From the IMG/VR virus record IMGVR_UViG_3300025000_001646, positions 20,487 through 84,486 of that record: a DNA stretch of 64,000 bases. One strand, 5' to 3'. Below the pieces are notes generated by a model. It searched no databases. It worked only from the letters and a program-made list of their open reading frames with translations, and was not told the DNA's origin. The DNA comes from a virus. Of this stretch, positions 1 to 64,000 are shown in pieces. Within the stretch, counting starts at the first letter, position 1. Each line of letters begins with the position of its first letter. The position numbers and the translations under genes are program-made.

Positions 1-1
1 G

Positions 2-586
2 GTAGATGCAGATGACGAAAATAAACTTGAAAGAGAATATATAAGATACCATAGAATGATTGAAGAGATGCTTTTAAACAAATTAAACTTAGCAAAAAGA
101 AGTGTATTAGATATTGGTTGCTGACCTTATTCAATATTAAATTTATTAGATTGTAAAAAAAAGACAGTTATAGACCCTCTTATTGATGATTATAATAAAC
201 ATTTTGGTTTTAATCCAGAAATTAATTATGTAAAATGAGTAGGAGAAAAAATGCCTTTTGAAAAAAATAGTTTTGATTTAGTAATAACAATGAACTCGCT
301 AGACCATTGTGAAAATCCAGATGAAGTAATTAAAGAAATCAGAAGAGTAATAAAACCAAGCGGATATTTAGCAATTCATATTTGTATTAACAACGCCATA
401 AACAACCCACACCCTAGCCACAAAATCAATATAAATAGCGAATGGCTACATAATAGACTAGACGATATGTTTGAAACTGTCAGCGAAAAAGTAGTGCCTT
501 ATTGATGGCAGATTGACAAAACAACAGGAAAAAGATGACAGCCAGCTATTGCTTTACTTATGCGAAATTGTAACTTTAACAAATAA
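2..586 (+). CDS. Class I SAM-dependent methyltransferase (5' truncated by window; TGA=Gly)
   Basis: VLDIGC(tga)PYS SAM-binding motif, MPFEKNSFDLV, NSLDH; frame stays open to TAA 584-586 only if TGA is read through. Confidence 0.85.
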
Positions 587-762
587 TGAAAAAAACTTGC
601 AATCAATGTAAAGAAGAAATGATTCTTATAGACAATCTAGAAATTTTTGAGAAGAAAAAGAAAGAAAGTAAGTCTATATTTAGAGCCTATGTTTGCAGGA
701 ATCCTAAATGCCCAAACTATGCTTTATTACAAATTCCTTTAGAGGAAATGACTAAAAATTAA
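586..762 (+). CDS. Small zinc-ribbon protein
   Basis: CNQC...CRNPKC, 58 aa, TAATG overlap with upstream gene. Confidence 0.6.
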   Translation: MKKTCNQCKEEMILIDNLEIFEKKKKESKSIFRAYVCRNPKCPNYALLQIPLEEMTKN

Positions 763-949
763 TTTTATTTATTTATGAAAAAAGAAGAAAAAATTAAAAT
801 ACCTCAAATTGAAATATCTCAAAAAGTAATTGATGTATTAACATTAGACGAATTGAAAATAACAGTAAATTTATCAAAAATACTTATAAAAAATCATCCA
901 TTAATAAAAATTAAAATTTCATAATATTTAATATATAAATAATTTACCT

Positions 950-1801
950 ATGAAAAAACCATTAATCTGATTTATTTGACAAGGTTGGATTGGAAAAAAT
1001 TATTCTGATGACCTTGAAAATAGATGTTATGAAGTTATTAGATACTCTCTTGATCCTCAATATATTTGAAACAAAGACAAAATAAAAGACGCCGACATTG
1101 TATTTTTAGCTGTTCCTACTCCAAGCACTCCAGAATGATTTGACTTTTCAATTGTTAGAGAATGATTGAGTCTTGTTTGAGATTGAAAAATAGCCGTTAT
1201 TAAGTCTACAATCTTGCCTTGAACTACCGACAAATTACAAGCAGAATTTCCAGAAATTTATCTTTTTCACTCTCCAGAATTTTTGGCAGAGGCTACAGCT
1301 AAACAAGATGTAGAAAATCCAGACAGAAATATAGTTGGCTATACAGAAAAATCTCAATGTAAGGCTAGTGATGTTATGAGCGTTCTTCCAGTAGCTCCTT
1401 ATGAGAAAATAATTCCAGTTAAAGAAGCAGAACTTATTAAATATGGCGGAAATTGTTTTTTCTATTTTAAGGTTATTTATTGAAATTTGCTTTATGACAT
1501 GGCTAAGAAACTTTGACTTGATTATGAAATAGTACTAGATTGAGTATATAATGACAAAAGAATCGGCAGGACACACCTCAATCCTATTCATAAAAATTGA
1601 AGATGAGCTGGAGGCCACTGCTTCGTCAAAGACCTTTGTGCCTTCTACGAACTATATTCTAAAATTAATTCAGAAGACAAAGAAGGTATAGAACTTTTGA
1701 GAAAACTACAGGAAAAAAATATTAAACTTATGAAGGATTCAAACAAAGATTTAGATTTATTGAAAGGAGTATATTGAGAAAATTTAACTTTAAACTTTTA
1801 A
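950..1801 (+). CDS. UDP-glucose/GDP-mannose dehydrogenase family protein (TGA=Gly)
   Basis: Rossmann I(tga)FI(tga)QGWIG, VPTP, KSTILP(tga)TT, SPEFL, GGHCFVKD catalytic-Cys motif. Confidence 0.85.
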
Positions 1802-2740
1802 ATGATATTAGTCACTGGTGGTTATTGATTTATTGGTAGCAATTATATAAAACACTTAATCGAGAAATGAGAAAGTGTTATTAATATTGATAAACTTACT
1901 TATGCTTGAGATGTTTCTAATCTTCCAGAAAGTGACAAAATAAAGAATTTTCAAATTGACATTAATGACAAGAATTTAGTATATGATGTATTAAAAGAAT
2001 ACAAGCCAGAAACAATTATACACTTCGCAGCCGACAGTCACGTGGACAATTCGATTCAAGACCCTAGCCCTTTCATAGTCAATAATATTCTTGGAACTTA
2101 TAACTTACTAGAGGCTCTTAGAAAATATGGAAAAGCTAAAAAAATAATTATAATTAGCACTGACGAAGTGTATTGAAGCACCGAATATTGGGGTGTAGAA
2201 GAAGATTATAGATTTGAGCCAAACTCTCCATATTCAGCCTCTAAGGCTTCTGCCGAATGCTTAGCTTATTCCTATTACAAGACTTTTGACTTACCTATTA
2301 TTATAACAAGAAGCTCTAATGTTTATTGACCTAACCAACAAGAAGAGAAGCTAATACCTAAAATAATTTCCAAATCATTAGATAAATCGGAAATTCCGAT
2401 TTATTGAAATGGTAAAAATAAACGCTGGTGGTTGTCTGTATATGATTTGTGTAATGCTCTTGATTTATTAATTAAAAAAGGAAAAGTTTGAGAAAAATAT
2501 AATATAAAATGAGACTCTGAACTTTCTTCATTACAGATTGCTAAAATATTTAAAAAAACAATGTGAGATGATTTGAAAATTAAGTTTGTAGCTGACAGAA
2601 AAGCACACGACAAGAGGTATAATATTAATGACAGCAAGATTAGAGAATTATGATTTAGGAATAAACATAAATTTAAGAAAGAATCGAGAAATTTGGTATT
2701 TAATTTTATTACTAAACTTTTTGAAAAATGGAAGGATTAA
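1802..2740 (+). CDS. rmlB: dTDP-glucose 4,6-dehydratase (TGA=Gly)
   Basis: MILVTGGY(tga)[29 protein letters not shown](tga), PYSASKA. Confidence 0.9.
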
Positions 2741-3621
2741 CTTTCGTTGAAAATTTCGCTTATGAAAGAGATTGAAAAAGATGCCGACACTGTGGCACCA
2801 ATGAGAATATAAAAATTTATAAAATAGATGAAAAGAAAATAACTAGAACAGCAGGAGTAGACAATCTTATTACTCTTTGTAAAGATTGTTACAATAAAAA
2901 ATTCTTTAATGAAGAAGAAAATGTTTGTTGAGTAATTTTAGCTGGTTGAAAAGGCACAAGGATGGCTCCAATAACTAATTTCTTAAATAAACACGAATTA
3001 CCAGTAGGCAATAGACCAATGGTTTTTCATCCTCTTTTCACTCTTAGAGAATTATGAATTAAAAATGTATTAGTTATTTTCGAGCGGTATAATACTGGAA
3101 GAATGATTGAGGCTCTAGGTAATGGAAGAGAATTTGGAATGGAAATAACTTATAGAATACAGCATTGAGCGGGTGGTATTGCAGACGCTCTTAGTCTAGC
3201 TAAAGATTTTGTTTGAAATAGAAATTTTTATGTTATTCTTGGAGACAATATTTTTGACAATAACGAGATTGGAAAATTTAAAAAATCTGTTAATCCAAAA
3301 GTATTCATTAAACAAGTAGCCAATCCAGATGAATATTGAATTGGGGAAATTATAGATTGAAAAATAAATAGGATTATAGAAAAGCCTAAACAATATATAG
3401 GTAATATGGCGGTAACTGGACTTTACCATTATACTCCAGATGTATTCGACATTATTCAATGATTAAGACCTTCTTGAAGAGATGAGCTTGAAATAACAGA
3501 CATAAACAATTACTACTTAAAAGAATGAAAACTTGATTATGAAATTATAGAAAGTTATTGGGTTGACTCTTGATGCAATCTTTCATCATATATAGAAGCT
3601 AATAAAATTTTTAATCTTTAA
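2728..3621 (+). CDS. rmlA: Glucose-1-phosphate thymidylyltransferase with N-terminal HNH-like Zn-finger (TGA=Gly)
   Basis: RD(tga)KRCRHCG...NLITLCKDC, then VILAG(tga)KGTRMAP, LGDNIF, EKP, RDELEITD. Confidence 0.8.
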
Positions 3622-3626
3622 AAAAT

Positions 3627-4595
3627 ATGAAAATATTAATTACTGGCGGGGCTTGATTTATAGGATCTAGTCTAGCACAAAAACTTTTAACAAGAGAATG
3701 AATAGAAGAGATTGTTATAATTGACAATTTGAGTACTGGGAATAAAAACAATATTCCTAAAGATGAAAAAATTAAGTTTATTGAATGAGATGCTGGAGAC
3801 ACTGAATTAATTAAAGACTATGATTTTGACGAGATTTATCACTTAGCTAGTGCCGCTTCTCCAAAGAAATACCAGATTTATGCAATTGAGACTATGATTG
3901 TAAACGCAGAAGCTACCAGAAAACTTCTTGATTATTGCGTAAGACAATTAAAAGAAAAGAAAAGAAAAGTCAAATTTCTATTCGCTTCTACTAGTGAAAT
4001 TTATTGAGAACCAATTAGTCATCCTCAATCTGAAACAGATCTTTCAAGAATAAATATTAATTGACCTAGAGCTTGTTACGATGTTTCAAAAGCTTATGGA
4101 GATGTTTTGACAAGATTATATGCAGAAGAAAAAAAGATTGACACCAAAATAGTGCGAATTTTTAACACTTATTGACCTGCTTTAGATAAAAAAGATGGAA
4201 GAATAATTTGCAATTTTATTGAACAGGCTAAGAAAAAAGAACCATTTACAATTTATGGAGCTTGAAACCAAACAAGATCTTTCTCTTATGTAGATGACAC
4301 TGTTGATGGAATATTGACTGTAATGGAAAAAGGTAAATCTGGGGAAGTATATAATGTTGGTAATCCATTTCAAGAATTTACAGTAGAATCAGTTGCCAGA
4401 ATAATTTGTAAAATATTCCGAAATGAATATAGTGTTATTCGAAGAGATTTACCACAAGATGATCCTAGCAAACGAAAACCATCTATAAATAAAATACAAT
4501 CTTTAGACTGGAATCCTAAAGTAAATATATATACAGGAATAAAAAAAATGATTGGAGAAGAACTCCTTTCCGAAATAGAATCATTTACAAAATAA
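3627..4595 (+). CDS. NAD-dependent epimerase/dehydratase, UDP-glucuronate decarboxylase-like (TGA=Gly)
   Basis: ITGGA(tga)FIGS, HLASAASP, ASTSEIY(tga), PRACYDVSK, RIFNTY(tga)P, QTRSFSYVDD, DDPSKRKP. Confidence 0.85.
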
Positions 4596-4607
4596 TCTTA
4601 AAAAAAA

Positions 4608-4934
4608 ATGAAATTCAAAATTACTGACAAGAATTGAAAAATAGTAAATTCAGCAAAATTTACAATTGAAGATTGAGAAATTAAAAAACTTATTGTAGAT
4701 AAAGAACCAGATGAAATTGATTTTTCTAAAAATAAATTAGATCTTTACAAAGAGTTAGATGCAGATCAATTTAATATTGAAATGTTTGATGAAAAACCAA
4801 ATGAAGAAAAAGTTGAAGAGAAAAAAGAAGAGCAAAAAATTGAAGAAAATAAAGAGGAAAAAGTTGAAGAAAAACCAGAAGAAAAAAAAGAGGAAGTAAA
4901 AGAAGAGCCTAAAGAAGAGCTAAAAAGTGAATAA
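4608..4934 (+). CDS. Hypothetical protein with Glu/Lys-rich tail (TGA=Gly)
   Basis: Open only with 2 TGA read through; low-complexity EEK tail. Confidence 0.55.
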
Positions 4935-5670
4935 TTACTTATTAGGAAAAGATTGATTTATTGGAAGTAAATTAGCAGAGAGGCTTGAAAATCTCTCTGT
5001 TTTTGAATGAGATTTTTTGAAAGACCAATTTGATTTAAAAGGAATAGACTATGTCTTTCACTATATTTCTACAACAGTACCTTTTTGATCATTCGCAGAA
5101 AAAGACATATATGAAAATTTGCTTAATACTATTAGACTTCTCAATGCTTGTGTATTGAATAAAGTAAAGAAAATTATTTTTCCGTCTAGTGGTTGAAGCC
5201 TATGCGAAGAGCCAAAAAGCTCCCACGCTATAATCAAACGAACTATTGAGGATTTTCTTAAGTATTACCAAAGACAATATTGACTTGATTATTTAATTCT
5301 AAGGTATACGAATGTTTATGGTTACAATGAAAGACAAAATATTTGATTAATTAATAATATGATTAGATGTGCTTTGCATTGAGACATTTTTTTACAATAT
5401 TGAGACTTAAAAAAGAATTATATTTATATCGATGACGCTATTGACGAAACAATTAAAAATTTAGACAGAAAAAATGAAACTATTTTAATTGGTGGACAGA
5501 CTTACAGAGCAAGCGAAATTGAAAAAATAATCAATAAAAATTATTGAAATATTAGAATAGAACATTTAGAACCGTCAAAATTTGATGTAGAATATTTTTG
5601 ACCAGAATTTATTACTAATACTACTATAGAAAATGGAATTAAAAAAATTGCGAATAGGTATATTGGCTAA
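4927..5670 (+). CDS. NAD-dependent epimerase/dehydratase (TGA=Gly)
   Basis: GTG start, LLGKD(tga)FIGS, FPSSG(tga), LRYTNVYG. Confidence 0.7.
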
Positions 5671-6646
5671 TTGTATTGAAGTTCCACCTCTTTCTTATGG
5701 ATGAATTGAAAGGGTTATTTTTCATACAGTTGAAACATTAAATTGACTTGGTTATGATGTTGTTTTGTTTGCTCCAAAATGAAGTAAAGTAAGTTGTAAA
5801 CTGGTAGAAGTTAGTTGATGGAATGATGAGACAGATGTTTTTTACGAGGCTTTTAAGAAAGAAAATGAAATAAAACCTTTTGATATTTTGCACGACTTTA
5901 ACGCTTCGGGCTACAAGAACCCAGAAAGATTTAAACATAATTATTGTTGCACAATTATTTCTTCTGGCTATTGAACAGGAGTAGTCAATGAGCCAAACCC
6001 TATTTTTCAAAGTCAAGCACAATTAAATTGAGCAAGAGAATTTATAAAAGACCTAGATGCTCCAGTAGTTTATAATTGATTAGACAACGAAAAAATAGTA
6101 TATAACGAAAACAAAGATGATTATTTTTTATATTTAGGAAGGTACGATTGGCAAAAAGTCCCACATATAGCAATTGAGGCAGTTAAAAAGGCTTGAGTGC
6201 CTTTGGTAATGTGCTGATACAATGCAGATGACAAATACTATAAAGAAAAAGTTGAGCCGTTTTTTGACTGAAAACAAATAATTAATCTGGGAGCAGTTAG
6301 TGAAGATATACAGTCAAGATTATTAAGTGAAGCCAAAGCACTTTTATTTCCTTCCAATTGGAGAGAATGTTTGGCAATAGTTTTATTACAAGCTCTAGCA
6401 AGTTGAACTCCTATAATAGCAGAAACTTTTGACTGAAAAAATTGTATTCCAGAAGTAATTGAAAATTGAAAAGAAGGTTTTATTGTTAAGTGAAGCTATG
6501 AAATGGCAGAGGCTATTAATAATATAGACAAAATTAAACACATGGATTGTCGTGTTAAGGCAGACAGTCTTTTTACTAGACAAAAAATGGTTGAAGGTTA
6601 CTTAAAAATCTATTATATATTATTGGAAAACAAAAAAACCTCTTAA
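5633..6646 (+). CDS. Glycosyltransferase family 4 (TGA=Gly)
   Basis: VPPLSYG(tga)IERV, YLGRY, FPSNWRECLAIVLLQALAS(tga)TPII. Confidence 0.85.
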
Positions 6647-6736
6647 TTAAAAGAGGCTTATTTGCTAATCTAATCTATAAAACCAATCAAACATTAACAC
6701 CAAAATAATTATAGCAATTATAAATTTAAAAATCAA

Positions 6737-7525
6737 ATGAAAATTTCAATTTGTATGGCGGTTTTCAATCGGGCTGAACTTTTGAAAAATGCTATCAAAT
6801 CTCTTTCTATACAAACAAGAATACCAGATGAAATAGTAATAGTAGATGATTGAAGTGACGCTAAAAATGATTTAAAACTTGTTTTAGATAATTTTCCTTG
6901 ATTAAATATAAAACTACTAAGAAGAGAATCAAAACTATGGAATAACCCTCCTATACCTCTAAATTGAAGTGTCAAGAATGCTACTTGAGATTTAATAATC
7001 TTTTCTTTCCCAGACATAATTCATTACAATTTCGATAATATAGAAAGATTGGAAAAAATGTTTGAAGAAAATAGTAATCAATGTATTGTAGGAGCTAAGA
7101 TTTATTGGCAAGGCAAAGATGTTCTTTTACCAGAGAATATAGTAGAAAATCCTAAACTTATTGACGATTTTAATGTAAAGACTTGGTATAACTGATTTGT
7201 TTCAAAAGATGATGAGGTTGTAATTACAGAAGACTTGCAAACCAGCAATATAATGGCAGTTACTAGAGAAAATTTTATTAAGTTATGAGGTTTTGATGAA
7301 GAACTTTCACAAAGTTATTGACACGAAGACAGCGAATTTCTTAATCGTTGCCATAACAACGAAATAAAAGTAAGTAGAGACAATTCTATAATATGAATAC
7401 ACCAGTGGCACAAAAGACCACCAGTTTATGCTGTGGCTAATTTAGAGAGTAAAAGAGATTATTTAAATGCTAGAAGAAAAATATTAACCGCTAATGATTG
7501 AAAAGATTGGGGTAATCTTATTTAA
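6737..7525 (+). CDS. Glycosyltransferase family 2 (TGA=Gly)
   Basis: ISICMAVFNR, VIVDD(tga)SD, (tga)GFDEE, (tga)HED, HQWH. Confidence 0.85.
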
Positions 7526-7871
7526 GCATATTTTCGATTAGATTTATAGCTTCCTCTGCTCCATAACATATTTCAGCTTGAACATTTTCAATCGTATTTA
7601 GATTATTAATCCATTCTTTTTGAGCCTTTCTAACAACGCTAAGGCTTTTTTTCTGTCTTTTCATCTCTATAAATATTAGTGCAGGCTCTTTTTTAGGTAA
7701 AATAATCATTAAATCTGGAAGACCAGCATTCAATCCCATTGCCTTATTCTTTCTTTTTTGATTCCAAGAAGTAGTGAAAGTTGAATTAGGTATTGCCGTA
7801 AATTTAATATTCTTCATATTGAGCCAGTTAGCAAGCATTATTTGCTCTTCTTCCTCTAGTGGTATATTCAT
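7518..7871 (-). CDS. VRR-NUC domain nuclease
   Basis: EEEEQ, AIPN, GLNAGLPDL, FIEMKR, AQKEW. Confidence 0.8.
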   Translation of the reverse strand: MNIPLEEEEQIMLANWLNMKNIKFTAIPNSTFTTSWNQKRKNKAMGLNAGLPDLMIILPKKEPALIFIEMKRQKKSLSVVRKAQKEWINNLNTIENVQAEICYGAEEAINLIENMLK

Positions 7872-7993
7872 AATAAATAAAGGTTATTTCTCTAATTATA
7901 GCAGTATTTTAATGAAAATAAAGTATATTATAAAATATTTTGTAAAAAAGTAAATAAAAAGTGTAAAAAAAAGTGATTTTCTTTAAAAAAAAC

Positions 7994-8022
7994 TTGATTT
8001 TGTTAAAAAAAAGGATTATAAT
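7994..8022 (+). promoter_or_regulatory. Early sigma70-type promoter (family A)
   Basis: TTGATT-17bp-TATAAT with upstream A tracts; near-identical copies at 11547, 17550, 29644. Confidence 0.8.
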
Positions 8023-8121
8023 GGTTATGTTATTAAATAAAAAGTTCATTAAAATAACGATTTATGCAGGAAATAATCCTAAAGATTATGACTTGCACCT
8101 ATTATTTAAACTTATTTTATT

Positions 8122-8373
8122 ATGAAAAAAATCAATCTAGCAACTTTTAAATCATTTTTAAAGAAAAATGAAGGAAATGTATTCTTCAAACAAGAAACAG
8201 ATGTAATTAGTGACGAAGGAAGTTTTCAGATTGATGGAAAAGAAACAGAAACAAGTTTAGAAAAAGTTTATGATCAAAACATTTTAACTTATTCTGGAAA
8301 TTATTTTTCAGAAATAGAAAATGGATTTAATGTTTACAACTGTTGTGGATCTTGGAATTTTTACACTAAATAA
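8122..8373 (+). CDS. Hypothetical early protein
   Basis: First ORF after promoter; AACTT leader motif; no TGA. Confidence 0.6.
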   Translation: MKKINLATFKSFLKKNEGNVFFKQETDVISDEGSFQIDGKETETSLEKVYDQNILTYSGNYFSEIENGFNVYNCCGSWNFYTK

Positions 8374-8385
8374 CCTTATATTTTT

Positions 8386-8880
8386 ATGGAAAATTTTTTT
8401 GAAAATCTTAAAAATTGGAATAATTTAACAAAAGATGAAAAAAGACAAATTTCAGATCAAACAAGAAAACTTTTCAATATGAATATTGATATCTATGATG
8501 AATGTTTTGAGATTTATGTTTTTACTGAAAGTTTGAAAACGAAAACCGTAAAAACAAAAATAAAACCCGAGGAAATAACAATGGAAAAAATTTTGAAAGC
8601 TAGTGAAAAAGTAGAAAAGCTTTTAAATGTAGACACAAAGGACTTTATAAACATTGCTAAAATAATTAGAAAAGAAGTTAATCTCGGAACTTATGTATCA
8701 AGCTATGGACTAGGTATTGATACTTTACTTTTAAAAGAAGAACATAAACAAAAAATAAGAGATTATTTGAATAAAAACAAAATAGAGTTTAGAGAGGAAT
8801 ACAGTCAAGCAAGCTTGGTTTACCGTTTTATATTCTCTAAAAACAAAGATAACATTATAAAAATTAAAAATATTATTTAA
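8386..8880 (+). CDS. Hypothetical early protein
   Basis: 164 aa ORF, TAACCTT leader. Confidence 0.6.
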   Translation: MENFFENLKNWNNLTKDEKRQISDQTRKLFNMNIDIYDECFEIYVFTESLKTKTVKTKIKPEEITMEKILKASEKVEKLLNVDTKDFINIAKIIRKEVNLGTYVSSYGLGIDTLLLKEEHKQKIRDYLNKNKIEFREEYSQASLVYRFIFSKNKDNIIKIKNII

Positions 8881-8892
8881 CATTATTTATTT

Positions 8893-9108
8893 ATGAATTT
8901 AAACAATCTTACAAGCATAAGTGTTCATTCAATCAAAATAAAAGATTTTTATAAAGGATTTATAGAAGTAACTCATAAACAAGGAAAAGAAATTATAAAT
9001 CAAAAATATTATTCAAAAATAAAAAGGCTTAATAAAGAAGATGCCAAAAATGATGCCAAAACGGCTGTATTGGAAAGTTTTCACTTAGGATGTATTCCAG
9101 AATTTTAA
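8893..9108 (+). CDS. Hypothetical early protein
   Basis: ORF with TAACATT leader. Confidence 0.55.
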   Translation: MNLNNLTSISVHSIKIKDFYKGFIEVTHKQGKEIINQKYYSKIKRLNKEDAKNDAKTAVLESFHLGCIPEF

Positions 9109-9127
9109 TATTTAATCTTACTTATTT

Positions 9128-9544
9128 ATGAAAACAATAAAGAATACTGATTATAGATTTTATGATACAGAAAATTATAAAGGAAATGGTTATGTGATTT
9201 TTAAAAAAGAATTTCTAAAACATTTTGATTTAGAATTTCAAGAAAAAGGAACAAAAATGAATTTAACTGAAGAGGCAATTAATTCAACAATAGAACAAAA
9301 TATAAATATTGAAAATTTTCAAACTATAGATGATTTTTTAAAAAAAGGAACTAAAATAATAATTGAAAAAGAAAGAGAATTAATTAAATTAAGAAAAAAC
9401 TGGTATAATAGAATTTTTATTGAAATATTAAGAAATAAAAAAATAATGTTTATTGAAAGTGAAAATAAATTATATATTTACTATTATAAAGACAATACAG
9501 AAGGAACTATTTTAGGAGGAGTAATAATGAAAATTAATCTTTAA
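9128..9544 (+). CDS. Hypothetical early protein
   Basis: 138 aa ORF in operon. Confidence 0.55.
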   Translation: MKTIKNTDYRFYDTENYKGNGYVIFKKEFLKHFDLEFQEKGTKMNLTEEAINSTIEQNINIENFQTIDDFLKKGTKIIIEKERELIKLRKNWYNRIFIEILRNKKIMFIESENKLYIYYYKDNTEGTILGGVIMKINL

Positions 9545-9550
9545 AAAAAT

Positions 9551-9928
9551 ATGCAAACATTTTTACCATATTCAGACTTTAAAAAATCAGCTAAAAGTCT
9601 TGATTATAGAAGGCTAGGCAAACAACGAGTGGAATGTTACCAAATATTAAGAGCAAATTTAGGAATTACAAGTGGTTGGATTAATCATCCAATCACTAAA
9701 ATGTGGAAAGGATTTGAATATTGCTTATTACAATACACTCTTGCTATATGTGATGAATGGATTGGAAAAGGTTATAAAGACACAATCAAGCAAAAGGTTT
9801 TAGATTTAGGAATAAAAAAATCAAATAAAAAACCTAGATTTCTAGGTAATAAATACTTCTACGAAAACTACCAGAAAATCCTTTTAGAGAAAAATTACAA
9901 TTACTATTCTAATATTTTTAAAATATGA
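9551..9928 (+). CDS. Pyrimidine dimer DNA glycosylase / endonuclease V family protein
   Basis: MQTFLPY...LDYRRLGKQRVE...GWINHPITKMW; ends in TGA overlapping next ATG. Confidence 0.8.
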   Translation: MQTFLPYSDFKKSAKSLDYRRLGKQRVECYQILRANLGITSGWINHPITKMWKGFEYCLLQYTLAICDEWIGKGYKDTIKQKVLDLGIKKSNKKPRFLGNKYFYENYQKILLEKNYNYYSNIFKI

Positions 9929-11475
9929 TTAATAAAAATTTTTACCCTACTCCAGAAAAATTGATTTACAAAATGGTTTTTCTGGAAAATATTAAGACAA
10001 TTCTCGAGCCTAGTGCTGGTAAGGGAGATATTGTTGATTTTATAAAAAAAAGAAACGAAAAACTAGACATTGATTGTATAGAGAACGATGAGATGTTACA
10101 AAACATTCTGAAAGGCAAAAAGCATAAACTAATTCACGATGATTTTTTGACTTTTGAAACTAATAAAAAATATGAATTGATCATTGCTAATCCTCCTTTC
10201 GATGAAGGAGATAAACATTTAAAAAAGATGATTGAATTGCAAGAAAGAACAGGAGGAAAAATAGTTTGTCTTCTTAATGCAGAGACTTTAAAAAATGATT
10301 ATAGTAATTTAAGAAAAGAATTAAAACAAAAACTAGAAAAATATAATGCAGAAATAGAATATTTGCAAGGCGAATTTGAAGAGGCTGAAAGAAAGACAAG
10401 TGTAGAAGTTGCATTAATTAAAGTTGAAATTCCAGAAAAAAATGTGGATAGCTTAATTTTAGAAAATTTAAAAAAGGAGGTAATTAATGAAGACATTTTT
10501 GAAAATACAGAAATTGTAGAAAATAATTTTTTAAATCAAATAATTAGCAGATACAAGTTTGAGGAAAAAGCTGGTTTACAATTAATTAAAGAATGGAAAA
10601 AACTTGAGCCTTTTATTAAAGATAAGATTAATCCAAAAAAAGAGGATTATTGTAAATCAATAATCAATTTAGAAATAGAAGGAGCGAGTAAATATTCTGA
10701 TAACTGGAATAATTCATATATTGAACAATTAAGATTAAAATATTGGAAGACTTTATTTGAAAATAACGAATTTATTAGAAATTTTACATCTAATATTAGA
10801 AGTGATTTATTTGCTAAAATAGAGTCTTTGAAAGATTATGAATTTTCTTTATTTAATATTGAGCAAATAAAAAATGATATTAATAAAAATTTAGAAGTTG
10901 GAATTGAAAAAACTATTTTGGATTTATTTGAAAAATGTACTCAAGAATATTCTTATTATCCAGAATGTAAAAAGAATATCCACTATTATAACGGTTGGTG
11001 TACTAACAAGGCACATAAAATAAATAAAAAAATAATATTGCCTATTAATGGATTCTCTAGGTATTATGATGACGGAAGACTGGAAACATACAGACTTTCT
11101 CCAGAATTATTTGATATGGAAAAAGTCTTTAATTATTTAGATGCATCAAAAACAACATCAAATATAAGTTTTTTGTTGGAAAGAGCTAATCAAGAAAAAA
11201 ACTATAAAATAGAATTGAAATATTTCAATTTAACATTTTATAAAAAAGGAACTTGTCATATAGAATTTACTAATCTTGATTTACTAGAAAAATTTAATAT
11301 TTTTGGTTCTCAAAGAAAAAAATGGCTACCACCAAATTATGGAAAAACAAAATACGAAGATATGAATAAACAAGATCAAGACACGATTAATGAATTTCAA
11401 GGAAAAGAGAAATACAATGAGGTTATTAACAATAAAGACAAATTCATAATAGAAAATAATAGGCTATTTTTATAA
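9925..11475 (+). CDS. N6-adenine DNA methyltransferase-like protein (DUF4942-type C-terminus)
   Basis: FYPTP, LEPSAGKG, DDFL, ANPPF; FYKKGTCHIEF. Confidence 0.8.
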   Translation: MINKNFYPTPEKLIYKMVFLENIKTILEPSAGKGDIVDFIKKRNEKLDIDCIENDEMLQNILKGKKHKLIHDDFLTFETNKKYELIIANPPFDEGDKHLKKMIELQERTGGKIVCLLNAETLKNDYSNLRKELKQKLEKYNAEIEYLQGEFEEAERKTSVEVALIKVEIPEKNVDSLILENLKKEVINEDIFENTEIVENNFLNQIISRYKFEEKAGLQLIKEWKKLEPFIKDKINPKKEDYCKSIINLEIEGASKYSDNWNNSYIEQLRLKYWKTLFENNEFIRNFTSNIRSDLFAKIESLKDYEFSLFNIEQIKNDINKNLEVGIEKTILDLFEKCTQEYSYYPECKKNIHYYNGWCTNKAHKINKKIILPINGFSRYYDDGRLETYRLSPELFDMEKVFNYLDASKTTSNISFLLERANQEKNYKIELKYFNLTFYKKGTCHIEFTNLDLLEKFNIFGSQRKKWLPPNYGKTKYEDMNKQDQDTINEFQGKEKYNEVINNKDKFIIENNRLFL

Positions 11476-11546
11476 TAATATTATAAAATAAAAGTATAAA
11501 AAAACAAGACTTTTTATAAAAAAAGAAAAGAAAATGCAAAAAAAAC

Positions 11547-11575
11547 TTGATTTTTATAAAAAAAAAGAGTATAAT
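11547..11575 (+). promoter_or_regulatory. Early promoter (family A)
   Basis: TTGATT-17bp-TATAAT, spacer contains palindrome TTTTTATAAAAA. Confidence 0.8.
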
Positions 11576-11917
11576 TAATTCAGAAAACGATTAGGAAATT
11601 AAAAAACCTGTAAAAAATCGTTTCACAAACAAAAGATTCTCTCCTACCGATTAATCTTTAGGAAGGTTTCTACCAACTAGCTCTTTAAAATAACGATTAA
11701 ATATGAAATATTGAGCCTAAAGCTAAAAATATTTAACCTTTACTTTTATATGAATGCAACAACAAAAAAATTTTTATGGTTTTATTTAGGAATCATAAAT
11801 AACGGATCAAAAAAATTGATAGTTTCTATTAGATTGAGAAAAATTAATGCTCTAAGAGATGCTTTGGATAAGATAGATGACTTGAAAAATGTATCTATTA
11901 TTTAACCTTACTTTTAT

Positions 11918-12211
11918 ATGACAAAAGATCAAGCAAAAGAAACAATAGATCAACTTGGAGGACAATCAAGGCTGAATGCTATGATTGGAACAAAAAATTT
12001 TTGTTATGGAAATGATGGAGTAGGATTTATGTTTAAAGGAAGCAAAATAGCTAATTGTTGCAAAATTAATATTAATTCAATGGATTTATATGACATAAAA
12101 TTTCTAAAAATGGGAAAAAATTTGAAAAAAATCAAAGAAATAAAAGATGTCTATAGCAATCAATTAATCAATATTTTCCAACAAGAAACTGGTCTAGCAC
12201 TTCATTTATAA
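11918..12211 (+). CDS. Hypothetical phage protein
   Basis: QLGGQSRLNAMIG...DLYDIKF...ETGL; TAACCTT leader. Confidence 0.6.
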   Translation: MTKDQAKETIDQLGGQSRLNAMIGTKNFCYGNDGVGFMFKGSKIANCCKININSMDLYDIKFLKMGKNLKKIKEIKDVYSNQLINIFQQETGLALHL

Positions 12212-12760
12212 TCTAACATTACTTATTTTATGGAAATCAAACAAAATTTAAAAGAATATTTAATAAAACTTAGAGAAGAAAGAAACAAAATAATGGACAG
12301 AAACAAATTCAATACTTATTCAAGATGGACTCAAGACGACAGAGAACAATTTAAAACATTTAAAAATGGAATAGAAGTTTTAAAAGAAATTATTTAAACT
12401 TATTATTTTATGTCAATGATTAAAAATTTTCAATCACACGAAGAGGAAATGATTGAAAGATTAGAGGAAGACACTTATGAGCAAGACAGTTTAGATAAAG
12501 ATCAACAACGAGAAGATGACATTAACGCTTATTTTGAAAATACATTAGACGAACACTGGGAATAATTTAATTCTTAACTTACTTATTTTATGAAAAAAAT
12601 TACCAAAAAAATGAAAATAATTGCATTAAAAAAGATTTATGGTTATGACAATGTAACAGCACAAAAGGCACTTACAAGATTAACTATAAGAGATGAAAAA
12701 GAGATTAAAGACTTTTATAAAACTAAAGAATAATTTTTGAGTTTAGTAAACTGAAAAGAT

Positions 12761-12789
12761 TTTACTTTTTTAAAAAAAAGGAATATAAT
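12761..12789 (+). promoter_or_regulatory. Promoter of replication operon
   Basis: TTTACT-17bp-TATAAT. Confidence 0.6.
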
Positions 12790-12903
12790 AAGTAGTGGAA
12801 TAAGTTTACCTCAGTTATTGATAATATCGATATAATACTGCCCGAGAACTTATTCCAAAACTGAGCTCGGGCAGTTTTGTATTGTAACTTTAATTTTATT
12901 ATT

Positions 12904-13791
12904 ATGAGACAAATAAGAAAACAGCCATTTTGTTGGCAGGAAAAAAAAATAAATAGATTAATAAGAGAAAAATTTAAAGAAAGAGATAGAGTAAAAATGC
13001 TATTACTTTATTCTACAATTACAGAAATTGATAGTGATTTTAATGGAAAAGACATAAAATATTATACTAAAACTATTTCTACATATAGCGGATTAAATAA
13101 AGGATTTATTCCTACTGGTCTAAAATACTTAGAAGAAATGAATATAATAAAAATTATAGAAGATAGAAATAATGGTAAATTTAAAGGAAAAAGATTAATT
13201 TTTACTCCAGAAAAAATAAAAGAAACGAACGAAAACACCATTACTGATTTTGATGCTAACGGTGAAAACATTAATGGAAAAGAATACACATCAGAAGATA
13301 GTCTTATAAAAGAAGATAGTCTTATAGAAGAAAATAATAATAATATTAATAATAAAAATTTTCAAAAAAAAGAAATTATCGATTTTACCAAACAGGAAAA
13401 TCAAGAACAAAAAGAAATTCCTAAAGAATATCAAGAAGCTCATAATCTTATTGAGTCTTATAAAATCGAAGACTGTCTTAATTATGAATTAGTTACTAAA
13501 AAAGGATTTAGTTCTATGGAATTAATGGGTTATGTAGAAAGAATGTGTCTTTGGTTGACTGAAAGCGATAAAGCAAAAAGAAGACCTAAAAGAATAACAA
13601 GTTTATTATTGAATACTTTTAGCAAAGACCGTGTTGACTGGAGTTTATTAACACTAGAAGAGAAATATTTAAAGAGTGGAAACTTATTGAGAAAAGAACT
13701 TAGGAAAACACATACATCAAGCGAAACTTGTGATATTCTCGACCAACTTTGGAGAAAAACTGACGTACACCCAGATGATGGTTCAAGATAA
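12904..13791 (+). CDS. Putative replication initiator
   Basis: N-terminal wHTH-like segment, Asn-rich linker with tandem AGAAGATAGTCTTATA repeats, directly upstream of helicase; ATG at 12904 has the leader motif. Confidence 0.6.
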   Translation: MRQIRKQPFCWQEKKINRLIREKFKERDRVKMLLLYSTITEIDSDFNGKDIKYYTKTISTYSGLNKGFIPTGLKYLEEMNIIKIIEDRNNGKFKGKRLIFTPEKIKETNENTITDFDANGENINGKEYTSEDSLIKEDSLIEENNNNINNKNFQKKEIIDFTKQENQEQKEIPKEYQEAHNLIESYKIEDCLNYELVTKKGFSSMELMGYVERMCLWLTESDKAKRRPKRITSLLLNTFSKDRVDWSLLTLEEKYLKSGNLLRKELRKTHTSSETCDILDQLWRKTDVHPDDGSR

Positions 13792-13808
13792 TTTAACCTT
13801 TTATTCTT

Positions 13809-14966
13809 ATGGAATATGAAGAAGCTCTAATTTCTTCTTTGCTTATAGACCCAGAAAGTGTTAAACAGATTGACGGATTCAAATCTGAATACATACAAAA
13901 TTACAATTTTAAAAAAATTTTTGTAGCCTTTGTAAAAGTTCTAAAACAAGGAAAAATACCAGATTTAATTCTTATGAAAGAATATCTAGATGAAGATACT
14001 CAAATGTTGGCTTGTGAATTAATGGCAAATGATGTAATACCATTTAATATTAGGGAATATGCAGAGAAAATTATTGAAGAATACAAGATAAAAATATTAG
14101 AACTTCTGGGAAAAGATTTAACAAATGGTCTTGATGTTGTAAACAAGATTAATGAAGTAAAAGAAATAAGTTTGAAACAAAAACATAAAGAAAAAGAACT
14201 TAAAAATAATTATATTTGGAATACAGAAGGACTTAATTTGAAATTTCCAATCATTAAGAGAAACAAGGCAACTATGATTTATGGAGATAGTTACAGTGGT
14301 AAGACGACATTTTGTTTTGATATGGCAGTTAAAAATGGAAATATTGGGCATAAAATTTTATTTGTAAGTCTTGAAATGGAAACTAGTGACATTTATTTTG
14401 ATATAGCAAGGCGTTATTCTGGAATTACGATTGAGGAAGAAAGAGACAAAAAAATCCCAGAGAGTAAGCAATTTGCTTTTAATAATAAAATTAAATATTT
14501 AAAAGAGCAAACCAATTTATTCATCGAGGGAGCAATAATAGGCAACGATTTAACCTTTAGTCAGATTGAAAAAATAATAGACAAGTATAATGACATTGAT
14601 TTAATATTCATTGATAACTTTGACTTAATCAGAAGTGAAAGAAACGAAACCGAAATGGACAGAAATGCCAATGTAAGTAAACGAATAGTAAACTTTACCA
14701 GAACGAGAAAAATACCAATAATAGTAATTCATCATACAAATAAGAAAGATAATAAAGGAAACAACTCAATGCGTGGTAGCCAGAAAATAATGGATAACTT
14801 TGATAATGTGATTAAACTAAACAGAGACGAAATAGACACAAACCTTTTTGTTGAAAAAGCTAGAGGGTATGACAAGACACAACATAGAGTAAAATTTTGG
14901 AAAGGAACTTTTCTTGATGAAGATGAGGATGATGACGAAATAACAATAGATCAACTTCCTTTTTAG
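13809..14966 (+). CDS. DnaB-like replicative helicase
   Basis: EEALISSLLIDP N-domain, Walker A GDSYSGKT, FVSLEM, LIFIDNF, MRGSQKI. Confidence 0.85.
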   Translation: MEYEEALISSLLIDPESVKQIDGFKSEYIQNYNFKKIFVAFVKVLKQGKIPDLILMKEYLDEDTQMLACELMANDVIPFNIREYAEKIIEEYKIKILELLGKDLTNGLDVVNKINEVKEISLKQKHKEKELKNNYIWNTEGLNLKFPIIKRNKATMIYGDSYSGKTTFCFDMAVKNGNIGHKILFVSLEMETSDIYFDIARRYSGITIEEERDKKIPESKQFAFNNKIKYLKEQTNLFIEGAIIGNDLTFSQIEKIIDKYNDIDLIFIDNFDLIRSERNETEMDRNANVSKRIVNFTRTRKIPIIVIHHTNKKDNKGNNSMRGSQKIMDNFDNVIKLNRDEIDTNLFVEKARGYDKTQHRVKFWKGTFLDEDEDDDEITIDQLPF

Positions 14967-15054
14967 TGATATTTATTAAAATTTGATGTTATTTTGGACT
15001 TTTATTTAAAAAATAATATATTACACTATTTTAAAAAATAATCTCTTAAAAACG

Positions 15055-15297
15055 ATGCTAACGATTAAAAATAAAAAACTTATTTATGAAATAGATTTTG
15101 AACCAGAAAATTTTTATTTAGTTAATGAAAATGGAGTATTTGGAGACTACGAATCTGGAGTTTGGAGCTTGAATCATAAAATTGACAGAAGCTACAAAGG
15201 AAAAACACCAGATGTCGGCTGTCCTATTTTTTATTTAGACTTTGAAGAATTTAATCAACTATTTAATTTAAAAGGACTAGAAATAGTCTGGATTTAA
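15055..15297 (+). CDS. Hypothetical protein
   Basis: 80 aa ORF. Confidence 0.45.
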   Translation: MLTIKNKKLIYEIDFEPENFYLVNENGVFGDYESGVWSLNHKIDRSYKGKTPDVGCPIFYLDFEEFNQLFNLKGLEIVWI

Positions 15298-15507
15298 CCT
15301 TTATTTATTTTATGGAAAAAATTATTATACCAAAAGAAACAACTACAATTAAAGAATTAAAAATAGACAGAAACTGTAAATATGAAATAACAATAGAATT
15401 TTATGACGATGAAACATTTAATCAATTATTAAAACTTCATCAAAAAAGCAATGGAAGATTAGGAGAATTTCAAGGAGAAATTATTATTAAATAACATTAT
15501 TTATTTT

Positions 15508-15741
15508 ATGAGCGGTGGATACTTTGAATATAAACAAGATTATTTAACAGAATTAGCAGAAGAATTATTGCCAGAAGAAAGAATATATGAATTTGGAAAA
15601 TATAATTTAAAAAGACTTAGTAAATTATTATTAGAATTAGAACAAATTATACACGATATTGATTGGCACTTGTGTAGTGATGAAGAAATAGAAAATCCAG
15701 AAATGTGGTTAAGAGACAAACTTAATAACCTTAAAATATAA
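15508..15741 (+). CDS. Hypothetical phage protein
   Basis: MSGGYFEY...HDIDWHLCSD. Confidence 0.6.
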   Translation: MSGGYFEYKQDYLTELAEELLPEERIYEFGKYNLKRLSKLLLELEQIIHDIDWHLCSDEEIENPEMWLRDKLNNLKI

Positions 15742-16976
15742 TGAATATATTTATAACTTCTGATACACATTTTAGTCACACTAAAATAATTGAACTAGGA
15801 AGACCACCAGACTATGAAGAAAAAATTAAAAAAGAATTAATTAAAAGAGTTAAGCCAGATGATATTCTTATTCATTTGGGAGATATCTGTATTGGTAATG
15901 ACTTAGAAAATAACAATTGGTTTAAAAAGAATTTAAAATGTAGAACTTTTTTGGCACGGGGAAATCACGATAGACAGAGCTTAGAATGGTATTTATTAAA
16001 TGGTTGGGATTCTGTTTCAGATAGACTAGACTTGAAATTTTACGGGAAGACTTTTTGTTTTACCCATGAACCTATTCCCTGGGATGGAAAATATGATCTG
16101 AATATTCATGGTCACTTACACGATAATGGACATAGAGAGGAAGAATACCAGTTACATTCTCGAAACAAACTAATTTCTTTGGAGGAACTAAAATATAAAC
16201 CTAAAAAATTTAACATTAATCTTACTAAAAAAGATATGCAATTCAGACTACGAAGAGTTTGGAATAAAGTAAAAGAGCTTGGATACAATCCATATTACAT
16301 AGGACTATATGGTAGCCAAAATTATGGACTAGATACTGAAACTTCTGATTTTGATTTTAAAGCTATTATTTTACCAACGTTAGATGATTTAGTTTGTAAG
16401 ACAAAACCAGTTTCTACTGTAGTGGATTTTGAAGGAGGAGAAATCGACATCAAAGATATTAGAACTTACATAGAAAGTGCCATAAAAGTAAATGTAAATT
16501 TTATAGAAATATTAAGTACAGAATTTTATTTGGGAGATAAAGATATAAAGAAATTTTTTACTCCATTATTAGATGAACTTGGCACACAATACACTAGGTC
16601 GTTATTAGGAATGGCAAAAATGAAATACATAGCTCTCAAGCACGAATACCCTAGCAAGGAATACGAAATAAAAACCTATGGTTATGACCCAAAACAACTA
16701 CATCACATTAAAAGACTTAGAATATTAGCTGAAAGATATTTGAAAGGAAACTATAGTTTCAAGCATACTGGAAAAGAAAGACTTGATTTATTGAAACTAA
16801 AGTCTGGAATTTATACTCTTGAAGAAGCAGAAAAAATTGCTAATAAAGAAATAAAAAAATTAGAAAAAATAGTGGATAATTATAAAAAAGAAGATATTTA
16901 CGAGACTAAAGAAAAAATGGTAAAATTTAGCCAAGAAATAATTAAAAATTGTATAAAATTTAACATTTTAATATAA
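15741..16976 (+). CDS. Metallophosphoesterase fused to Pol-beta-superfamily nucleotidyltransferase
   Basis: SDTHFSH, HLGD, GNHD, HGHLH; then GSQNYGLDTETSDFD and GYDPKQLHH. Confidence 0.8.
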   Translation: MNIFITSDTHFSHTKIIELGRPPDYEEKIKKELIKRVKPDDILIHLGDICIGNDLENNNWFKKNLKCRTFLARGNHDRQSLEWYLLNGWDSVSDRLDLKFYGKTFCFTHEPIPWDGKYDLNIHGHLHDNGHREEEYQLHSRNKLISLEELKYKPKKFNINLTKKDMQFRLRRVWNKVKELGYNPYYIGLYGSQNYGLDTETSDFDFKAIILPTLDDLVCKTKPVSTVVDFEGGEIDIKDIRTYIESAIKVNVNFIEILSTEFYLGDKDIKKFFTPLLDELGTQYTRSLLGMAKMKYIALKHEYPSKEYEIKTYGYDPKQLHHIKRLRILAERYLKGNYSFKHTGKERLDLLKLKSGIYTLEEAEKIANKEIKKLEKIVDNYKKEDIYETKEKMVKFSQEIIKNCIKFNILI

Positions 16977-17549
16977 TATGAAAGAATCAAAAATAAACGA
17001 ATTATACGCAGAAAATAAAATATTGAAAAAAGAATTAAAAAATAGAATAAAAAGAACAGAAACAGCAATATTATTGGCTTTTAATTTAGTTGATTACCCA
17101 GAGGAAAAAGCTATTGAAGAAATGAAAACTATAATGATTTCATGTAATTTATATTAACTTTACTTTATTATGGAAAAAACAATTAAAGAAATGATTAATT
17201 ACATAATAGAAAATGGAAATAAGGAGCAAATAAAAAGAATGATTGAAATAGCTAAAGAAATTAACAAAGATTTTACTAAAGAGGAAATAAAAGAATTTTC
17301 TAAAAAATCTAAAATTTAACTTTACTATTTTATGGGTCATCATCTAAAACAAAATCACAAGACTTATTATGAGTACTTAGAAGAAGTAAGAAAAAAAGAC
17401 AAAGATTATATTGGTTATGATAGAAGATATTTAACTGGAAAATTTAATTTTTGGGAAGACATTAAGAGAGGTTTTGGAGAAAAATTTGGTTTTAAGAGAC
17501 GTATTATTAATGAAAAAGTGTAAAAAAAACGTAAAAAGTGAAAAAAAAC

Positions 17550-17578
17550 TTGATTTTTATAAAAAAAAAGATTATAAT
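17550..17578 (+). promoter_or_regulatory. Early promoter (family A)
   Basis: TTGATT-17bp-TATAAT. Confidence 0.8.
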
Positions 17579-17633
17579 ATTAATATACAATGATCTTTTA
17601 AATAACAAATCAATATTTTATGAAAAGCATGGT

Positions 17634-17729
17634 GTCGTGAGTTTTCTCTTATGTGGTCAGTAATATATTCCTTTAAAGGCAATTTCAGGACAATATATGA
17701 AGAACGTACGAGAGAAAAGCGGAGGCGAC
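17634..17729 (+). ncRNA. Candidate rod-like structured RNA
   Basis: Nested helices GTCGT/GCGAC, TTTTCTCT/AGAGAAAA, TATGT/ACGTA, ATATATT/AATATAT, CCT/AGG in a GC-elevated intergenic region after a promoter. Confidence 0.45.
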
Positions 17730-17936
17730 TTAAATCAACCGCAAAAAACTAGCCTATTTTAAAATTAACATTATTTTAGATATGCCAGATATATTAAAAG
17801 ACCTTGAAAAACAATTAGAAAAAGCTCTAGAAGATAGAGCAGATGGTGAAGTTATAAAAGCATTAATTAGAATAATAGAAATTATTAAAAATAAAAACAA
17901 AAATACAAATAATTAGAAATATAATTTTAAAAAAAT

Positions 17937-18221
17937 ATGTATGGAATTGCGAAATTCGCCGATAAAACAAAATTTTCTCGGCACATTATAAAGAAATTAA
18001 TTGAGGTAGGATTCTTAACACCAGTAAATCTTGGAGACAAGAATTGCAAATATATGTTCAATGAAAGTGATATAATTAAATGTAATAATTTAGTAACAAT
18101 AGATTATATTAAAGAAAAAACTAATATGAGTTATGATATTATTTTGACTAAATTTAAAGATAAAAAAATAATAAAAGGAAAATTGCTTTTTAACAAAGAA
18201 CAAATAGATAAATTTTTATGA
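17937..18221 (+). CDS. Excisionase/MerR-like HTH DNA-binding protein
   Basis: MYGIAKFA...IIKKLIEVGFLTP...YMFNESDI. Confidence 0.5.
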   Translation: MYGIAKFADKTKFSRHIIKKLIEVGFLTPVNLGDKNCKYMFNESDIIKCNNLVTIDYIKEKTNMSYDIILTKFKDKKIIKGKLLFNKEQIDKFL

Positions 18222-18237
18222 TTAATTTCACAAAGCA

Positions 18238-18636
18238 ATGAACCAAATTAAATTACCAGAGACTAGGGTGTTAAGATTTACCGAGACTAAGATTGGTCTC
18301 AATATTACTTTAGAATTGCAAGAAATAGACCTAACATCAGAAACTAGAGAAACTTTCAGAAATTGGTATAAAGATGGAACTAGTTTGACTGGAATATTAG
18401 GAAGCGTTGATGCTCTACCTAGACAGCAAGAAATGAAAAAATCTCAAAGACTGCATAGAATAATAGCAGTAGCAAGCAAATATATGGGAAAAACACCAGA
18501 AGAAATAGAAAAAGTAATAAAAGAAAAAAACAACATAAGTCATTTTGACGACCTTACGGAAGACAAACTTGATGAATTAATAACTGGATATAAAACTTAT
18601 ATACCAGACGACAGATATAATTCTTATTTATATTAA
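18238..18636 (+). CDS. Hypothetical protein
   Basis: 132 aa ORF. Confidence 0.55.
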   Translation: MNQIKLPETRVLRFTETKIGLNITLELQEIDLTSETRETFRNWYKDGTSLTGILGSVDALPRQQEMKKSQRLHRIIAVASKYMGKTPEEIEKVIKEKNNISHFDDLTEDKLDELITGYKTYIPDDRYNSYLY

Positions 18637-18648
18637 CCTTACAATTTT

Positions 18649-18864
18649 ATGGAATTAGGAATAATTGTTTGGGCTTTACTTGTCATTTGGACAGTATATT
18701 TAGCCAACAAAAATGGAAGAAATCAAATAATCGCATTAATAGCTGGAATATTTTTAGGACTATTAGCAGTTATAATTTATGCAATAATGGGAAAAACTCA
18801 AGAATTAAAAGATGAAGATTTTATTAAAAAAATGGAAGCATATAAAAATATTGAAAAAAAATAA
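18649..18864 (+). CDS. Small two-TM membrane protein
   Basis: Two hydrophobic segments around ANKNGRN. Confidence 0.6.
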   Translation: MELGIIVWALLVIWTVYLANKNGRNQIIALIAGIFLGLLAVIIYAIMGKTQELKDEDFIKKMEAYKNIEKK

Positions 18865-19142
18865 TGGGAAGAAATACAGTTAGATATATTGACAAAAAAA
18901 CCGCAGAAGAAGTATTGGAAAGAGATAGATATTGTTGTGCTTTATGTAGAAGCAACTTCAAATTGGAAATCCATCATATACATTATGGCATAAATGCTGA
19001 ATATGTCAAGGAAAGAAATAATTCTGATAGACTAATAACATTATGCGGTAATTGTCATTATTCAATACATAACACTAAAGGAGGTCAAGGGATAAGAGAG
19101 GCTTGTATTAAGTATATAAACGAAATTTATGATATAATATAA
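18864..19142 (+). CDS. HNH endonuclease
   Basis: RDRYCCALC, LEIHHI, LITLCGNCHYSIH. Confidence 0.85.
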   Translation: MGRNTVRYIDKKTAEEVLERDRYCCALCRSNFKLEIHHIHYGINAEYVKERNNSDRLITLCGNCHYSIHNTKGGQGIREACIKYINEIYDII

Positions 19143-19189
19143 CTTATAAGATAAAAACAAAAATAGTTTATCACTAATATTATTGATTT

Positions 19190-19594
19190 ATGATTTTTGA
19201 ATTACTTGTTAGCCTGATAATTAGTAGACCAATAGAAATAGATTTTAAACATTACTTAGAACCTCACAAACAAGTGCAAGTAAAACAAACATTTGGTGAA
19301 TGTGTAGCCTTTGTTAAGAAAAAACTTGGTATAAAAGAACATCTCGGTGTTCAATACGCTAAGCAAATAGTAAATTTACCACAGTTTAAAAAAATAACAG
19401 ACCCTAGGGGAGGAGACATCGTAGTCGCCCCTAAAATATCAAAGACTGGACATGTTTCTTACATCTTATACAACGAAAATGGTCGTTTAAGAATACAAGA
19501 TTCTAATCTATTCGGAGATAAAGTTGTGAGGGAATACTGGCTAGATTCTTATTTCAAGAGTAGTCAGGTAGTTTTCTTGCGTTATAATATTTAA
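19190..19594 (+). CDS. CHAP-domain protein
   Basis: GECVAFVK, PRGGDIVV, TGHVSYI, IQDSN. Confidence 0.7.
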   Translation: MIFELLVSLIISRPIEIDFKHYLEPHKQVQVKQTFGECVAFVKKKLGIKEHLGVQYAKQIVNLPQFKKITDPRGGDIVVAPKISKTGHVSYILYNENGRLRIQDSNLFGDKVVREYWLDSYFKSSQVVFLRYNI

Positions 19595-19749
19595 CCTTAA
19601 TTTTTATGTCATACATAACACCTCCACCTTTGATGGTGGAAAAGAAGAAAGAGAAGTTAAAAGATAAGATTATTACTCATCTAGGATACTTTTTTCTTTT
19701 CTTGCTAACTTTTTGTTTTATAGTAGATTTTTTTAACCTTAAATAAATT

Positions 19750-20157
19750 ATGAGAGAAATAAAGTTTAGAGGAATGAATTATGAGACAAATGAATGGGTA
19801 TATGGTGGTTATTATAAAGGAACTAGAGTAAACGAGGAAAATGTTAATATAACCACAAAATTATCTGATTGTTATGTAGCAGAAAATATAATATTTGATG
19901 GATTAATATATTATATACAAAATGGAGAAACAATAGGTCAATATACAGGATTTAAAGACAAGAATGGAGTAGAAATTTACGAAGGCGATATTATAAAAAT
20001 GAATTCAAAAGGAATAAATTTTATAGGATATATAGAATATAATAACGGAAGATATATTGTTAGAAGAAGATCAATGCTGGATGGTTTTTATGATTTACAT
20101 ATTCAAAATTTAGAATTAATAGGTAATATATACGAATATAAAGAACTTATTAATTAA
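19750..20157 (+). CDS. YopX family protein
   Basis: MREIKFRG, GQYTGFKDKNGVEIYEGDII, IGNIYE. Confidence 0.9.
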   Translation: MREIKFRGMNYETNEWVYGGYYKGTRVNEENVNITTKLSDCYVAENIIFDGLIYYIQNGETIGQYTGFKDKNGVEIYEGDIIKMNSKGINFIGYIEYNNGRYIVRRRSMLDGFYDLHIQNLELIGNIYEYKELIN

Positions 20158-20996
20158 CATTTATAATATATGGACACTAATATAGGAGACTGCGAAATAT
20201 GCAGAAAAGAGCCAGAACTTAGCGAATATATATATAAAAAATGTTTTTTTGAAACAGATAATCCTAGAAAAGCACAGGAACATTTTAGTCAAACAGGACA
20301 TAATGTTAAACACTTTATTAAAGTAGTAAAAACCTGGAAAAAAGATATTTTATTTCATAAATATATTTGCCAATGAATTTATATCAAAAACTAGACTATT
20401 CACAACCAATACAAAGCGTAGAGATAAAATCATCTCATTCTTGTATATTTCCAGTATGGAGACTGATAGTCAATAAACAAGAACTTGATTTTTGGGACAG
20501 AAAAACAGAGCATAGAGATGGACTTACTAAAGAAGAATTGAAAGAAAAACTTATTAATTTATATCCTAAACTTTCAAAACATTTATGCCACCAGATATCT
20601 TAATTGATGATACGACTATTGATAAAATAAATATAAAACAAGATACCGATTATACCACTACAGGAGGAATTTTAATACAATAAAATCCTATAATAGATAT
20701 TTTTGCGGATACATTTTGTGATAATGATATTGCGGAAATAAGTAAGCAAAAAGCAGAAAAATTAAGAAATTTAATATATCCTATAATTTAATATAACTAT
20801 GTATTATATTTCAGAAACAGCACCAATAGGAAGCTATGTTTGTATTAGAGAAGACGGAGGAGAACTTATTTGGTGGCAAATAAGAGATAAACAAGGAGAA
20901 AGCTTTCTTATTAAATACCAAGATTTTACTAGAGTAATACCAATCGGTAGCGAAATAGTATCTTGGAGAAAACATAAAATTTAACCTTACCTAACA

Positions 20997-21287
20997 ATGA
21001 ATAAAGAAGAATTGGAAGATATTGTAATGTTGAGAATTATTGAAGATGCAGAATTTTTTAATAGCAAGATTATAATATCTGCAGAAAAGTTAAGAAATTA
21101 TTTTAAAGAATATATTGATATAATAATTAAAAATGTAATAATTGACTTGGATTGTGATTATAAACAATTAAAAGATTTTGATAAATATAAAAGTAATGAA
21201 TATTTAAATGGATTTACGGATGGAGAATGTTGTTATGATAAAAAACTCAAACAAAAAGCTAAAGAACTTTATAATATAACATTATAA
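20997..21287 (+). CDS. Hypothetical protein (paralog of 21492-21737)
   Basis: Shared C-terminus [12 protein letters not shown] and shared start context. Confidence 0.6.
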   Translation: MNKEELEDIVMLRIIEDAEFFNSKIIISAEKLRNYFKEYIDIIIKNVIIDLDCDYKQLKDFDKYKSNEYLNGFTDGECCYDKKLKQKAKELYNITL

Positions 21288-21491
21288 AACATTATGGGAG
21301 ATGATACTTATATTGAAGTACCAATCAAATGGCTCGAACGATTATCAGAATATTCTAAAAAAGCTAATAAAGAATTTGAAGAAGAAGATATAATATTTCA
21401 AGTTGGAGTAGTACAATTGATAGGATATTCTAGTTCAGTTGATAGCATTATAAAATATGAAAAACATATTACTAAATAACCTTATCTAACA

Positions 21492-21737
21492 ATGGATAAA
21501 AAAGAAATGATAAAAATGATTAGTGAATACTTTGACGAATGTAATTTATCAGCACATAAAGAAATTGAAAAATTTATTTTTGAAACTATAATCCCAGAAG
21601 TATTAAATAGTGTGATGCCAGAAATAGAAGAACATATTTGTAGATTCAATGATGGTGAATGTAAGTGTGAATGCTTCGTTAAGTTTGAAGAATGTATCAA
21701 ACAAAAATCTAAAGAACTTTATAATATAACCTTATAA
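21492..21737 (+). CDS. Hypothetical protein (paralog of 20997-21287)
   Basis: C-terminus [12 protein letters not shown]. Confidence 0.6.
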
Positions 21738-21741
21738 ACTT

Positions 21742-22842
21742 ATGATTACACTTTGTGATTTAAACAAATCACTGATTAAAAAAGCTAAAAAACTGAAAGG
21801 AGAAATAGAATTTAAAGCAGTATGTGGAGATATATTTGAATATCAAAAAAAGAATGGTGGACTGATAGCAACTGCCTCTAATCCTAGTTTCAATATGGGA
21901 GGAGGATTAGATGGAAAGATCGCAAAAAGATTTCCAGAAGAAGTAAAACAAGCTAAAGAGTTTATGTATACTGATAATTTATTCTTTACTGTTACGGTTG
22001 ACAATGAATTAAAATCTTCAAGAGAAATAATAAAAAGAGCATTAGCAGGATGTTATGCTTATAGAAGCATAAACATTATTATTAGTGGATTCGGTACAGG
22101 TATAGGAGGATTAGATGAAGATATTTTTATAGAAGAATTAGAATGTATTATTAATGCTGACTTGAGACATGCTAACTTGGGAGGTGCTGACTTGGGAGGT
22201 GCTAACTTGGGATATGCTGACTTGGGAGGTGCTAACTTGAGAGGTGCTAACTTGGGAGGTGCTAACTTGAGAGGTGCTAACTTGAGAGGTGCTAACTTGG
22301 GAGGTGCTAACTTGAGAGGTGCTGACTTGAGAGGTGCTGACTTGGTAGGTGCTAACTTGGGAGGTGCTAACTTGAGAGGTGCTGACTTGAGACATGCTAA
22401 CTTGGGAGGTGCTGACTTGAGAGGTGCTGACTTGGGAGGTGCTAACTTGGGAGGTGCTAACTTGAGAGGTGCTGACTTGAGAGGTGCTGAAACAGATAAC
22501 GTTATAGTTGACGAAAGAACTTGTTTCTTTTCATTACAATGTCCAGAAGAAGGTAGTTTTATAGGTTGGAAAAAGTGTAGAGATGGTAAAATAGTAAAAC
22601 TACTAATCACAGAAAAAGCTAAAAGAAGTAGTGCTACTACTAGAAAATGTAGAGCATCTGAGGTTGTAGTTTTAGAAATAGATGGTAAAAAGACAGGAAT
22701 AGCAGTATCTCTTCAAGATGAGAAGTTTATTTATAAAGTAGGAAAAACTATTAAAATAAAAGACTTTGACGAAGATAGATGGAATGAGTGTTCGTCAGGT
22801 ATACACTTCTTTATCACCAAAAAAGAATCTATTAATTATTAA
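21742..22842 (+). CDS. Macro domain + pentapeptide repeat + DUF5758-like fusion protein
   Basis: [27 protein letters not shown]; A(D/N)LxG repeats; [12 protein letters not shown]...RKCRAS...ECSSGIHFF. Confidence 0.8.
22156..22488 (+). repeat. 15-bp tandem repeats encoding pentapeptide repeats
   Basis: GCT(G/A)ACTTG(A/G)GAGGT units. Confidence 0.95.
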
Positions 22843-22856
22843 CCTTATAAAACATT

Positions 22857-23357
22857 ATGCAAGAATTAGATCAAATTAAAAAAGCCTTTGATACTTTTAT
22901 TTCACAGGCAGAAACCTTTGTTGAGAAACAGAAAGTCAAGGAAGAATATAAAAGATGGAGAGGGAAGGAAGGAGAAGAGTATTTTTGTATAGATGACAAT
23001 GGAGATATTTATGACGATAATGATTTTAATAATAAAGAAGATAATTTTAGATACAACACTGGTAACTACTTCCAAACAGAAAAAGAAGCAGAACAATACC
23101 GTGATAGACTACTGGCTACTACTAAAGTAAATGATAGGATAGATGAACTGAACGAAGATTGGAAGCCTGATTGGAATACTTATGAACAATGCAAATATTT
23201 AATCGTATATTCTATATAAAATGGTGTTTTTGTTTATGATTATACTTTTAGGATTAAAAATGATTTGAAATTAAATTATATGAAATCGTAAGAAGTAGCA
23301 TACCGAATCATCAAAGAACTAGAACCAGAATTAAAAATAATTTTTAATATTGTTTAG
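22857..23357 (+). pseudogene. Phage protein whose C-terminal part is interrupted by two in-frame TAA
   Basis: Frame continues past TAA 23217 and TAA 23289 as plausible protein to TAG 23355-23357, 2 nt before next ATG. Confidence 0.5.
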
Positions 23358-23359
23358 AT

Positions 23360-23644
23360 ATGACTGAAAAATTAAAAGACAAAATATTTACAGTATCAAT
23401 GATATTATTAATTGTATTTCTATTTTCTTTATTGATATTTATTTGGTCTGGACAAGAATGTAAAATGGTATTAATTAAAGGAAAAATAGAATCAGTTTAT
23501 TATCAACCATCATCTTTCAGAACAGGAGAAAGTTGGAGCGGATTACTTAGAAAAGATGATGGAACTTTAGAAGAATTCTACAGTAATAAAATAGTACAAC
23601 CTGGTATGAATTTTGAATACGATAAAGAAGTTTGTATTTATTAA
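23360..23644 (+). CDS. Membrane-anchored hypothetical protein
   Basis: N-terminal TM helix. Confidence 0.55.
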   Translation: MTEKLKDKIFTVSMILLIVFLFSLLIFIWSGQECKMVLIKGKIESVYYQPSSFRTGESWSGLLRKDDGTLEEFYSNKIVQPGMNFEYDKEVCIY

Positions 23645-23723
23645 CATATGAGCGACAAACTTTTTAGTCAATCATATTTAATAAAATATGAGAGACAAAA
23701 TATTACTTAACATTAATTAACTT

Positions 23724-24002
23724 ATGGTAAATAAATTGACTAAAAGAGAAAGAGAATTATTTGATTTATTACAAGAATTCCCATTAATTACTACCAAAGA
23801 ATTACAAAATAAAATGAAAGTAGGAAAGAGTTTTATTTCTCAATATATAGATAGACTTAAAAAGAAAGGATATATCTTGAACAATATGTCAATATCTAAA
23901 AAAATTAATAAAACTAATTTAACAGAAATAATAAAGATAATAGAAAAGAATAATAGGAAATTAATCAGAGAATTACAATCATTATCATTTAACTTTATTT
24001 AA
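23724..24002 (+). CDS. Winged-helix DNA-binding protein
   Basis: LTKRERELFDLL...ITTKELQNKM...ISQYIDRLKKKGYI. Confidence 0.7.
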   Translation: MVNKLTKRERELFDLLQEFPLITTKELQNKMKVGKSFISQYIDRLKKKGYILNNMSISKKINKTNLTEIIKIIEKNNRKLIRELQSLSFNFI

Positions 24003-24005
24003 CTT

Positions 24006-24353
24006 ATGAGAAAACCAGTACAAAAAAATAACTGGATGTTATTAGTAACATTAGCTACCATAGTTATCCTATGTGTATTCATGTTAGTCAGGAGTGGAGT
24101 AGCCTTATCCAAAATTAAGATGTTTCAAGAAGAGCAAAAGAAGGCAGAACAGATTAAGAACTTGAGTAATGAGAAGATCAGTTATCTTACAGAGATCAAA
24201 GATTTAATCGAAGAGAAGAAAGTGATACAAGAGAAACTATCGGCAGTAGAGAAGCGTATTGAGACACACGATAAGAAGATCAAGGAATTGGAGACCAAGA
24301 TCAATACGATCATCGGAATACCTACTCAAGTAGATCAGGTATCAAAAATCTAG
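24006..24353 (+). CDS. TM + coiled-coil protein
   Basis: Hydrophobic N-terminus then heptad repeats. Confidence 0.6.
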   Translation: MRKPVQKNNWMLLVTLATIVILCVFMLVRSGVALSKIKMFQEEQKKAEQIKNLSNEKISYLTEIKDLIEEKKVIQEKLSAVEKRIETHDKKIKELETKINTIIGIPTQVDQVSKI

Positions 24354-24850
24354 TGCTATCGTCGAAAGACCTAGTCGGTAGCACAATTAAAAAGGAGGAG
24401 GCAACTGAAAAAAAACCATACAAGATTGGAGCAAGCGATAAACAAAACGAATATTTGCATTATGCTTGGATGATAAGCAAGAACGAAGATTTTATTTACA
24501 CATTGCTAGCCGAGAATGGACAAGTAAATCATGACAGAAAACATACAGTTTCTTATTGGAGGTGTCACTCTTGGAAAAATGGAGTAACTATAAAAGGAAA
24601 ATGGTATGGAAATGTTATAGACAAATCTTATTGTCAATTACCAGAACCAAAAGGATATTGGAGATTAGGAAACGACTGGGGATTTTGTGGTACATCTGAT
24701 TCATATCAACCTATAGTAAGATACGATGATAGATTTATGAAAGATCCTGGTTGGCAACTAGATCAGTGTTGGAATTTCTTTAGAAACGGAACTAGAATTT
24801 ATGGTAAAGATAAGATAAATGAAACAAAGAATCAAGTGGTATGGAAATAA
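24353..24850 (+). CDS. Possible lysozyme/transglycosylase-fold protein
   Basis: TLLAENG (candidate catalytic Glu), NDWGFC, DPGWQLDQC. Confidence 0.4.
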   Translation: MLSSKDLVGSTIKKEEATEKKPYKIGASDKQNEYLHYAWMISKNEDFIYTLLAENGQVNHDRKHTVSYWRCHSWKNGVTIKGKWYGNVIDKSYCQLPEPKGYWRLGNDWGFCGTSDSYQPIVRYDDRFMKDPGWQLDQCWNFFRNGTRIYGKDKINETKNQVVWK

Positions 24851-24870
24851 TATTTAACCTTATTTAATTT

Positions 24871-25236
24871 ATGACAAAAAAAATAACATTATCAGAAATA
24901 TTTTTCTGTACAATGTTCATATTAATTTTAGTTTTTAGTGGATATTCTGCTATAAAACTATCAAAACAAAAAACTGTTTGTAATTATGACTATTCTACAA
25001 AAGATTATAAAAATAACTATGAAAGAAGAATAGGAAAAATAAACAAAGTAAATAATGGAACAGTTGAAGTTATTCTTATGGATAGTTCTCTTCAAAGATT
25101 CTATACACCATATTACTGGACAAAAGAAGATGATAATTATATTAAAAAATTTGAAGGAAAACTAGTTGAATTTTCTTATATAAGATTGGGAGATTTTAAT
25201 TTTGAAATATCTCAAATAGAAGAAGTCATTATTTAA
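24871..25236 (+). CDS. Membrane-anchored hypothetical protein
   Basis: N-terminal TM helix. Confidence 0.55.
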   Translation: MTKKITLSEIFFCTMFILILVFSGYSAIKLSKQKTVCNYDYSTKDYKNNYERRIGKINKVNNGTVEVILMDSSLQRFYTPYYWTKEDDNYIKKFEGKLVEFSYIRLGDFNFEISQIEEVII

Positions 25237-25574
25237 CCTTATTTAATTATGAAAACTCAAGAAATTATTACAGCTATTGCCACCCTAGCTATAGTTACTT
25301 TCGTTGGTGGTGTGTGTGTTATTATAGCACTTATAGCTTGTGGATTATCAATAACATTTTACTAATAATATTTTATTTTTATGACTGATTTTGACCTTGT
25401 AGAACAAATCGTAGCAATTTTTTATGAATATTATAGTAAAAGCACTGAATTAGAAAGAAAAAAACAACTAAACAACGCTTACGACGAAGCAAGAGAAATA
25501 TTGAAAGAATATATAGAACAAGAAAAATATAAATGGGAACAAAAAAATTTTAAAAAATAACCTTATTTTATTTT

Positions 25575-25859
25575 ATGGAAATCGAAACTGTAAAAAACAA
25601 TGTTAAAAAAATACTATCAAAATACAAAGAAACAAGAAATGATGATGGAAAATTACTAGATAATTACTATAATGAATATTTTATTAATTATTTTGATGAA
25701 AGAATTGAGAATTATAATAACAAATGCTCAATTGAAACTATTATTAGAATGAGAAGATTTTGGCAATCGAGAGGGGAATATTTACCTACACTTAAAACAA
25801 TAATGAGAAGAAGAAGGCTTGCCAATAAATTCAAACTTTATTTTAGAAAACTTAAATAG
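25575..25859 (+). CDS. Hypothetical phage protein
   Basis: ETRNDD...SIETIIRMRRFWQ..GEYLPT. Confidence 0.6.
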   Translation: MEIETVKNNVKKILSKYKETRNDDGKLLDNYYNEYFINYFDERIENYNNKCSIETIIRMRRFWQSRGEYLPTLKTIMRRRRLANKFKLYFRKLK

Positions 25860-25863
25860 ATTT

Positions 25864-25923
25864 TATGGCTTGAATTAGATTGAGTTATCTTAGATTATAT
25901 TAATTTCTATTAAATTACTTTTA
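25864..25923 (+). repeat. 5-nt periodic array 1 (NTT-NN)
   Basis: TATGG CTTGA ATTAG ATTGA GTTAT CTTAG ATTAT ATTAA TTTCT ATTAA ATTAC TTTTA. Confidence 0.8.
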
Positions 25924-25945
25924 TTATTTTATTTTTATTTATTTT

Positions 25946-26488
25946 ATGAAATACAATTTTACTATTAAATTTACATCTCAATACTTACAGGCTAGATTTT
26001 CAGATGAAGCAAAGGAAGGTTTATTGGAAAATGCTAGAAAAACAGTTATTAAAGACGTAAAAGATGAAGATGAGATGTGGTTAAGATTTTCTTATTTTGA
26101 CAAAAATGGTTATTATATACCTGGAGAACAAATATATATGGCTTTAGTTTATTCTGGAAAAGATTTTAAAATGAAATCAAGCAGATGCAATATTTCAAAT
26201 TATATTAAAGCAAATCTTATTGTTAGCGAATTTAATTATTTAGGAAAGAAAAAACCAGATGAATTAATTGTTTCCTATGTAAAAAGAAAGGATGGTAGTA
26301 GAGTAAAGGTTATTCACCCATCTTTTAAACAAGGAACAGAATGTGATTTTGAAATTGATTTTATTGATGATTATCCAGAAAAAGAACTTAAACTACTTAT
26401 AGAAAATGCAGGAAAAAGATGTGGAATAGGAGCAAGAAGACCAAGATTTGGAAGATTTGAAGTTACAAGTTTTAAAAAAGCAAAATAA
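25946..26488 (+). CDS. Stand-alone Cas7/RAMP-like RNA-binding protein
   Basis: N-terminal strand YNFTIKFTSQYLQ, YYIPGEQI (cf. RAMP IPGSS), C-terminal Gly-rich loop AGKRCGIGARRPRFGRFEV. Confidence 0.7.
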   Translation: MKYNFTIKFTSQYLQARFSDEAKEGLLENARKTVIKDVKDEDEMWLRFSYFDKNGYYIPGEQIYMALVYSGKDFKMKSSRCNISNYIKANLIVSEFNYLGKKKPDELIVSYVKRKDGSRVKVIHPSFKQGTECDFEIDFIDDYPEKELKLLIENAGKRCGIGARRPRFGRFEVTSFKKAK

Positions 26489-26548
26489 ATTGGTTTACAT
26501 TTGATTAAATTAGATTAAATTCCCTTAAATTAAATTTAGTTGAATTTA
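26489..26548 (+). repeat. 5-nt periodic array 2 (NTT-NN)
   Basis: ATTGG TTTAC ATTTG ATTAA ATTAG ATTAA ATTCC CTTAA ATTAA ATTTA GTTGA ATTTA (12 units). Confidence 0.85.
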
Positions 26549-26550
26549 CA

Positions 26551-26590
26551 CTAGCTAGATTATGTCTAGCTAGATGTGAGTTTGACTCAC
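26551..26590 (+). other. Hairpins separating arrays 2 and 3
   Basis: CTAGCTAGA-TTATG-TCTAGCTAG and GTGAG-TTTGA-CTCAC. Confidence 0.75.
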
Positions 26591-26596
26591 TAATTT

Positions 26597-26666
26597 ATTG
26601 GATTAAATTTAATTATATTTCGTTAGATTGATTTTGATTATTTTATATTAAATTAAATTAAATTTG
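26597..26666 (+). repeat. 5-nt periodic array 3 (NTT-NN)
   Basis: ATTGG ATTAA ATTTA ATTAT ATTTC GTTAG ATTGA TTTTG ATTAT TTTAT ATTAA ATTAA ATTAA ATTTG (14 units). Confidence 0.85.
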
Positions 26667-26720
26667 TATTTTTTTATAAAAAAGGTATATAATATTAATA
26701 GACAATAACTTTTAAAAAAT

Positions 26721-26912
26721 ATGAAAATCAAAGTAAAGAATAAATTTCGTTCTTGATATATACCTATTCACGCTTGACAGACTTTTGATAATGTTAGAGA
26801 AAATAAATGAAAATATTTTATTAATACAAAATATTATGATTCAAATTATAAAGATTATAAAGAAAAAACAATTACCTATCTAAAAGAGGAAATTATAATA
26901 TTAGAGGATTAG
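26721..26912 (+). CDS. Small hypothetical protein with 3 in-frame TGA inside the early block
   Basis: 63 aa ORF after promoter TTGTAT-18-TATAAT (26664-26693); open only with TGA=Gly. Confidence 0.55.
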
Positions 26913-26971
26913 GTTTCAGACTTGGAAAGCCCAAATTTACATATATTATAAATTTTAACTTTCACTATTTT

Positions 26972-27202
26972 ATGAAAGGACTAAAAGAGGAAATTTTACA
27001 ACTTAAGAAGGAGAAAAATTCATTGTTGAAAGACAACAAGAATTTGACTAAGATTAATGATGGACTTCTTGAAGAAAACGAAAAATTAGCTAATATTGGA
27101 GCAGACTTGTATAAGAAGTATAAGAAGGTTTGCTCACAGATAGCAACTATGTTAAACGAAAAAAGATGGGGTAAAAAAGTTGCTGTAAAAAAGAAGAAAT
27201 AA
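26972..27202 (+). CDS. Coiled-coil hypothetical protein
   Basis: 76 aa ORF, TAACTTT leader. Confidence 0.55.
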   Translation: MKGLKEEILQLKKEKNSLLKDNKNLTKINDGLLEENEKLANIGADLYKKYKKVCSQIATMLNEKRWGKKVAVKKKK

Positions 27203-27239
27203 AATTATTAGACTGGTTTAAACGAACCAGTCTATTTAT

Positions 27240-27305
27240 GTCGCCTACTCGAGCGTATTATTTAATTAATAATATGAGTCTGGAAAAACCAGACGGGCGA
27301 CTCCA
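27240..27305 (+). ncRNA. Minimal tRNA-like RNA with CCA end, nearly no D arm
   Basis: Acceptor GTCGCCT/GGGCGAC + T + CCA; T-like arm GTCTG-GAAAAAC-CAGAC; A/T hairpin TATTATT/AATAATA. Confidence 0.5.
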
Positions 27306-27306
27306 A

Positions 27307-27373
27307 CGAGAAGTAGTTTAAGGAAAACATTAGCTACAAGCTAATAATCTAGGGTCGATACCTAGCTTCTCGA
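27307..27373 (+). tRNA. Degenerate short tRNA-like gene (loop CT-ACA-AG)
   Basis: Acceptor CGAGAAG/CTTCTCG, D arm GTTT/AAAC, ATTAG/CTAAT, T arm CTAGG-GTCGATA-CCTAG; no encoded CCA. Confidence 0.5.
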
Positions 27374-27399
27374 AAAAATCTTAATTAAAGGAGTTTAAC

Positions 27400-28206
27400 A
27401 TGAAGGAAAACAAGAAATTAGAATTAGTAAAGCAATTTTCTGAAAAAGAATTGGCTACTATTATTCAAAAACAAACTCAGAGAATAGAATCAGTTTACCA
27501 GCCAAAAGCTACTAAGAAGAAATTTAAGGTTGCTATTGTGTCTGATACACATCTAGGATCAAAAGTTTGTAAACTTGAATATCTCAATGATGCTTATGAC
27601 ATAATTGAGAAAGAACATATTAAGACGGTGTTACACGGAGGAGATAATTTTGACGGAAATGGATTTGTGTATAAGGGGCATATCTATGAATTGTCTATCA
27701 TAGGTTTTGACAATCAGTTAAAATTTGGAGTAGAAAATTACCCAAAAAGAAAAGGTGTTAAAACTTATATGATTGCAGGAAACCATTGCTGTAGCTGGAA
27801 AGACGCAGATATTGTTCAAGCCTTTGCAAAAGAAAGAAGCGATATTGTTTATTTAGGTCAGTATTTGGCAGATGTAGTATTGAATGGTGTTAAATTTAGA
27901 TTAATTCATCCCATCAAATCTTCGGCATATGCTTTGACATATTTTTGCCAGAAGGAACTCGAAGCTATACCAAGTGGAGAAAAACCACAAGTATATATTC
28001 GAGCGCATAGTCACACTGCCTATTCTTTCTTCTACAGAAACATCTATGCTTTCGGAGCAGGTTCATTTCAAGGAGCTACAGATCTTACTAATAGACTTGG
28101 TATTAATGTAGTCAATGGTTTCTGGATATTAGATATTGAAGTCAATGATGATGAATTGAACTCAATCAAGACTTTATCTTCTAAATTTATCCCGTATTAC
28201 AATTAA
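27400..28206 (+). CDS. Calcineurin-like metallophosphoesterase
   Basis: SDTHLGS, HGGDNFDG, AGNH, AHSH; AAGGAG Shine-Dalgarno. Confidence 0.85.
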   Translation: MKENKKLELVKQFSEKELATIIQKQTQRIESVYQPKATKKKFKVAIVSDTHLGSKVCKLEYLNDAYDIIEKEHIKTVLHGGDNFDGNGFVYKGHIYELSIIGFDNQLKFGVENYPKRKGVKTYMIAGNHCCSWKDADIVQAFAKERSDIVYLGQYLADVVLNGVKFRLIHPIKSSAYALTYFCQKELEAIPSGEKPQVYIRAHSHTAYSFFYRNIYAFGAGSFQGATDLTNRLGINVVNGFWILDIEVNDDELNSIKTLSSKFIPYYN

Positions 28207-28423
28207 GGAGGTAATATGAAATTAATTATCGAATGTTCATGTTGTGGAAAAGAAGTTACAATTAATGTGCAAGGCAGTGAGAGCATGAGAGAGATGACAG
28301 AGAAAGCCATATTTTGTCACTGTAAAATTAGAAAAATTAAGGAGGCAAGGAAATAAAATTATTTTAAAAAATGAATAAAAACTAGAATAATAATTCTAGC
28401 AATTGTAATCAAGGAGGAAAAAA

Positions 28424-28747
28424 ATGAAAAAAATTTTATTATTGATTGTATTGTTTTTAACAATTAGCTGTTTAAGTACTTCCGTTGTTAATATTACAAT
28501 GGATGGGAAAATGGTATATTTTTCTTCAAATAAGCCAGAATGGATTAACAAAGAAGGAATTATAAAAGAAACAAAAGATTTTAAACTTATTTGTTATAAA
28601 GATTCTGGTGATACTGTTGAAGAAGCAATTCTTAAAATACAGGAAAGAATAAAAGAAAAAGGTTATATTTACAATGTTATTGTTTTATATAACAAAAAAT
28701 ATACTGTTTATATGTTATTTATTGAATTAAAAGGGAGGTTAATATGA
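28424..28747 (+). CDS. Putative lipoprotein/secreted protein
   Basis: MKKILLLIVLFLTISC signal peptide; AGGAGG SD. Confidence 0.55.
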   Translation: MKKILLLIVLFLTISCLSTSVVNITMDGKMVYFSSNKPEWINKEGIIKETKDFKLICYKDSGDTVEEAILKIQERIKEKGYIYNVIVLYNKKYTVYMLFIELKGRLI

Positions 28748-29082
28748 AAAAGGTTTATGTTTGTTCTCCTTATCGAAGTAATATTGAACTTAATACAAAA
28801 AGAGCTAAACAATATGGAAGAGCTATAATATTTGAAGGAAAAATACCAGTAATACCACATTTACTTTATACACAATTTTTAGATGATGAAAAAGACATTG
28901 AAAGAATAATTGGACTTAATATAGCTATTCATCTTATGCTTGAATGTGATGAGATTTATGTTTTTTCTGAAAATAATTACATTTCTGATGGAATGAAAGA
29001 AGAAATAAAAGTATGGTTTAAGGAGAAAAATATAAAACCAATTACAATTCTTCCATATAACTGGGGGGAAAAATATGGATAA
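28744..29082 (+). CDS. DUF4406 / nucleoside deoxyribosyltransferase-like protein
   Basis: VYVCSPY, PVIPHLLYTQFLDD, CDEIYVF, SDGMKEE. Confidence 0.75.
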   Translation: MKKVYVCSPYRSNIELNTKRAKQYGRAIIFEGKIPVIPHLLYTQFLDDEKDIERIIGLNIAIHLMLECDEIYVFSENNYISDGMKEEIKVWFKEKNIKPITILPYNWGEKYG

Positions 29083-29115
29083 ATAAAATTAAAATTATTT
29101 TATGGAGGTGATGAT

Positions 29116-29487
29116 ATGGATTCAAAAATAGATTATAATTCTTTTTTTAGCACTTATATCAGAATGCAAGCAGAGCTTTACAACCATATTAAATTTTTCG
29201 ATGGTAATACTCTTATAACAAGACATTTGGCAATAACTGGAATGTTTGCAGAAGTTTACTCTTGGTTAGCAGAAACTGGAATAGGTCAAGCTTGCTATAT
29301 TATTATAGAACTTGCCAAAGATAAAGAATTTGTAAAAATGATTGACGAAGAAAAATGGAAAATTTCGGAAAAAGAAAACCACGATATTTACCCCAACGAA
29401 ATGGATAAACTTTCTAAGCCAATAAAAGAATATGTAAAAATAAAATATAAAAAATATTTCAAAGATAAAAAATCTATTGAAATATAA
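29116..29487 (+). CDS. Hypothetical protein
   Basis: GGAGGTG SD, 123 aa. Confidence 0.55.
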   Translation: MDSKIDYNSFFSTYIRMQAELYNHIKFFDGNTLITRHLAITGMFAEVYSWLAETGIGQACYIIIELAKDKEFVKMIDEEKWKISEKENHDIYPNEMDKLSKPIKEYVKIKYKKYFKDKKSIEI

Positions 29488-29490
29488 TTA

Positions 29491-29520
29491 AAGGTCAATC
29501 TATCAAGATTGGCTTTTTTT
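29491..29520 (+). terminator. Rho-independent terminator
   Basis: GGTCAATC-TATCAA-GATTGGCT followed by T run. Confidence 0.6.
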
Positions 29521-29643
29521 ATACACAAAAACCCCCAAATGGAGGTTCCTGTGCTATTTTATGAAAAACACTAAAAAATTATAATCTATATAAAATTAAA
29601 AGTAAAATTTTATAAAAAAATAACAAGAAAATAACAAAAAAAC

Positions 29644-29672
29644 TTGATTTTTATAAAAAAAAAGAGTATAAT
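29644..29672 (+). promoter_or_regulatory. Early promoter (family A)
   Basis: TTGATT-17bp-TATAAT. Confidence 0.8.
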
Positions 29673-29703
29673 TAAAATATATTATTTAATTTAAACTATT
29701 TTT

Positions 29704-30315
29704 ATGGAAAACAATTATTATGAGAATCTATCAAAAGTAGATGTCTCTGGATTGCTTGAAAAGAAAAGCAATCTTTCTTATCTTTCTTGGGCCCATGCAA
29801 TAGATCAAGTTCTTAAGAGGTATCCAGACATGATTTATGAGATTATTAAGTATGACGGAAAACCATATTATATGGATGAGACAGGAGCAATGGTTTATAC
29901 TAAAGTTACTATCGAAGGAGTAACTAGAGAAATGTGGCTTCCTGTTATGGACGGAGCTAATAAGACAATGAAAAAAGAAGCCTATACATATAAGACTAAA
30001 TTTGGTGATAAACAAGTAGAGGCAATCTCAATGTTTGACGTAAATAAGACAATAATGAGATGTTTAGTTAAAAACTTAGCAATGTTTGGTCTAGGAATAA
30101 GTGTTTATGCTGGGGAAGATTTACCACTTATAGACGAGACAGAAAAAACCATTGAAGAAAAAGCAATAAATACTTTTGGAAAACCATTTGATATAATGGT
30201 ACAAGAACAAAATAAAGAATTACACGGAAAATGCCCAAAATGTGGGGCTTCTATGATTAAGAGTAAAACAACAGGAAACGTATTTTGTCAAGATAGGTGT
30301 TGGTCGAAAAAATAA
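29704..30315 (+). CDS. Sak3/DUF1071 single-strand annealing protein with C-terminal Zn ribbon
   Basis: LSYLSWAHA, MWLPVMD, NKTIMRCLVKNLAMFGLG..YAGEDLP; CPKCG. Confidence 0.85.
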   Translation: MENNYYENLSKVDVSGLLEKKSNLSYLSWAHAIDQVLKRYPDMIYEIIKYDGKPYYMDETGAMVYTKVTIEGVTREMWLPVMDGANKTMKKEAYTYKTKFGDKQVEAISMFDVNKTIMRCLVKNLAMFGLGISVYAGEDLPLIDETEKTIEEKAINTFGKPFDIMVQEQNKELHGKCPKCGASMIKSKTTGNVFCQDRCWSKK

Positions 30316-30326
30316 TCTTACTTTTT

Positions 30327-30875
30327 ATGAATAAAATTTCTCGTGATTTTTATGTCAAAAGGGGAGAAAGAGAAATGCTTTATCAGTTTACTACCAACTC
30401 AGACATTTTTAATTGTAAAAAACCAATCTATAAAATGTTAAAAGAAATATTTATAAAAGGTATTCCAGAAGAAGTAATAGGATATCAATCTATAAGTGAA
30501 GGAGAATTATTGAATATTAACAAGGAAAGAGAAGAGAAAGGATTTATTTGTCTAGCTGACAATTATGAAAATAGAGGTAATAAACAACACGAATTTGTGC
30601 AGAATAACTTTATAGAACAAGACGACTACTTATTAGGAATAGAAGTGCCAGTATGGTCTCATAAACTTAAAATTTTTGGACATATAGACATTTTAAGATT
30701 AGTAGATAATAAAATACAGATACTTGATTTCAAGCCTAAAGCACACCAAGAAAAAAAAGCTCCTAGTCAAGTATTCAGATATGGAGTTTGCATTGCTGAA
30801 ATGATTGGTTGTAGTATTAAAGATTTAGAAATGTATTATTTTGATGATAAAAACTGTTTTAAAATTTTACTTTAA
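30327..30875 (+). CDS. PD-(D/E)XK nuclease-family protein
   Basis: IEVPVW, GHIDIL, ILDFKP, QVFRY. Confidence 0.75.
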   Translation: MNKISRDFYVKRGEREMLYQFTTNSDIFNCKKPIYKMLKEIFIKGIPEEVIGYQSISEGELLNINKEREEKGFICLADNYENRGNKQHEFVQNNFIEQDDYLLGIEVPVWSHKLKIFGHIDILRLVDNKIQILDFKPKAHQEKKAPSQVFRYGVCIAEMIGCSIKDLEMYYFDDKNCFKILL

Positions 30876-31242
30876 CTTATTTTATGAATAATCTTGAAGA
30901 ATTAATTGATTTATGTGGATAGAATTTCAAGATGAATTTATTAATATAAGTAAGTTTTCTTGTATATTTAAAAAAGAAAAAACTTAATGAATTTTTCGAT
31001 GAATTTATTATTTACCATTATTGGAACAGAAAATTAGAAGAAAAATTAGAAAAAAAACAAAAAATGACTAAAGAAGAAATACAAAAAATGAAAGACCCTA
31101 TTTTATTTGGAATGATTAAAGAATCTAATAGACTTTATTTTATAGATGATTGGGAAGATGAATATTGTGATTTAACTTTTGATGAAATAATAGATGTAAT
31201 TGGAGAAAATAAACTTACTAAAAATATTAACCTTAATTAATT

Positions 31243-31620
31243 ATGGAACATATTAAACCATTTTATACTGGAATGACTAAAGATGGGGCTATAACTTGTT
31301 TAAGAAACAAGTTATATATAATGCAGCTTAATAATGGAAATAGTTTTGAAAATTATGATTTATTTAAAGTTTCTACTCAAGTTGCTATTGATATTGTTAC
31401 TAAATATATTCCTTATGAAGAAAATTGTGATAAAACAGAAAAATTAAAAAATGGTAATGGAGGAAATGGTGCGTATAATATGAAAGAAGAAATAGAAAAT
31501 CTAAAAAAAGAAATTAAAGAAATAAAAAGAATGAAATTATTAGAACTTGAAGCACAAATAGAAGCTAAAAAAAATTGGGGAGAACATACAGAGGAATACT
31601 GGAAAAAATTTAACAATTAA
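31243..31620 (+). CDS. Hypothetical protein
   Basis: 125 aa ORF, TAACCTT leader. Confidence 0.5.
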   Translation: MEHIKPFYTGMTKDGAITCLRNKLYIMQLNNGNSFENYDLFKVSTQVAIDIVTKYIPYEENCDKTEKLKNGNGGNGAYNMKEEIENLKKEIKEIKRMKLLELEAQIEAKKNWGEHTEEYWKKFNN

Positions 31621-31634
31621 CATTATTTTATTTT

Positions 31635-32288
31635 ATGTTAGAACAGATTAACACTACTAATCTTGAGTTACAAATTAAAGATACTCAAGAAAAATCAAAC
31701 AATATATTGATAACTAATGAAGAACAATTATTACAAGCTACTGACTTTTTAGGCAATGTAAAAAAACTCTATAAGAATGCAGAGGAGGAAAGAAAAGAAA
31801 TTACAAAACCTCTCAACGATTCTTTAAAGGCTATTAATAAAAAATACAAAATAATTACAGAACCATTATTGGCTCTTGAAAGTAAGCTAAAAACACTTAT
31901 TACAGCTTATTTAAAGAATAAAGATGAGCAAGACAGAAAAATAGTTGAAGAAGAAAGAAAATTACTGGAAGCAAAAAGGATAGAACTTGAAGAACAAGAA
32001 AAAAACGCTAACAAAGAAGAGCTAGCACTCATAGAAACGCAAAAAAACAGCCTAGAACAGCAGGAAATACTAAATATGGTAGATAATAAGCTAAACAATC
32101 AAATACGTACAGAAAACACTTTAATTAGCAAAAAGAAGGTATGGAAATTCGATGTTGTAGATATTTATAAAATTCCAAATAAATATTTGATTTTAGATGA
32201 AAAAAAAGTTGCAGAAGATATTAGAAATGGTATAATAGAGATTGAAGGATTAAAGATATATCAAGAAGAAATAATAGCAGTTAGATAG
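31635..32288 (+). CDS. Coiled-coil phage recombination-module protein
   Basis: EEERKEITKPL...WKFDVVD..KIP..YL..DEKK...IEGLKIYQE. Confidence 0.65.
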   Translation: MLEQINTTNLELQIKDTQEKSNNILITNEEQLLQATDFLGNVKKLYKNAEEERKEITKPLNDSLKAINKKYKIITEPLLALESKLKTLITAYLKNKDEQDRKIVEEERKLLEAKRIELEEQEKNANKEELALIETQKNSLEQQEILNMVDNKLNNQIRTENTLISKKKVWKFDVVDIYKIPNKYLILDEKKVAEDIRNGIIEIEGLKIYQEEIIAVR

Positions 32289-32385
32289 TTATAAAAACTT
32301 CTGTATCTCACTAATATAAAAATAAATATTTTTAAAAAATAAATATATCAATATTTTAGATGATTTACGGAGGTGAATAAAAAAG

Positions 32386-32450
32386 AAAAAGCAGGTATCC
32401 AATATAATCAATTATAGATTGCTTATTGGTATTAATCCTGCTTTTTTTTT
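32386..32450. terminator. Bidirectional terminator-like hairpin between early block and lysis cassette
   Basis: AAAAAGCAGG...CCTGCTTTTTTTTT between convergent genes. Confidence 0.6.
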
Positions 32451-32457
32451 ATAAAAA

Positions 32458-32643
32458 TTATTTCTCTGTCAAAATTTTATAAAAGTTTCTCAAAACACTT
32501 AACAGAGAAGTCCAAGCCACAACTTGAATAATTTCTGGAGTAAGTCAGTTCTCTATATTAGCAACAGCCAATAAACCTGCAATGAAACAAGTTATATAAG
32601 TTTTTGCAAACGAATAGAGATGTTGTAGAATTTTTTCTTTCAT
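32458..32643 (-). CDS. Putative holin (1 TGA=Gly)
   Basis: MKEKILQHLYSFAKTYITCFIAGLLAVANIEN(tga)LTPEIIQVVAWTSLLSVLRNFYK; two TM segments, downstream of endolysin. Confidence 0.65.
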
Positions 32644-32647
32644 AGAA

Positions 32648-32752
32648 TTAAAAAAGGTTTAAAATAGAATTATATAAAAATGATACTATTCCAAAAATTT
32701 CTAATATACATAGAATCATATATATTAATATGAAATATAAAAATACTTTCAT
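32648..32752 (-). CDS. Small hydrophobic peptide (lysis cassette)
   Basis: 34 aa single TM, TAATG-coupled to endolysin. Confidence 0.45.
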   Translation of the reverse strand: MKVFLYFILIYMILCILEIFGIVSFLYNSILNLF

Positions 32753-33243
32753 TAGTATTTAGAGATTTTATGTTGTAGAATCCATCATTTTCAAAAGCAA
32801 TCGACAAATCATCCATAGCCATTATATACATTTATAACATTTCATTTTTCATCTTTATATCTTAATCACCAATGTAGATGTGGTTTTCATTTAGCACAAC
32901 CACTGTCTCAAGTCTTGGCTATTAATTGTCATTGAGTAACTTTTGAATTATGAGTAATTAAAATTTCCGATAAATGAGCTAAAACTGTTTGTCTTCTCTT
33001 GGCTCAAAATTCTTCTGTTATATAAATATATTTACCATATCCGTCTATTTCATAGCCAGTGGTTAATATTCAATCAAATGAAGCAAATACTTCTGTTCAT
33101 ATAGGAGTTTTTAGGTCTACTCAATTGTGTCAAGAAAGTCACCATTTTGCATAAAAAGGTGTTTTTGTTTTTTGGTCAATCCAAGTATTGCCGAAAGGAT
33201 TGTATTTTGAATCAAAACCTTCTTTAACTGGTGCAATAATCAT
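32752..33243 (-). CDS. M23 peptidase endolysin (about 14 TGA=Gly)
   Basis: HN(tga)VD, GYGKY, AHLS, T(tga)DSG, PHLHW(tga) zinc motifs. Confidence 0.88.
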
Positions 33244-33312
33244 ATAAAAATAAAGTTAAGTCTATATATATTATACTCTTTTTAAGAATATACAACAAGA
33301 TTGAAAAAAACC

Positions 33313-33341
33313 TTGAAATAATAATTTAAAAGTTGTAGAAT
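33313..33341 (+). promoter_or_regulatory. Promoter of phosphonate operon
   Basis: TTGAAA-17bp-TAGAAT. Confidence 0.65.
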
Positions 33342-33348
33342 ATAATTA

Positions 33349-34380
33349 ATGAAAATTATAAATAAGTCATACAGACCAAAGGTTTTATTCCATTATTCAA
33401 ATGAGTTTCACTATTGCTGATTTGACGATTTAATGATTGAGTTAAGAAAAGATTTTGAGGTTACTAGTTTTTTTGATAGAAGAGTAAACGAAAATGAATA
33501 TATTTGAATATTAAGATGTGTAAATCCAGATATTATAATTGATGTAGAATGGGACAGGAGAACAATGGAAAGTGAATTTAAAGACAAAATAAGAATACAA
33601 TTGCCACATTGACTAGTATCTAAACATTATATGTATTGAGTGATTTGGAATAATTTTAGATATAATAAAACAATCACTTCTTGACCAGAAATTACTAAAC
33701 AATTTATTGAAAGAGGATTGATTCCAAAAGAAAATTTGCTTGAATTAGGTTACCCGAAAATTGACAGACTACATAATGGATTTTATGACAAAGAAAAAAT
33801 AAAAGAAAATTTATGAATAAAAAATAATCTTAAAACTATTCTATACGCTCCTACATTCAAAGAATTTTCTTCTTTCAATTATTTTATTGAAGAAGATGAG
33901 GAGTATTTTTATAAAAGAATAAATTATTTAGCGAATAATTACAACATTATAATTAAGTTACACGCTTGAACACCAAACGAAAAATTTAAGCCGTATTTAT
34001 TTGGAGAAAATGTTTACTTAATTTTTGATTATGATATTAGACCTTACCAATACTTAGCTGATATATGTATTTCTGATTTGTCTTCCGTAATATTTGAGTT
34101 TGCTTCACAAAACAAGCCAGTAATACTCCTTAGACCTTATGAAGATAACATTATAGACAAAAATTGAATAGAATGGACTATGAAAGACATAGGGACTAAT
34201 TGTAAAAATTTAGAAGATTTAGAGAAGGCAGTTATGGAATATGATAAAAACCCAGAAAAAGACAGTGAAATCAGAGAAAAGTATAACAAACAAATATTTA
34301 AAAACTTATGATTTTCCAGTAAAATTCTAGCAAATAATATTCTAAAATTATATGAATCTAATAGTGCTTTCAGCTGGTAG
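33349..34380 (+). CDS. CDP-glycerol glycerophosphotransferase (TagF/TagB-like) family (TGA=Gly)
   Basis: QLPH(tga), LGYPKID, ILYAPTF, IKLH, ISDLSSVIFEF..QNKPVI. Confidence 0.8.
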
Positions 34381-35002
34381 ATGAAGTAGGCTTAGACCAC
34401 TAACAGACAACAAACCAAAGGTACTATTGAAAATAAACTGAAAGACTATATTAGAAATGCTAAAAGAAAATGTTTGAGCCGAAAAAAATGTTGTAGTGAC
34501 TTGATATCTTTGAGAAAAAATTGAAGAAAATAAGGTTACAAATGATTTATGGTATGAAAATGGTTCGTCTAGTAGTCTTTATTTGGCTAGAAACTACTTA
34601 AAATGAGATACAATGATAGTTTATGGCGATATGATTATAGACAAAGAAGACTTTGAAGAAATGAAAAATCAAGATTGTATATTGGTAGATGACAAAGAAA
34701 AATGAGATGATTATGATGAATATGTAAACAAAGACAGTCTTTGACTTAAATATAGAAGCGAGATTTGAGAATGTGAAAGATTTTTGTGAGCAATACATCT
34801 AAAAGAAGAAACTGCTAAAAAACTTTATAAATATTTTAAACCTTGAATGTTAAATTATAAGATTTGATTAGCCGACTTAATATGAGATTTTTTTGATGCT
34901 AACAATATAGACTTCAAAAAAGTTAAAGCTAAAAATAAATGGTTTGAATTAGACAAAATTCAAGATTATATAAATGCAAAAATATATTTTAATGATTATT
35001 AA
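34352..35002 (+). CDS. NTP transferase, putative phosphonate cytidylyltransferase (TGA=Gly)
   Basis: VLSAGR(tga)SRLRPLTDNKPK, VYGDMI, WFELDKIQDY. Confidence 0.8.
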
Positions 35003-35005
35003 AAA

Positions 35006-35884
35006 ATGAAACTTCCTAAAATAAATTTTCAAGAAAAACTTAACTTAAAATGACAAGTTATAATCACTACATTTGATACTGGATTAAAAGACAATGAAAT
35101 TATAATGATTTCAGAAGAGCCTAGCAAAGAAGAATTAGACAAAATAGTTTTTCAAACAATTACTGACACTATTTATGCTATTGGTGGTGGATCAGCTATT
35201 GATTGAGCTAAATACCTATGCAATAAAGAAGGTAAAAAATTAATAGCAATACCAACAACTTTTTCTGGATCGGCTTCCTCTAGTCACTTAGTATTGAAAG
35301 AAAACTGAAAGAAAAAAGGTTATTCTGGAAATGAATACATACCAGATGAAGTAATAATCATCAACGATTTGCTTTACACTTTACCAGCTAAAACTTTCTT
35401 TTATTCTCTTATAGATTGTTTTGCACATTCGCAAGAGGCTGTTAGAAGCAATAAGAATAATTTTATTATAGAATTAATTTCTGAAAATATTATAGGAACT
35501 TTTGGTAATGTTTTACAAATGAAATTTGAGGACTTTATAAAACTTGATGAAAATAAAATGGAAGAAGAAAAAGCATTATTAGTTAGAGATTTTGGAAAAG
35601 TTTTATTAGTTATTTCTCTTTATGCTAGTTATATATTAAGTGAAGCTGGGACTAATTTACCACATGCAATTTCTTATGCTATTAGCAATTATGGACTTTC
35701 ACATTGAGAAGCTATAGCAATAGTTTATGGACTTAATGACAGAAGAATGAAAGACCTTTGAATAGAATTTGATTTAGAAAAAATGACAGATGAAATTTTA
35801 TTAGATAGACACCATTTAGACAATTTTCCTTGAGAAATTTCTAAGGATTTAATATTTAATACACTTAAAAAACTTTATGAATAG
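35006..35884 (+). CDS. Iron-containing alcohol dehydrogenase, putative phosphonoacetaldehyde reductase (TGA=Gly)
   Basis: AIGGGSAID(tga)AK, AIPTT, DCFAHSQE, PHAISY, SH(tga)EA. Confidence 0.8.
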
Positions 35885-36656
35885 GATTATTGGTTGCCAT
35901 AATGCAATGACGGCTATATTATGAGAAGAGGCTTGATTTGATATGCTTTGGGCTTCTTGATTCGAGATTTGCACTTCTAAATGAATACCAGACAAGGATA
36001 TACTTACTCAAACAGAATTTCTTGATGCTTTTAGAGAAATTAAAAACTCAGTTAAAATACCAGTAATTATAGATGCTGATACTGGTGGGACTTTAGAACA
36101 ACTTAAAAGAATGATTACTTTTTATAATCAAATTTGAATAGATTGAATATGTATAGAAGACAAGAAATTTCCAAAGACTAATAGTTTTATTGAAAAATGA
36201 CAAGAACTTGAAGAAATAGATTTGTTTTGTAAAAAAATAAAGTTATTGAGCAAAGAATTTTCTGGAATGATTTTTGCTAGAATAGAAGCACTTATTGCTG
36301 GAAAATGAGAAGATGAAGCTATAAAAAGAGCTAAGGAATATATAAAAGCTGGTGCTAATGTTATTTTAATTCATTCAAAAAGCGAAACTCCAGATGAAAT
36401 AGTCTCTTTTTGCAGAAGGTATAAGAAGGAATGACTTACTATTCCTATTGCAATTATTCCAACAAAATATACAAGTTTTACTGAAAATTACATAAAAAAA
36501 TACCCTCAAATTAAATATGTTATTTATGCTAATCAATGAATAAGATCTTCAATAAAAGCAATAAAAGAAACTTATAAAAAGATTTTAAAAGATTGAGGCG
36601 TAAATAATTTAAATATTTCTACTCTTGATGACTGTTTTAAAATACAATGATTATAG
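35877..36656 (+). CDS. pepM: Phosphoenolpyruvate phosphomutase (TGA=Gly)
   Basis: WAS(tga)F, IPD, DADTGG, signature EDKKFPKTNS (EDKxxxxxNS), ARIEALI, IHSK. Confidence 0.92.
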
Positions 36657-36952
36657 GCGTTCCATATTCTGGCTGTGATTTTAAAGACGCTATTTATTTT
36701 CCTAGAGAAAATAGTGCTTTAGGTTATGCTATTTGAGCTAGACTAGCTTGAAAGGATGTTACTGTATTTATGCAAAACTCTTGATTATGGCATATATGAG
36801 ATTTATTTTCCTCTTTCTTAATTCCTAGCAAACTTAAATGAATAAAATTTATTATTAACAACAGAAAAGAGCCAGAGCATCACAAGCATTCTTTTGAAAA
36901 TATAAATAATCTCTTAAAAATTTATGGAATTGAAAATGCCGAACTTAACTAG
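36647..36952 (+). CDS. ppd: Phosphonopyruvate decarboxylase alpha part (TGA=Gly)
   Basis: GVPYS, RENSALGYAI(tga)ARLA(tga), FMQNS(tga)L, EPEHH. Confidence 0.8.
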
Positions 36953-37403
36953 AAGCACAGCTATATTGTCTATTGCAAAATTAAAATATGATGAACCATT
37001 AGTTATAGCATCAACTTGATTAAATTCAAAAGCTCTTTATTCTTTAGGTCATCGAGACAGATTTTTATATAATAGATGAGCATATTGAGAAACTTGAATA
37101 ATAGCATTAGGTATTGCCGAGAATACTAATAAAGAAGTAGTAGTAATTGATTGAGACGGTAGTTTTCTGGCTTGATTTGCTAATTACCCGATTATATTAG
37201 AAAGGAAGCCTAAAAATTTGCATTATTATATTTTAAGAAACTGAAAAACACAGACTACTTGATGACAACCTCTTATACAATTTCCTAAATTAGACAAATA
37301 CTTTACTATTTTTGATATAGACGAAGACGACAGAAAGCCTCAAAACATAGAAATTACTATTGAAGAAAATGTAAAATCTTTTATGGAATATTTAAAATCT
37401 TAA
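36936..37403 (+). CDS. ppd: Phosphonopyruvate decarboxylase beta (TPP-binding) part (TGA=Gly)
   Basis: AST(tga)LNS, IALGIA, VVID(tga)DGS, N(tga)..QTT(tga)(tga)QP. Confidence 0.8.
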
Positions 37404-37412
37404 TTTTATTTT

Positions 37413-37850
37413 ATGATTAACGGTGTAAAAATTATTGACGTTAATAGATTCTGGGATGACAGATGATTTTTTGCAGAGGTATGGAGGAAGTCTCAACAAT
37501 GAGAAATGGCTCAAATGTCTTTCACTAAAACTTACCCTTGAGTTGTCAAGGCTTTTCACTACCACGAAAAACAAGATGATTTATGGTTTTGTGTAGAAGG
37601 AAATCTAAGAGTAGTTTTAAAAGACCTTAGAGAAGACTCTCCTACTTTTAATGAAGTGCAAACTATTTATATTGGTGAAAAATCTCAAGCAGTTTATATT
37701 CCTAAAATGGTAGCTCACGGTTATAAAGTTATGGGAGAAAAGCCAGCTAAACTTATTTATTTGACAACACAAGAATATGATGTAAAAAATCCAGACGAGA
37801 AAAGAATACCTTATGACGAATTTTATGATTGGAAAACAGTTTTTAAGTAA
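37413..37850 (+). CDS. rmlC: dTDP-4-dehydrorhamnose 3,5-epimerase (TGA=Gly)
   Basis: DDR(tga)FFAE, VVKAFHYH, DLREDSPTF, IPKMVAHGY. Confidence 0.88.
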
Positions 37851-37858
37851 AAAATCTA

Positions 37859-37887
37859 TTGTTTTTATAAATTACTATTGGTAGAAT
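37859..37887 (+). promoter_or_regulatory. Promoter of suppressor tRNA transcript
   Basis: TTGTTT-17bp-TAGAAT ending 12 nt before the tRNA. Confidence 0.65.
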
Positions 37888-37899
37888 AATTATAGATAT

Positions 37900-37974
37900 G
37901 CGGGGATGAGGTAAAGTCTAGCCTGAATCGCTTCAACCGATTAAGTAGGGGATAGTCTCCCCTTCTCCGCTCCA
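37900..37974 (+). tRNA. Opal-decoding tRNA-Gly, anticodon TCA
   Basis: Acceptor GCGGGGA/TCTCCGC + T73 + CCA (Gly identity G1-C72, C2-G71, G3-C70, U73); D stem AGGT/GCCT; AATCG-CT TCA AC-CGATT; T arm AGGGG-ATAGTCT-CCCCT. Confidence 0.9.
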
Positions 37975-37989
37975 ATAATTTTTATTTTT

Positions 37990-38310
37990 ATGGGATCATC
38001 AAAGCACGGATTAAAGCCAAATCAAATATCAGTAAAAAGAAAAAGCACTAAAGTAAAAGGTGTTTCTCGTTTAAATCATTGGTCTACTATTTCAAAAATG
38101 AATATTGAAGATAAGAAAGTAAATGGTTATGTAACTAATATAACTAATATAAAAGGAAATACATTTTGGTGGTATTCTAAAGGAAGAAAAACTTGTTTAG
38201 ACACAGGACTTAAATGTGATCCAGATGGTTATAATAGATGGAATACTTATGAAAATCACCTAATAAGAAAAAAGAGATTTAAAAATCGTGTCAGAAAAAA
38301 TACTATTTAA
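37990..38310 (+). CDS. Basic hypothetical protein (TGA-free, follows tRNA)
   Basis: 106 aa ORF 15 nt after tRNA CCA. Confidence 0.55.
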   Translation: MGSSKHGLKPNQISVKRKSTKVKGVSRLNHWSTISKMNIEDKKVNGYVTNITNIKGNTFWWYSKGRKTCLDTGLKCDPDGYNRWNTYENHLIRKKRFKNRVRKNTI

Positions 38311-38322
38311 TTTTATATTTTT

Positions 38323-38613
38323 ATGGCTCAACACATTGGAATGATATTGGAAGATGAAGATGGAAAATTAATTAAAGACTCTAAATTAAATTTTCAAGAT
38401 GTTTTAGATAAATGTGATGTTAGTGATAATGAATGGTTAGGCACAATAGATGAATATGGAAATACTGTATTTAATAATATTCAAATACCTATAATAATTA
38501 ATGAATTAAAAGAATTACCAGTAGAAGAAGAAAATTATACATTAATTAATAAATTTATAAAATTTTTAGAGCAAGCAGAGGATCACGAATATATAAAATT
38601 TATTGGAGATTAA
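38323..38613 (+). CDS. Hypothetical protein (TGA-free)
   Basis: IDEYGNTVFN..QI..II.EL...YIKFIGD. Confidence 0.6.
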   Translation: MAQHIGMILEDEDGKLIKDSKLNFQDVLDKCDVSDNEWLGTIDEYGNTVFNNIQIPIIINELKELPVEEENYTLINKFIKFLEQAEDHEYIKFIGD

Positions 38614-38625
38614 CTTTTAATTTAT

Positions 38626-38871
38626 ATGATTATAGAAATACCAGATATAAAAGACCGTAATGGAAAAACAGTAAGAATGGGAGATGTTATATATTTTCCA
38701 GAACAAAGTCTTCACAATACATTGGTTAGATGGGATGAGGAAGAATTTTGTTTAGTACCTTTTAATTATAAATATTATTATTATAAAGACCAAGAAACTG
38801 GAAAAATGTGTCCTTTTGAAATAGTAGGAAATATAAAAGAAGAACCAAATTTACAATATGGAAGAGATTAA
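38626..38871 (+). CDS. YopX-like protein (TGA-free)
   Basis: KDRNGKTVRMGDVI...EIVGNI. Confidence 0.65.
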   Translation: MIIEIPDIKDRNGKTVRMGDVIYFPEQSLHNTLVRWDEEEFCLVPFNYKYYYYKDQETGKMCPFEIVGNIKEEPNLQYGRD

Positions 38872-38890
38872 TATTTAATTTTATTTTACC

Positions 38891-39076
38891 ATGCCAATAA
38901 TGCCTTGTGTAAGCGAAAAAAAGAAAGGTTTTAAATATTGAGAAACTTGAAATTGTTATACCTATGAAGAAGGTAATAAAACTAGTGAAGAAAATGCTAG
39001 AGAACAAGCAATCAAGCAATGACAAGCTATTGAGATTAGCAGACTTAAAAAATATAAAATAACCATTAAAAAATAA
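38891..39076 (+). CDS. Small phage protein (TGA=Gly)
   Basis: MPIMPC..KGFKY(tga)ET(tga)NCY...AIKQ(tga)QAI. Confidence 0.6.
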
Positions 39077-39325
39077 ATGAAAAAATTTATAATAATATTA
39101 AAGGATTTATGAATGGGATTATTGATTGCTGGTGTAATTATTTTAGCTTTATTAATTCCTAGCTTTTTGTTAATGATTTCTTGGAATTTAGGATTGGCAA
39201 CTTTATTCACTAGCTTACCTAAAATGAATTTAATACAAGCAATTTTTATTGGAGGATTTTTCCATATTTTGACTTATAAATCAACTATTACAAAAACTGA
39301 AATTAAAGATATATTTAAAAAATAA
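39077..39325 (+). CDS. Membrane protein (1 TGA)
   Basis: Hydrophobic; extends ORF 39113 upstream through TGA. Confidence 0.5.
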
Positions 39326-39627
39326 TGATTAATAATGAAATTTATAACGAATTTTTAAATGATAATAACTTATATGAATTTAAAGATAAAACAGGTAAAA
39401 AATTTACTTTAGATTTAAAAAATATTCATATAATAGAAAAAGTAAATAGTGGAATAGGAGATGAAGGATATGATGATAATAATTATTCTCTATATATAGT
39501 TAATAAAAAGAATAAAAACAATCCTTTATTTCCAAATTTCTTAAAAGATGAAAAAGAAAGAGATAGAATATTCGATGAAATAATAAATACAAAACTTAAT
39601 CAAGAAGTAAAACAATTTAAAAAATAA
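39325..39627 (+). CDS. Hypothetical protein
   Basis: 100 aa ORF. Confidence 0.5.
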   Translation: MINNEIYNEFLNDNNLYEFKDKTGKKFTLDLKNIHIIEKVNSGIGDEGYDDNNYSLYIVNKKNKNNPLFPNFLKDEKERDRIFDEIINTKLNQEVKQFKK

Positions 39628-39777
39628 TTTTATATATTTTATGAATACAGACATTGAAAACTGATTCATTCCAGAACAAACAAAAACAGAAACCAATCCA
39701 GATGGTGAGAGAATAGAAGATTATATTGTAAATCAATTGGCCAGAATAGAGCATCTATTAATAACATTATTAGAGCA

Positions 39778-40593
39778 ATGAAAAAAATCTTAGTTTTTGG
39801 TGCTAATGGGATGCTAGGGAAAGACTTGGTAAAAATAGATTGATTTAAAATTTACCCAGACTATAAAACAGACATTACTAATTGATTACAAGTATTTATA
39901 AAGACTTTATTGGTTAGACCAGATTACATAATTAATTGTGCCGCTTATACTGATGTTGATTGAGCCGAGAATGATGACAATGTTTGAAAATGCTGGAGTG
40001 TTAATTCTTGTAGTAAATTGGTCGGTATATGTAAACTTTTTAATACACCTCTTGTAGCATTTTCTACTGATTATGTTTTTAATTGAAAGAAAAAAGAAGG
40101 CTATTCAGAAGACGAAAAACTTCATAATAATAGACCTCTTGAAATATATTGAATGAGTAAATGGATAATGGAATTTAACATATTAAAAAATCTCAAGAAA
40201 TATTATATTATTAGGATTTCATCTCTTTTCGGGAAAAATGGTAAGAATTTCGTAGACTTAATCTTAAATTATGAGAAAGAAATAAACGTGCTTTGAAATA
40301 ATAAAATGAAACCTACTTATACAGTAGATTTAGCAGAGAATGTTAAAAAACTTTTACAACTAGAATATCCTTATTGAACATACCACTTCACAAACGAATG
40401 AGCTTGCTCTTGGTATGAATTTGCTAAAGAAATAAATAAATACAGAACACAACCAATCAAAATAAACAAGGTAGATGAATTTAAAAGACCAGCCGAGAGA
40501 CCTCAATATTCTGAATTGATTAATAATTCACCTTTAAAAATGAGGCACTGGAAAGAATCTCTCAAAGATTATATTTCTAACATTAAAAAGTAA
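39778..40593 (+). CDS. rmlD: dTDP-4-dehydrorhamnose reductase (TGA=Gly)
   Basis: VFGANGMLG, INCAAYTDVD(tga)AE, STDYVFN(tga), Y(tga)MSK, PTY, RPAERPQYS. Confidence 0.9.
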
Positions 40594-41211
40594 ATGACAG
40601 AAGAATTTATTCAGTCTATTAATTGGCACAAAGGCGACCCTATAATAATTAATCCCCTAAAAGATGATCCAGCTATTCCTAATAATCAAGAAGGCTCTTT
40701 TTGTGTTGATTTAGGTTGTGGTAAGAATAAAAGAGAAGGATTTATTGGAGTAGATCAAGCTCCAGACGGAGTAGGCGATATTCAAATCAGACTTGATATA
40801 TTAAACGACAAATTACCTTTCGAAGATAGTTCTGTTGACTGTCTTTTTGCATCACATATAGTCGAACATATAGGCGAAGGCAAAATGATTGCTTTTATGG
40901 ATGAGTGTTATAGGGTATTAAAACCTTATGGACTTTTTGAAATTATAGCTCCAGTTTACAATTCTAGTGATGCTTATAGACACCCAGATCATAAGAGATT
41001 TATTCATCCAGAACTTTGGGGATTTTGGGATCCAGCTAACTGTCAAGAAGACAGAGAATGTTATGGAGTAAAAGCTAAATTCACTCTCGCTATTAATGAA
41101 GAAGAAAGAATATTTGGAGACAGTGAAGAGCCAATGATACTTAGAAAATGTCAGCCTATGAACTTTGTATATAAGAATGGCAATTTTGTTACTCTAGTAG
41201 CTATTAAATAA
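40594..41211 (+). CDS. SAM-dependent methyltransferase (TGA-free)
   Basis: VDLGCG, LPFEDSSVD, SHIVEH, RVLKP. Confidence 0.8.
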   Translation: MTEEFIQSINWHKGDPIIINPLKDDPAIPNNQEGSFCVDLGCGKNKREGFIGVDQAPDGVGDIQIRLDILNDKLPFEDSSVDCLFASHIVEHIGEGKMIAFMDECYRVLKPYGLFEIIAPVYNSSDAYRHPDHKRFIHPELWGFWDPANCQEDRECYGVKAKFTLAINEEERIFGDSEEPMILRKCQPMNFVYKNGNFVTLVAIK

Positions 41212-41223
41212 TTTTACATTAAA

Positions 41224-41757
41224 ATGAAATTTCTAACTCCTAAAAATAAACCAAAAGAAGTAAAAAGAATCAAACCAAATAGCAAGAATTATGTAATGAA
41301 TATTACTGGAGAAATAAGTGAAAATACCTTTGTAGATTGGAGATTTGCAGAAAAAGACAACGATTTAGTTTTCAATATAAATTCTTATGGTGGAGATTTA
41401 ACAACAGCAATGAATATATATGAAAGAATGAGAAAAGAAAAAAGAAAAAAAATATGCAAATCTTTTGGAGGAGTAGAGTCTGCCGCTATAAATATTTTTG
41501 TAGCAGGAGATGAAAGAATAGCAGGAATAAACGATGTTTTTATGATTCATAATGGAAAAGTAAATAACAAGACAATAGATGAATTACAATTTTTTATGGA
41601 TTATGCAAATAGATGTTCTGTAATAATAAGCAAAAGACTTTCTGACATAAGTATTAGACCTTTTGAGTTTTGGATGGACTTATTCACTAATGGAAAGAAT
41701 AACTACTTCACAGGACAGGAGATGTACGATTTAGGTGTAGTTACAGAGCTTATATAG
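41224..41757 (+). CDS. ClpP-like protease
   Basis: INSYGG, ESAA, FMIHN, YFTGQE..DLGVV. Confidence 0.75.
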   Translation: MKFLTPKNKPKEVKRIKPNSKNYVMNITGEISENTFVDWRFAEKDNDLVFNINSYGGDLTTAMNIYERMRKEKRKKICKSFGGVESAAINIFVAGDERIAGINDVFMIHNGKVNNKTIDELQFFMDYANRCSVIISKRLSDISIRPFEFWMDLFTNGKNNYFTGQEMYDLGVVTELI

Positions 41758-42081
41758 ACAAGAATAAAAATTATGACGTAATAAGAAGTTGGTAGTACAA
41801 AGTATTAAAACAGTATTTTTGCATTAATCAAGTTTTTTTTAATAAATATTAACTTTTTTTAATAAAATGAATAAATTTGAAACAATAAGATATAAAATAT
41901 ATTATTGTTTTTTAAAAAAATCAAGAATATGGACTTATTTTAGAGAAGAATTTTTAAATAATTTATTATTTGAATTAGAAAGATTTGACATTGATAAAGA
42001 AAGTATTATTAAAAAATATAAAGATGAATTAATTAAAATAAGAAAAATAAACAAAAATTTATAATATGATTTTTTAATAAA

Positions 42082-42390
42082 ATGACGAAAAAATCATTCA
42101 AAAATCTAATGGAAAAATTCATTGAGATTAAAGAAAATGTAGAAAATGTAAATAAAGCATTGAAAGTATTCGAGCCAGACTTTAATTACCTTTGCTTTAG
42201 TAAATACGAATATATATTTTTAGACGCTCTAAAAGAAGCTATGAATGATGAGTATGACTGGATTGATTATTTCATATACGAATTAAATTTCGGGAAAAAA
42301 GCTAAAAAAGATTCTGTTACAGAAAAAGGCAAGAATATTCCTATTAAGACAATAGACAACCTTTATAATTTAATCACTAAAAATAAATGA
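42082..42390 (+). CDS. Hypothetical protein
   Basis: DWIDYFIYELNFG; ATGA overlap with next gene. Confidence 0.6.
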   Translation: MTKKSFKNLMEKFIEIKENVENVNKALKVFEPDFNYLCFSKYEYIFLDALKEAMNDEYDWIDYFIYELNFGKKAKKDSVTEKGKNIPIKTIDNLYNLITKNK

Positions 42391-43091
42391 AAATAAAATT
42401 TGCTTCTCTGGTAATTCTTTCATTCAATCGTAGAAAGATGATGGAAAGATCACTTAATTCTTTATTCGCTAATACTACATTTCCCTATGAATTAATCGTT
42501 GTAGATGACGGTAGTCACGATGATGATACTGTAGACTACTTAATGAGACTTTATAGACTTGGAAAGATTTCAACTCTTATTCTTAATGGAGGAAAGAATA
42601 TGGGCGTAGGTGTAGGAATAAATAGAGGATTTGATATTGCTCACGGAGACATTGTCTTGAAATTAGATGCCGACCTTGAATATGCTCCTGGTTGGTTAGA
42701 GAAGACAGTTAAGATTATGGAGACATTTCCAGAAATAGGGGTAATGGGATTATTTAAATACTTCCACGAACCAGTAGACCATAGAAAAATGTTTATTAGA
42801 AGAGAAGAAAGAGACGGAGTAGCTGTAGAAGTACATCAAGATTTCGTTGGCAGTGCTATGGTAATTACTAAAGAACTTTACAATAAGAAAGGAAAGTTTG
42901 GAGAATTTAGTGCGGCTTTTGCTGAAGACACTATTTGGAAAATGGCAAGAAAATCAGAAGGCTACTGGTTAGCTCTTCCAGAAGAAGACTTGGTTTATAA
43001 CTTTGGCTTTGGTAGGATTACTTCAATTCTAGTTAATAACGATGGTACTGTTAGGGACATCGCTCAAGAACCTTTAATCTTTAATAAATAA
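42387..43091 (+). CDS. Glycosyltransferase family 2 (TGA-free)
   Basis: VILSFNR, IVVDDGS, NMGVGVGINRG, LDAD, AED. Confidence 0.85.
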   Translation: MKIKFASLVILSFNRRKMMERSLNSLFANTTFPYELIVVDDGSHDDDTVDYLMRLYRLGKISTLILNGGKNMGVGVGINRGFDIAHGDIVLKLDADLEYAPGWLEKTVKIMETFPEIGVMGLFKYFHEPVDHRKMFIRREERDGVAVEVHQDFVGSAMVITKELYNKKGKFGEFSAAFAEDTIWKMARKSEGYWLALPEEDLVYNFGFGRITSILVNNDGTVRDIAQEPLIFNK

Positions 43092-43398
43092 ATTATGTTA
43101 TATTATAATTTCGTTTTAATCGGTTGTGAAAACATAATAGAGATTGATATTTATAACTTTTTAAAAGAAAATAATTTTGAAGTTGTTAAAACAAAATTTG
43201 AAAGTACAATGGAAGAAAATAAACAAAACTATTTTATAGAATTTAAAGGAGAAAATGCTATACGAGAAAATTTCAAAAATTTAAAAACTAACGCAAGATT
43301 TATTATGGATTTTGAAGGTAAGGTAGAGGAAGAAGAAAAAGAAGGATGGATTATTAAAGGTCAAAAAATGTTATTCAGAGAATTAATTAATCAATAAT

Positions 43399-43830
43399 AT
43401 GAGAATTGCAGTAATATGAGCATTTTCTACTTGAAAAACTACTTATGTTGAAAACTATAAAGGAAAAGAATTAAAAGCTATTAATCTTGAAAGATGATTT
43501 AATTCTCAAGAAGAAATATTTAATAATCAAATAAAGTTTGAAAAAGAACATAAAGACTTTATTACAGACAATTGATTATTTACAATACTGGCATACACCA
43601 AGAAATTTAGACCAGAATTATTTGAAGAACAATTAAGAGAAACTAAAGAATATTTAAAAAATAATCCTTATGACAAAATAATTCTATTAGAACCTTTGAA
43701 TAAAATAGAAGATGATTGATTTAGATTTACAGACAAAGAGTTACAGTTAGAAATACATAATATAATATTAAATATACTTAATGAAAATATGGTTTGCTAC
43801 AGATCGTTCAACAGGTTGTTATTATGTTAG
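43399..43830 (+). CDS. P-loop AAA (NadR-like) kinase-family protein (TGA=Gly)
   Basis: MRIAVI(tga)AFST(tga)KTT Walker A; IEDD(tga)FR. Confidence 0.75.
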
Positions 43831-44938
43831 AGAAAAGATTATTGAAAAATATATTAATAGAGAATGAATACACGAAGTTAGAATAGACGACCAAATAAGT
43901 TTTAAGATTAACGACAATAAAGAGATTATAGATGTTATGGCTGATAGTCTTGATTGGTGTGATGTAATGGTATTAGCAAGAACTTATAAACCTCTACAAG
44001 ACAAATCAATAAAGAGTAGGCATAAAATACCTATTCTTCTTTTAAGAAAGGCTAAAGAACTTTGAAAGAAAGTAGTCTATGAAATTGATGATGATTTTAA
44101 AACGCTCTTTGAAGGCAAGGCTCTTCACAATATGTCATCAGTAGAAATTTATAATCGCTGGGACAAGAAAGAACAGATTGATTGCTTTTATAACGAATCT
44201 GATTTAATCACTACCACTACAGAAGAACTTAGACAAAAACTTATTCCAGAAAAAACAGTCGTCTTGCCTAACTGTATTGACTTTGAAGAGTATGGAGATT
44301 TTAATTTCAATAAGAGATGAGACAAAATTAAAATACTAGTGTCTGGCGGGATTACACACCTAAGAGATTGGCAGATTATTTTAGACCCGCTCAAACAACT
44401 TTCTAAAGAATTTCCTATTGAGATTATATTTTATGGTATAGACAGTAATGTTTTGGCTACTACTTTCAAAGATTATTTCCAGAAAATGGACAGAAACAAT
44501 CCTCTTAATCAATGGATGTTTTCTCTTTTTGACTTCATAAATAAGTCTCAAGAGCTGGGCAATATTACCTTTGTGAATTGGGTAGAAGTTAAAGACTACC
44601 AAAAAACACTCAAGTCTTTAGGAGCGAACATAGGACTCATACCATTAGAGGGAACAGAATTTGATGAGAGTAAATCTGACATTAAGTTTAGAGAATACTC
44701 TGCCTGTTCTATTCCAGTTATAGCCAGCAAGGTTATTCCATACTCTAATAATATTACAGAAGAGACAGGAATACTTTGCAAGAATAAGTTTTTTAACTGG
44801 TATAATGCTATTAAGAAACTTATAGAGAATGAAGACTTGGCTAAAAGACTTGCTCTTAATGCTTATAATGACACGCTTAAAAATAGAGACATAAGCAAAA
44901 ATTATAAGCATTGGATTGATGCCTATAAGAATTTATAA
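43781..44938 (+). CDS. Glycosyltransferase (GT-B fold) (TGA=Gly)
   Basis: TGCYYVR, VYEIDDD, VLPNCID, GGITHLRD, SKSDIKFREYS; joins ORFs 44132 and 44339. Confidence 0.8.
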
Positions 44939-45255
44939 ACATCTTCGTTTTTTATTCTGACTACTTTTAATCCCTTAGAATATAAATAAAGGTCTTTTTG
45001 ATGGTCTTTTATTCTTTGGCTTGGTTTATTATGATAACCTCAATCTATTTCTATACAAGTCTTTTGATTAGGTAAATAGAAGTCAACAATACAATGGAAG
45101 TGGTCTTTAATAAATGATTTCTGAAATATATATTTTATTCTTTTCTTGTCTAACATATTTTTAAATAGAAGCTCTGATTTAGTAGCTTTTCTTATTAATT
45201 TTCTCCTGTATTTTTTATTTAGCTTTTGTTTTTGTTTTTTAGTTAGATTATACAT
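44923..45255 (-). CDS. DUF559 / very-short-patch-type endonuclease (TGA=Gly)
   Basis: TKSE, IVDFY, IEID(tga)GYH, VVRIKN. Confidence 0.8.
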
Positions 45256-45308
45256 AAGAAAGTAATGTTTTCTTTTATTATACACAAAGATTTTAAGTTT
45301 TAAAATAC

Positions 45309-45338
45309 TTGTCTTTAATTAGATTAAAAGTGTATAAT
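45309..45338 (+). promoter_or_regulatory. Promoter of head-tail genes
   Basis: TTGTCT-18bp-TATAAT. Confidence 0.55.
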
Positions 45339-45363
45339 AGATATAGATAACCTTATAAAAAAA

Positions 45364-46296
45364 ATGATTGAGTTATTTTTACCAAATCCAATAATATATA
45401 GAGAGCAAGAGACAAAACTAAGTGCAGATTCGACTGTTTGAGCTACAACTTTGAGCGTAGATGATGCTACTTGATTTAGTGTAAATGATTATTTAGTAGT
45501 TTGAAATTATTGAATAGACAAGGCAGAGCTTACTAAGATTTCTTGAATACCTACTCCAACAAGTCTAGCAATCAGTGCATTAAGTTTTGCTCACAATAAA
45601 TATGACACTATAAAAAGAATTGCTTGGAACCAAATACAACTCTATTCAAGTGCTACTAAGACTGGCACTTATTCTTTATTGACCACGCTTAATATTAAGC
45701 CAGATTCAACAGTAGTTAAATATGAGCATAGTGCTTGAGCTTCAACAACTTATTATAAATGGAGATATTACAACAGCACTACATTAGACAGCTCTGAATA
45801 TTCTAATCCAGTCAATGAAGCCGCTCACTATTGCTCAATAGACAATATTAGAGAACAGGCTTGATTCAGAAATGCTGAATGAATAGAGGACAATATAATT
45901 CGAAATTACAGAATACAAGCCGAAGGAATAGTAAATGGCTATATAACAGGCTATTACACGCTTCCTCTTTCTAGTATTCCAGACATTATAGTTTTAATTA
46001 CTAAACTATTGGCCGCTGGTTATTTACTTATTGCTGAATATGGAACGCAAATTTCAGAAGACATAAGCAAATATGGAAAGAATATGATTGACCAAGCTAT
46101 GTGAATGCTTAATATGATACAAAAATGAACTCTAAAACTTATAGACACTGATTGAGCGGAATTATGAAGAGGAACTGTTTTAACTCCTAGTGGAAATAAT
46201 TACCCTTATGATTCTAGTTTGGCTGATAGTGGCGAGCTTTTCAATCTTTCCAACGAAACTTTCAAATTCAAAGACCCCTCATTTCCAACTTCTTAA
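45364..46296 (+). CDS. Head-tail adaptor (Mu gp36-like C-domain) with N-terminal extension (TGA=Gly)
   Basis: YCSIDNIR...NGYITGYYTLPLSSIP...LAA; position before tail genes. Confidence 0.65.
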
Positions 46297-46308
46297 TCTT
46301 TCTACAAT

Positions 46309-46767
46309 ATGGCAGAAGGATTTAAACTTTCTTTTTCGGTAGAATGAGAAAAACAAGCAAGTAGAATTTTAAATTGAATGGTAAGTAAGTTAAAAGATAT
46401 GTCACCAATCTTTAAAGAAGTTTCAGAAACTCTTGATGAATGAGTAAAGAAAAACTTCTCTAGCGAAGGTAAAGAATTTGAAGTTACTTGGGATCCACTT
46501 TCTCCAAATACTATAAGACAAAAAGCAAAGCTATGATATTGAAGTAAGCAAATATTGGAAAGAACAGGAGCTTTGAGAAATGCTTTTCATGCTAAATATG
46601 GAAAAGATTTTGCAGAAGTTTATAATGATAGTCCTTATTTCGCTTACCATCAATCAAATCAAGCTAGAAAAATAATCCCTAGAAGAATAATGTTTAAATT
46701 AACCAATCAATATATTTCAACTATTGTTAAAATATTCCAAAAATACTTAACTTTTACAGATAGATAA
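46309..46767 (+). CDS. Virion morphogenesis / tail completion protein (TGA=Gly)
   Basis: NFSSEG..W.PLSPNT...ILERTGALR, YFAYHQ, PRR. Confidence 0.75.
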
Positions 46768-47234
46768 TGACAGAAAACCTTGAAAAAATCAGAGACATAT
46801 TAAGAAGCTCTATAACAAGTGTAAAGAATTATTACATTGGTGACCCAGTATTAATTCCAGCTTCTTACTTGCCTTGTATAACAATAGACCAAGTCTCAAC
46901 AGCCGTAAAAACGCTTGACAGTGCTAGGGATATTTACACGACTAATGTTCAGCTTTCTTATATTATGGATATTAGGTCTGACTTCAATAAGAGACCAGAC
47001 GAAGTAATAGGCACGACTACCCTTAGAGAAGTTATGGAGGGCAGAGACGCTAGTGGAGATTTAAAAACTAATTCTATTGTTTATTTACTTACCAAGAATT
47101 GGGATTTAGGCAGTGATTGGAAGATTAACAACGAATACAATATAAATTATGCAGAGAAAGCTAGATGAGAACAACTAATAACTAGAGAAGCAATCCTAAC
47201 TTTTTCAATTTATAAAGCACAACTTAGGGGATAA
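46767..47234 (+). CDS. Putative tail terminator (1 TGA)
   Basis: Synteny; LPCITID. Confidence 0.55.
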
Positions 47235-47236
47235 TC

Positions 47237-47266
47237 TTGTCATAAACAAGATAAAAAGCGTATAAT
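47237..47266 (+). promoter_or_regulatory. Promoter upstream of tail tube
   Basis: TTGTCA-18bp-TATAAT. Confidence 0.6.
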
Positions 47267-47495
47267 ACTTATAGATAACTTTACAAATTCTATGAAAAAA
47301 AATACAGAAGTAATAGAAAGAAATACTATTACAATTCACAATTTATATCACAAACCTATGAGCTTAGTAACTATTAAATGAGACTTTCCTTTACAGGTTT
47401 GAGCAAATGAAGTTCCTAAAGATATAGCTGAACTTATCGAAGAAAATCGCTATATTAAAAAAGAATATATTTTTATAAAATAATTTTAAAAAACT

Positions 47496-48464
47496 ATGTC
47501 ACAACATATTGGAAGAGAACAGTGGATAGGGGTTGGTCTTGAAGATAGTGCTGGTTCTGGTGGAAGTATAGACAAATACATTCCTCTGGTTTCTGGCTCT
47601 TTTATGACAATGACCGATATTCTTCCAGACGAAGCTGCTCGTGGTATTCGCCATAAAGTAGGTTGAGCTGTATTAGCAAGAACTCGTGGAGAAGGTAGTG
47701 TAGAAATGCAATTAGACGTTGAAAACTCTCCTTATTTCTTATACCCAGTAATGGGAAGTATTTCTTCAATTACTAAGGCTGGAGAAACGGCAGTTTATAC
47801 TCACACAATTTCAAGAGAAAATACAGCTACTCCAAAAACTTTGGTAGCAAAAAGAGGTGAAGGTGTAGATGTTAGAGAATACGCTAATATTGTAGTTTCT
47901 TCTGCTAATCTTACAGTTTCAGACTGATTTGTTGGATTGTCTTGTGATTTACTTTCTAAAGCTGGTACATCAGAGACAGGTTCTCCAACTTATACCACCG
48001 AAACTTTACTTTCTCTAAAAGATTGTAGTATTCAATTAGGAACTGATTTAACTGCTGCTGCATTAGCTGCCGCTACTAAGGTAACAGAATTAGAACTTAA
48101 TATAGTAAACAACGCAGAAGCTCACTATATGAGTGGGTCAAGTGATGTAGATACTATTACTTATGGAACTCAAGAAATTACTGGTAGTTTTGTAAAACTT
48201 TTTGAAAGTACAACTGAAAGAGCTGCTTATGAAGCATTGACAAAAAGAGCAATGATCATTACAATTACTGGAGAATCTATTGGTAATTCTTCAACAGAAA
48301 CAATTCAAATAAATATTGCTAAAATGCACCTTTCTGGACATCCAATTGAAATGGGATTAGATGACATTATGGCAGAGACTTCAGAATTTACTTGTGAATA
48401 TGACCCTACAACTGCTAAAGATGTTCAAATAGTAATTACCAATCAAACTTCTTCTTACGCTTAG
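47496..48464 (+). CDS. Major tail tube protein (2 TGA)
   Basis: GREQWIGVGLE, YTHTI, ELNIVNN, IVITNQTSSY; joins ORFs 47706 and 47937. Confidence 0.75.
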
Positions 48465-48483
48465 TATTTAATTTTAAAAATAT

Positions 48484-48771
48484 ATGAAAAAAATAATTCT
48501 TCCAGTATCACAAAAAGAAATTGAATTAGATTATAATTATTGAATGGAATTAGAAATTCAAGATATTTTATTTGAAAATCAAGAAGTTAATGAAAATTGA
48601 AGTTTTAAGGTTCAATGAAAATCTTTAAGTTTATTGTCAAAAAAACTTTTAGAATTAATTCCTCAAAAAATTTCTATGGAAGAAATTAAAAAACTTTGAG
48701 CAGAAGATTGAAGATTTCTAATGGAAGAATGTGCTTCTTATTATAAAGATCTTTCTCAAAAAAAAAATTAG
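48484..48771 (+). CDS. Tail assembly chaperone (TGA=Gly) with -1 frameshift extension to 48941
   Basis: Between tube and tape measure; A10 slippery run 48758-48767 before TAG; -1 frame open to TAA 48939-48941. Confidence 0.7.
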
Positions 48772-48930
48772 AAAAACAAATTTTTAAAGCTCTAATTTCC
48801 AAGTCTAAAAGACCTCCATCTATTTGCAATGAGAAGAATCTTCTTGAGAAATATTGAGAGGTAATATACAGATTACCACCATGGAAGATTAGAGCTTTTA
48901 TTTTAATAGATAACACTTTACAACAAATAA

Positions 48931-50547
48931 ATGGCTGATAAAGACCTAACATTAAGAATAAATGCAGAAGATAATGCAACAGAAGTTTTAAATAAAACAA
49001 GAAAATGAGTAGATTGAATTGTTAAAGCTGGAAAAATTTTGGCTGCATCTTGGGCAGCAAAAAAAGTTTTTGAATGAACTATTTGAGTAGCAATGGATTT
49101 TGAAAAACAAATGAAAAATGTGTCTACTATGATGGATTTAACAACAGAGGCTTGAAAAAAAACATTTGATTCAGTAAGAAGTTGATTATTAGATATTGCT
49201 CAAAATGTACCAATATCTATTGATTCTTTAAGTGACTCTCTTTATAATATGGTATCTTCTTGATACCAGTGAAAAGAAGCACTAGAAATGGTTAATACTG
49301 CTGCAAAATTAGCAACAGCTGGAGCAACAGATGCTTGAACAGCAGCTTATGCCTTAACGGCTTTTATAAAAGGTTATTGAGACGCTTCTGTTTCAGCTAA
49401 AGAAGCTGCTGATTTATTATATAATACCAATGTTTATGGTATTACTACTTTTGAAGAATTGGCAGTTAGTATTTCTGGTGCAGTTCCTTCTGCGAATATG
49501 TTATGAGTTAGTCAATTAGAATTAGCAGCTACTACTGCTACTTTAGTAGGAAAAACTGGTAATGCTGCAGAAGTTTCAACTCAATTAATGTGAGCTTTTA
49601 ATGCTATGTTAAAACCAAATAAAGCATTAATATCATTAATTCAAAGTCTATGATATGAAAGTGCAGAAGCAATGATAAAGGCAAATTGATTAAAATGAAC
49701 ATTGGATTTATTAAAAGAATGAGCCAATAAATCTAATGTAGAATTAAAGGACATTACTTCTAATGTTAGGGCTGCAAATTGATTAATACCATTAATGACA
49801 ACACTTTCTTGAGATCTTACTAATAATTTAAACAATATGTGAAACGCTTCTTGAATAGTAGATGAAGCATTTAAAAAGCAAATGGAGGCAAGTAGTAATT
49901 TATGGGATGTAACAAAAAATAGATTAGCTGTTGCTGGAATAGAATTATGAACATTGGTATTGCCTTTATTATCAATGGCGATACAAGCATTAAATTTTAT
50001 TATACAAAATTGAATAAAAATGTTTTCTGAATTTTGGGATACAACAAAAAAAATATGAGAATGGTTATTAAAATCATTTTTATGAATTTGGGAAACTATT
50101 AAAAATGCTGTTTCAGACGCATTTACATATATTTATAATCAGATAAAAGATTCTCCGATAGTTTCTTTTATTCAATGAATAATTGAAAAAGTTCAATGAT
50201 TATTGGAAAAAATATGATTAGCAAAAAAACAATCTCAAGAACTTTGAGAAGTTTGAATTTGAAATTATAGTAGCAAACAAACAAGTATTTCTATGCCAAA
50301 AAAGAGAGCTATTGGTTGACCTGTCTCTTCTGGAAGTCAATATTTAGTAGGAGAAAGATGACCAGAGCTTTTTACTCCTTCTACTTCTGGAATGATTACT
50401 CCAAACAATCAACTTTGAGGCGGTGGAGTAGTAATTAATCTTAACAATCCAGTAGTAAGAGATGAATGAGACATTGACGCTTTCACAAATAAAATTATAA
50501 AAGCTCTTAGATGAGTAAATTTAAACAATAAACTTTCTTCATTCTAG
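48931..50547 (+). CDS. Tape measure protein, TP901-like (many TGA=Gly)
   Basis: DFEKQMKNVST, AAKLATAG, RAIG(tga)PVSSGSQYLVGER(tga)PELFTP. Confidence 0.85.
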
Positions 50548-52490
50548 TGATTACTTATACTATATGATGACAAGATTTAAGTGACGAGGTAGTTAGAGGC
50601 TCGCTTAAAATATTAGAAAAGGCGACAGATTCTGTAAACATCTGTCGTTTTGATATGTTGGTAAATTGAACGACTGGAAATAAACCGCTTAGATGACAAA
50701 AGGTTCTTGTAGTAAGTGATTGATCAAAGATTTTTAATGGATTTATTGAGATGACTACTGAATGAGAATTGACTAAATGAGATTGGCTTCAATACGAGGT
50801 TGAGTGTATAGATTACACCAAAGCAATGCAACACAGATTAGTCGTTGAATCTTTCACAGGACAAACAGTCAAGACAATAGTAGATACTCTAATTAACGAT
50901 TACATAGGCACTGGCTTTGGAATTACTACTACAAATGTAGTTACTTGACCGACTATTGACTCAATTCAATTCAATTATTTAACAGTCCAGAGATGTCTCC
51001 AAAAAATAGCTCAAAATGCTCAAATGGAATGGTATATAGACTACGAAAAAGATGTGCACATGTTTAATCGAAGCGATGAGTCAGCTCCAGAATCTTTGAC
51101 AGACTCTTCTGATAACTTTTATAATCTTACCCTTGAAGTAGATACTTCACAGCTTAGAAATTCGGTAGTAGTTAGATGATCAACTTACCCTTCAAATAAT
51201 TTCTCTCAAACAATTAAGGCAGATGGTACAGCTCGGGAATGGTTACTTGCAAGAAAGCCTAAAGCTTGGGTAAGTTTAACTGTTGATTGAGTTTATAAAG
51301 ATGTTGGTGTAGACCCTCTTATGGAAGAAACGGCTGATGTCGTTATAGACAGAGTTTATTCAGAAGAATCTGGAAGCCTAGTAGACAGAACGACATTGTT
51401 TAAAAGAGAATGATGAAGTTGTACTTTTTTTTCGGCTGATGATGATTATATATATATAGGGGCTAGAAATAGCTGGAATACTATGGTTTGGGATTTTGCT
51501 ACTCCCGCCAGTGCAGATGTTGTTATGGAAATACAATATTCAAGTCTTACTGAATGACAATGGAATAATTTAGTAGTATTTACAGATTGAACAAATTGAA
51601 TGACACAAGATTGAACGCTTACTTTTATTCGACCAGAGGATTGGGGAAAGGGTAGTCAAATAGATGCCACTACTGAAATTGATCCAGCTAATACAACGAA
51701 TTATTACTATTTAAGAATAAAAAGAACAGCTAATATTTTGGTAACAGCTCCTGCCATAGCAGAACTTCTTATGGACAGGATTTTCGAGTATATGTTTAAC
51801 TTTCAAGAAAAATTTGTTAGATGTTCGGCGGCTACAACAACGCCAATTGCTTGAATATTACTCGTTCCTACTTATAGATACGAAGTGCCTATTATAGCTA
51901 AATCTCAAAACAATCAATCTATTGAAGCTATGAAGGCAATAGAGTGATGAGACGGTCTCTATGAACATATTATAGTAGATGAGAGTATTACCACTAAAGA
52001 CGAAGCAAAGGCGAGGGCGGCGGCTGAAATAGCTGATTATGCCAATCCTATTGTCAATGGTAACTTTCAAACAAGAACAGGATTACTTCAATCTGGAAGC
52101 AAATTCGTTCCTTGACAGATTTTAACTATAAGTCTTAATTCAAGAGGGCTTACTGGCGACTACAATATACAAGAGATGACTACTACCACGGCTGATGAAA
52201 GCGAATTTTATTACGATATTCGTTTCGGCGGTAGGCTTTTAAATGTCTTCAATTATTTTTTGAATAACATAAGCAAGGAAATAGTAATGAAAGAAAATGA
52301 AGAGTTATTGTCTATTGAAGTTGTAGACGAGACTGTAACTATTACCGAGACTATAACAAAAGCTACTCCAGAGACAGTAATAGAAAGTGTTTTAATCACT
52401 GAAAATGCTAGTGCCTCTACTTTTACGCCTCCTTATACTTGGTGAGATGATGCTGACGAGGGTAGATGGGGGATTTTCGAGTGGTCTTAA
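50547..52490 (+). CDS. Tail tip/hub protein (TGA=Gly)
   Basis: About 647 codons open with TGA; CIDYTK, WYIDYEKDVH, LRNSVVVR. Confidence 0.7.
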
Positions 52491-52544
52491 TCTTGTTGTT
52501 TACAAGCCTTTTAATGTATAATATTAATATAATCTTATAAATAA

Positions 52545-53105
52545 ATGGAAAATATAACAGAAAATGTCGGGATTAAATGAATACAAATTTTCTCTTGATA
52601 TGACATTACTAAACCTAATGCTCAAGAAATTGAAAACGAAATTATAGAAGCTAAAAAAGAAAAAATAGAATGGAGTGATTGGAAAAGTATAATCAGTAAA
52701 TTCGCTGATTGTTGCAAAACAAGAGAAATAGAATACCATAATCTAATCACGACTGTTGGCAGGTCGGTTATAGCTCAAAGATTAGTCGGCACTAATACCT
52801 ATACCCTTAATCTTGATTATGGAGCTTTGGGAACAGGCACGACTGCTCCCGCTAATGCTGATACTATTCTTGAGACAGAGCAATACAGAAATACAGTAGC
52901 TTCTCAAACTAATTCAAATAATATAGCTTACCTTACTTGGTTTTATTCTTCTACTGAAACTAATGGTAACTTTAGAGAATTTGGAAATGTTATTGACGGT
53001 TGAGCAGGAGCAAACACAGGGCAATTATTTACACACGTAGCCGTTGCTTGGAACAAGAGTGCTTTGGAATCGCTTACCGTAGATTGTTCCTATGAAATTT
53101 TATAA
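52545..53105 (+). CDS. Tail/baseplate-associated protein (TGA=Gly)
   Basis: HNLITTVGRS, YGALGTGTTAP..ADTILETE, FREFG. Confidence 0.65.
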
Positions 53106-53122
53106 TATAATATATTTAAAAT

Positions 53123-54973
53123 ATGGCAGTTTTAACTAGTGCAGTTGTAGCAGGTCAAACAGCTACGGCGGTACAATATAATAATCTAAGAAATGATGCT
53201 TTAACAGCTGGTCATATTAGTCTTCAGACTATTACTGGAGCAACTAAAACAGTAGTAGCAAACGAATGATACATTTCTCAAAATGATAGTGATAGAATAG
53301 TTTATACTTTACCTACAACAGCTAGTGTTGGAGATGTTTTTATAGTTACTGGAAAAGGTACTGCTGGCTGGAAAATTGCTCAAAATGCTTCTCAAATTAT
53401 TTATTTTTGAAAGGTTTCTACTACTACTTGAGCTAGTTGATACATTCAATCTACTTGAAACAATGATTCAGTTACATTAGTTTGCACTACTACTAATAAT
53501 GGTTGGACTGTAACAAATTCTATTTGAGAAATAACTTTAGATTCTGGTTGAACAAATAATGCTATTGACTGAATTATATGATGAGACGGAAGCGATGGTG
53601 CATTGTCAATCGGTGCTGGAGCAACTACAACTCTTAATACAAATCAAGTTTATAATTATAGTTCTATAGACATAAACGCAACAGGAACACTTGCTTTCAC
53701 AGGTGCTAATGGTGCGGCTCTTATAAACTGTAGTGGAGACGCTACAATCGCAGGAACAATAGAACTTCGCAATCTAGTAACAACTGCTTTCTCTGCCTAT
53801 ACCTCTAACAAGGATAGTCTGATGAGCGGAAGTGCTTATACTGCTGTAACTTATAATGCTGGTGGTGCAGGTGGTACAGCTGGTGGTGTTGCAGGTAATG
53901 GTGGAACAGGTGGAACATCTACTACTGCTTCTGGTACTCCTGGTACTGGTGGTGCAGGAGGAACTTCTGGTAGCAAAAATGGTGGAAATGGAGAAGGTGG
54001 TAATTCTACTACTGGAGGAGGAGGAGGCGGTGGTGGATACGGAGATGGAAATGGAACTGCTGGAGCTACAACTGCCAATACTAATGGAGGTGCTGGAGGT
54101 GCTGCTGATGCAACATCTACTGGTCCTGGTGCTGGAGGAGGCGGTGGTGGAGGTGGATTGACAACTGGAAACGGAGGTGCGGGTGGAGCTGGAGGAGCTA
54201 CTACTAGTGTAAGTGGTGGAGAAAACGGTGGAATAGGTGGTAACGGTGGTGCTTCTGGTGCTAGTGGTGGAAATGGAGGAAATGGTGGACAAGGAGGTGC
54301 TTGCACTAGAACTGTTTCTGGTATAGGAGGTAACGGTGGAGCTGCTTATGCTACTGGTGGTACTGGTGGTGCAGGTGGTGGAGCTAGTGATGATGGACAA
54401 GGTGCAGCAGGAGGAGTAGGAGGTAATTCTTCTCATGGAACTGGTGGTGTTGGCGGAACTGGAGGTAATACCGTTAATGGTAATATTGCTGGTGTTGGTG
54501 GAGCTGGAGGAAATGGAAGAATAGGAGGTGCTGGTGGAACTGGAGGTAACCCTGGTTCTTCTGGAGCTAATGGTGCAGCTGGTGGTGCAGGCGGTAATGG
54601 AACATCTGGATCAACTTGTCTAGCAATGTATGTAAAAGGAGATCTAACCATATCTGCAACTGTAACAGCTAGTGGTGGTAATGGAGGTAAAGGTGGAAAT
54701 GGTGGAAATGGATTTGGTGCTGGAGCTGGTGGGGCTGGAGGTGCTGGCGGAAGTGGTGGAGATGGAGCAGATATAATAATACTATGCAAAGGAACACTTA
54801 CTAATACAGCTACTATAACTAATACAGGTGGTAATGGTGGAACAGGAGGAACAGGAGGTAATGGTGGAGATACTAACTCTACAACTATTGGAAAATCAAA
54901 TGGACAAAATGGAACCAATGGAAGACAAGGTCGTGATGGTCGTAAAATAGTTGCTTCTATTACTAACCTTTAA
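53123..54973 (+). CDS. Glycine-rich tail fiber / receptor-binding protein
   Basis: N-terminal anchor with about 10 TGA, then TGA-free Gly-rich GGxGGxG repeats. Confidence 0.75.
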
Positions 54974-54978
54974 TCACT

Positions 54979-55287
54979 ATGTACATATTCTATAAACTTG
55001 ATACACTAAAAATAATGGGAATGTCTACAAATAAAAATTCTATGGAATTCCCTTCAATAGAAACAGAAGAAAATTACCATTCTACTTTTGATTTACAAAT
55101 AATCGAAGAGAATAATAAATATATAATAAAGCCAATTAATTTAACAATTAATGATGAAATAATCAGCGAATTAAATAAAAATAATAAAGTTTATATTGAT
55201 TGAAAGGAACAAGAAAATTGACAATTAATTTTAAATTGAAAAAAGATTAAAAAGGCTTGAAATAAAAAAATTAAAAGAGTAAAATAA
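54979..55287 (+). CDS. Hypothetical tail-associated protein (TGA=Gly)
   Basis: ORF 54979 extends through 4 TGA to TAA. Confidence 0.5.
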
Positions 55288-55315
55288 TAACGTTTAAGGT
55301 TAAATGATACTAAGG

Positions 55316-55341
55316 AATCTCTCATTCGTGGGAGATTTTTT
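55316..55341 (+). terminator. Rho-independent terminator
   Basis: AATCTCTCA-TTCG-TGGGAGATT followed by T run. Confidence 0.7.
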
Positions 55342-55408
55342 AGTTTTTTCTATTGCAAAAACTATTTAGAAAGTATAAAATATAAGTAAATACTAACATT
55401 TTTGCAAT

Positions 55409-55684
55409 ATGAATATAAATGATTTAATACCTTTCTGAACTAAAATACTTGTCAAAGTAATTAATCTTGAAGAAAAAGGCTGATTAAGTTTACCAGAGAC
55501 AGAAGAAAAACCATCTGTCCTTTTTTGAGAAGTATTAAAGGTTGGTAATGGTGTAAAGACTTTTAAGGAAGGTATGGTTGTTTTATTCGACAGGTACAAA
55601 TCAAATTACTGTCCTATTCCTTGAGACTTTAACGAATACAGATTTACAATGCCTAAATATATACTTTCTTACTTTACTAAATAA
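55409..55684 (+). CDS. groES: Co-chaperonin GroES (TGA=Gly)
   Basis: LIPF(tga)TKILVK, KG(tga)LSLP, (tga)EVLKVG.G, VLFDRY; directly upstream of GroEL. Confidence 0.8.
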
Positions 55685-57285
55685 TGGCTAAAATAGTTTA
55701 TTTAAACAACGAATGAAAACAAAAAGTCCTAAAAGGTATATTTACTGTTACTAATGCAGTTAAATGAACTCTTTGACCTAAATGACAAAATGTAATTCTA
55801 GACCAAAAGTTTTCTTACCCTAAAATTACTAACGACGGTGTTACAATAGCCAAAGAAATCGAATTAGAAGACCCTACAGAAGAGATTGGATGTAAGTTAA
55901 TAAAACAGGCAGCAATTAAAACAAACGACGAGGCTGGCGATTGAACGAGTACCTCAACTGTGTTTGCAGAAGCCATTATTACAGAATGATTAAAAGCTAT
56001 TGAGGCTGGTGCTTCTCCTATTTTACTCAAGAATAATATTATAAATATTTCAAATAAGGCAATAGAAATTATAAAGAGAAATGTTGTACCTATAACTAAA
56101 GAAGAAGAAATTATAAATGTAGCCACTATTTCATCTCAAGACGAAAATATTGGTAAAATTATTGCTGAAATTACCGACAAGGTATGAGAAAGCGGTGTAG
56201 TAACAACAGAAGAAATGGCAGAGGTAGGAATTAAAACCGAATTAGTAGAAGGATTAAAAATTGACAATGGTTATTTTTCACTTGATTTTGTTACTGACAG
56301 AAAGAGACTAGAGGCAGTTAGAAAAAATTCTAAGGTCTTTATTACAGATGATACAATTACTAGCGTAGAAGAAATGGCTAGTATTCTTCAAGCTCCTTTC
56401 AAGGCTAATTTTAAAGAGGTTGTTATTATTGCTTCAACAGTAGAAAAAGGGGCATTATATACGGCTCTCAAGAATCATATTGAGGGCAATATTTCTGTTC
56501 TAATTATTAAAGCTCCTTGATATGGAGACAGGAAAATCGAGATGTTAAAAGACATTGCTACTATTACAGGAGGCAAGGTAGTCTCTAAACAATTTGGAAG
56601 AGATTTAAAGAAGGTAACTATGGAAGATTTTGGAGAGGCTGAAACAATCAAGGCATATAAAAATTATTCTGTTATTATAGGCGGTAAAGGTAACAAGGAA
56701 GACCTAGAAAAAAGAAAAGAGGAAATACAATCTCTTATTGAACAAACTACTTCTGACTTTGAGAGGGACAAATACGCTCAACGCCTTTCTCTTCTTAACG
56801 GTGGAGTAGGTATAATCAAGGTAGGTGCTTCCTCTAAGATTGAACTTGATGAAATTAAATATAGAATAGAAGACGCTCTAAACGCCACTAAAGCCGCAAT
56901 AGAAGAAGGTATACTTCCTTGAGGTGGTACTTCTTATTTAAAGATTTTAAACGAATTAGATCAGTATAAGAATGGAGATATTAACAATGATATGGCAGTC
57001 AATATAATCCAGAACGCTCTTAAATACCCTTGTAAAACCATAGCTGAAAATGCTGGGAAAGATGGTGGTTATATTGTAGGAAAGGTTATGGAAAAATATG
57101 AAGATTTTAACTATGGTTATAATGCTAAAACAGATGTATTTGAGGACTTAATGGAGAGTGGAGTAATAGACCCTTTTAAAGTAATTAGATTAGCATTACA
57201 GAATGCCACTAGCGTAGCATCTATTTTCTTAACCACGAATACAATCGTAACAGATATAACAGATGTTGAAAAAGACAAATCATAA
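55684..57285 (+). CDS. groEL: Chaperonin GroEL (TGA=Gly)
   Basis: TL(tga)PK(tga)[18 protein letters not shown](tga)TSTS, KAP(tga)[14 protein letters not shown]. Confidence 0.93.
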
Positions 57286-57328
57286 CATAGATAGGCTATT
57301 TAAAATATTTGAGGAAGATAAAGTAATT

Positions 57329-57670
57329 ATGAAAAAATTTATTTACATAGATTTATGAATGCAAAAATTTTGAGAAGAAAAAAAATATTTACTTGTAGCC
57401 TTTCCTAGATGACAAATTTCAAGAGAGCTTGAATATGTTGGCGTTGGAAAAGACAAAGAAGAAGCTACATTTGATTTATTCGAGAGATACTTTTATTCTA
57501 CTAACGAGCCAAAAACTTACAGACAAATATGATTTTTTCTAAATATGAGCGGAGAATCAGTTAGACAGATTATGGACTGAACGAAAGAAAGCCAATTCAC
57601 TAATTCTATAATGGAAAAATTAAGACATAGTAATTTTAATAAAAAATGAATACTTACCAAAAAATATTAG
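57329..57670 (+). CDS. Protein with sigma-70 region 4-like HTH (TGA=Gly)
   Basis: EPKTYRQI(tga)FFLNMSGESVRQI...MEKLR. Confidence 0.55.
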
Positions 57671-58077
57671 ATTACATCAATCATTGAGTAGGCGTAATGT
57701 GAGAATATAAAGACAAAGAAGAAATACACATATATTTTTATGGATACTTTAATTGATTTTTGGTTTGTGTGGTAGTAAATTGAGATAGTTATATTCCAGC
57801 ACTTTATGATGAGAAAAAGATTAACGAAATAGACAAATATTTACAACTTATAAAACCTTTCAAAAAATAATGCAAGACATAAATAAATGCACATATTGTT
57901 GAGAAGAAAAGCCAAAAGATGTAAAATGGTATTGTACTTGGTTATGTCAGAATTGCAAAAAAATAAATGAGCCAAGAAAATATTTTACTCTTAGAGGAAG
58001 ACAATTATGGACTGAAAACAAAGTAACAGAAAGAAACAGCTTTACCGAAATTATTAACTCTTAATTTTATTTTAAAA

Positions 58078-58713
58078 ATGGATTTTAATGCCATTAAGCC
58101 TTATTCTAAAAACCCAAAAAAACATCCAGATGTTCAATTAAAAGCTATTGCTAATAGCATTAAAGAATTTGGTTGGAGACAGCCAATAGTAGTTTGAAAA
58201 GATTGAACTATTATTGTTTGACATTGAAGATATTTTGCTTACCAAAAATATAAAGATGAAATGTCTCTTCCAGAACCAAGAATAGAAGAAGCTAAAGACC
58301 TAGATGATAAAAAAATTACAGCTTATAGAATCGCCGACAACAAATTGAATGAATCAGACTGGGACATGGAAATATTAAAAGAAGAATTTCAAAAGATTGA
58401 TCCATTATTAATTGATATGACTTGATTTGATAATTCATTCATAAACATAAAAAAAGAAGAAATGGAAGTTTTGAACAATATTAAGGAAAACGAATTTTTA
58501 GAATATACTCAAGATGTTAAGGATTTCAACAAAAAGAATGAAGATGTTATATTAGAAAAACAAGGAATTAAATGAGAATATAAAGAAAGATTCCCTGTTA
58601 TTTTTTGGTTTGATGATGAGGAAGAATATAATTTAGTAAAAACATTTTTTCAAAAAGGTAATTGATTTGACAAAGAAAAGCTTATAGAAATTATGTGACT
58701 TACTAAAAATTAA
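58078..58713 (+). CDS. ParB N-terminal domain protein (TGA=Gly)
   Basis: IKPYSKNPKKH, SIKEFGWRQPIVV, IIV(tga)H(tga)R, AYRIADNKLNE. Confidence 0.85.
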
Positions 58714-58714
58714 T

Positions 58715-59452
58715 ATGATAAAAATTTGCATACCTTCCTTTAATAGATGGTATACCATAAAAGAAAATACGATAAATTTAGTAAAAGATTTATGATTTGA
58801 ACTTTATGTTTTTGTAGAAGATGAAAATAATTTTAATAATTATTCAAAAGAATTAGAATGATTAAATATTAAAATAATACAAACTAATACTAAAAAAATA
58901 GCACCTAAGAGAAATTTCATATTAAATTATTTTAAAGAATGAGATAAAATAGTAATGTTAGATGATGATATTAAATGAATGTATTATTGAGTAAAATGAA
59001 AAGAATTAATAAAAATGTCAGAAGATCAAATTAAGAAATTTATAGAATTGTGATTTTTATATTGTGAAAAAAATTTAATAAAATTATTCTGAGTATATCC
59101 AATAAAAAATAATTTTTTTATGAATAAATCTATAAAAAATGATTGATTCATAATTTGACAATTTATGTGAATAATTATAAATAATTTAAGATTTGATGAA
59201 ATAATAAATTCAAAAGAAGATTATGATTTTACTTTACAAAATATAAAAAAATTTTGAGCTGTGGCAAGATATCAAATGATTTGTTTGCAAGCTATGTGAA
59301 AAAAAAATAATAATAAATGATGATGTAACGAATATAGAAATGATAAAACAGAAAGTGAAGATTTTTTGTATATGAAAGATAAATGGTGAGACTATATAAG
59401 AGAAAATACAAAAAGAAAAAATGAAATAATTATTAATAAAATTATAAAATAA
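58715..59452 (+). CDS. TET-associated/GREB1-like glycosyltransferase (TGA=Gly)
   Basis: ICIPSFNR, KRNFIL, MLDDDI, KEDYDF, (tga)(tga)C. Confidence 0.7.
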
Positions 59453-60757
59453 ATGGATTATTACCAATCTCCAAGAATATCATGAGAATTTCTAGATTGT
59501 TCAATGCCAATGACATTTGATCAATATTCTAATTGTTGATATAACTGTCTTTATTGCTTTAGTACATTCCAAAGAGGTATATGACATTGTAAAGAAAATT
59601 ATTATTGAAATACGATTAAGCATGTTAATGTAGAAAAAATAAAGAAAATGTTTTTAGAAAAAAATCATAAAACATTTGGAAAAATAATAGAAAATAAAAT
59701 ACCAATGCAATGGTGATGACTATCTGATCCTTTTTGTCCGCTAGAAGAACAATTTTGAATTTGATATGAATTATTGCAATTCTTTAATGAAATAGAATAT
59801 CCTATTAGGTTTTCTAGTAAAACAGATTTATTTACTAGACCAGAAGGAAAAAAATATTTAGATTTATTAAAACAAAAACCTCATCTATGGTTTTATATGT
59901 CTAGTATTATTACTATGGATGAAGAAAAAGCTAAACTTATGGAATGAGATGTTCCTACTCCTAAAAAAAGATTTGAAAATTTAAAAGTGTTGTCTGATTT
60001 AGGTATTTACACCACTTTAAGATTGAGACCTTTTATTATTTGATTAAGCGACAAAACATTAGAACAAGAATTTAAAATGGCTAGCGAATCTTGAATTAAG
60101 GCTATTAGCACAGAGTTTTTTTGTTTAGAAAGAAGAATGACAGATCAACTTAAAAATAAATTTAATAAAATGAGTAAAATAATATGATTTGATATTATAA
60201 AGTTTTATGAAAAAGTTAGTTCTTGAAGCGGTTATTTAAGATTAAATTATGAAATAAAAAGAAAATATATTGATATAATGACAAAATTAAGCGAAAAATA
60301 TAATATAAGATTCCATTGTTCAGACGCTCAACATAAAGAAAAATCAATGAGTGGTTCTTGTTGCTGATTACCAGAAGATAATGAAATATTTAATAAATTT
60401 AATAAATGTCAATTTACAAATGCTTTAATGATAGCAAAGCAATCTAAAGATTATACTGTTAAATTTAGTGATATTTCTAAACATGATGTTTTTTTAAAAA
60501 CAATTCAATGGTCTAATGCAGAATGATTAAACCAATGAAATACTAGGAATAGAAATTTTAATAAATGAAAATCATTATTAGACTTTATGAGAATGTGTTG
60601 GAATAATCCAAATAGTGCAAAATCACCATATAAATATTTTGGTTGAATACTTAATCCTATATGATTAGATGAAAATAAAGACATTATTTATAAATTAGAT
60701 TTAGAAAAATCTAATATATCAAATTATTGTATGTGATGTTGAAATTGCAATAAATAA
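59453..60757 (+). CDS. Radical SAM protein, spore photoproduct lyase-like (TGA=Gly)
   Basis: FDQYSNC(tga)YNCLYCF (CxxxCxxC), W(tga)(tga)LSDPF, LRLRPFI, SCC(tga). Confidence 0.85.
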
Positions 60758-60781
60758 ATTTAATTAAAGGAGGAAAACAAA

Positions 60782-60946
60782 ATGAAAGAACAATGCCCAA
60801 TTTGCCAAAAAGTTGTTGAAAGTAATGTTATGATTAATTACGAAAAGTTTGGAAAGATGTTAAGAGTCTGTGACCAATGTACTAATAGAATGAATAGTGG
60901 AAAATATAATCATTACTTCAATTTTTTTAATGAGTTGGCTAAATAG
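60782..60946 (+). CDS. Small zinc-finger protein
   Basis: CPIC...CDQC; AGGAGG SD. Confidence 0.55.
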   Translation: MKEQCPICQKVVESNVMINYEKFGKMLRVCDQCTNRMNSGKYNHYFNFFNELAK

Positions 60947-60988
60947 AGGAGAAAATCCTCTATTTTAATCATATAACCTTTTATTAAT

Positions 60989-61525
60989 ATGAAAGTTAAA
61001 AATAAATATTCTCTCTATAAAGATGAGTTTATAAAAGAATATGTTTTGGGAAAAACTAAATCGGTAGCTGATTTCGCTAGACAAAAATGATGGATTAAAG
61101 CAAGTGATCCTTCTAATGTTAATTGAGCCATATTAGCCAATACAATAGGCTGGACTAATGAAGCTAAAGATGAGGTAGAAAGAATAAATAAAGAGACTAA
61201 AGAAAGAACAATGGTAGAACTTGAAAAAATAGACTATAATTCTATTGCTATAAAGAAAGAAGAGATTATAAAGGGTTGTACTTTCGGGCTTAAATATTTC
61301 TTTAAGGATTTAACAGATAGATATAAGGCTGGAGAAAGAATTTATGCTTGAGAAGCTAGAGTTATGTATGACATTCTTAATACAGAATTAGAACAATGGC
61401 AAAAAGTAAAACCAGCTGGAGAAAATGAACCTATAACTAAAATTCAATTATTACAGATTATTCACAACGAGATTTATAAACCTATGGAAGATGAAATTAT
61501 TAGAAAAAGTAACGAAAATAAATAA
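60989..61525 (+). CDS. Putative terminase small subunit (TGA=Gly)
   Basis: Immediately upstream of TerL; helical. Confidence 0.5.
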
Positions 61526-61527
61526 TT

Positions 61528-62997
61528 ATGCTAACAGATTTAGATTTACGAAAATGAGGTAACGATCTTTTTTGGTTCGCCGAAAATGTTTTTTCTAAGT
61601 CTTTCGATTATGAATTTAGGTCTTGACAACATATAAAGAATACTTGTGACTTATTGCAATATGAATTAAAGACTTGTAGAGTATCAGCCCGTGAGCATTT
61701 TAAATCTAGTTCATTATACCTTTTTTTGTTATATATACTGATGTATGTAACACCTTTGAAAGATTTAAAGGTTGGTTATTTTTCGTATACAAGCAAATTT
61801 TCTGGTAAACATATAAAAGAATTTAAAAAGATTGTCCAGAATAATCCTTATTTCAAAGATGTTATTGATTTAAAACAAAAAGCTGAAAGTCTGGCTGAAT
61901 ATACTTGGGACAATAAGCATACTTTAGAAATTTCTCCTTTTGGTATGCTTGAATTTACTCGTGGTCTACATCTTGACATTATATTGATTGATGACCCTTT
62001 CCAAGACCCAGAAAACTCTCTTAATCTTAGTAAGATTGAAAAGATTAACGAAATATTTAAGACTAATATTTTGCAAATGGGAAAAGGACAAAACACTAGA
62101 ATACATATAGTCGGCACGGCTCTTTCTCCTAAGGATTTTTATTTTGATGATGATTTAATGCACGAATTTAAAAGAGAAATATGGCCTGCAATTAAGAATT
62201 ATGAAAGAAAAGAAATTTTATGGCCAGAATATTGGACTTTCAAAGCATTAATGGGAAAGAAAAAAAGTGTTGGAGACAATACCTTCAACCAAGAATTTTG
62301 CTGCGTTCCTAAGTCAGTAGACGAAGGTTTTTTTAAGAAGGAAGAAATAGATGCAGTTTCTAAAAAAGAACTTATTAATCACGATATAAATGTTTTAAGA
62401 GACACCAAAGCTGATATAATAGCTTGATTTGATATTGGTAAAAAAGCACATGTGTCTTCTCTTAGTATTTTTGAAGTCAATCATTCACAAAAAAAAGTTA
62501 AGCAAATTCATCAAATTTTTATGGAGAAATGGAATTATTCAAATTGATCTGAATTTATTCCTCAAAAACCTACTCAAATTGAATATTTAAAAAAGGCAAT
62601 ACAAAATTTTAAAATTGATAGTTTATTTTATGACAATACTAGAGGAGAATTTGAAATTTATGCAGAACAACATATGCTCCCAAGAGAAATGAAGCCAGTA
62701 GTTTTTAGTAGTAAAGAAAAAAATAAAATGGCTACACAATTCGCTACACTAGTCTATAATAGAAAAATAGAATTGATTGAAGATGAAGATTTAAAGAAGT
62801 CTTTATTGATGGTTATGGGTGATTTAAATTCAGTTTCTTTTGGTTGATTTCATGGAGATGCTTTTTGGTCTATATGTTTAGCCCTGAAAGACTTGTCTGT
62901 ACAGTCTCTTATGAGCGATAATATAAATATATACATGAATGAAATTGATGGTGGTTGAAAATGAATTATAGACAGTTGACTTCCAAAAGGCTGGTAA
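61528..62997 (+). CDS. terL: Terminase large subunit (TGA=Gly)
   Basis: SAREHFKS Walker A variant, RGLHLDIILIDDP, VGT, FNQEF, A(tga)FDIG, HGDAFWS. Confidence 0.88.
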
Positions 62998-63020
62998 TTA
63001 TATTATAAATTTTTCTCTAT

Positions 63021-64000
63021 ATGAAGCTGTTAGATAGATTTAAAAAAGCAGTTACTCAAACTTCTGTAATAAAAGAAGCTAAGTGACTAGACGACAAAAT
63101 GCTTACAAAAGAAATATGATTTGCAAGAGAATGAACACTTTGAACTTATAATGAAGAAGAAAATCCAGACACATTAAAGGTCGAAGACTATATAAAAATG
63201 CAGGAAAATGATGGAGAGGTTAGAGCTATTGTTAGGCTTCTTACTCTTCCTATAACTTCATCTCTTCCAAGTTTACAACCTCACAAAGACGACAATTGAG
63301 AAAAAGAATTTATTGAGACAGTGTTATTTTCGCCGTCTTCTCTTGGTGGTATGTCTACACCTTTTCAGTTAATTCTATCCGACATGTCAAGGGCTATTAC
63401 AGAAGGTTTTAGATTATATGAAAAAGTTACTCAAATAATACCAGAATGAAAATATAAAGGTATGATTGGTTGGAAAAAATTAGCTCCTAGAGATGCTAAA
63501 ACTATTGAGATTGTAGCTGATGAACACGGCTGATTTGGAGGTGCTAGACAACAAGCTACCTTTGGAAATAAAACCATAGACATTGTTATTCCACCAGAAA
63601 AATGTTTTCTATATACTTTTCAGAAAGAAAAACATTGGCTTTATGGAGAGTCAATTCTCAAATCAATTCAATACCATTATGACAAAAAACATAAACTTTA
63701 TTACATAGCTCACAAGAAAGCCGAGCTTGATGCTCTTGGCACTCGTGTTCTTTATTTAAAAGACGCTAATATTCCAGAAGATGCTAGATTAAGAGCTGAA
63801 AAAGTAATTGATGCCTCCAGTGTTTTTAATAGAATTACTTTACCTCAACAATATTTCGAATTAGATATAAAATACCCGAGTGGCTGATACGATGTTTTAC
63901 CAATGATTAAGCACCACGACGGGCAAATGGCAAAAGCTGCCCTTTGTCAATTCTTAGAGTTAGGAAATAATGGAACTGGTAGTTGGGCATTAAGTCAAGA
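63021..64000 (+). CDS. Portal protein, DUF935/Mu gp29-like (3' truncated; TGA=Gly)
   Basis: YIKMQENDGEV, GFRLYEKV, LAPRD, YGESILK, HHDGQMAKAALCQFL.LG..GSWALS. Confidence 0.8.

Follow-up and report, generated by a model that had tools for sequence, protein, structure and literature searches.

A probable VIPR system with an N-U-U repeat scaffold in the genome of a tailed phage

What might a lone gene for a Cas7/RAMP-like protein be doing in a phage genome when it is flanked by three non-coding tracts of pentameric repeats? The original prediction for this locus proposed a programmable RNA-guided system and likened it to a viral RAMP system built on GGY/NN units. Such a system exists and was described in April 2026 as VIPR (Viral Interference Programmable Repeat), a phage-borne RAMP protein (Vipr) often accompanied by an accessory vap gene (10.64898/2026.04.26.720920, 10.64898/2026.04.26.720927). 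As the text of these preprints presents it, the vrRNAs consist of 9–16 GGY/NN units and a structured tail (10.64898/2026.04.26.720920), and the cryo-EM structure of the SUSP1 complex places one protomer on each unit, with GGY buried and NN displayed (10.64898/2026.04.26.720927), which agrees with the subunit model of the original prediction. The NN strings are reported there to read double-stranded DNA, one target base being skipped per unit, and Vipr binding to silence the transcription of rival phages and satellites (10.64898/2026.04.26.720920, 10.64898/2026.04.26.720927). On the strength of a family match and a Cas7-fold model, we conclude that the locus studied here is very probably a VIPR system of a tailed phage that uses an N-U-U scaffold and comprises one Vipr and three vrRNAs. 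Its features are the following, in positions of the window, by which we mean the whole 64-kb stretch of DNA that was analysed.

25864–25923, + strand: putative vrRNA array A1, opening with TATGG and continuing with 11 NTTNN units, upstream of vipr
25946–26488, + strand: vipr gene, 180 aa, predicted Vipr-family RAMP
26489–26548, + strand: putative vrRNA array A2, 12 NTTNN units, ATTGG first, directly after the vipr stop codon
26551–26573 and 26576–26590, + strand: structured 3′ tail of A2, two hairpins, the second terminator-like
26597–26666, + strand: putative vrRNA array A3, 14 NTTNN units, ATTGG first

The sequence and a phased print-out of it confirm the three pentamer tracts of 12, 12 and 14 units, their strict 5-nt period and the layout of one array upstream and two downstream of the gene, with A2 and A3 set apart by the two hairpins. 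The three NN strings given in the original prediction match the phased sequence letter for letter, and the TGG unit said to open each array is TATGG in A1 and ATTGG in both A2 and A3. Phased TT dinucleotides occupy 11/12 units in the A1 tract and 12/12 in the A2+A3 tract. When these tracts were shuffled 2000 times with their dinucleotides preserved, the phasing was reached 0 times (shuffle maxima 10 for A1 and 9 for A2+A3), and the periodicity is therefore significant against shuffled AT-rich sequence. Across the complete genome of 84,486 bases, A1, A2 and A3 were the only arrays of at least 11 units, all on the + strand; six threshold matches of 7–8 units lie elsewhere on the – strand. Folded as RNA, the repeat tracts are predicted to be unstructured (z +1.2 for A1 and +0.76 for A3). 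The tail that follows A2 has a predicted folding energy of –19.7 kcal/mol (z –5.0), and 0 of 200 shuffles fold equally well. By folding of the tracts, a clearly structured 3′ tail is found at A2 only, A1 and A3 being without an evident one: no hairpin follows A1, from which a T-rich run extends up to the vipr start codon, and A3 ends in three ATTAA units and ATTTG before a weak A/U hairpin. ATTAA units also form the end of many arrays in the clade of related loci described below. A coding role for the arrays is ruled out, the interval 26489–26720 containing no ORF of at least 40 aa. Promoter-consensus matches near the locus were not clearly above shuffles and none was convincingly placed; Rfam returned only tRNA in this region.

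The protein encoded between A1 and A2 is assigned by sequence to the Vipr family. A profile of 6 clade members, searched against PDB sequences, gave 36pp_D ('SUSP1 Vipr protein') as a match that spans residues 43–176 (E 1.6e-11); the single sequence matched the same entry at E 1.9e-7, and its G-loop motif aligned to SUSP1 residues 168–185. Both RAMP hallmarks named in the original prediction are present, the IPG motif as I58-P59-G60 and the C-terminal glycine-rich loop from G156 to F171. A Cas7 fold is indicated by an AF2 model with a pLDDT of 68 that was built from only 6 aligned sequences: a structure search with this model gave 55 matches at E ≤ 0.001, among which the best were Cas7 subunits of type VII, IV-B and III-A complexes (9j9e, 7jhy, 8yhe and 6xn3). 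The PDB match and the structural matches together uphold the predicted Cas7/RAMP identity. Pfam, PADLOC and NCBIfam gave no match for the Vipr protein, and its PHROGs match, phrog_4652, is an unnamed family. Relatives in a representative library numbered 259 at E ≤ 0.001. A single-protein scan of viral contigs for close relatives, an alignment-based search of genome contigs and a P0021 search of viral contigs found none.

A Cas7-like protein next to repeats might also be a remnant of a CRISPR-Cas locus. No repeats of 25–40-nt period were found in the 64-kb window, no Cas7 or other RAMP model in PADLOC matched any of the five proteins at the locus, and NCBIfam yielded no Cas models for the same five. 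The only Cas-model line in the PADLOC search of these proteins was a weak Cas8f line (E 0.016) for a 59-aa ORF upstream. Within the scope of these searches, the absence of a CRISPR array, Cas5, Cas6 and nuclease noted at the outset is confirmed, and the missing array and partner cas genes rule out a CRISPR-Cas fragment at the locus. The neighbours of vipr had no informative match in Pfam, PHROG, PADLOC or NCBIfam. An all-against-all comparison of the ORFs within 3 kb of vipr at 12 related loci revealed no neighbour common to them, so there is no conserved vap gene.

The window has a GC content of 28% and comes from a virus record of 84,486 bases whose genes include those for a tape measure, a terminase, a head-tail adaptor and a Sak annealing protein. 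DNA-metabolism genes surround the vipr locus, which belongs to the early/middle region; the genes there encode a MarR-like regulator, a metallophosphoesterase, the Sak protein and an exonuclease. The locus DNA is present in groundwater metagenome runs, and none of the 8 runs listed with it is recorded as RNA. As a separate observation on this phage, its late genes are full of in-frame TGA, 7 of 9 TGA positions in the phage GroEL align with glycine of Thermus GroEL and 0 with tryptophan, and a tRNA gene with anticodon UCA is present. From these three features, TGA most likely encodes glycine in this phage (code 25), and we infer that its host is a code-25 candidate-phyla bacterium from groundwater.

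Do related proteins keep the same kind of array? IMG/VR and JGI metagenomes yielded 13 loci with relatives of the window protein at 40–61% identity. Two duplicates were dropped (L006, on the same contig as L001, and L013, nearly identical to L012), leaving 12 distinct loci that consist of the window, L001–5 and L007–12. In a tree of 75 rows, a 17-row set holding all 15 rows of this clade has an SH-aLRT of 96, the remaining two rows being P0021 and the apparently broken P0041. TT-phased arrays of 11–57 units flank vipr on its own strand at all 12 distinct loci; the opposite strand carries none, and GG arrays are absent throughout, which holds also at two loci of 39–40% GC. Flanking period-5 arrays with variable NN, which the original prediction expected of homologues, are thus a regular feature of what we call the N-T-T clade. 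Across 443 units in 27 arrays, T stands at position 2 in 95% and at position 3 in 97%, part of which arises by construction because the detector requires 7 of 8 phased units. The information content of these units is 0.21 bit at position 1, 0.23 bit at position 4 and 0.13 bit at position 5, and positions 4–5 show every one of the 16 dinucleotides. Position 1 is A in 49% of the units; the fixed part of the clade unit is U-U, not A-U-U. The fixed, mostly ATT triplet originally described therefore stands for its TT and falls for its leading A, and the idea of a T-based scaffold as a distinct variant is borne out at the level of the clade (12/12 loci) with NTT in place of ATT as the motif. The ten clade proteins that were looked up all came from JGI, Logan or ENA assemblies and none from NCBI, so the NCBI-based census described in the text of 10.64898/2026.04.26.720920 may have missed the N-T-T clade.

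Canonical and sister loci provide the contrast for these arrays. The canonical set comprised 80 IMG/VR loci retrieved with a DxRP search pattern and three named phages, 83 loci in all (L014–L096). The three phages, Felixounavirus tootiki, Mycobacterium phage LittleE and phage DSL-LC04, served as control for the detector, which recovered GGY/NN arrays next to vipr and on its strand in each of them. In the whole set, which includes near-duplicates such as the Felixounavirus group, GG arrays lie on the gene strand at 73/83 loci and TT arrays on the gene strand at 0/83; the detector found neither GG nor TT at 10/83, some of which have other motifs. Canonical loci that are themselves AT-rich (31–35% GC, e.g., L039 with 31% and L047 with 33%) are also without gene-strand TT arrays, and AT-richness is therefore not the cause of these arrays. 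This contrast, together with the shuffles, rules out chance AT-richness as their source. A sister clade of 15 loci (L097–L111) has a third kind of repeat: N-G-T/NN arrays are present on the gene strand at 14/15 loci, and at the fifteenth, L105, the same unit is visible by eye and lies below the detector threshold. Its 512 units have G at position 2 in 97% and T at position 3 in 96%, with 0.17 bit at position 1. No sister locus has GG arrays; in L101, 8 TT-phased units accompany 24 GT units, and the ORF of L110 is broken.

These comparisons also bear on the strand from which the guides come. If they were made from the opposite strand, the units would be N-N-A-A-N, and a strand-blind, information-based detector does often assign the arrays to the minus strand, with AA as their fixed part. 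However, the G-rich strand, which is that of the published RNA, is the vipr strand in the three control phages and in the 73 of 83 canonical loci with GG arrays. At the window locus, A2 abuts the stop codon, the hairpins and a T-run follow 3′ of A2 on the + strand, and each array opens on that strand with a (T/A)TGG unit. We consider guides from the opposite strand highly improbable and read the arrays as N-T-T/NN units on the vipr strand.

If the scaffold has changed, the residues that grip it might have changed as well. In SUSP1 Vipr, as set out in the text of 10.64898/2026.04.26.720927, G1 is held by H17 and D177, G2 by R138 and W178, and Y3 sits in a pocket formed by E71, M72, R179, C173 and T175. 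We checked the residue numbering on the Vipr of tootiki (Escherichia phage, Felixounavirus), which carries exactly the SUSP1 contact numbers. A16, H124, A163, R164 and R165 of the window protein align with SUSP1 H17, R138, D177, W178 and R179, respectively. Throughout the 12 clade loci, position 17 is A, G or D, position 138 is H (12/12), position 177 is A, G or T (12/12), and positions 178 and 179 are each R at 11/12. Among 150 representatives, H at position 138 occurs in 15 rows, which are exactly the clade, and R in 119. SUSP1 residues K33 and R39, described in the same preprint text as holding the target and non-target strands (10.64898/2026.04.26.720927), align with L and T of the window protein in a region that is poorly aligned and has a pLDDT below 50.

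The three clades form a three-state series in which residues and scaffold co-vary. The G-G-Y scaffold goes with H or N at 17, R138, D177 and an aromatic residue at 178, D177 being fixed by the DxRP pattern in the 80 IMG/VR comparison loci, which leaves positions 17, 138 and 178 as the independent ones there. The N-G-U scaffold goes with S177 and a retained R138 (sister-clade signature H-R-S-[FY]-R; the sister rows P0052 and P0056 have R138, S177 and F178). The N-U-U scaffold goes with A17, H138, A or G at 177 and R178. Loss of D177 thus accompanies loss of G1, and loss of R138 and of the aromatic residue accompanies the change of G2 to U, from which D177 can be assigned to base 1 and R138 and residue 178 to base 2. 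The series agrees with the structural roles given for SUSP1 in the preprint text, base 3 remaining a pyrimidine and R179 being kept, and fixes the register of the clade unit as N1-U2-U3/N4-N5. On these alignments, the G-contacting residues seem to have changed to match the new scaffold in the N-T-T clade.

This co-variation weighs against a role for the arrays as DNA, in which phased T-T steps would bend the helix or iterated sites would bind a protein, as in a regulatory region, an origin or a partition-like site, and the Vipr homologue would be independent of them. A/T-rich phased repeats can indeed curve DNA, and clusters of A-tracts with a period of 10 that have no relation to RNA are mentioned in the text of 10.64898/2026.10.21.760802. 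However, a period of 5 with two of five positions fixed is the anatomy of vrRNAs, described with 9–16 units in the preprint text, and the arrays lie on the vipr strand at 12/12 loci and at none on the other. They also accompany vipr into unrelated contexts that share no other gene, and their fixed bases track RNA-contacting residues over three clades, which bending does not predict. We regard a purely DNA-level role as very unlikely, and the arrays as putative vrRNAs.

A working model for this VIPR system can be drawn by analogy with SUSP1. The arrays would be transcribed on the vipr strand. Because A2 follows the vipr stop codon without a gap, it is probably made from the vipr transcript. One Vipr protomer would then bind each 5-nt unit, building a helical filament of 12–14 protomers per RNA, with the fixed bases of each unit buried in its protomer and the variable bases exposed. 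Together they would recognise a gapped site of ~36–42 bp in double-stranded DNA of a rival mobile element, whose transcription would thereby be blocked. At the level of the scaffold, position 1 would have lost its base-specific contacts in the clade (H17 to A, D177 to A/G), position 2 would be read as U by the changed pair (R138 to H, W178 to R), and position 3 would keep its pyrimidine pocket (R179, E71, C173). For the window system, we infer transcription, processing, filament formation, a DNA target and the 1-nt-skip rule from this analogy.

The NN strings had been proposed as guides to be searched for in this and other genomes, and no target match emerged in the phage's own genome, IMG/VR or GTDB. 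In the own genome, with skips of 0–3, the best scores were not above shuffled-order controls, and the arrays match themselves at skip 3. Exact matching, to which near-matches are invisible, found no xNN patterns of A1, A2 or A3 in IMG/VR and none of A2 in GTDB genomes; a search for A2 targets with up to 3 mismatches found none in two related virus records. The register given above also allows a different code. The position-1 pocket appears to be gone (H17 to A, D177 to A/G), which would leave three consecutive free bases per unit, separated by U-U, and N4, N5 and the next N1 could conceivably be read as a gap-free triplet code that uses 3/5 RNA bases and every target base. We find such a code rather doubtful, and a contiguous-triplet reading against 418 kb of DNA gave no target. 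Were the third base to pair with the base that is 'skipped' in SUSP1, the rule would differ from the published 1-nt-skip code, and such a system would by its nature be orthogonal both to Viprs of the GGY type and to the hijacking solo vrRNAs of satellites.

A missing target, the loss of all four G-contacting residues and the 28% GC of the window are also what one would cite for a decaying or idle VIPR locus, in which the guanine-binding residues were lost and eroded GGY repeats drifted to A/T. Erosion would, however, blur the fixed positions, and the two T positions stay at 95–97% in 443 units from 12 loci, also at 39–40% GC, while AT-rich phages with canonical Viprs, e.g., L039 and L047, keep GGY. 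The replacement residues are themselves conserved, with H138 in 15/15 clade rows and R178 in most. The vipr ORF is intact at all loci of the N-T-T clade, and 42 positions are invariant among 6 of its members. Decay is thus highly improbable in our judgement, and a maintained VIPR system with an altered scaffold is the reading that we retain.

The published structure, as far as its preprint text goes, explains how SUSP1 grips G-G-Y, and the loci compared here add a natural three-step series to it. This residue-to-base series is the main added value of our analysis and shows that the VIPR scaffold itself evolves. A switch of scaffold is a plausible escape from hijack by foreign solo vrRNAs of the kind treated in the text of 10.64898/2026.10.15.759431, although this is speculation. 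The N-T-T clade would be missed by vrRNA callers that look for GG[C/T]NN or YNNGG, and scaffold-orthogonal Vipr/vrRNA pairs could serve side by side as tools. The window locus also places VIPR in a phage in which TGA most likely encodes glycine.

How does this locus compare with known systems? Like Cas7 of type VII, Csf2 of type IV and Csm3 of type III, the window protein is predicted to have an RRM/RAMP fold with a glycine-rich loop and a thumb. Unlike class 1 CRISPR effectors, it stands at a locus with, by the searches of the window and of the five proteins, no CRISPR array, Cas5, Cas6, Cas8 or nuclease, and the RNA period is 5 nt in the window arrays as against 6 nt in class 1 CRISPR Cas7 systems. 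The closest comparison is Type II VIPR, described for Escherichia phage SUSP1 and a P. fulva prophage as Vipr, vap1 and vrRNAs in the text of three preprints (10.64898/2026.04.26.720920, 10.64898/2026.04.26.720927, 10.64898/2026.10.15.759431). The window locus shares with it a homologous, phage-borne RAMP, the absence of a 25–40-nt CRISPR array, arrays on both sides of vipr and on its strand, a single one of them upstream, 12–14 five-nt units with variable NN, and a structured tail, here after A2 only. It differs in its N-U-U scaffold in place of G-G-Y, in the replacement of SUSP1 H17, R138, D177 and W178 and in having no vap gene.

Among VIPR repeats, the window arrays fall outside the canonical GGY definition, their fixed part being T-T and their first position free. 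Non-canonical repeats are in print: NNNGG, YNNNG and NNNNG appear under 'VIPR type classification' in 10.64898/2026.04.26.720920, and the text of 10.64898/2026.10.21.760802 gives GAC/NN, CAC/NN, WGT/NN and TGH/NN as examples of 21 non-canonical clusters. The sister clade (L097–L111) has the YNNNG or WGT sort of repeat. N-T-T units resemble the published YNNNG, equivalent to N-G-Y/NN, in having two fixed and three variable positions, whereas the motifs named in the published text all hold G or C and the window motif holds neither. ATT, NTT, WTT and TTN are absent from the text of 10.64898/2026.10.21.760802, and the VIPR preprints name no U-U scaffold free of G in their text; Fig. S17 of 10.64898/2026.04.26.720920 and Fig. 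S10A of 10.64898/2026.10.21.760802 may list it. VIPR and its non-GGY repeats are thus already known, and it is the U-U scaffold that may be new.

Arrays in the clade formed by the window Vipr and its relatives with TT-phased arrays often share features at both ends. In many of them the first unit has TGG as its last three bases, and TTT frequently comes next; such a unit opens all three candidate vrRNA arrays of the window (at 25864, 26489 and 26597); the other loci named for openings of this type are L003, L004, L005, L008 and L011. We listed 17 cases in which GG-ending units precede phased TT units, comprising array openings and some internal units. At the opposite end, many clade arrays finish with two or three ATTAA units. 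The TGG-ending openers and terminal ATTAA units may act as handles at the 5' and 3' ends, or they may mark processing. In one of these relatives, L003, an inverted repeat of roughly 25 nt, recognized by eye, flanks vipr on both sides (about 300–340 and 925–960).

The distribution of in-frame TGA codons across the window is uneven: many occur in late and structural genes (1–7500 and 33000–64000), and they are almost absent from the ORFs at about 8000 to 32000, including vipr. When the phage-encoded GroEL was aligned with solved GroEL, glycine was found at seven of its nine TGA positions and tryptophan at none, which makes glycine (genetic code 25) the most likely reading of TGA in this phage.

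Other features of the window
27209–27234: strong terminator hairpin, just ahead of the tRNA at 27307–27373
27307–27373: tRNA called Cys by ARAGORN, anticodon ACA (Rfam tRNA, 49 bits)
37900–37974: tRNA, anticodon UCA
53123–54973: 616-aa protein with a long glycine-rich region of 9-nt period, 3' of the tape measure gene
55684–57285: full-length GroEL chaperonin (phrog_5725, E 2e-124; PDB GroEL, E 3e-132)

ACA is an unusual anticodon for a tRNA called Cys. Two further proteins carry repeats. Within ORF 21742–22842, a 15-nt unit is tandemly repeated in 22 copies (22155–22488; 88–91% matches). The encoded protein has a repeat of five residues and gives matches to several PHROG families, all unnamed. 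The 616-aa glycine-rich protein, for which the PHROG comparison returned no match, may be a tail fibre.

In the sister Vipr clade, comprising IMG/VR loci L097–L111, the arrays are long and consist of N-G-T/NN units on the gene strand, with a maximum of 98 phased units at a single locus, and the Vipr residue signature is H-R-S-F/Y-R.

Follow-up and report, generated by a model that had tools for sequence, protein, structure and literature searches.

A 75-nt gene for a tRNA with the anticodon TCA lies at positions 37900-37974 on the plus strand of the window, by which we mean the whole 64-kb stretch of DNA that was analysed (bases 20487-84486 of an 84,486-bp IMG/VR virus record). The cloverleaf encoded there is a real tRNA structure. 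The molecule is probably a credible, functional tRNA-Gly(UCA), and it is the only visible means for reading about half of the genes of the phage, in which TGA serves as a glycine codon. Its predicted elbow, where the D-loop and the T-loop make contact, is a rare double variant, the parts of which have natural precedents. All genes and motifs located by coordinates below lie on the plus strand.

The structure drawn by ARAGORN has stems of 7, 4, 5 and 5 bp and a 7-nt loop in both the anticodon arm and the T arm, as in a canonical cloverleaf. The 5′ strand of the acceptor stem (GCGGGGA, 37900-37906) is paired with TCTCCGC at 37964-37970 through six Watson-Crick pairs and one G5-U68 pair, and the first three of these pairs, G1-C72, C2-G71 and G3-C70, are of the glycine type. 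One of the four pairs of the D stem is U-G, and the 5-bp anticodon stem and the 5-bp T stem are built of Watson-Crick pairs throughout. The anticodon loop CTTCAAC (37931-37937), read as C32, U33, U34, C35, A36, A37 and C38, presents the anticodon at 37933-37935; a variable region of 4 nt (AAGT) is present, and the gene ends with the discriminator T at 37971 and an encoded CCA at 37972-37974. The canonical U8, A14, U33, purine 37 and R57 are all there. An initial sequence-only reading had described a full cloverleaf with glycine acceptor identity (G1-C72, C2-G71, G3-C70, U73 and CCA) and the anticodon TCA, and these features can indeed be read directly in the DNA and are what ARAGORN draws.

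Because ARAGORN called no tRNA when the 64-kb window was dinucleotide-shuffled 100 times, the cloverleaf is not a chance set of hairpins. Its features, written as a 72-nt IUPAC pattern, likewise had no match in 100 shuffles. The stability of the fold is by itself unexceptional, with a minimum free energy of -25.6 kcal/mol (z = -1.75) that was equalled in 12 of 200 shuffles. The expectation that standard tRNA finders may miss the gene came true for one program and failed for another: the Rfam tRNA model RF00005 did not match it at the gathering score (29 bits) and, on a slice of 501 nt, remained blank with the threshold relaxed to E<=10, whereas ARAGORN calls the gene. The label 'SeC' that ARAGORN gives to 37900-37974 derives from the anticodon alone.

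The molecule departs from the canon in its elbow. The G18-G19 of the D-loop and the U54-U55-C56...A58 of the T-loop are absent, which confirms the earlier remark that the D-loop GG and the T-loop TTC are missing: the 8-nt D-loop AAAGTCTA (37913-37920; AAAGUCUA as RNA) contains only one G and hence lacks GG, and the T-loop ATAGTCT (37952-37958; AUAGUCU as RNA) replaces TTCRANN. When nt 17 and nt 47 are taken as absent, the variable region being of 4 nt, the D-loop is assigned as A14, A15, A16, G18, U19, C20, U20a and A21, and the T-loop as A54, U55, A56, G57, U58, C59 and U60. This numbering is the most self-consistent one, but still a choice, and it reproduces the tertiary partners that had been proposed from the sequence, namely U8 and A14, A15/U48, G18/U55, U19/A56 and A54/U58. 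The pentamer AGUCU occurs in both the D-loop and the T-loop, where antiparallel self-pairing is possible at four of the five positions; this observation is left unexplained.

The rarity of the elbow can be gauged from 81 distinct tRNAs called by ARAGORN in the window and in all phage and metagenome contigs that were fetched. The D-loop GG is found in 74 of the 81, and together with C56 in 73; positions 54 and 58 are T and A in 77 and A and T in only three, which are the tRNA(UCA) of the window and two further tRNAs on phage contigs, a tRNA-Lys on L184 and a tRNA-Trp on L196. A56 occurs in two of the 81, the tRNA(UCA) of the window and a tRNA-Cys on L193, and in both of these the D-loop GG is replaced by GU (hypergeometric p = 21/3240 = 0.0065, hand-computed from the counts). 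Since each elbow change recurs naturally on phage contigs, the paired nature of the change at 19 and 56 is supported. The combination of U19/A56 with A54/U58 is confined to the tRNA(UCA) of the window among the 81, and no paper describing one tRNA with both was found in the literature searched. A54/U58 should not be regarded as automatically equivalent to the trans Watson-Crick/Hoogsteen pair U54/A58, and the two are not known to be isosteric (for the geometry, see the available part of PMC7566577). ViennaRNA lengthens the T stem by an A54-U60 pair instead.

The gene is located in an ORF-free gap of 139 nt, between the preceding stop codon at 37848-37850 and the next ATG at 37990. The upstream gene (37413-37850), which encodes a protein like dTDP-4-dehydrorhamnose 3,5-epimerase, contains three in-frame TGA codons and ends a recoded block (33346-37850), and the downstream ORF (37990-38310), of 106 aa and without family, opens a run of small ORFs up to 39627, four of which are TGA-free and one of which, 39077-39325, has one TGA. 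That the tRNA has its own promoter, as the sequence-only reading held, is plausible. A promoter-like site of the extended -10 type, TTG-N17-TGnTAGAAT, was found by pattern match at 37859-37887, ending 12 nt 5′ of the tRNA, and is the sole plus-strand match in the window, but a scan for the sigma-70 consensus flagged no site directly upstream of the tRNA. On both strands together, the motif has three matches against 0.6 expected, and 3 of 100 shuffles reach three.

The record has direct terminal repeats of 127 bp at its ends, and the phage genome is thus complete or circularly assembled. Its source is groundwater metagenomes, in one of which it reaches a word depth of about 179x. The contigs of four sequencing runs contain the tRNA without variants, three runs with a low share contain only short identical pieces with the tRNA outside them, and no RNA sequencing run is listed as containing the tRNA stretch. 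The many short run matches at 39045-39093 correspond to an A-rich stretch and have no meaning.

Relatives of the tRNA were sought in several collections. Among GenBank phages, blastn returned chance hits only (E>=4); in IMG/VR, neither an exact 25-mer nor a pattern with fixed loops and free stems had a match, and in JGI metagenome contigs the 72-nt IUPAC pattern had none. A relaxed pattern of glycine acceptor, UCA and A54..U58 matched 36 stretches of IMG/VR, none of which is an ARAGORN tRNA at the default threshold, and a similar relaxed pattern matched at least 118 stretches of metagenome contigs; among the matches listed were six ARAGORN tRNAs, none with the anticodon tca. Hanke et al. 2014 do not mention the tRNA. 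When six canonical phage tRNA(UCA) were aligned as a basis for a covariance model, the D arms of two fitted poorly; any model built from canonical tRNAs would miss the tRNA of the window for the same cause as the Rfam model.

These results bear on whether the gene is alive. A tRNA-like relic, in decay or without function and with drifted loops, in a phage whose UGA is read by something else, such as a host tRNA, would fit the loss of both universally conserved loop motifs, the absence of an Rfam score, the standing of the tRNA as a singleton for which no homologue was found, and a fold z-score of merely -1.75. However, all 21 of the 21 stem pairs are intact, only two of them being G-U; U8, A14, U33, A37, R57, U73 and CCA have been retained; the loop changes fall exactly at the partner positions 19/56 and 54/58, as in other tRNAs of phage contigs; and a promoter-like site stands directly upstream. 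In view of this evidence, we consider a relic unlikely.

A functional tRNA must be charged with an amino acid. The identity set of bacterial glycyl-tRNA synthetase (GlyRS) comprises U73, G1-C72, C2-G71 and G3-C70, together with C35 and C36 of the anticodon. The acceptor part of this set is complete in tRNA(UCA) and C35 is kept, but C36 is replaced by A36, as is forced by the codon UGA. Because position 36 is among those that GlyRS reads, this replacement counts against a working tRNA-Gly. The 84,486-bp genome contains two tRNA genes according to ARAGORN, the other of which has the anticodon ACA and scores 49 bits with the Rfam tRNA model. In the phage genome, no RF-1-domain, class-II-core or GlyRS-alpha gene was found, and no RF2-blocking function was recognised. 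Given the anticodon ACA of the second tRNA and a phage in which no GlyRS was found, tRNA(UCA) is the only visible reader of UGA, and its charging must fall to a host enzyme.

The codons to be read are abundant. Reading through TGA doubles the ORF content of the plus strand, and among 100 ORF-genes of the 84-kb genome, 48 contain two or more TGA codons, seven contain one and 45 contain none. The 48 recoded genes have 443 in-frame TGA codons, which amount to 38% of their glycine codons, whereas the 45 TGA-free genes use 404 GGN and zero TGA sense codons in 7194 codons. The densest client is the gene of a tape-measure-like protein (48931-50547), with 35 in-frame TGA in 538 codons. The amino acid can be read from two conserved clients. 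The GroEL gene (55684-57285) has nine in-frame TGA codons, which correspond to Gly in two solved GroELs at seven of the nine sites and to Trp or Cys at none; in a pool of 19 homologues, Gly makes up 71% of the TGA columns and 85% of the GGN columns, and Trp and Cys each make up 0% of the TGA columns. The gene of the large terminase (TerL; 61528-62997) has eight in-frame TGA codons, two of which lie at columns that are invariably Gly in 24 homologues (G33 and G300), and Gly makes up 42% of its TGA columns and 43% of its GGN columns. The two alignments therefore show that TGA stands for glycine in the phage genome.

The same alignments decide against another amino acid at UGA in an otherwise functional tRNA, be it Cys, Trp (as in code-4 phages) or Sec. 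ARAGORN prints 'SeC', and U73, C35 and A36 are also features of tRNA-Cys, which count in favour of cysteine. In the TGA columns of GroEL and TerL, however, Cys accounts for 0-0.5% and Trp for 0-1.6%, against 42-71% for Gly, and the acceptor stem begins with three pairs that are typical of tRNA-Gly and not of tRNA-Cys. Bacterial tRNA-Sec has an extended acceptor/T helix (8+5), a long variable arm and a length of about 90 nt or more. The molecule of the window, with 75 nt, 7+5 bp and a variable region of 4 nt, is ruled out as a tRNA-Sec by its size and arms. Charging with any of the three amino acids is thus highly improbable.

The genome is divided into TGA-free genes and genes in which TGA means glycine, a division that holds for 45 and 48 of the 100 genes, respectively. 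Recoded genes include those of the tape measure, GroEL, terminase, portal, adaptor, and sugar and phosphonate enzymes. TGA-free genes include those of a DnaB-like helicase, methyltransferases and a phosphoesterase, and also of a ClpP-like protease and a GT2 transferase. Structural and lysis genes carry in-frame TGA and replication genes do without it, which is the pattern of recoded phages. The TGA-free genes form three separate blocks, the largest of which (8110-32288) encodes the DnaB-like helicase, a methyltransferase, the phosphoesterase and others, and contains four ORFs with TGA as their stop codon, of which three overlap the next start as ATGA. Over all TGA-free blocks, TGA is the stop codon of 5 of 55 code-11 ORFs, in four cases within an ATGA overlap with the next start, and the five ORFs would become 1 to 38 codons longer if translated in a code-25 cell. 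Outside glycine, codon usage in the recoded and TGA-free genes is closely correlated (r = 0.976; GC3 values of 0.19 and 0.20), which indicates that the recoded genes are no recent import. GGA makes up 63% of GGN codons in the TGA-free genes and 39% in the recoded genes; this drop suggests that TGA was derived from GGA where it was tolerated and was purged elsewhere.

In the mechanism that we propose, a host glycyl-tRNA synthetase would charge the tRNA by way of U73, G1-C72, C2-G71, G3-C70 and C35. U19-A56, as a replacement of G19-C56, would keep the L-shape together with the retained G18-U55, and A54 and U58 would substitute for U54-A58 in a geometry that is not readable from sequence. The tRNA would probably be transcribed from its own promoter, within the late region. 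As it accumulated, ribosomes would pass TGA in the head, tail, lysis, glycan, phosphonate and GroEL genes, and the 45 TGA-free genes, for replication and other functions, would be translatable before that time.

What this would accomplish depends on the code of the host. A working phage tRNA-Gly(UCA) may act as a code switch in a standard-code host, where UGA is a stop codon, and we give this reading an even chance. A host that stops at UGA is preferred because the TGA-free genes would then be translatable earlier and because some of them end at TGA. The recoded share of the genes points in the same direction: in the available part of Borges et al. (10.1101/2021.08.26.457843), this share is 26-71% in phages of standard-code hosts and about 90% in code-25 phages, and the 48-55% found here lies within the former range and not near the latter value, which favours a standard-code host. 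The demand on suppression counts against a switch, since at 90% per codon, 35 TGA codons would leave about 2.5% finished chains (hand-computed).

In the alternative, the tRNA would be a supplement. A code-25 host (Absconditabacterales/BD1-5, GTDB class JAEDAM01) would already read UGA as Gly, the phage copy would only add to the supply for late genes, and the TGA-free genes would reflect a standard-code ancestry or a second host with the standard code. Several lines of evidence make this a real possibility, if not a probable one. RSA-ATP1, a phage with UGA in 60% of its ORFs and its own tRNA-Gly(TCA), is assigned in its available description to an Absconditicoccaceae host, an assignment that counts against a switch, and in the available part of Borges et al. 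(10.1101/2021.08.26.457843), the hosts of code-25 phages are presumed to use code 25 themselves. The source is groundwater, and the GroEL of the phage is nearest, among named proteins, to those of CPR bacteria (Peregrinibacteria, 'Gracilibacteria' and others; 45-49% identity), a group that includes code-25 lineages. The TerL relatives found all appear to be standard-coded, so that a shift of the lineage into a code-25 host may have taken place, and dense TGA would easily be borne in a cell without RF2. On the other hand, a supplement does not readily explain why 45 genes have zero TGA sense codons in 7194 codons despite otherwise equal codon usage, why these genes lie in three separate blocks, or why five ORFs, four of them in ATGA overlaps, end at a TGA whose readthrough would add 1 to 38 codons; and the recoded share of 48-55% contrasts with the figure of about 90% for code-25 phages in the accessible text on them.

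The reading with a UGA-stopping host can be extended. The phage would impose UGA = Gly late on a host of this kind, probably a standard-code CPR bacterium of groundwater, and the elbow would be a selected functional architecture. This extended form is tentative and on balance doubtful. If it is true, the elbow with U19-A56 and A54/U58 would set the phage tRNA apart from the tRNAs of the host, and glycine would join glutamine and tryptophan as the third assignment of a stop codon in phages that code differently from their hosts. The sequence-only reading had also conjectured that the altered elbow could evade host tRNA nucleases or modification enzymes and, as a speculation, that such phage tRNAs could be related to the origin of code 25; the analysis turned up nothing in support of either idea.

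Searches for relatives of the phage and its host were also made with TerL and GroEL. With TerL, a single-sequence search of IMG/VR found none, and an alignment search found 80 loci at 33-42% identity, all apparently standard-coded, and none with a tRNA(tca) in the flanking sequence fetched; such a tRNA is likewise absent from three full relatives (G410, G411 and G413). No TerL match was obtained among GenBank phages. In a search of 5.8 billion proteins, the best TerL had 43% identity, leaving aside the cluster of the phage itself; the search covered lengths of 268-856 aa, so that recoded relatives present as code-11 fragments may have escaped it. With GroEL, a single-sequence search of genome contigs found none, and an alignment search of genome contigs gave at least 600 matches, of which 80 loci are an arbitrary sample that is uninformative on the host. 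The canonical Gly-UCA pattern had no match in 401 Patescibacteria genomes. Among 151 genomes searched for GroEL, 135 had a match and none of these had multiple TGA codons; the one genome with a single TGA in its GroEL (G082) had no match to the relaxed tRNA pattern.

If the tRNA is functional, an elongator tRNA without both hallmark motifs of the elbow serves about 443 codons, and it would test how far the ribosome, RNase P, EF-Tu and GlyRS need the G19-C56 and U54-A58 contacts. Tools based on covariance models can miss the single gene that explains the code of a phage. This bears on the rate at which suppressor tRNAs are detected in recoded phages, given as 35-40% in the available part of Borges et al. 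(10.1101/2021.08.26.457843), where it is added that undetected non-canonical suppressor tRNAs would be no surprise.

Among the nearest known systems is RSA-ATP1, a patescibacterial phage with its own tRNA-Gly-sup(TCA), internal UGA in about 60% of its ORFs and an Absconditicoccaceae host, according to the available text (10.1101/2024.03.08.584096; PMC13059738). A phage tRNA-Gly(UCA) has therefore been in print since 2024-25, and what is without precedent among the 81 compared tRNAs is the combination in the elbow. The two phages are alike in having a tRNA with the anticodon TCA that is taken as the reader of UGA as Gly, and in a connection with CPR bacteria. They are unlike in that RSA-ATP1, whose tRNA is regarded as a supplement, has been assigned to a host with code 25, and the available description of its tRNA, through which alone the two were compared, mentions no unusual elbow. 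Code-25 phages, as well as code-11-compatible phages of code-25 hosts, have already been described, and no phage with TGA-to-Gly on a standard-code host was found in the literature searched, although the supplements of Borges et al., Liu et al. and the RSA-ATP1 preprint may list code-25 suppressors.

The cellular counterpart is the tRNA-Gly(UCA) of code-25 bacteria (Absconditabacteria/SR1 and BD1-5), which Campbell et al. reportedly described in 2013 as reading UGA as Gly. These bacteria make up the class JAEDAM01 (gTranslate preprint). The tRNA of the window is likened to theirs by the anticodon UCA and a glycine-type acceptor end alone; their genes are cellular and belong to genomes without RF2 in which code 25 applies everywhere, whereas here a phage has two classes of genes.

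The alternatively coded phages of Borges et al. (10.1101/2021.08.26.457843) carry, in the available part of that work, suppressor tRNAs that reassign TAG to Gln and TGA to Trp. The present phage resembles them in its phage-borne stop-reading tRNA, in recoded structural and lysis genes next to standard replication genes, and in the want of a phage synthetase, which most of them share. It differs in the amino acid, since only Gln and Trp were seen there when the code differed from that of the host. For the elbow, the closest natural comparison is with eukaryotic initiator tRNA and tRNA-Ala(AGC), whose T-loops have A54/A58, an arrangement that the accessible part of PMC7566577 reports as absent from bacterial and archaeal tRNAs. 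Like the tRNA of the window, these molecules have a natural change of U54 to A and a T-loop pair of other geometry, and they are functional; unlike it, they have A and not U at position 58 and, so far as described there, no change at 19/56.

Other phages provide tRNAs with the same anticodon. A pattern with a glycine-type acceptor, UCA and a canonical T-loop matched 41 stretches of IMG/VR, six of which are ARAGORN tRNA(tca) with the acceptor ends GCG...CGCU (contigs L172, L178, L184, L193, L196 and L198); three of the six obtained Rfam scores, of 35-58 bits. These six share the anticodon and the acceptor identity with the tRNA of the window, three share the anticodon loop CUUCAAC, and four lie on TGA-recoded contigs. 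All six have a UUCRA T-loop, which the design of the search dictates, and beyond common tRNA features they show no sequence likeness to the tRNA of the window. The layout of the genome, too, has a parallel: one of the six, the canonical tRNA(UCA) of contig G405, lies between TGA-rich structural genes and TGA-free genes for an HNH protein, an exonuclease and the small terminase, and this contig represents a second, unrelated phage with two codes.

The glycine codons of the phage differ between its two gene classes: across the whole genome, GGA makes up 39% of GGN codons in the recoded genes, in which in-frame TGA stands for glycine, versus 63% in the TGA-free genes. Judged from codon usage, it is as if a one-base change had turned GGA into TGA in the recoded genes. 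In the glycine-rich gene at 53120-54973 of the window (+ strand; 617 codons, 177 of them GGN and 10 TGA), all 10 TGA codons lie within the first 154 codons, so that the repeat part is encoded with GGN only. The TGA-free set goes beyond replication genes and includes the methyltransferase, ClpP-like protease and GT2 glycosyltransferase genes at 40594-43397 (+ strand), and the adjoining epimerase gene (39628-40593) contains 11 TGA codons.

The D loop and the T loop of the tRNA(UCA) proposed to read UGA as glycine have the pentamer AGTCT in common (at 37915-37919 and 37954-37958, respectively), for which our arithmetic, with loops of 8 and 7 nt, gives a chance of about 0.012. From their sequences, the two copies could pair with each other in antiparallel orientation at four of the five positions. 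A second tRNA gene, located in a TGA-free block at 27307-27373 (+ strand; 67 nt; Rfam score of 49 bits), has the anticodon ACA, which places A34 in the Cys box, together with discriminator A, a C1-G72 pair and a T loop with G54, and it lacks nucleotide 26. UGA could also be within reach of this tRNA, if A34 were deaminated.

A second two-code phage fragment is the IMG/VR contig G405 (L239/L240; 21,485 bp; GC 0.29). Its recoded genes encode TerL (10 TGA), the adaptor (12 TGA) and a collagen-like fibre, the last with 24 TGA among its 220 codons, and its genes for an HNH endonuclease, an exonuclease and the small terminase contain no TGA. Between the recoded and the TGA-free genes is the gene of a canonical tRNA(UCA), whose acceptor end is of the Gly type. 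On another contig, G408 (L244/L245; 25,344 bp), a reading with TAA and TAG as the sole stops leaves nearly all six frames open over hundreds of codons. The contig thus contains very few of either triplet and may use yet another genetic code.

Several members of the tRNA array L196, on the fully TGA-recoded phage contig G407, have non-canonical elbows: the Tyr and Leu tRNAs have the T loops TGCAACT and TGCAAGT and D loops without GG, the Trp tRNA has A54/T58, and the D arm of the tRNA(UCA) is long and odd. The standard-coded TerL relative G410 (84.6 kb) carries a 'tRNA-Val(aac)' (48463-48536; L364-L368) with the D loop AACTGTTA, the T loop TACAACT and C where U33 is expected. The U19-A56 variant occurs independently in the tRNA-Cys(GCA) of the phage contig L193 (9627-9702, - strand), whose T loop is TTAAATC (A56) and whose D loop, GAGTCGAATCA, has GU and no GG.
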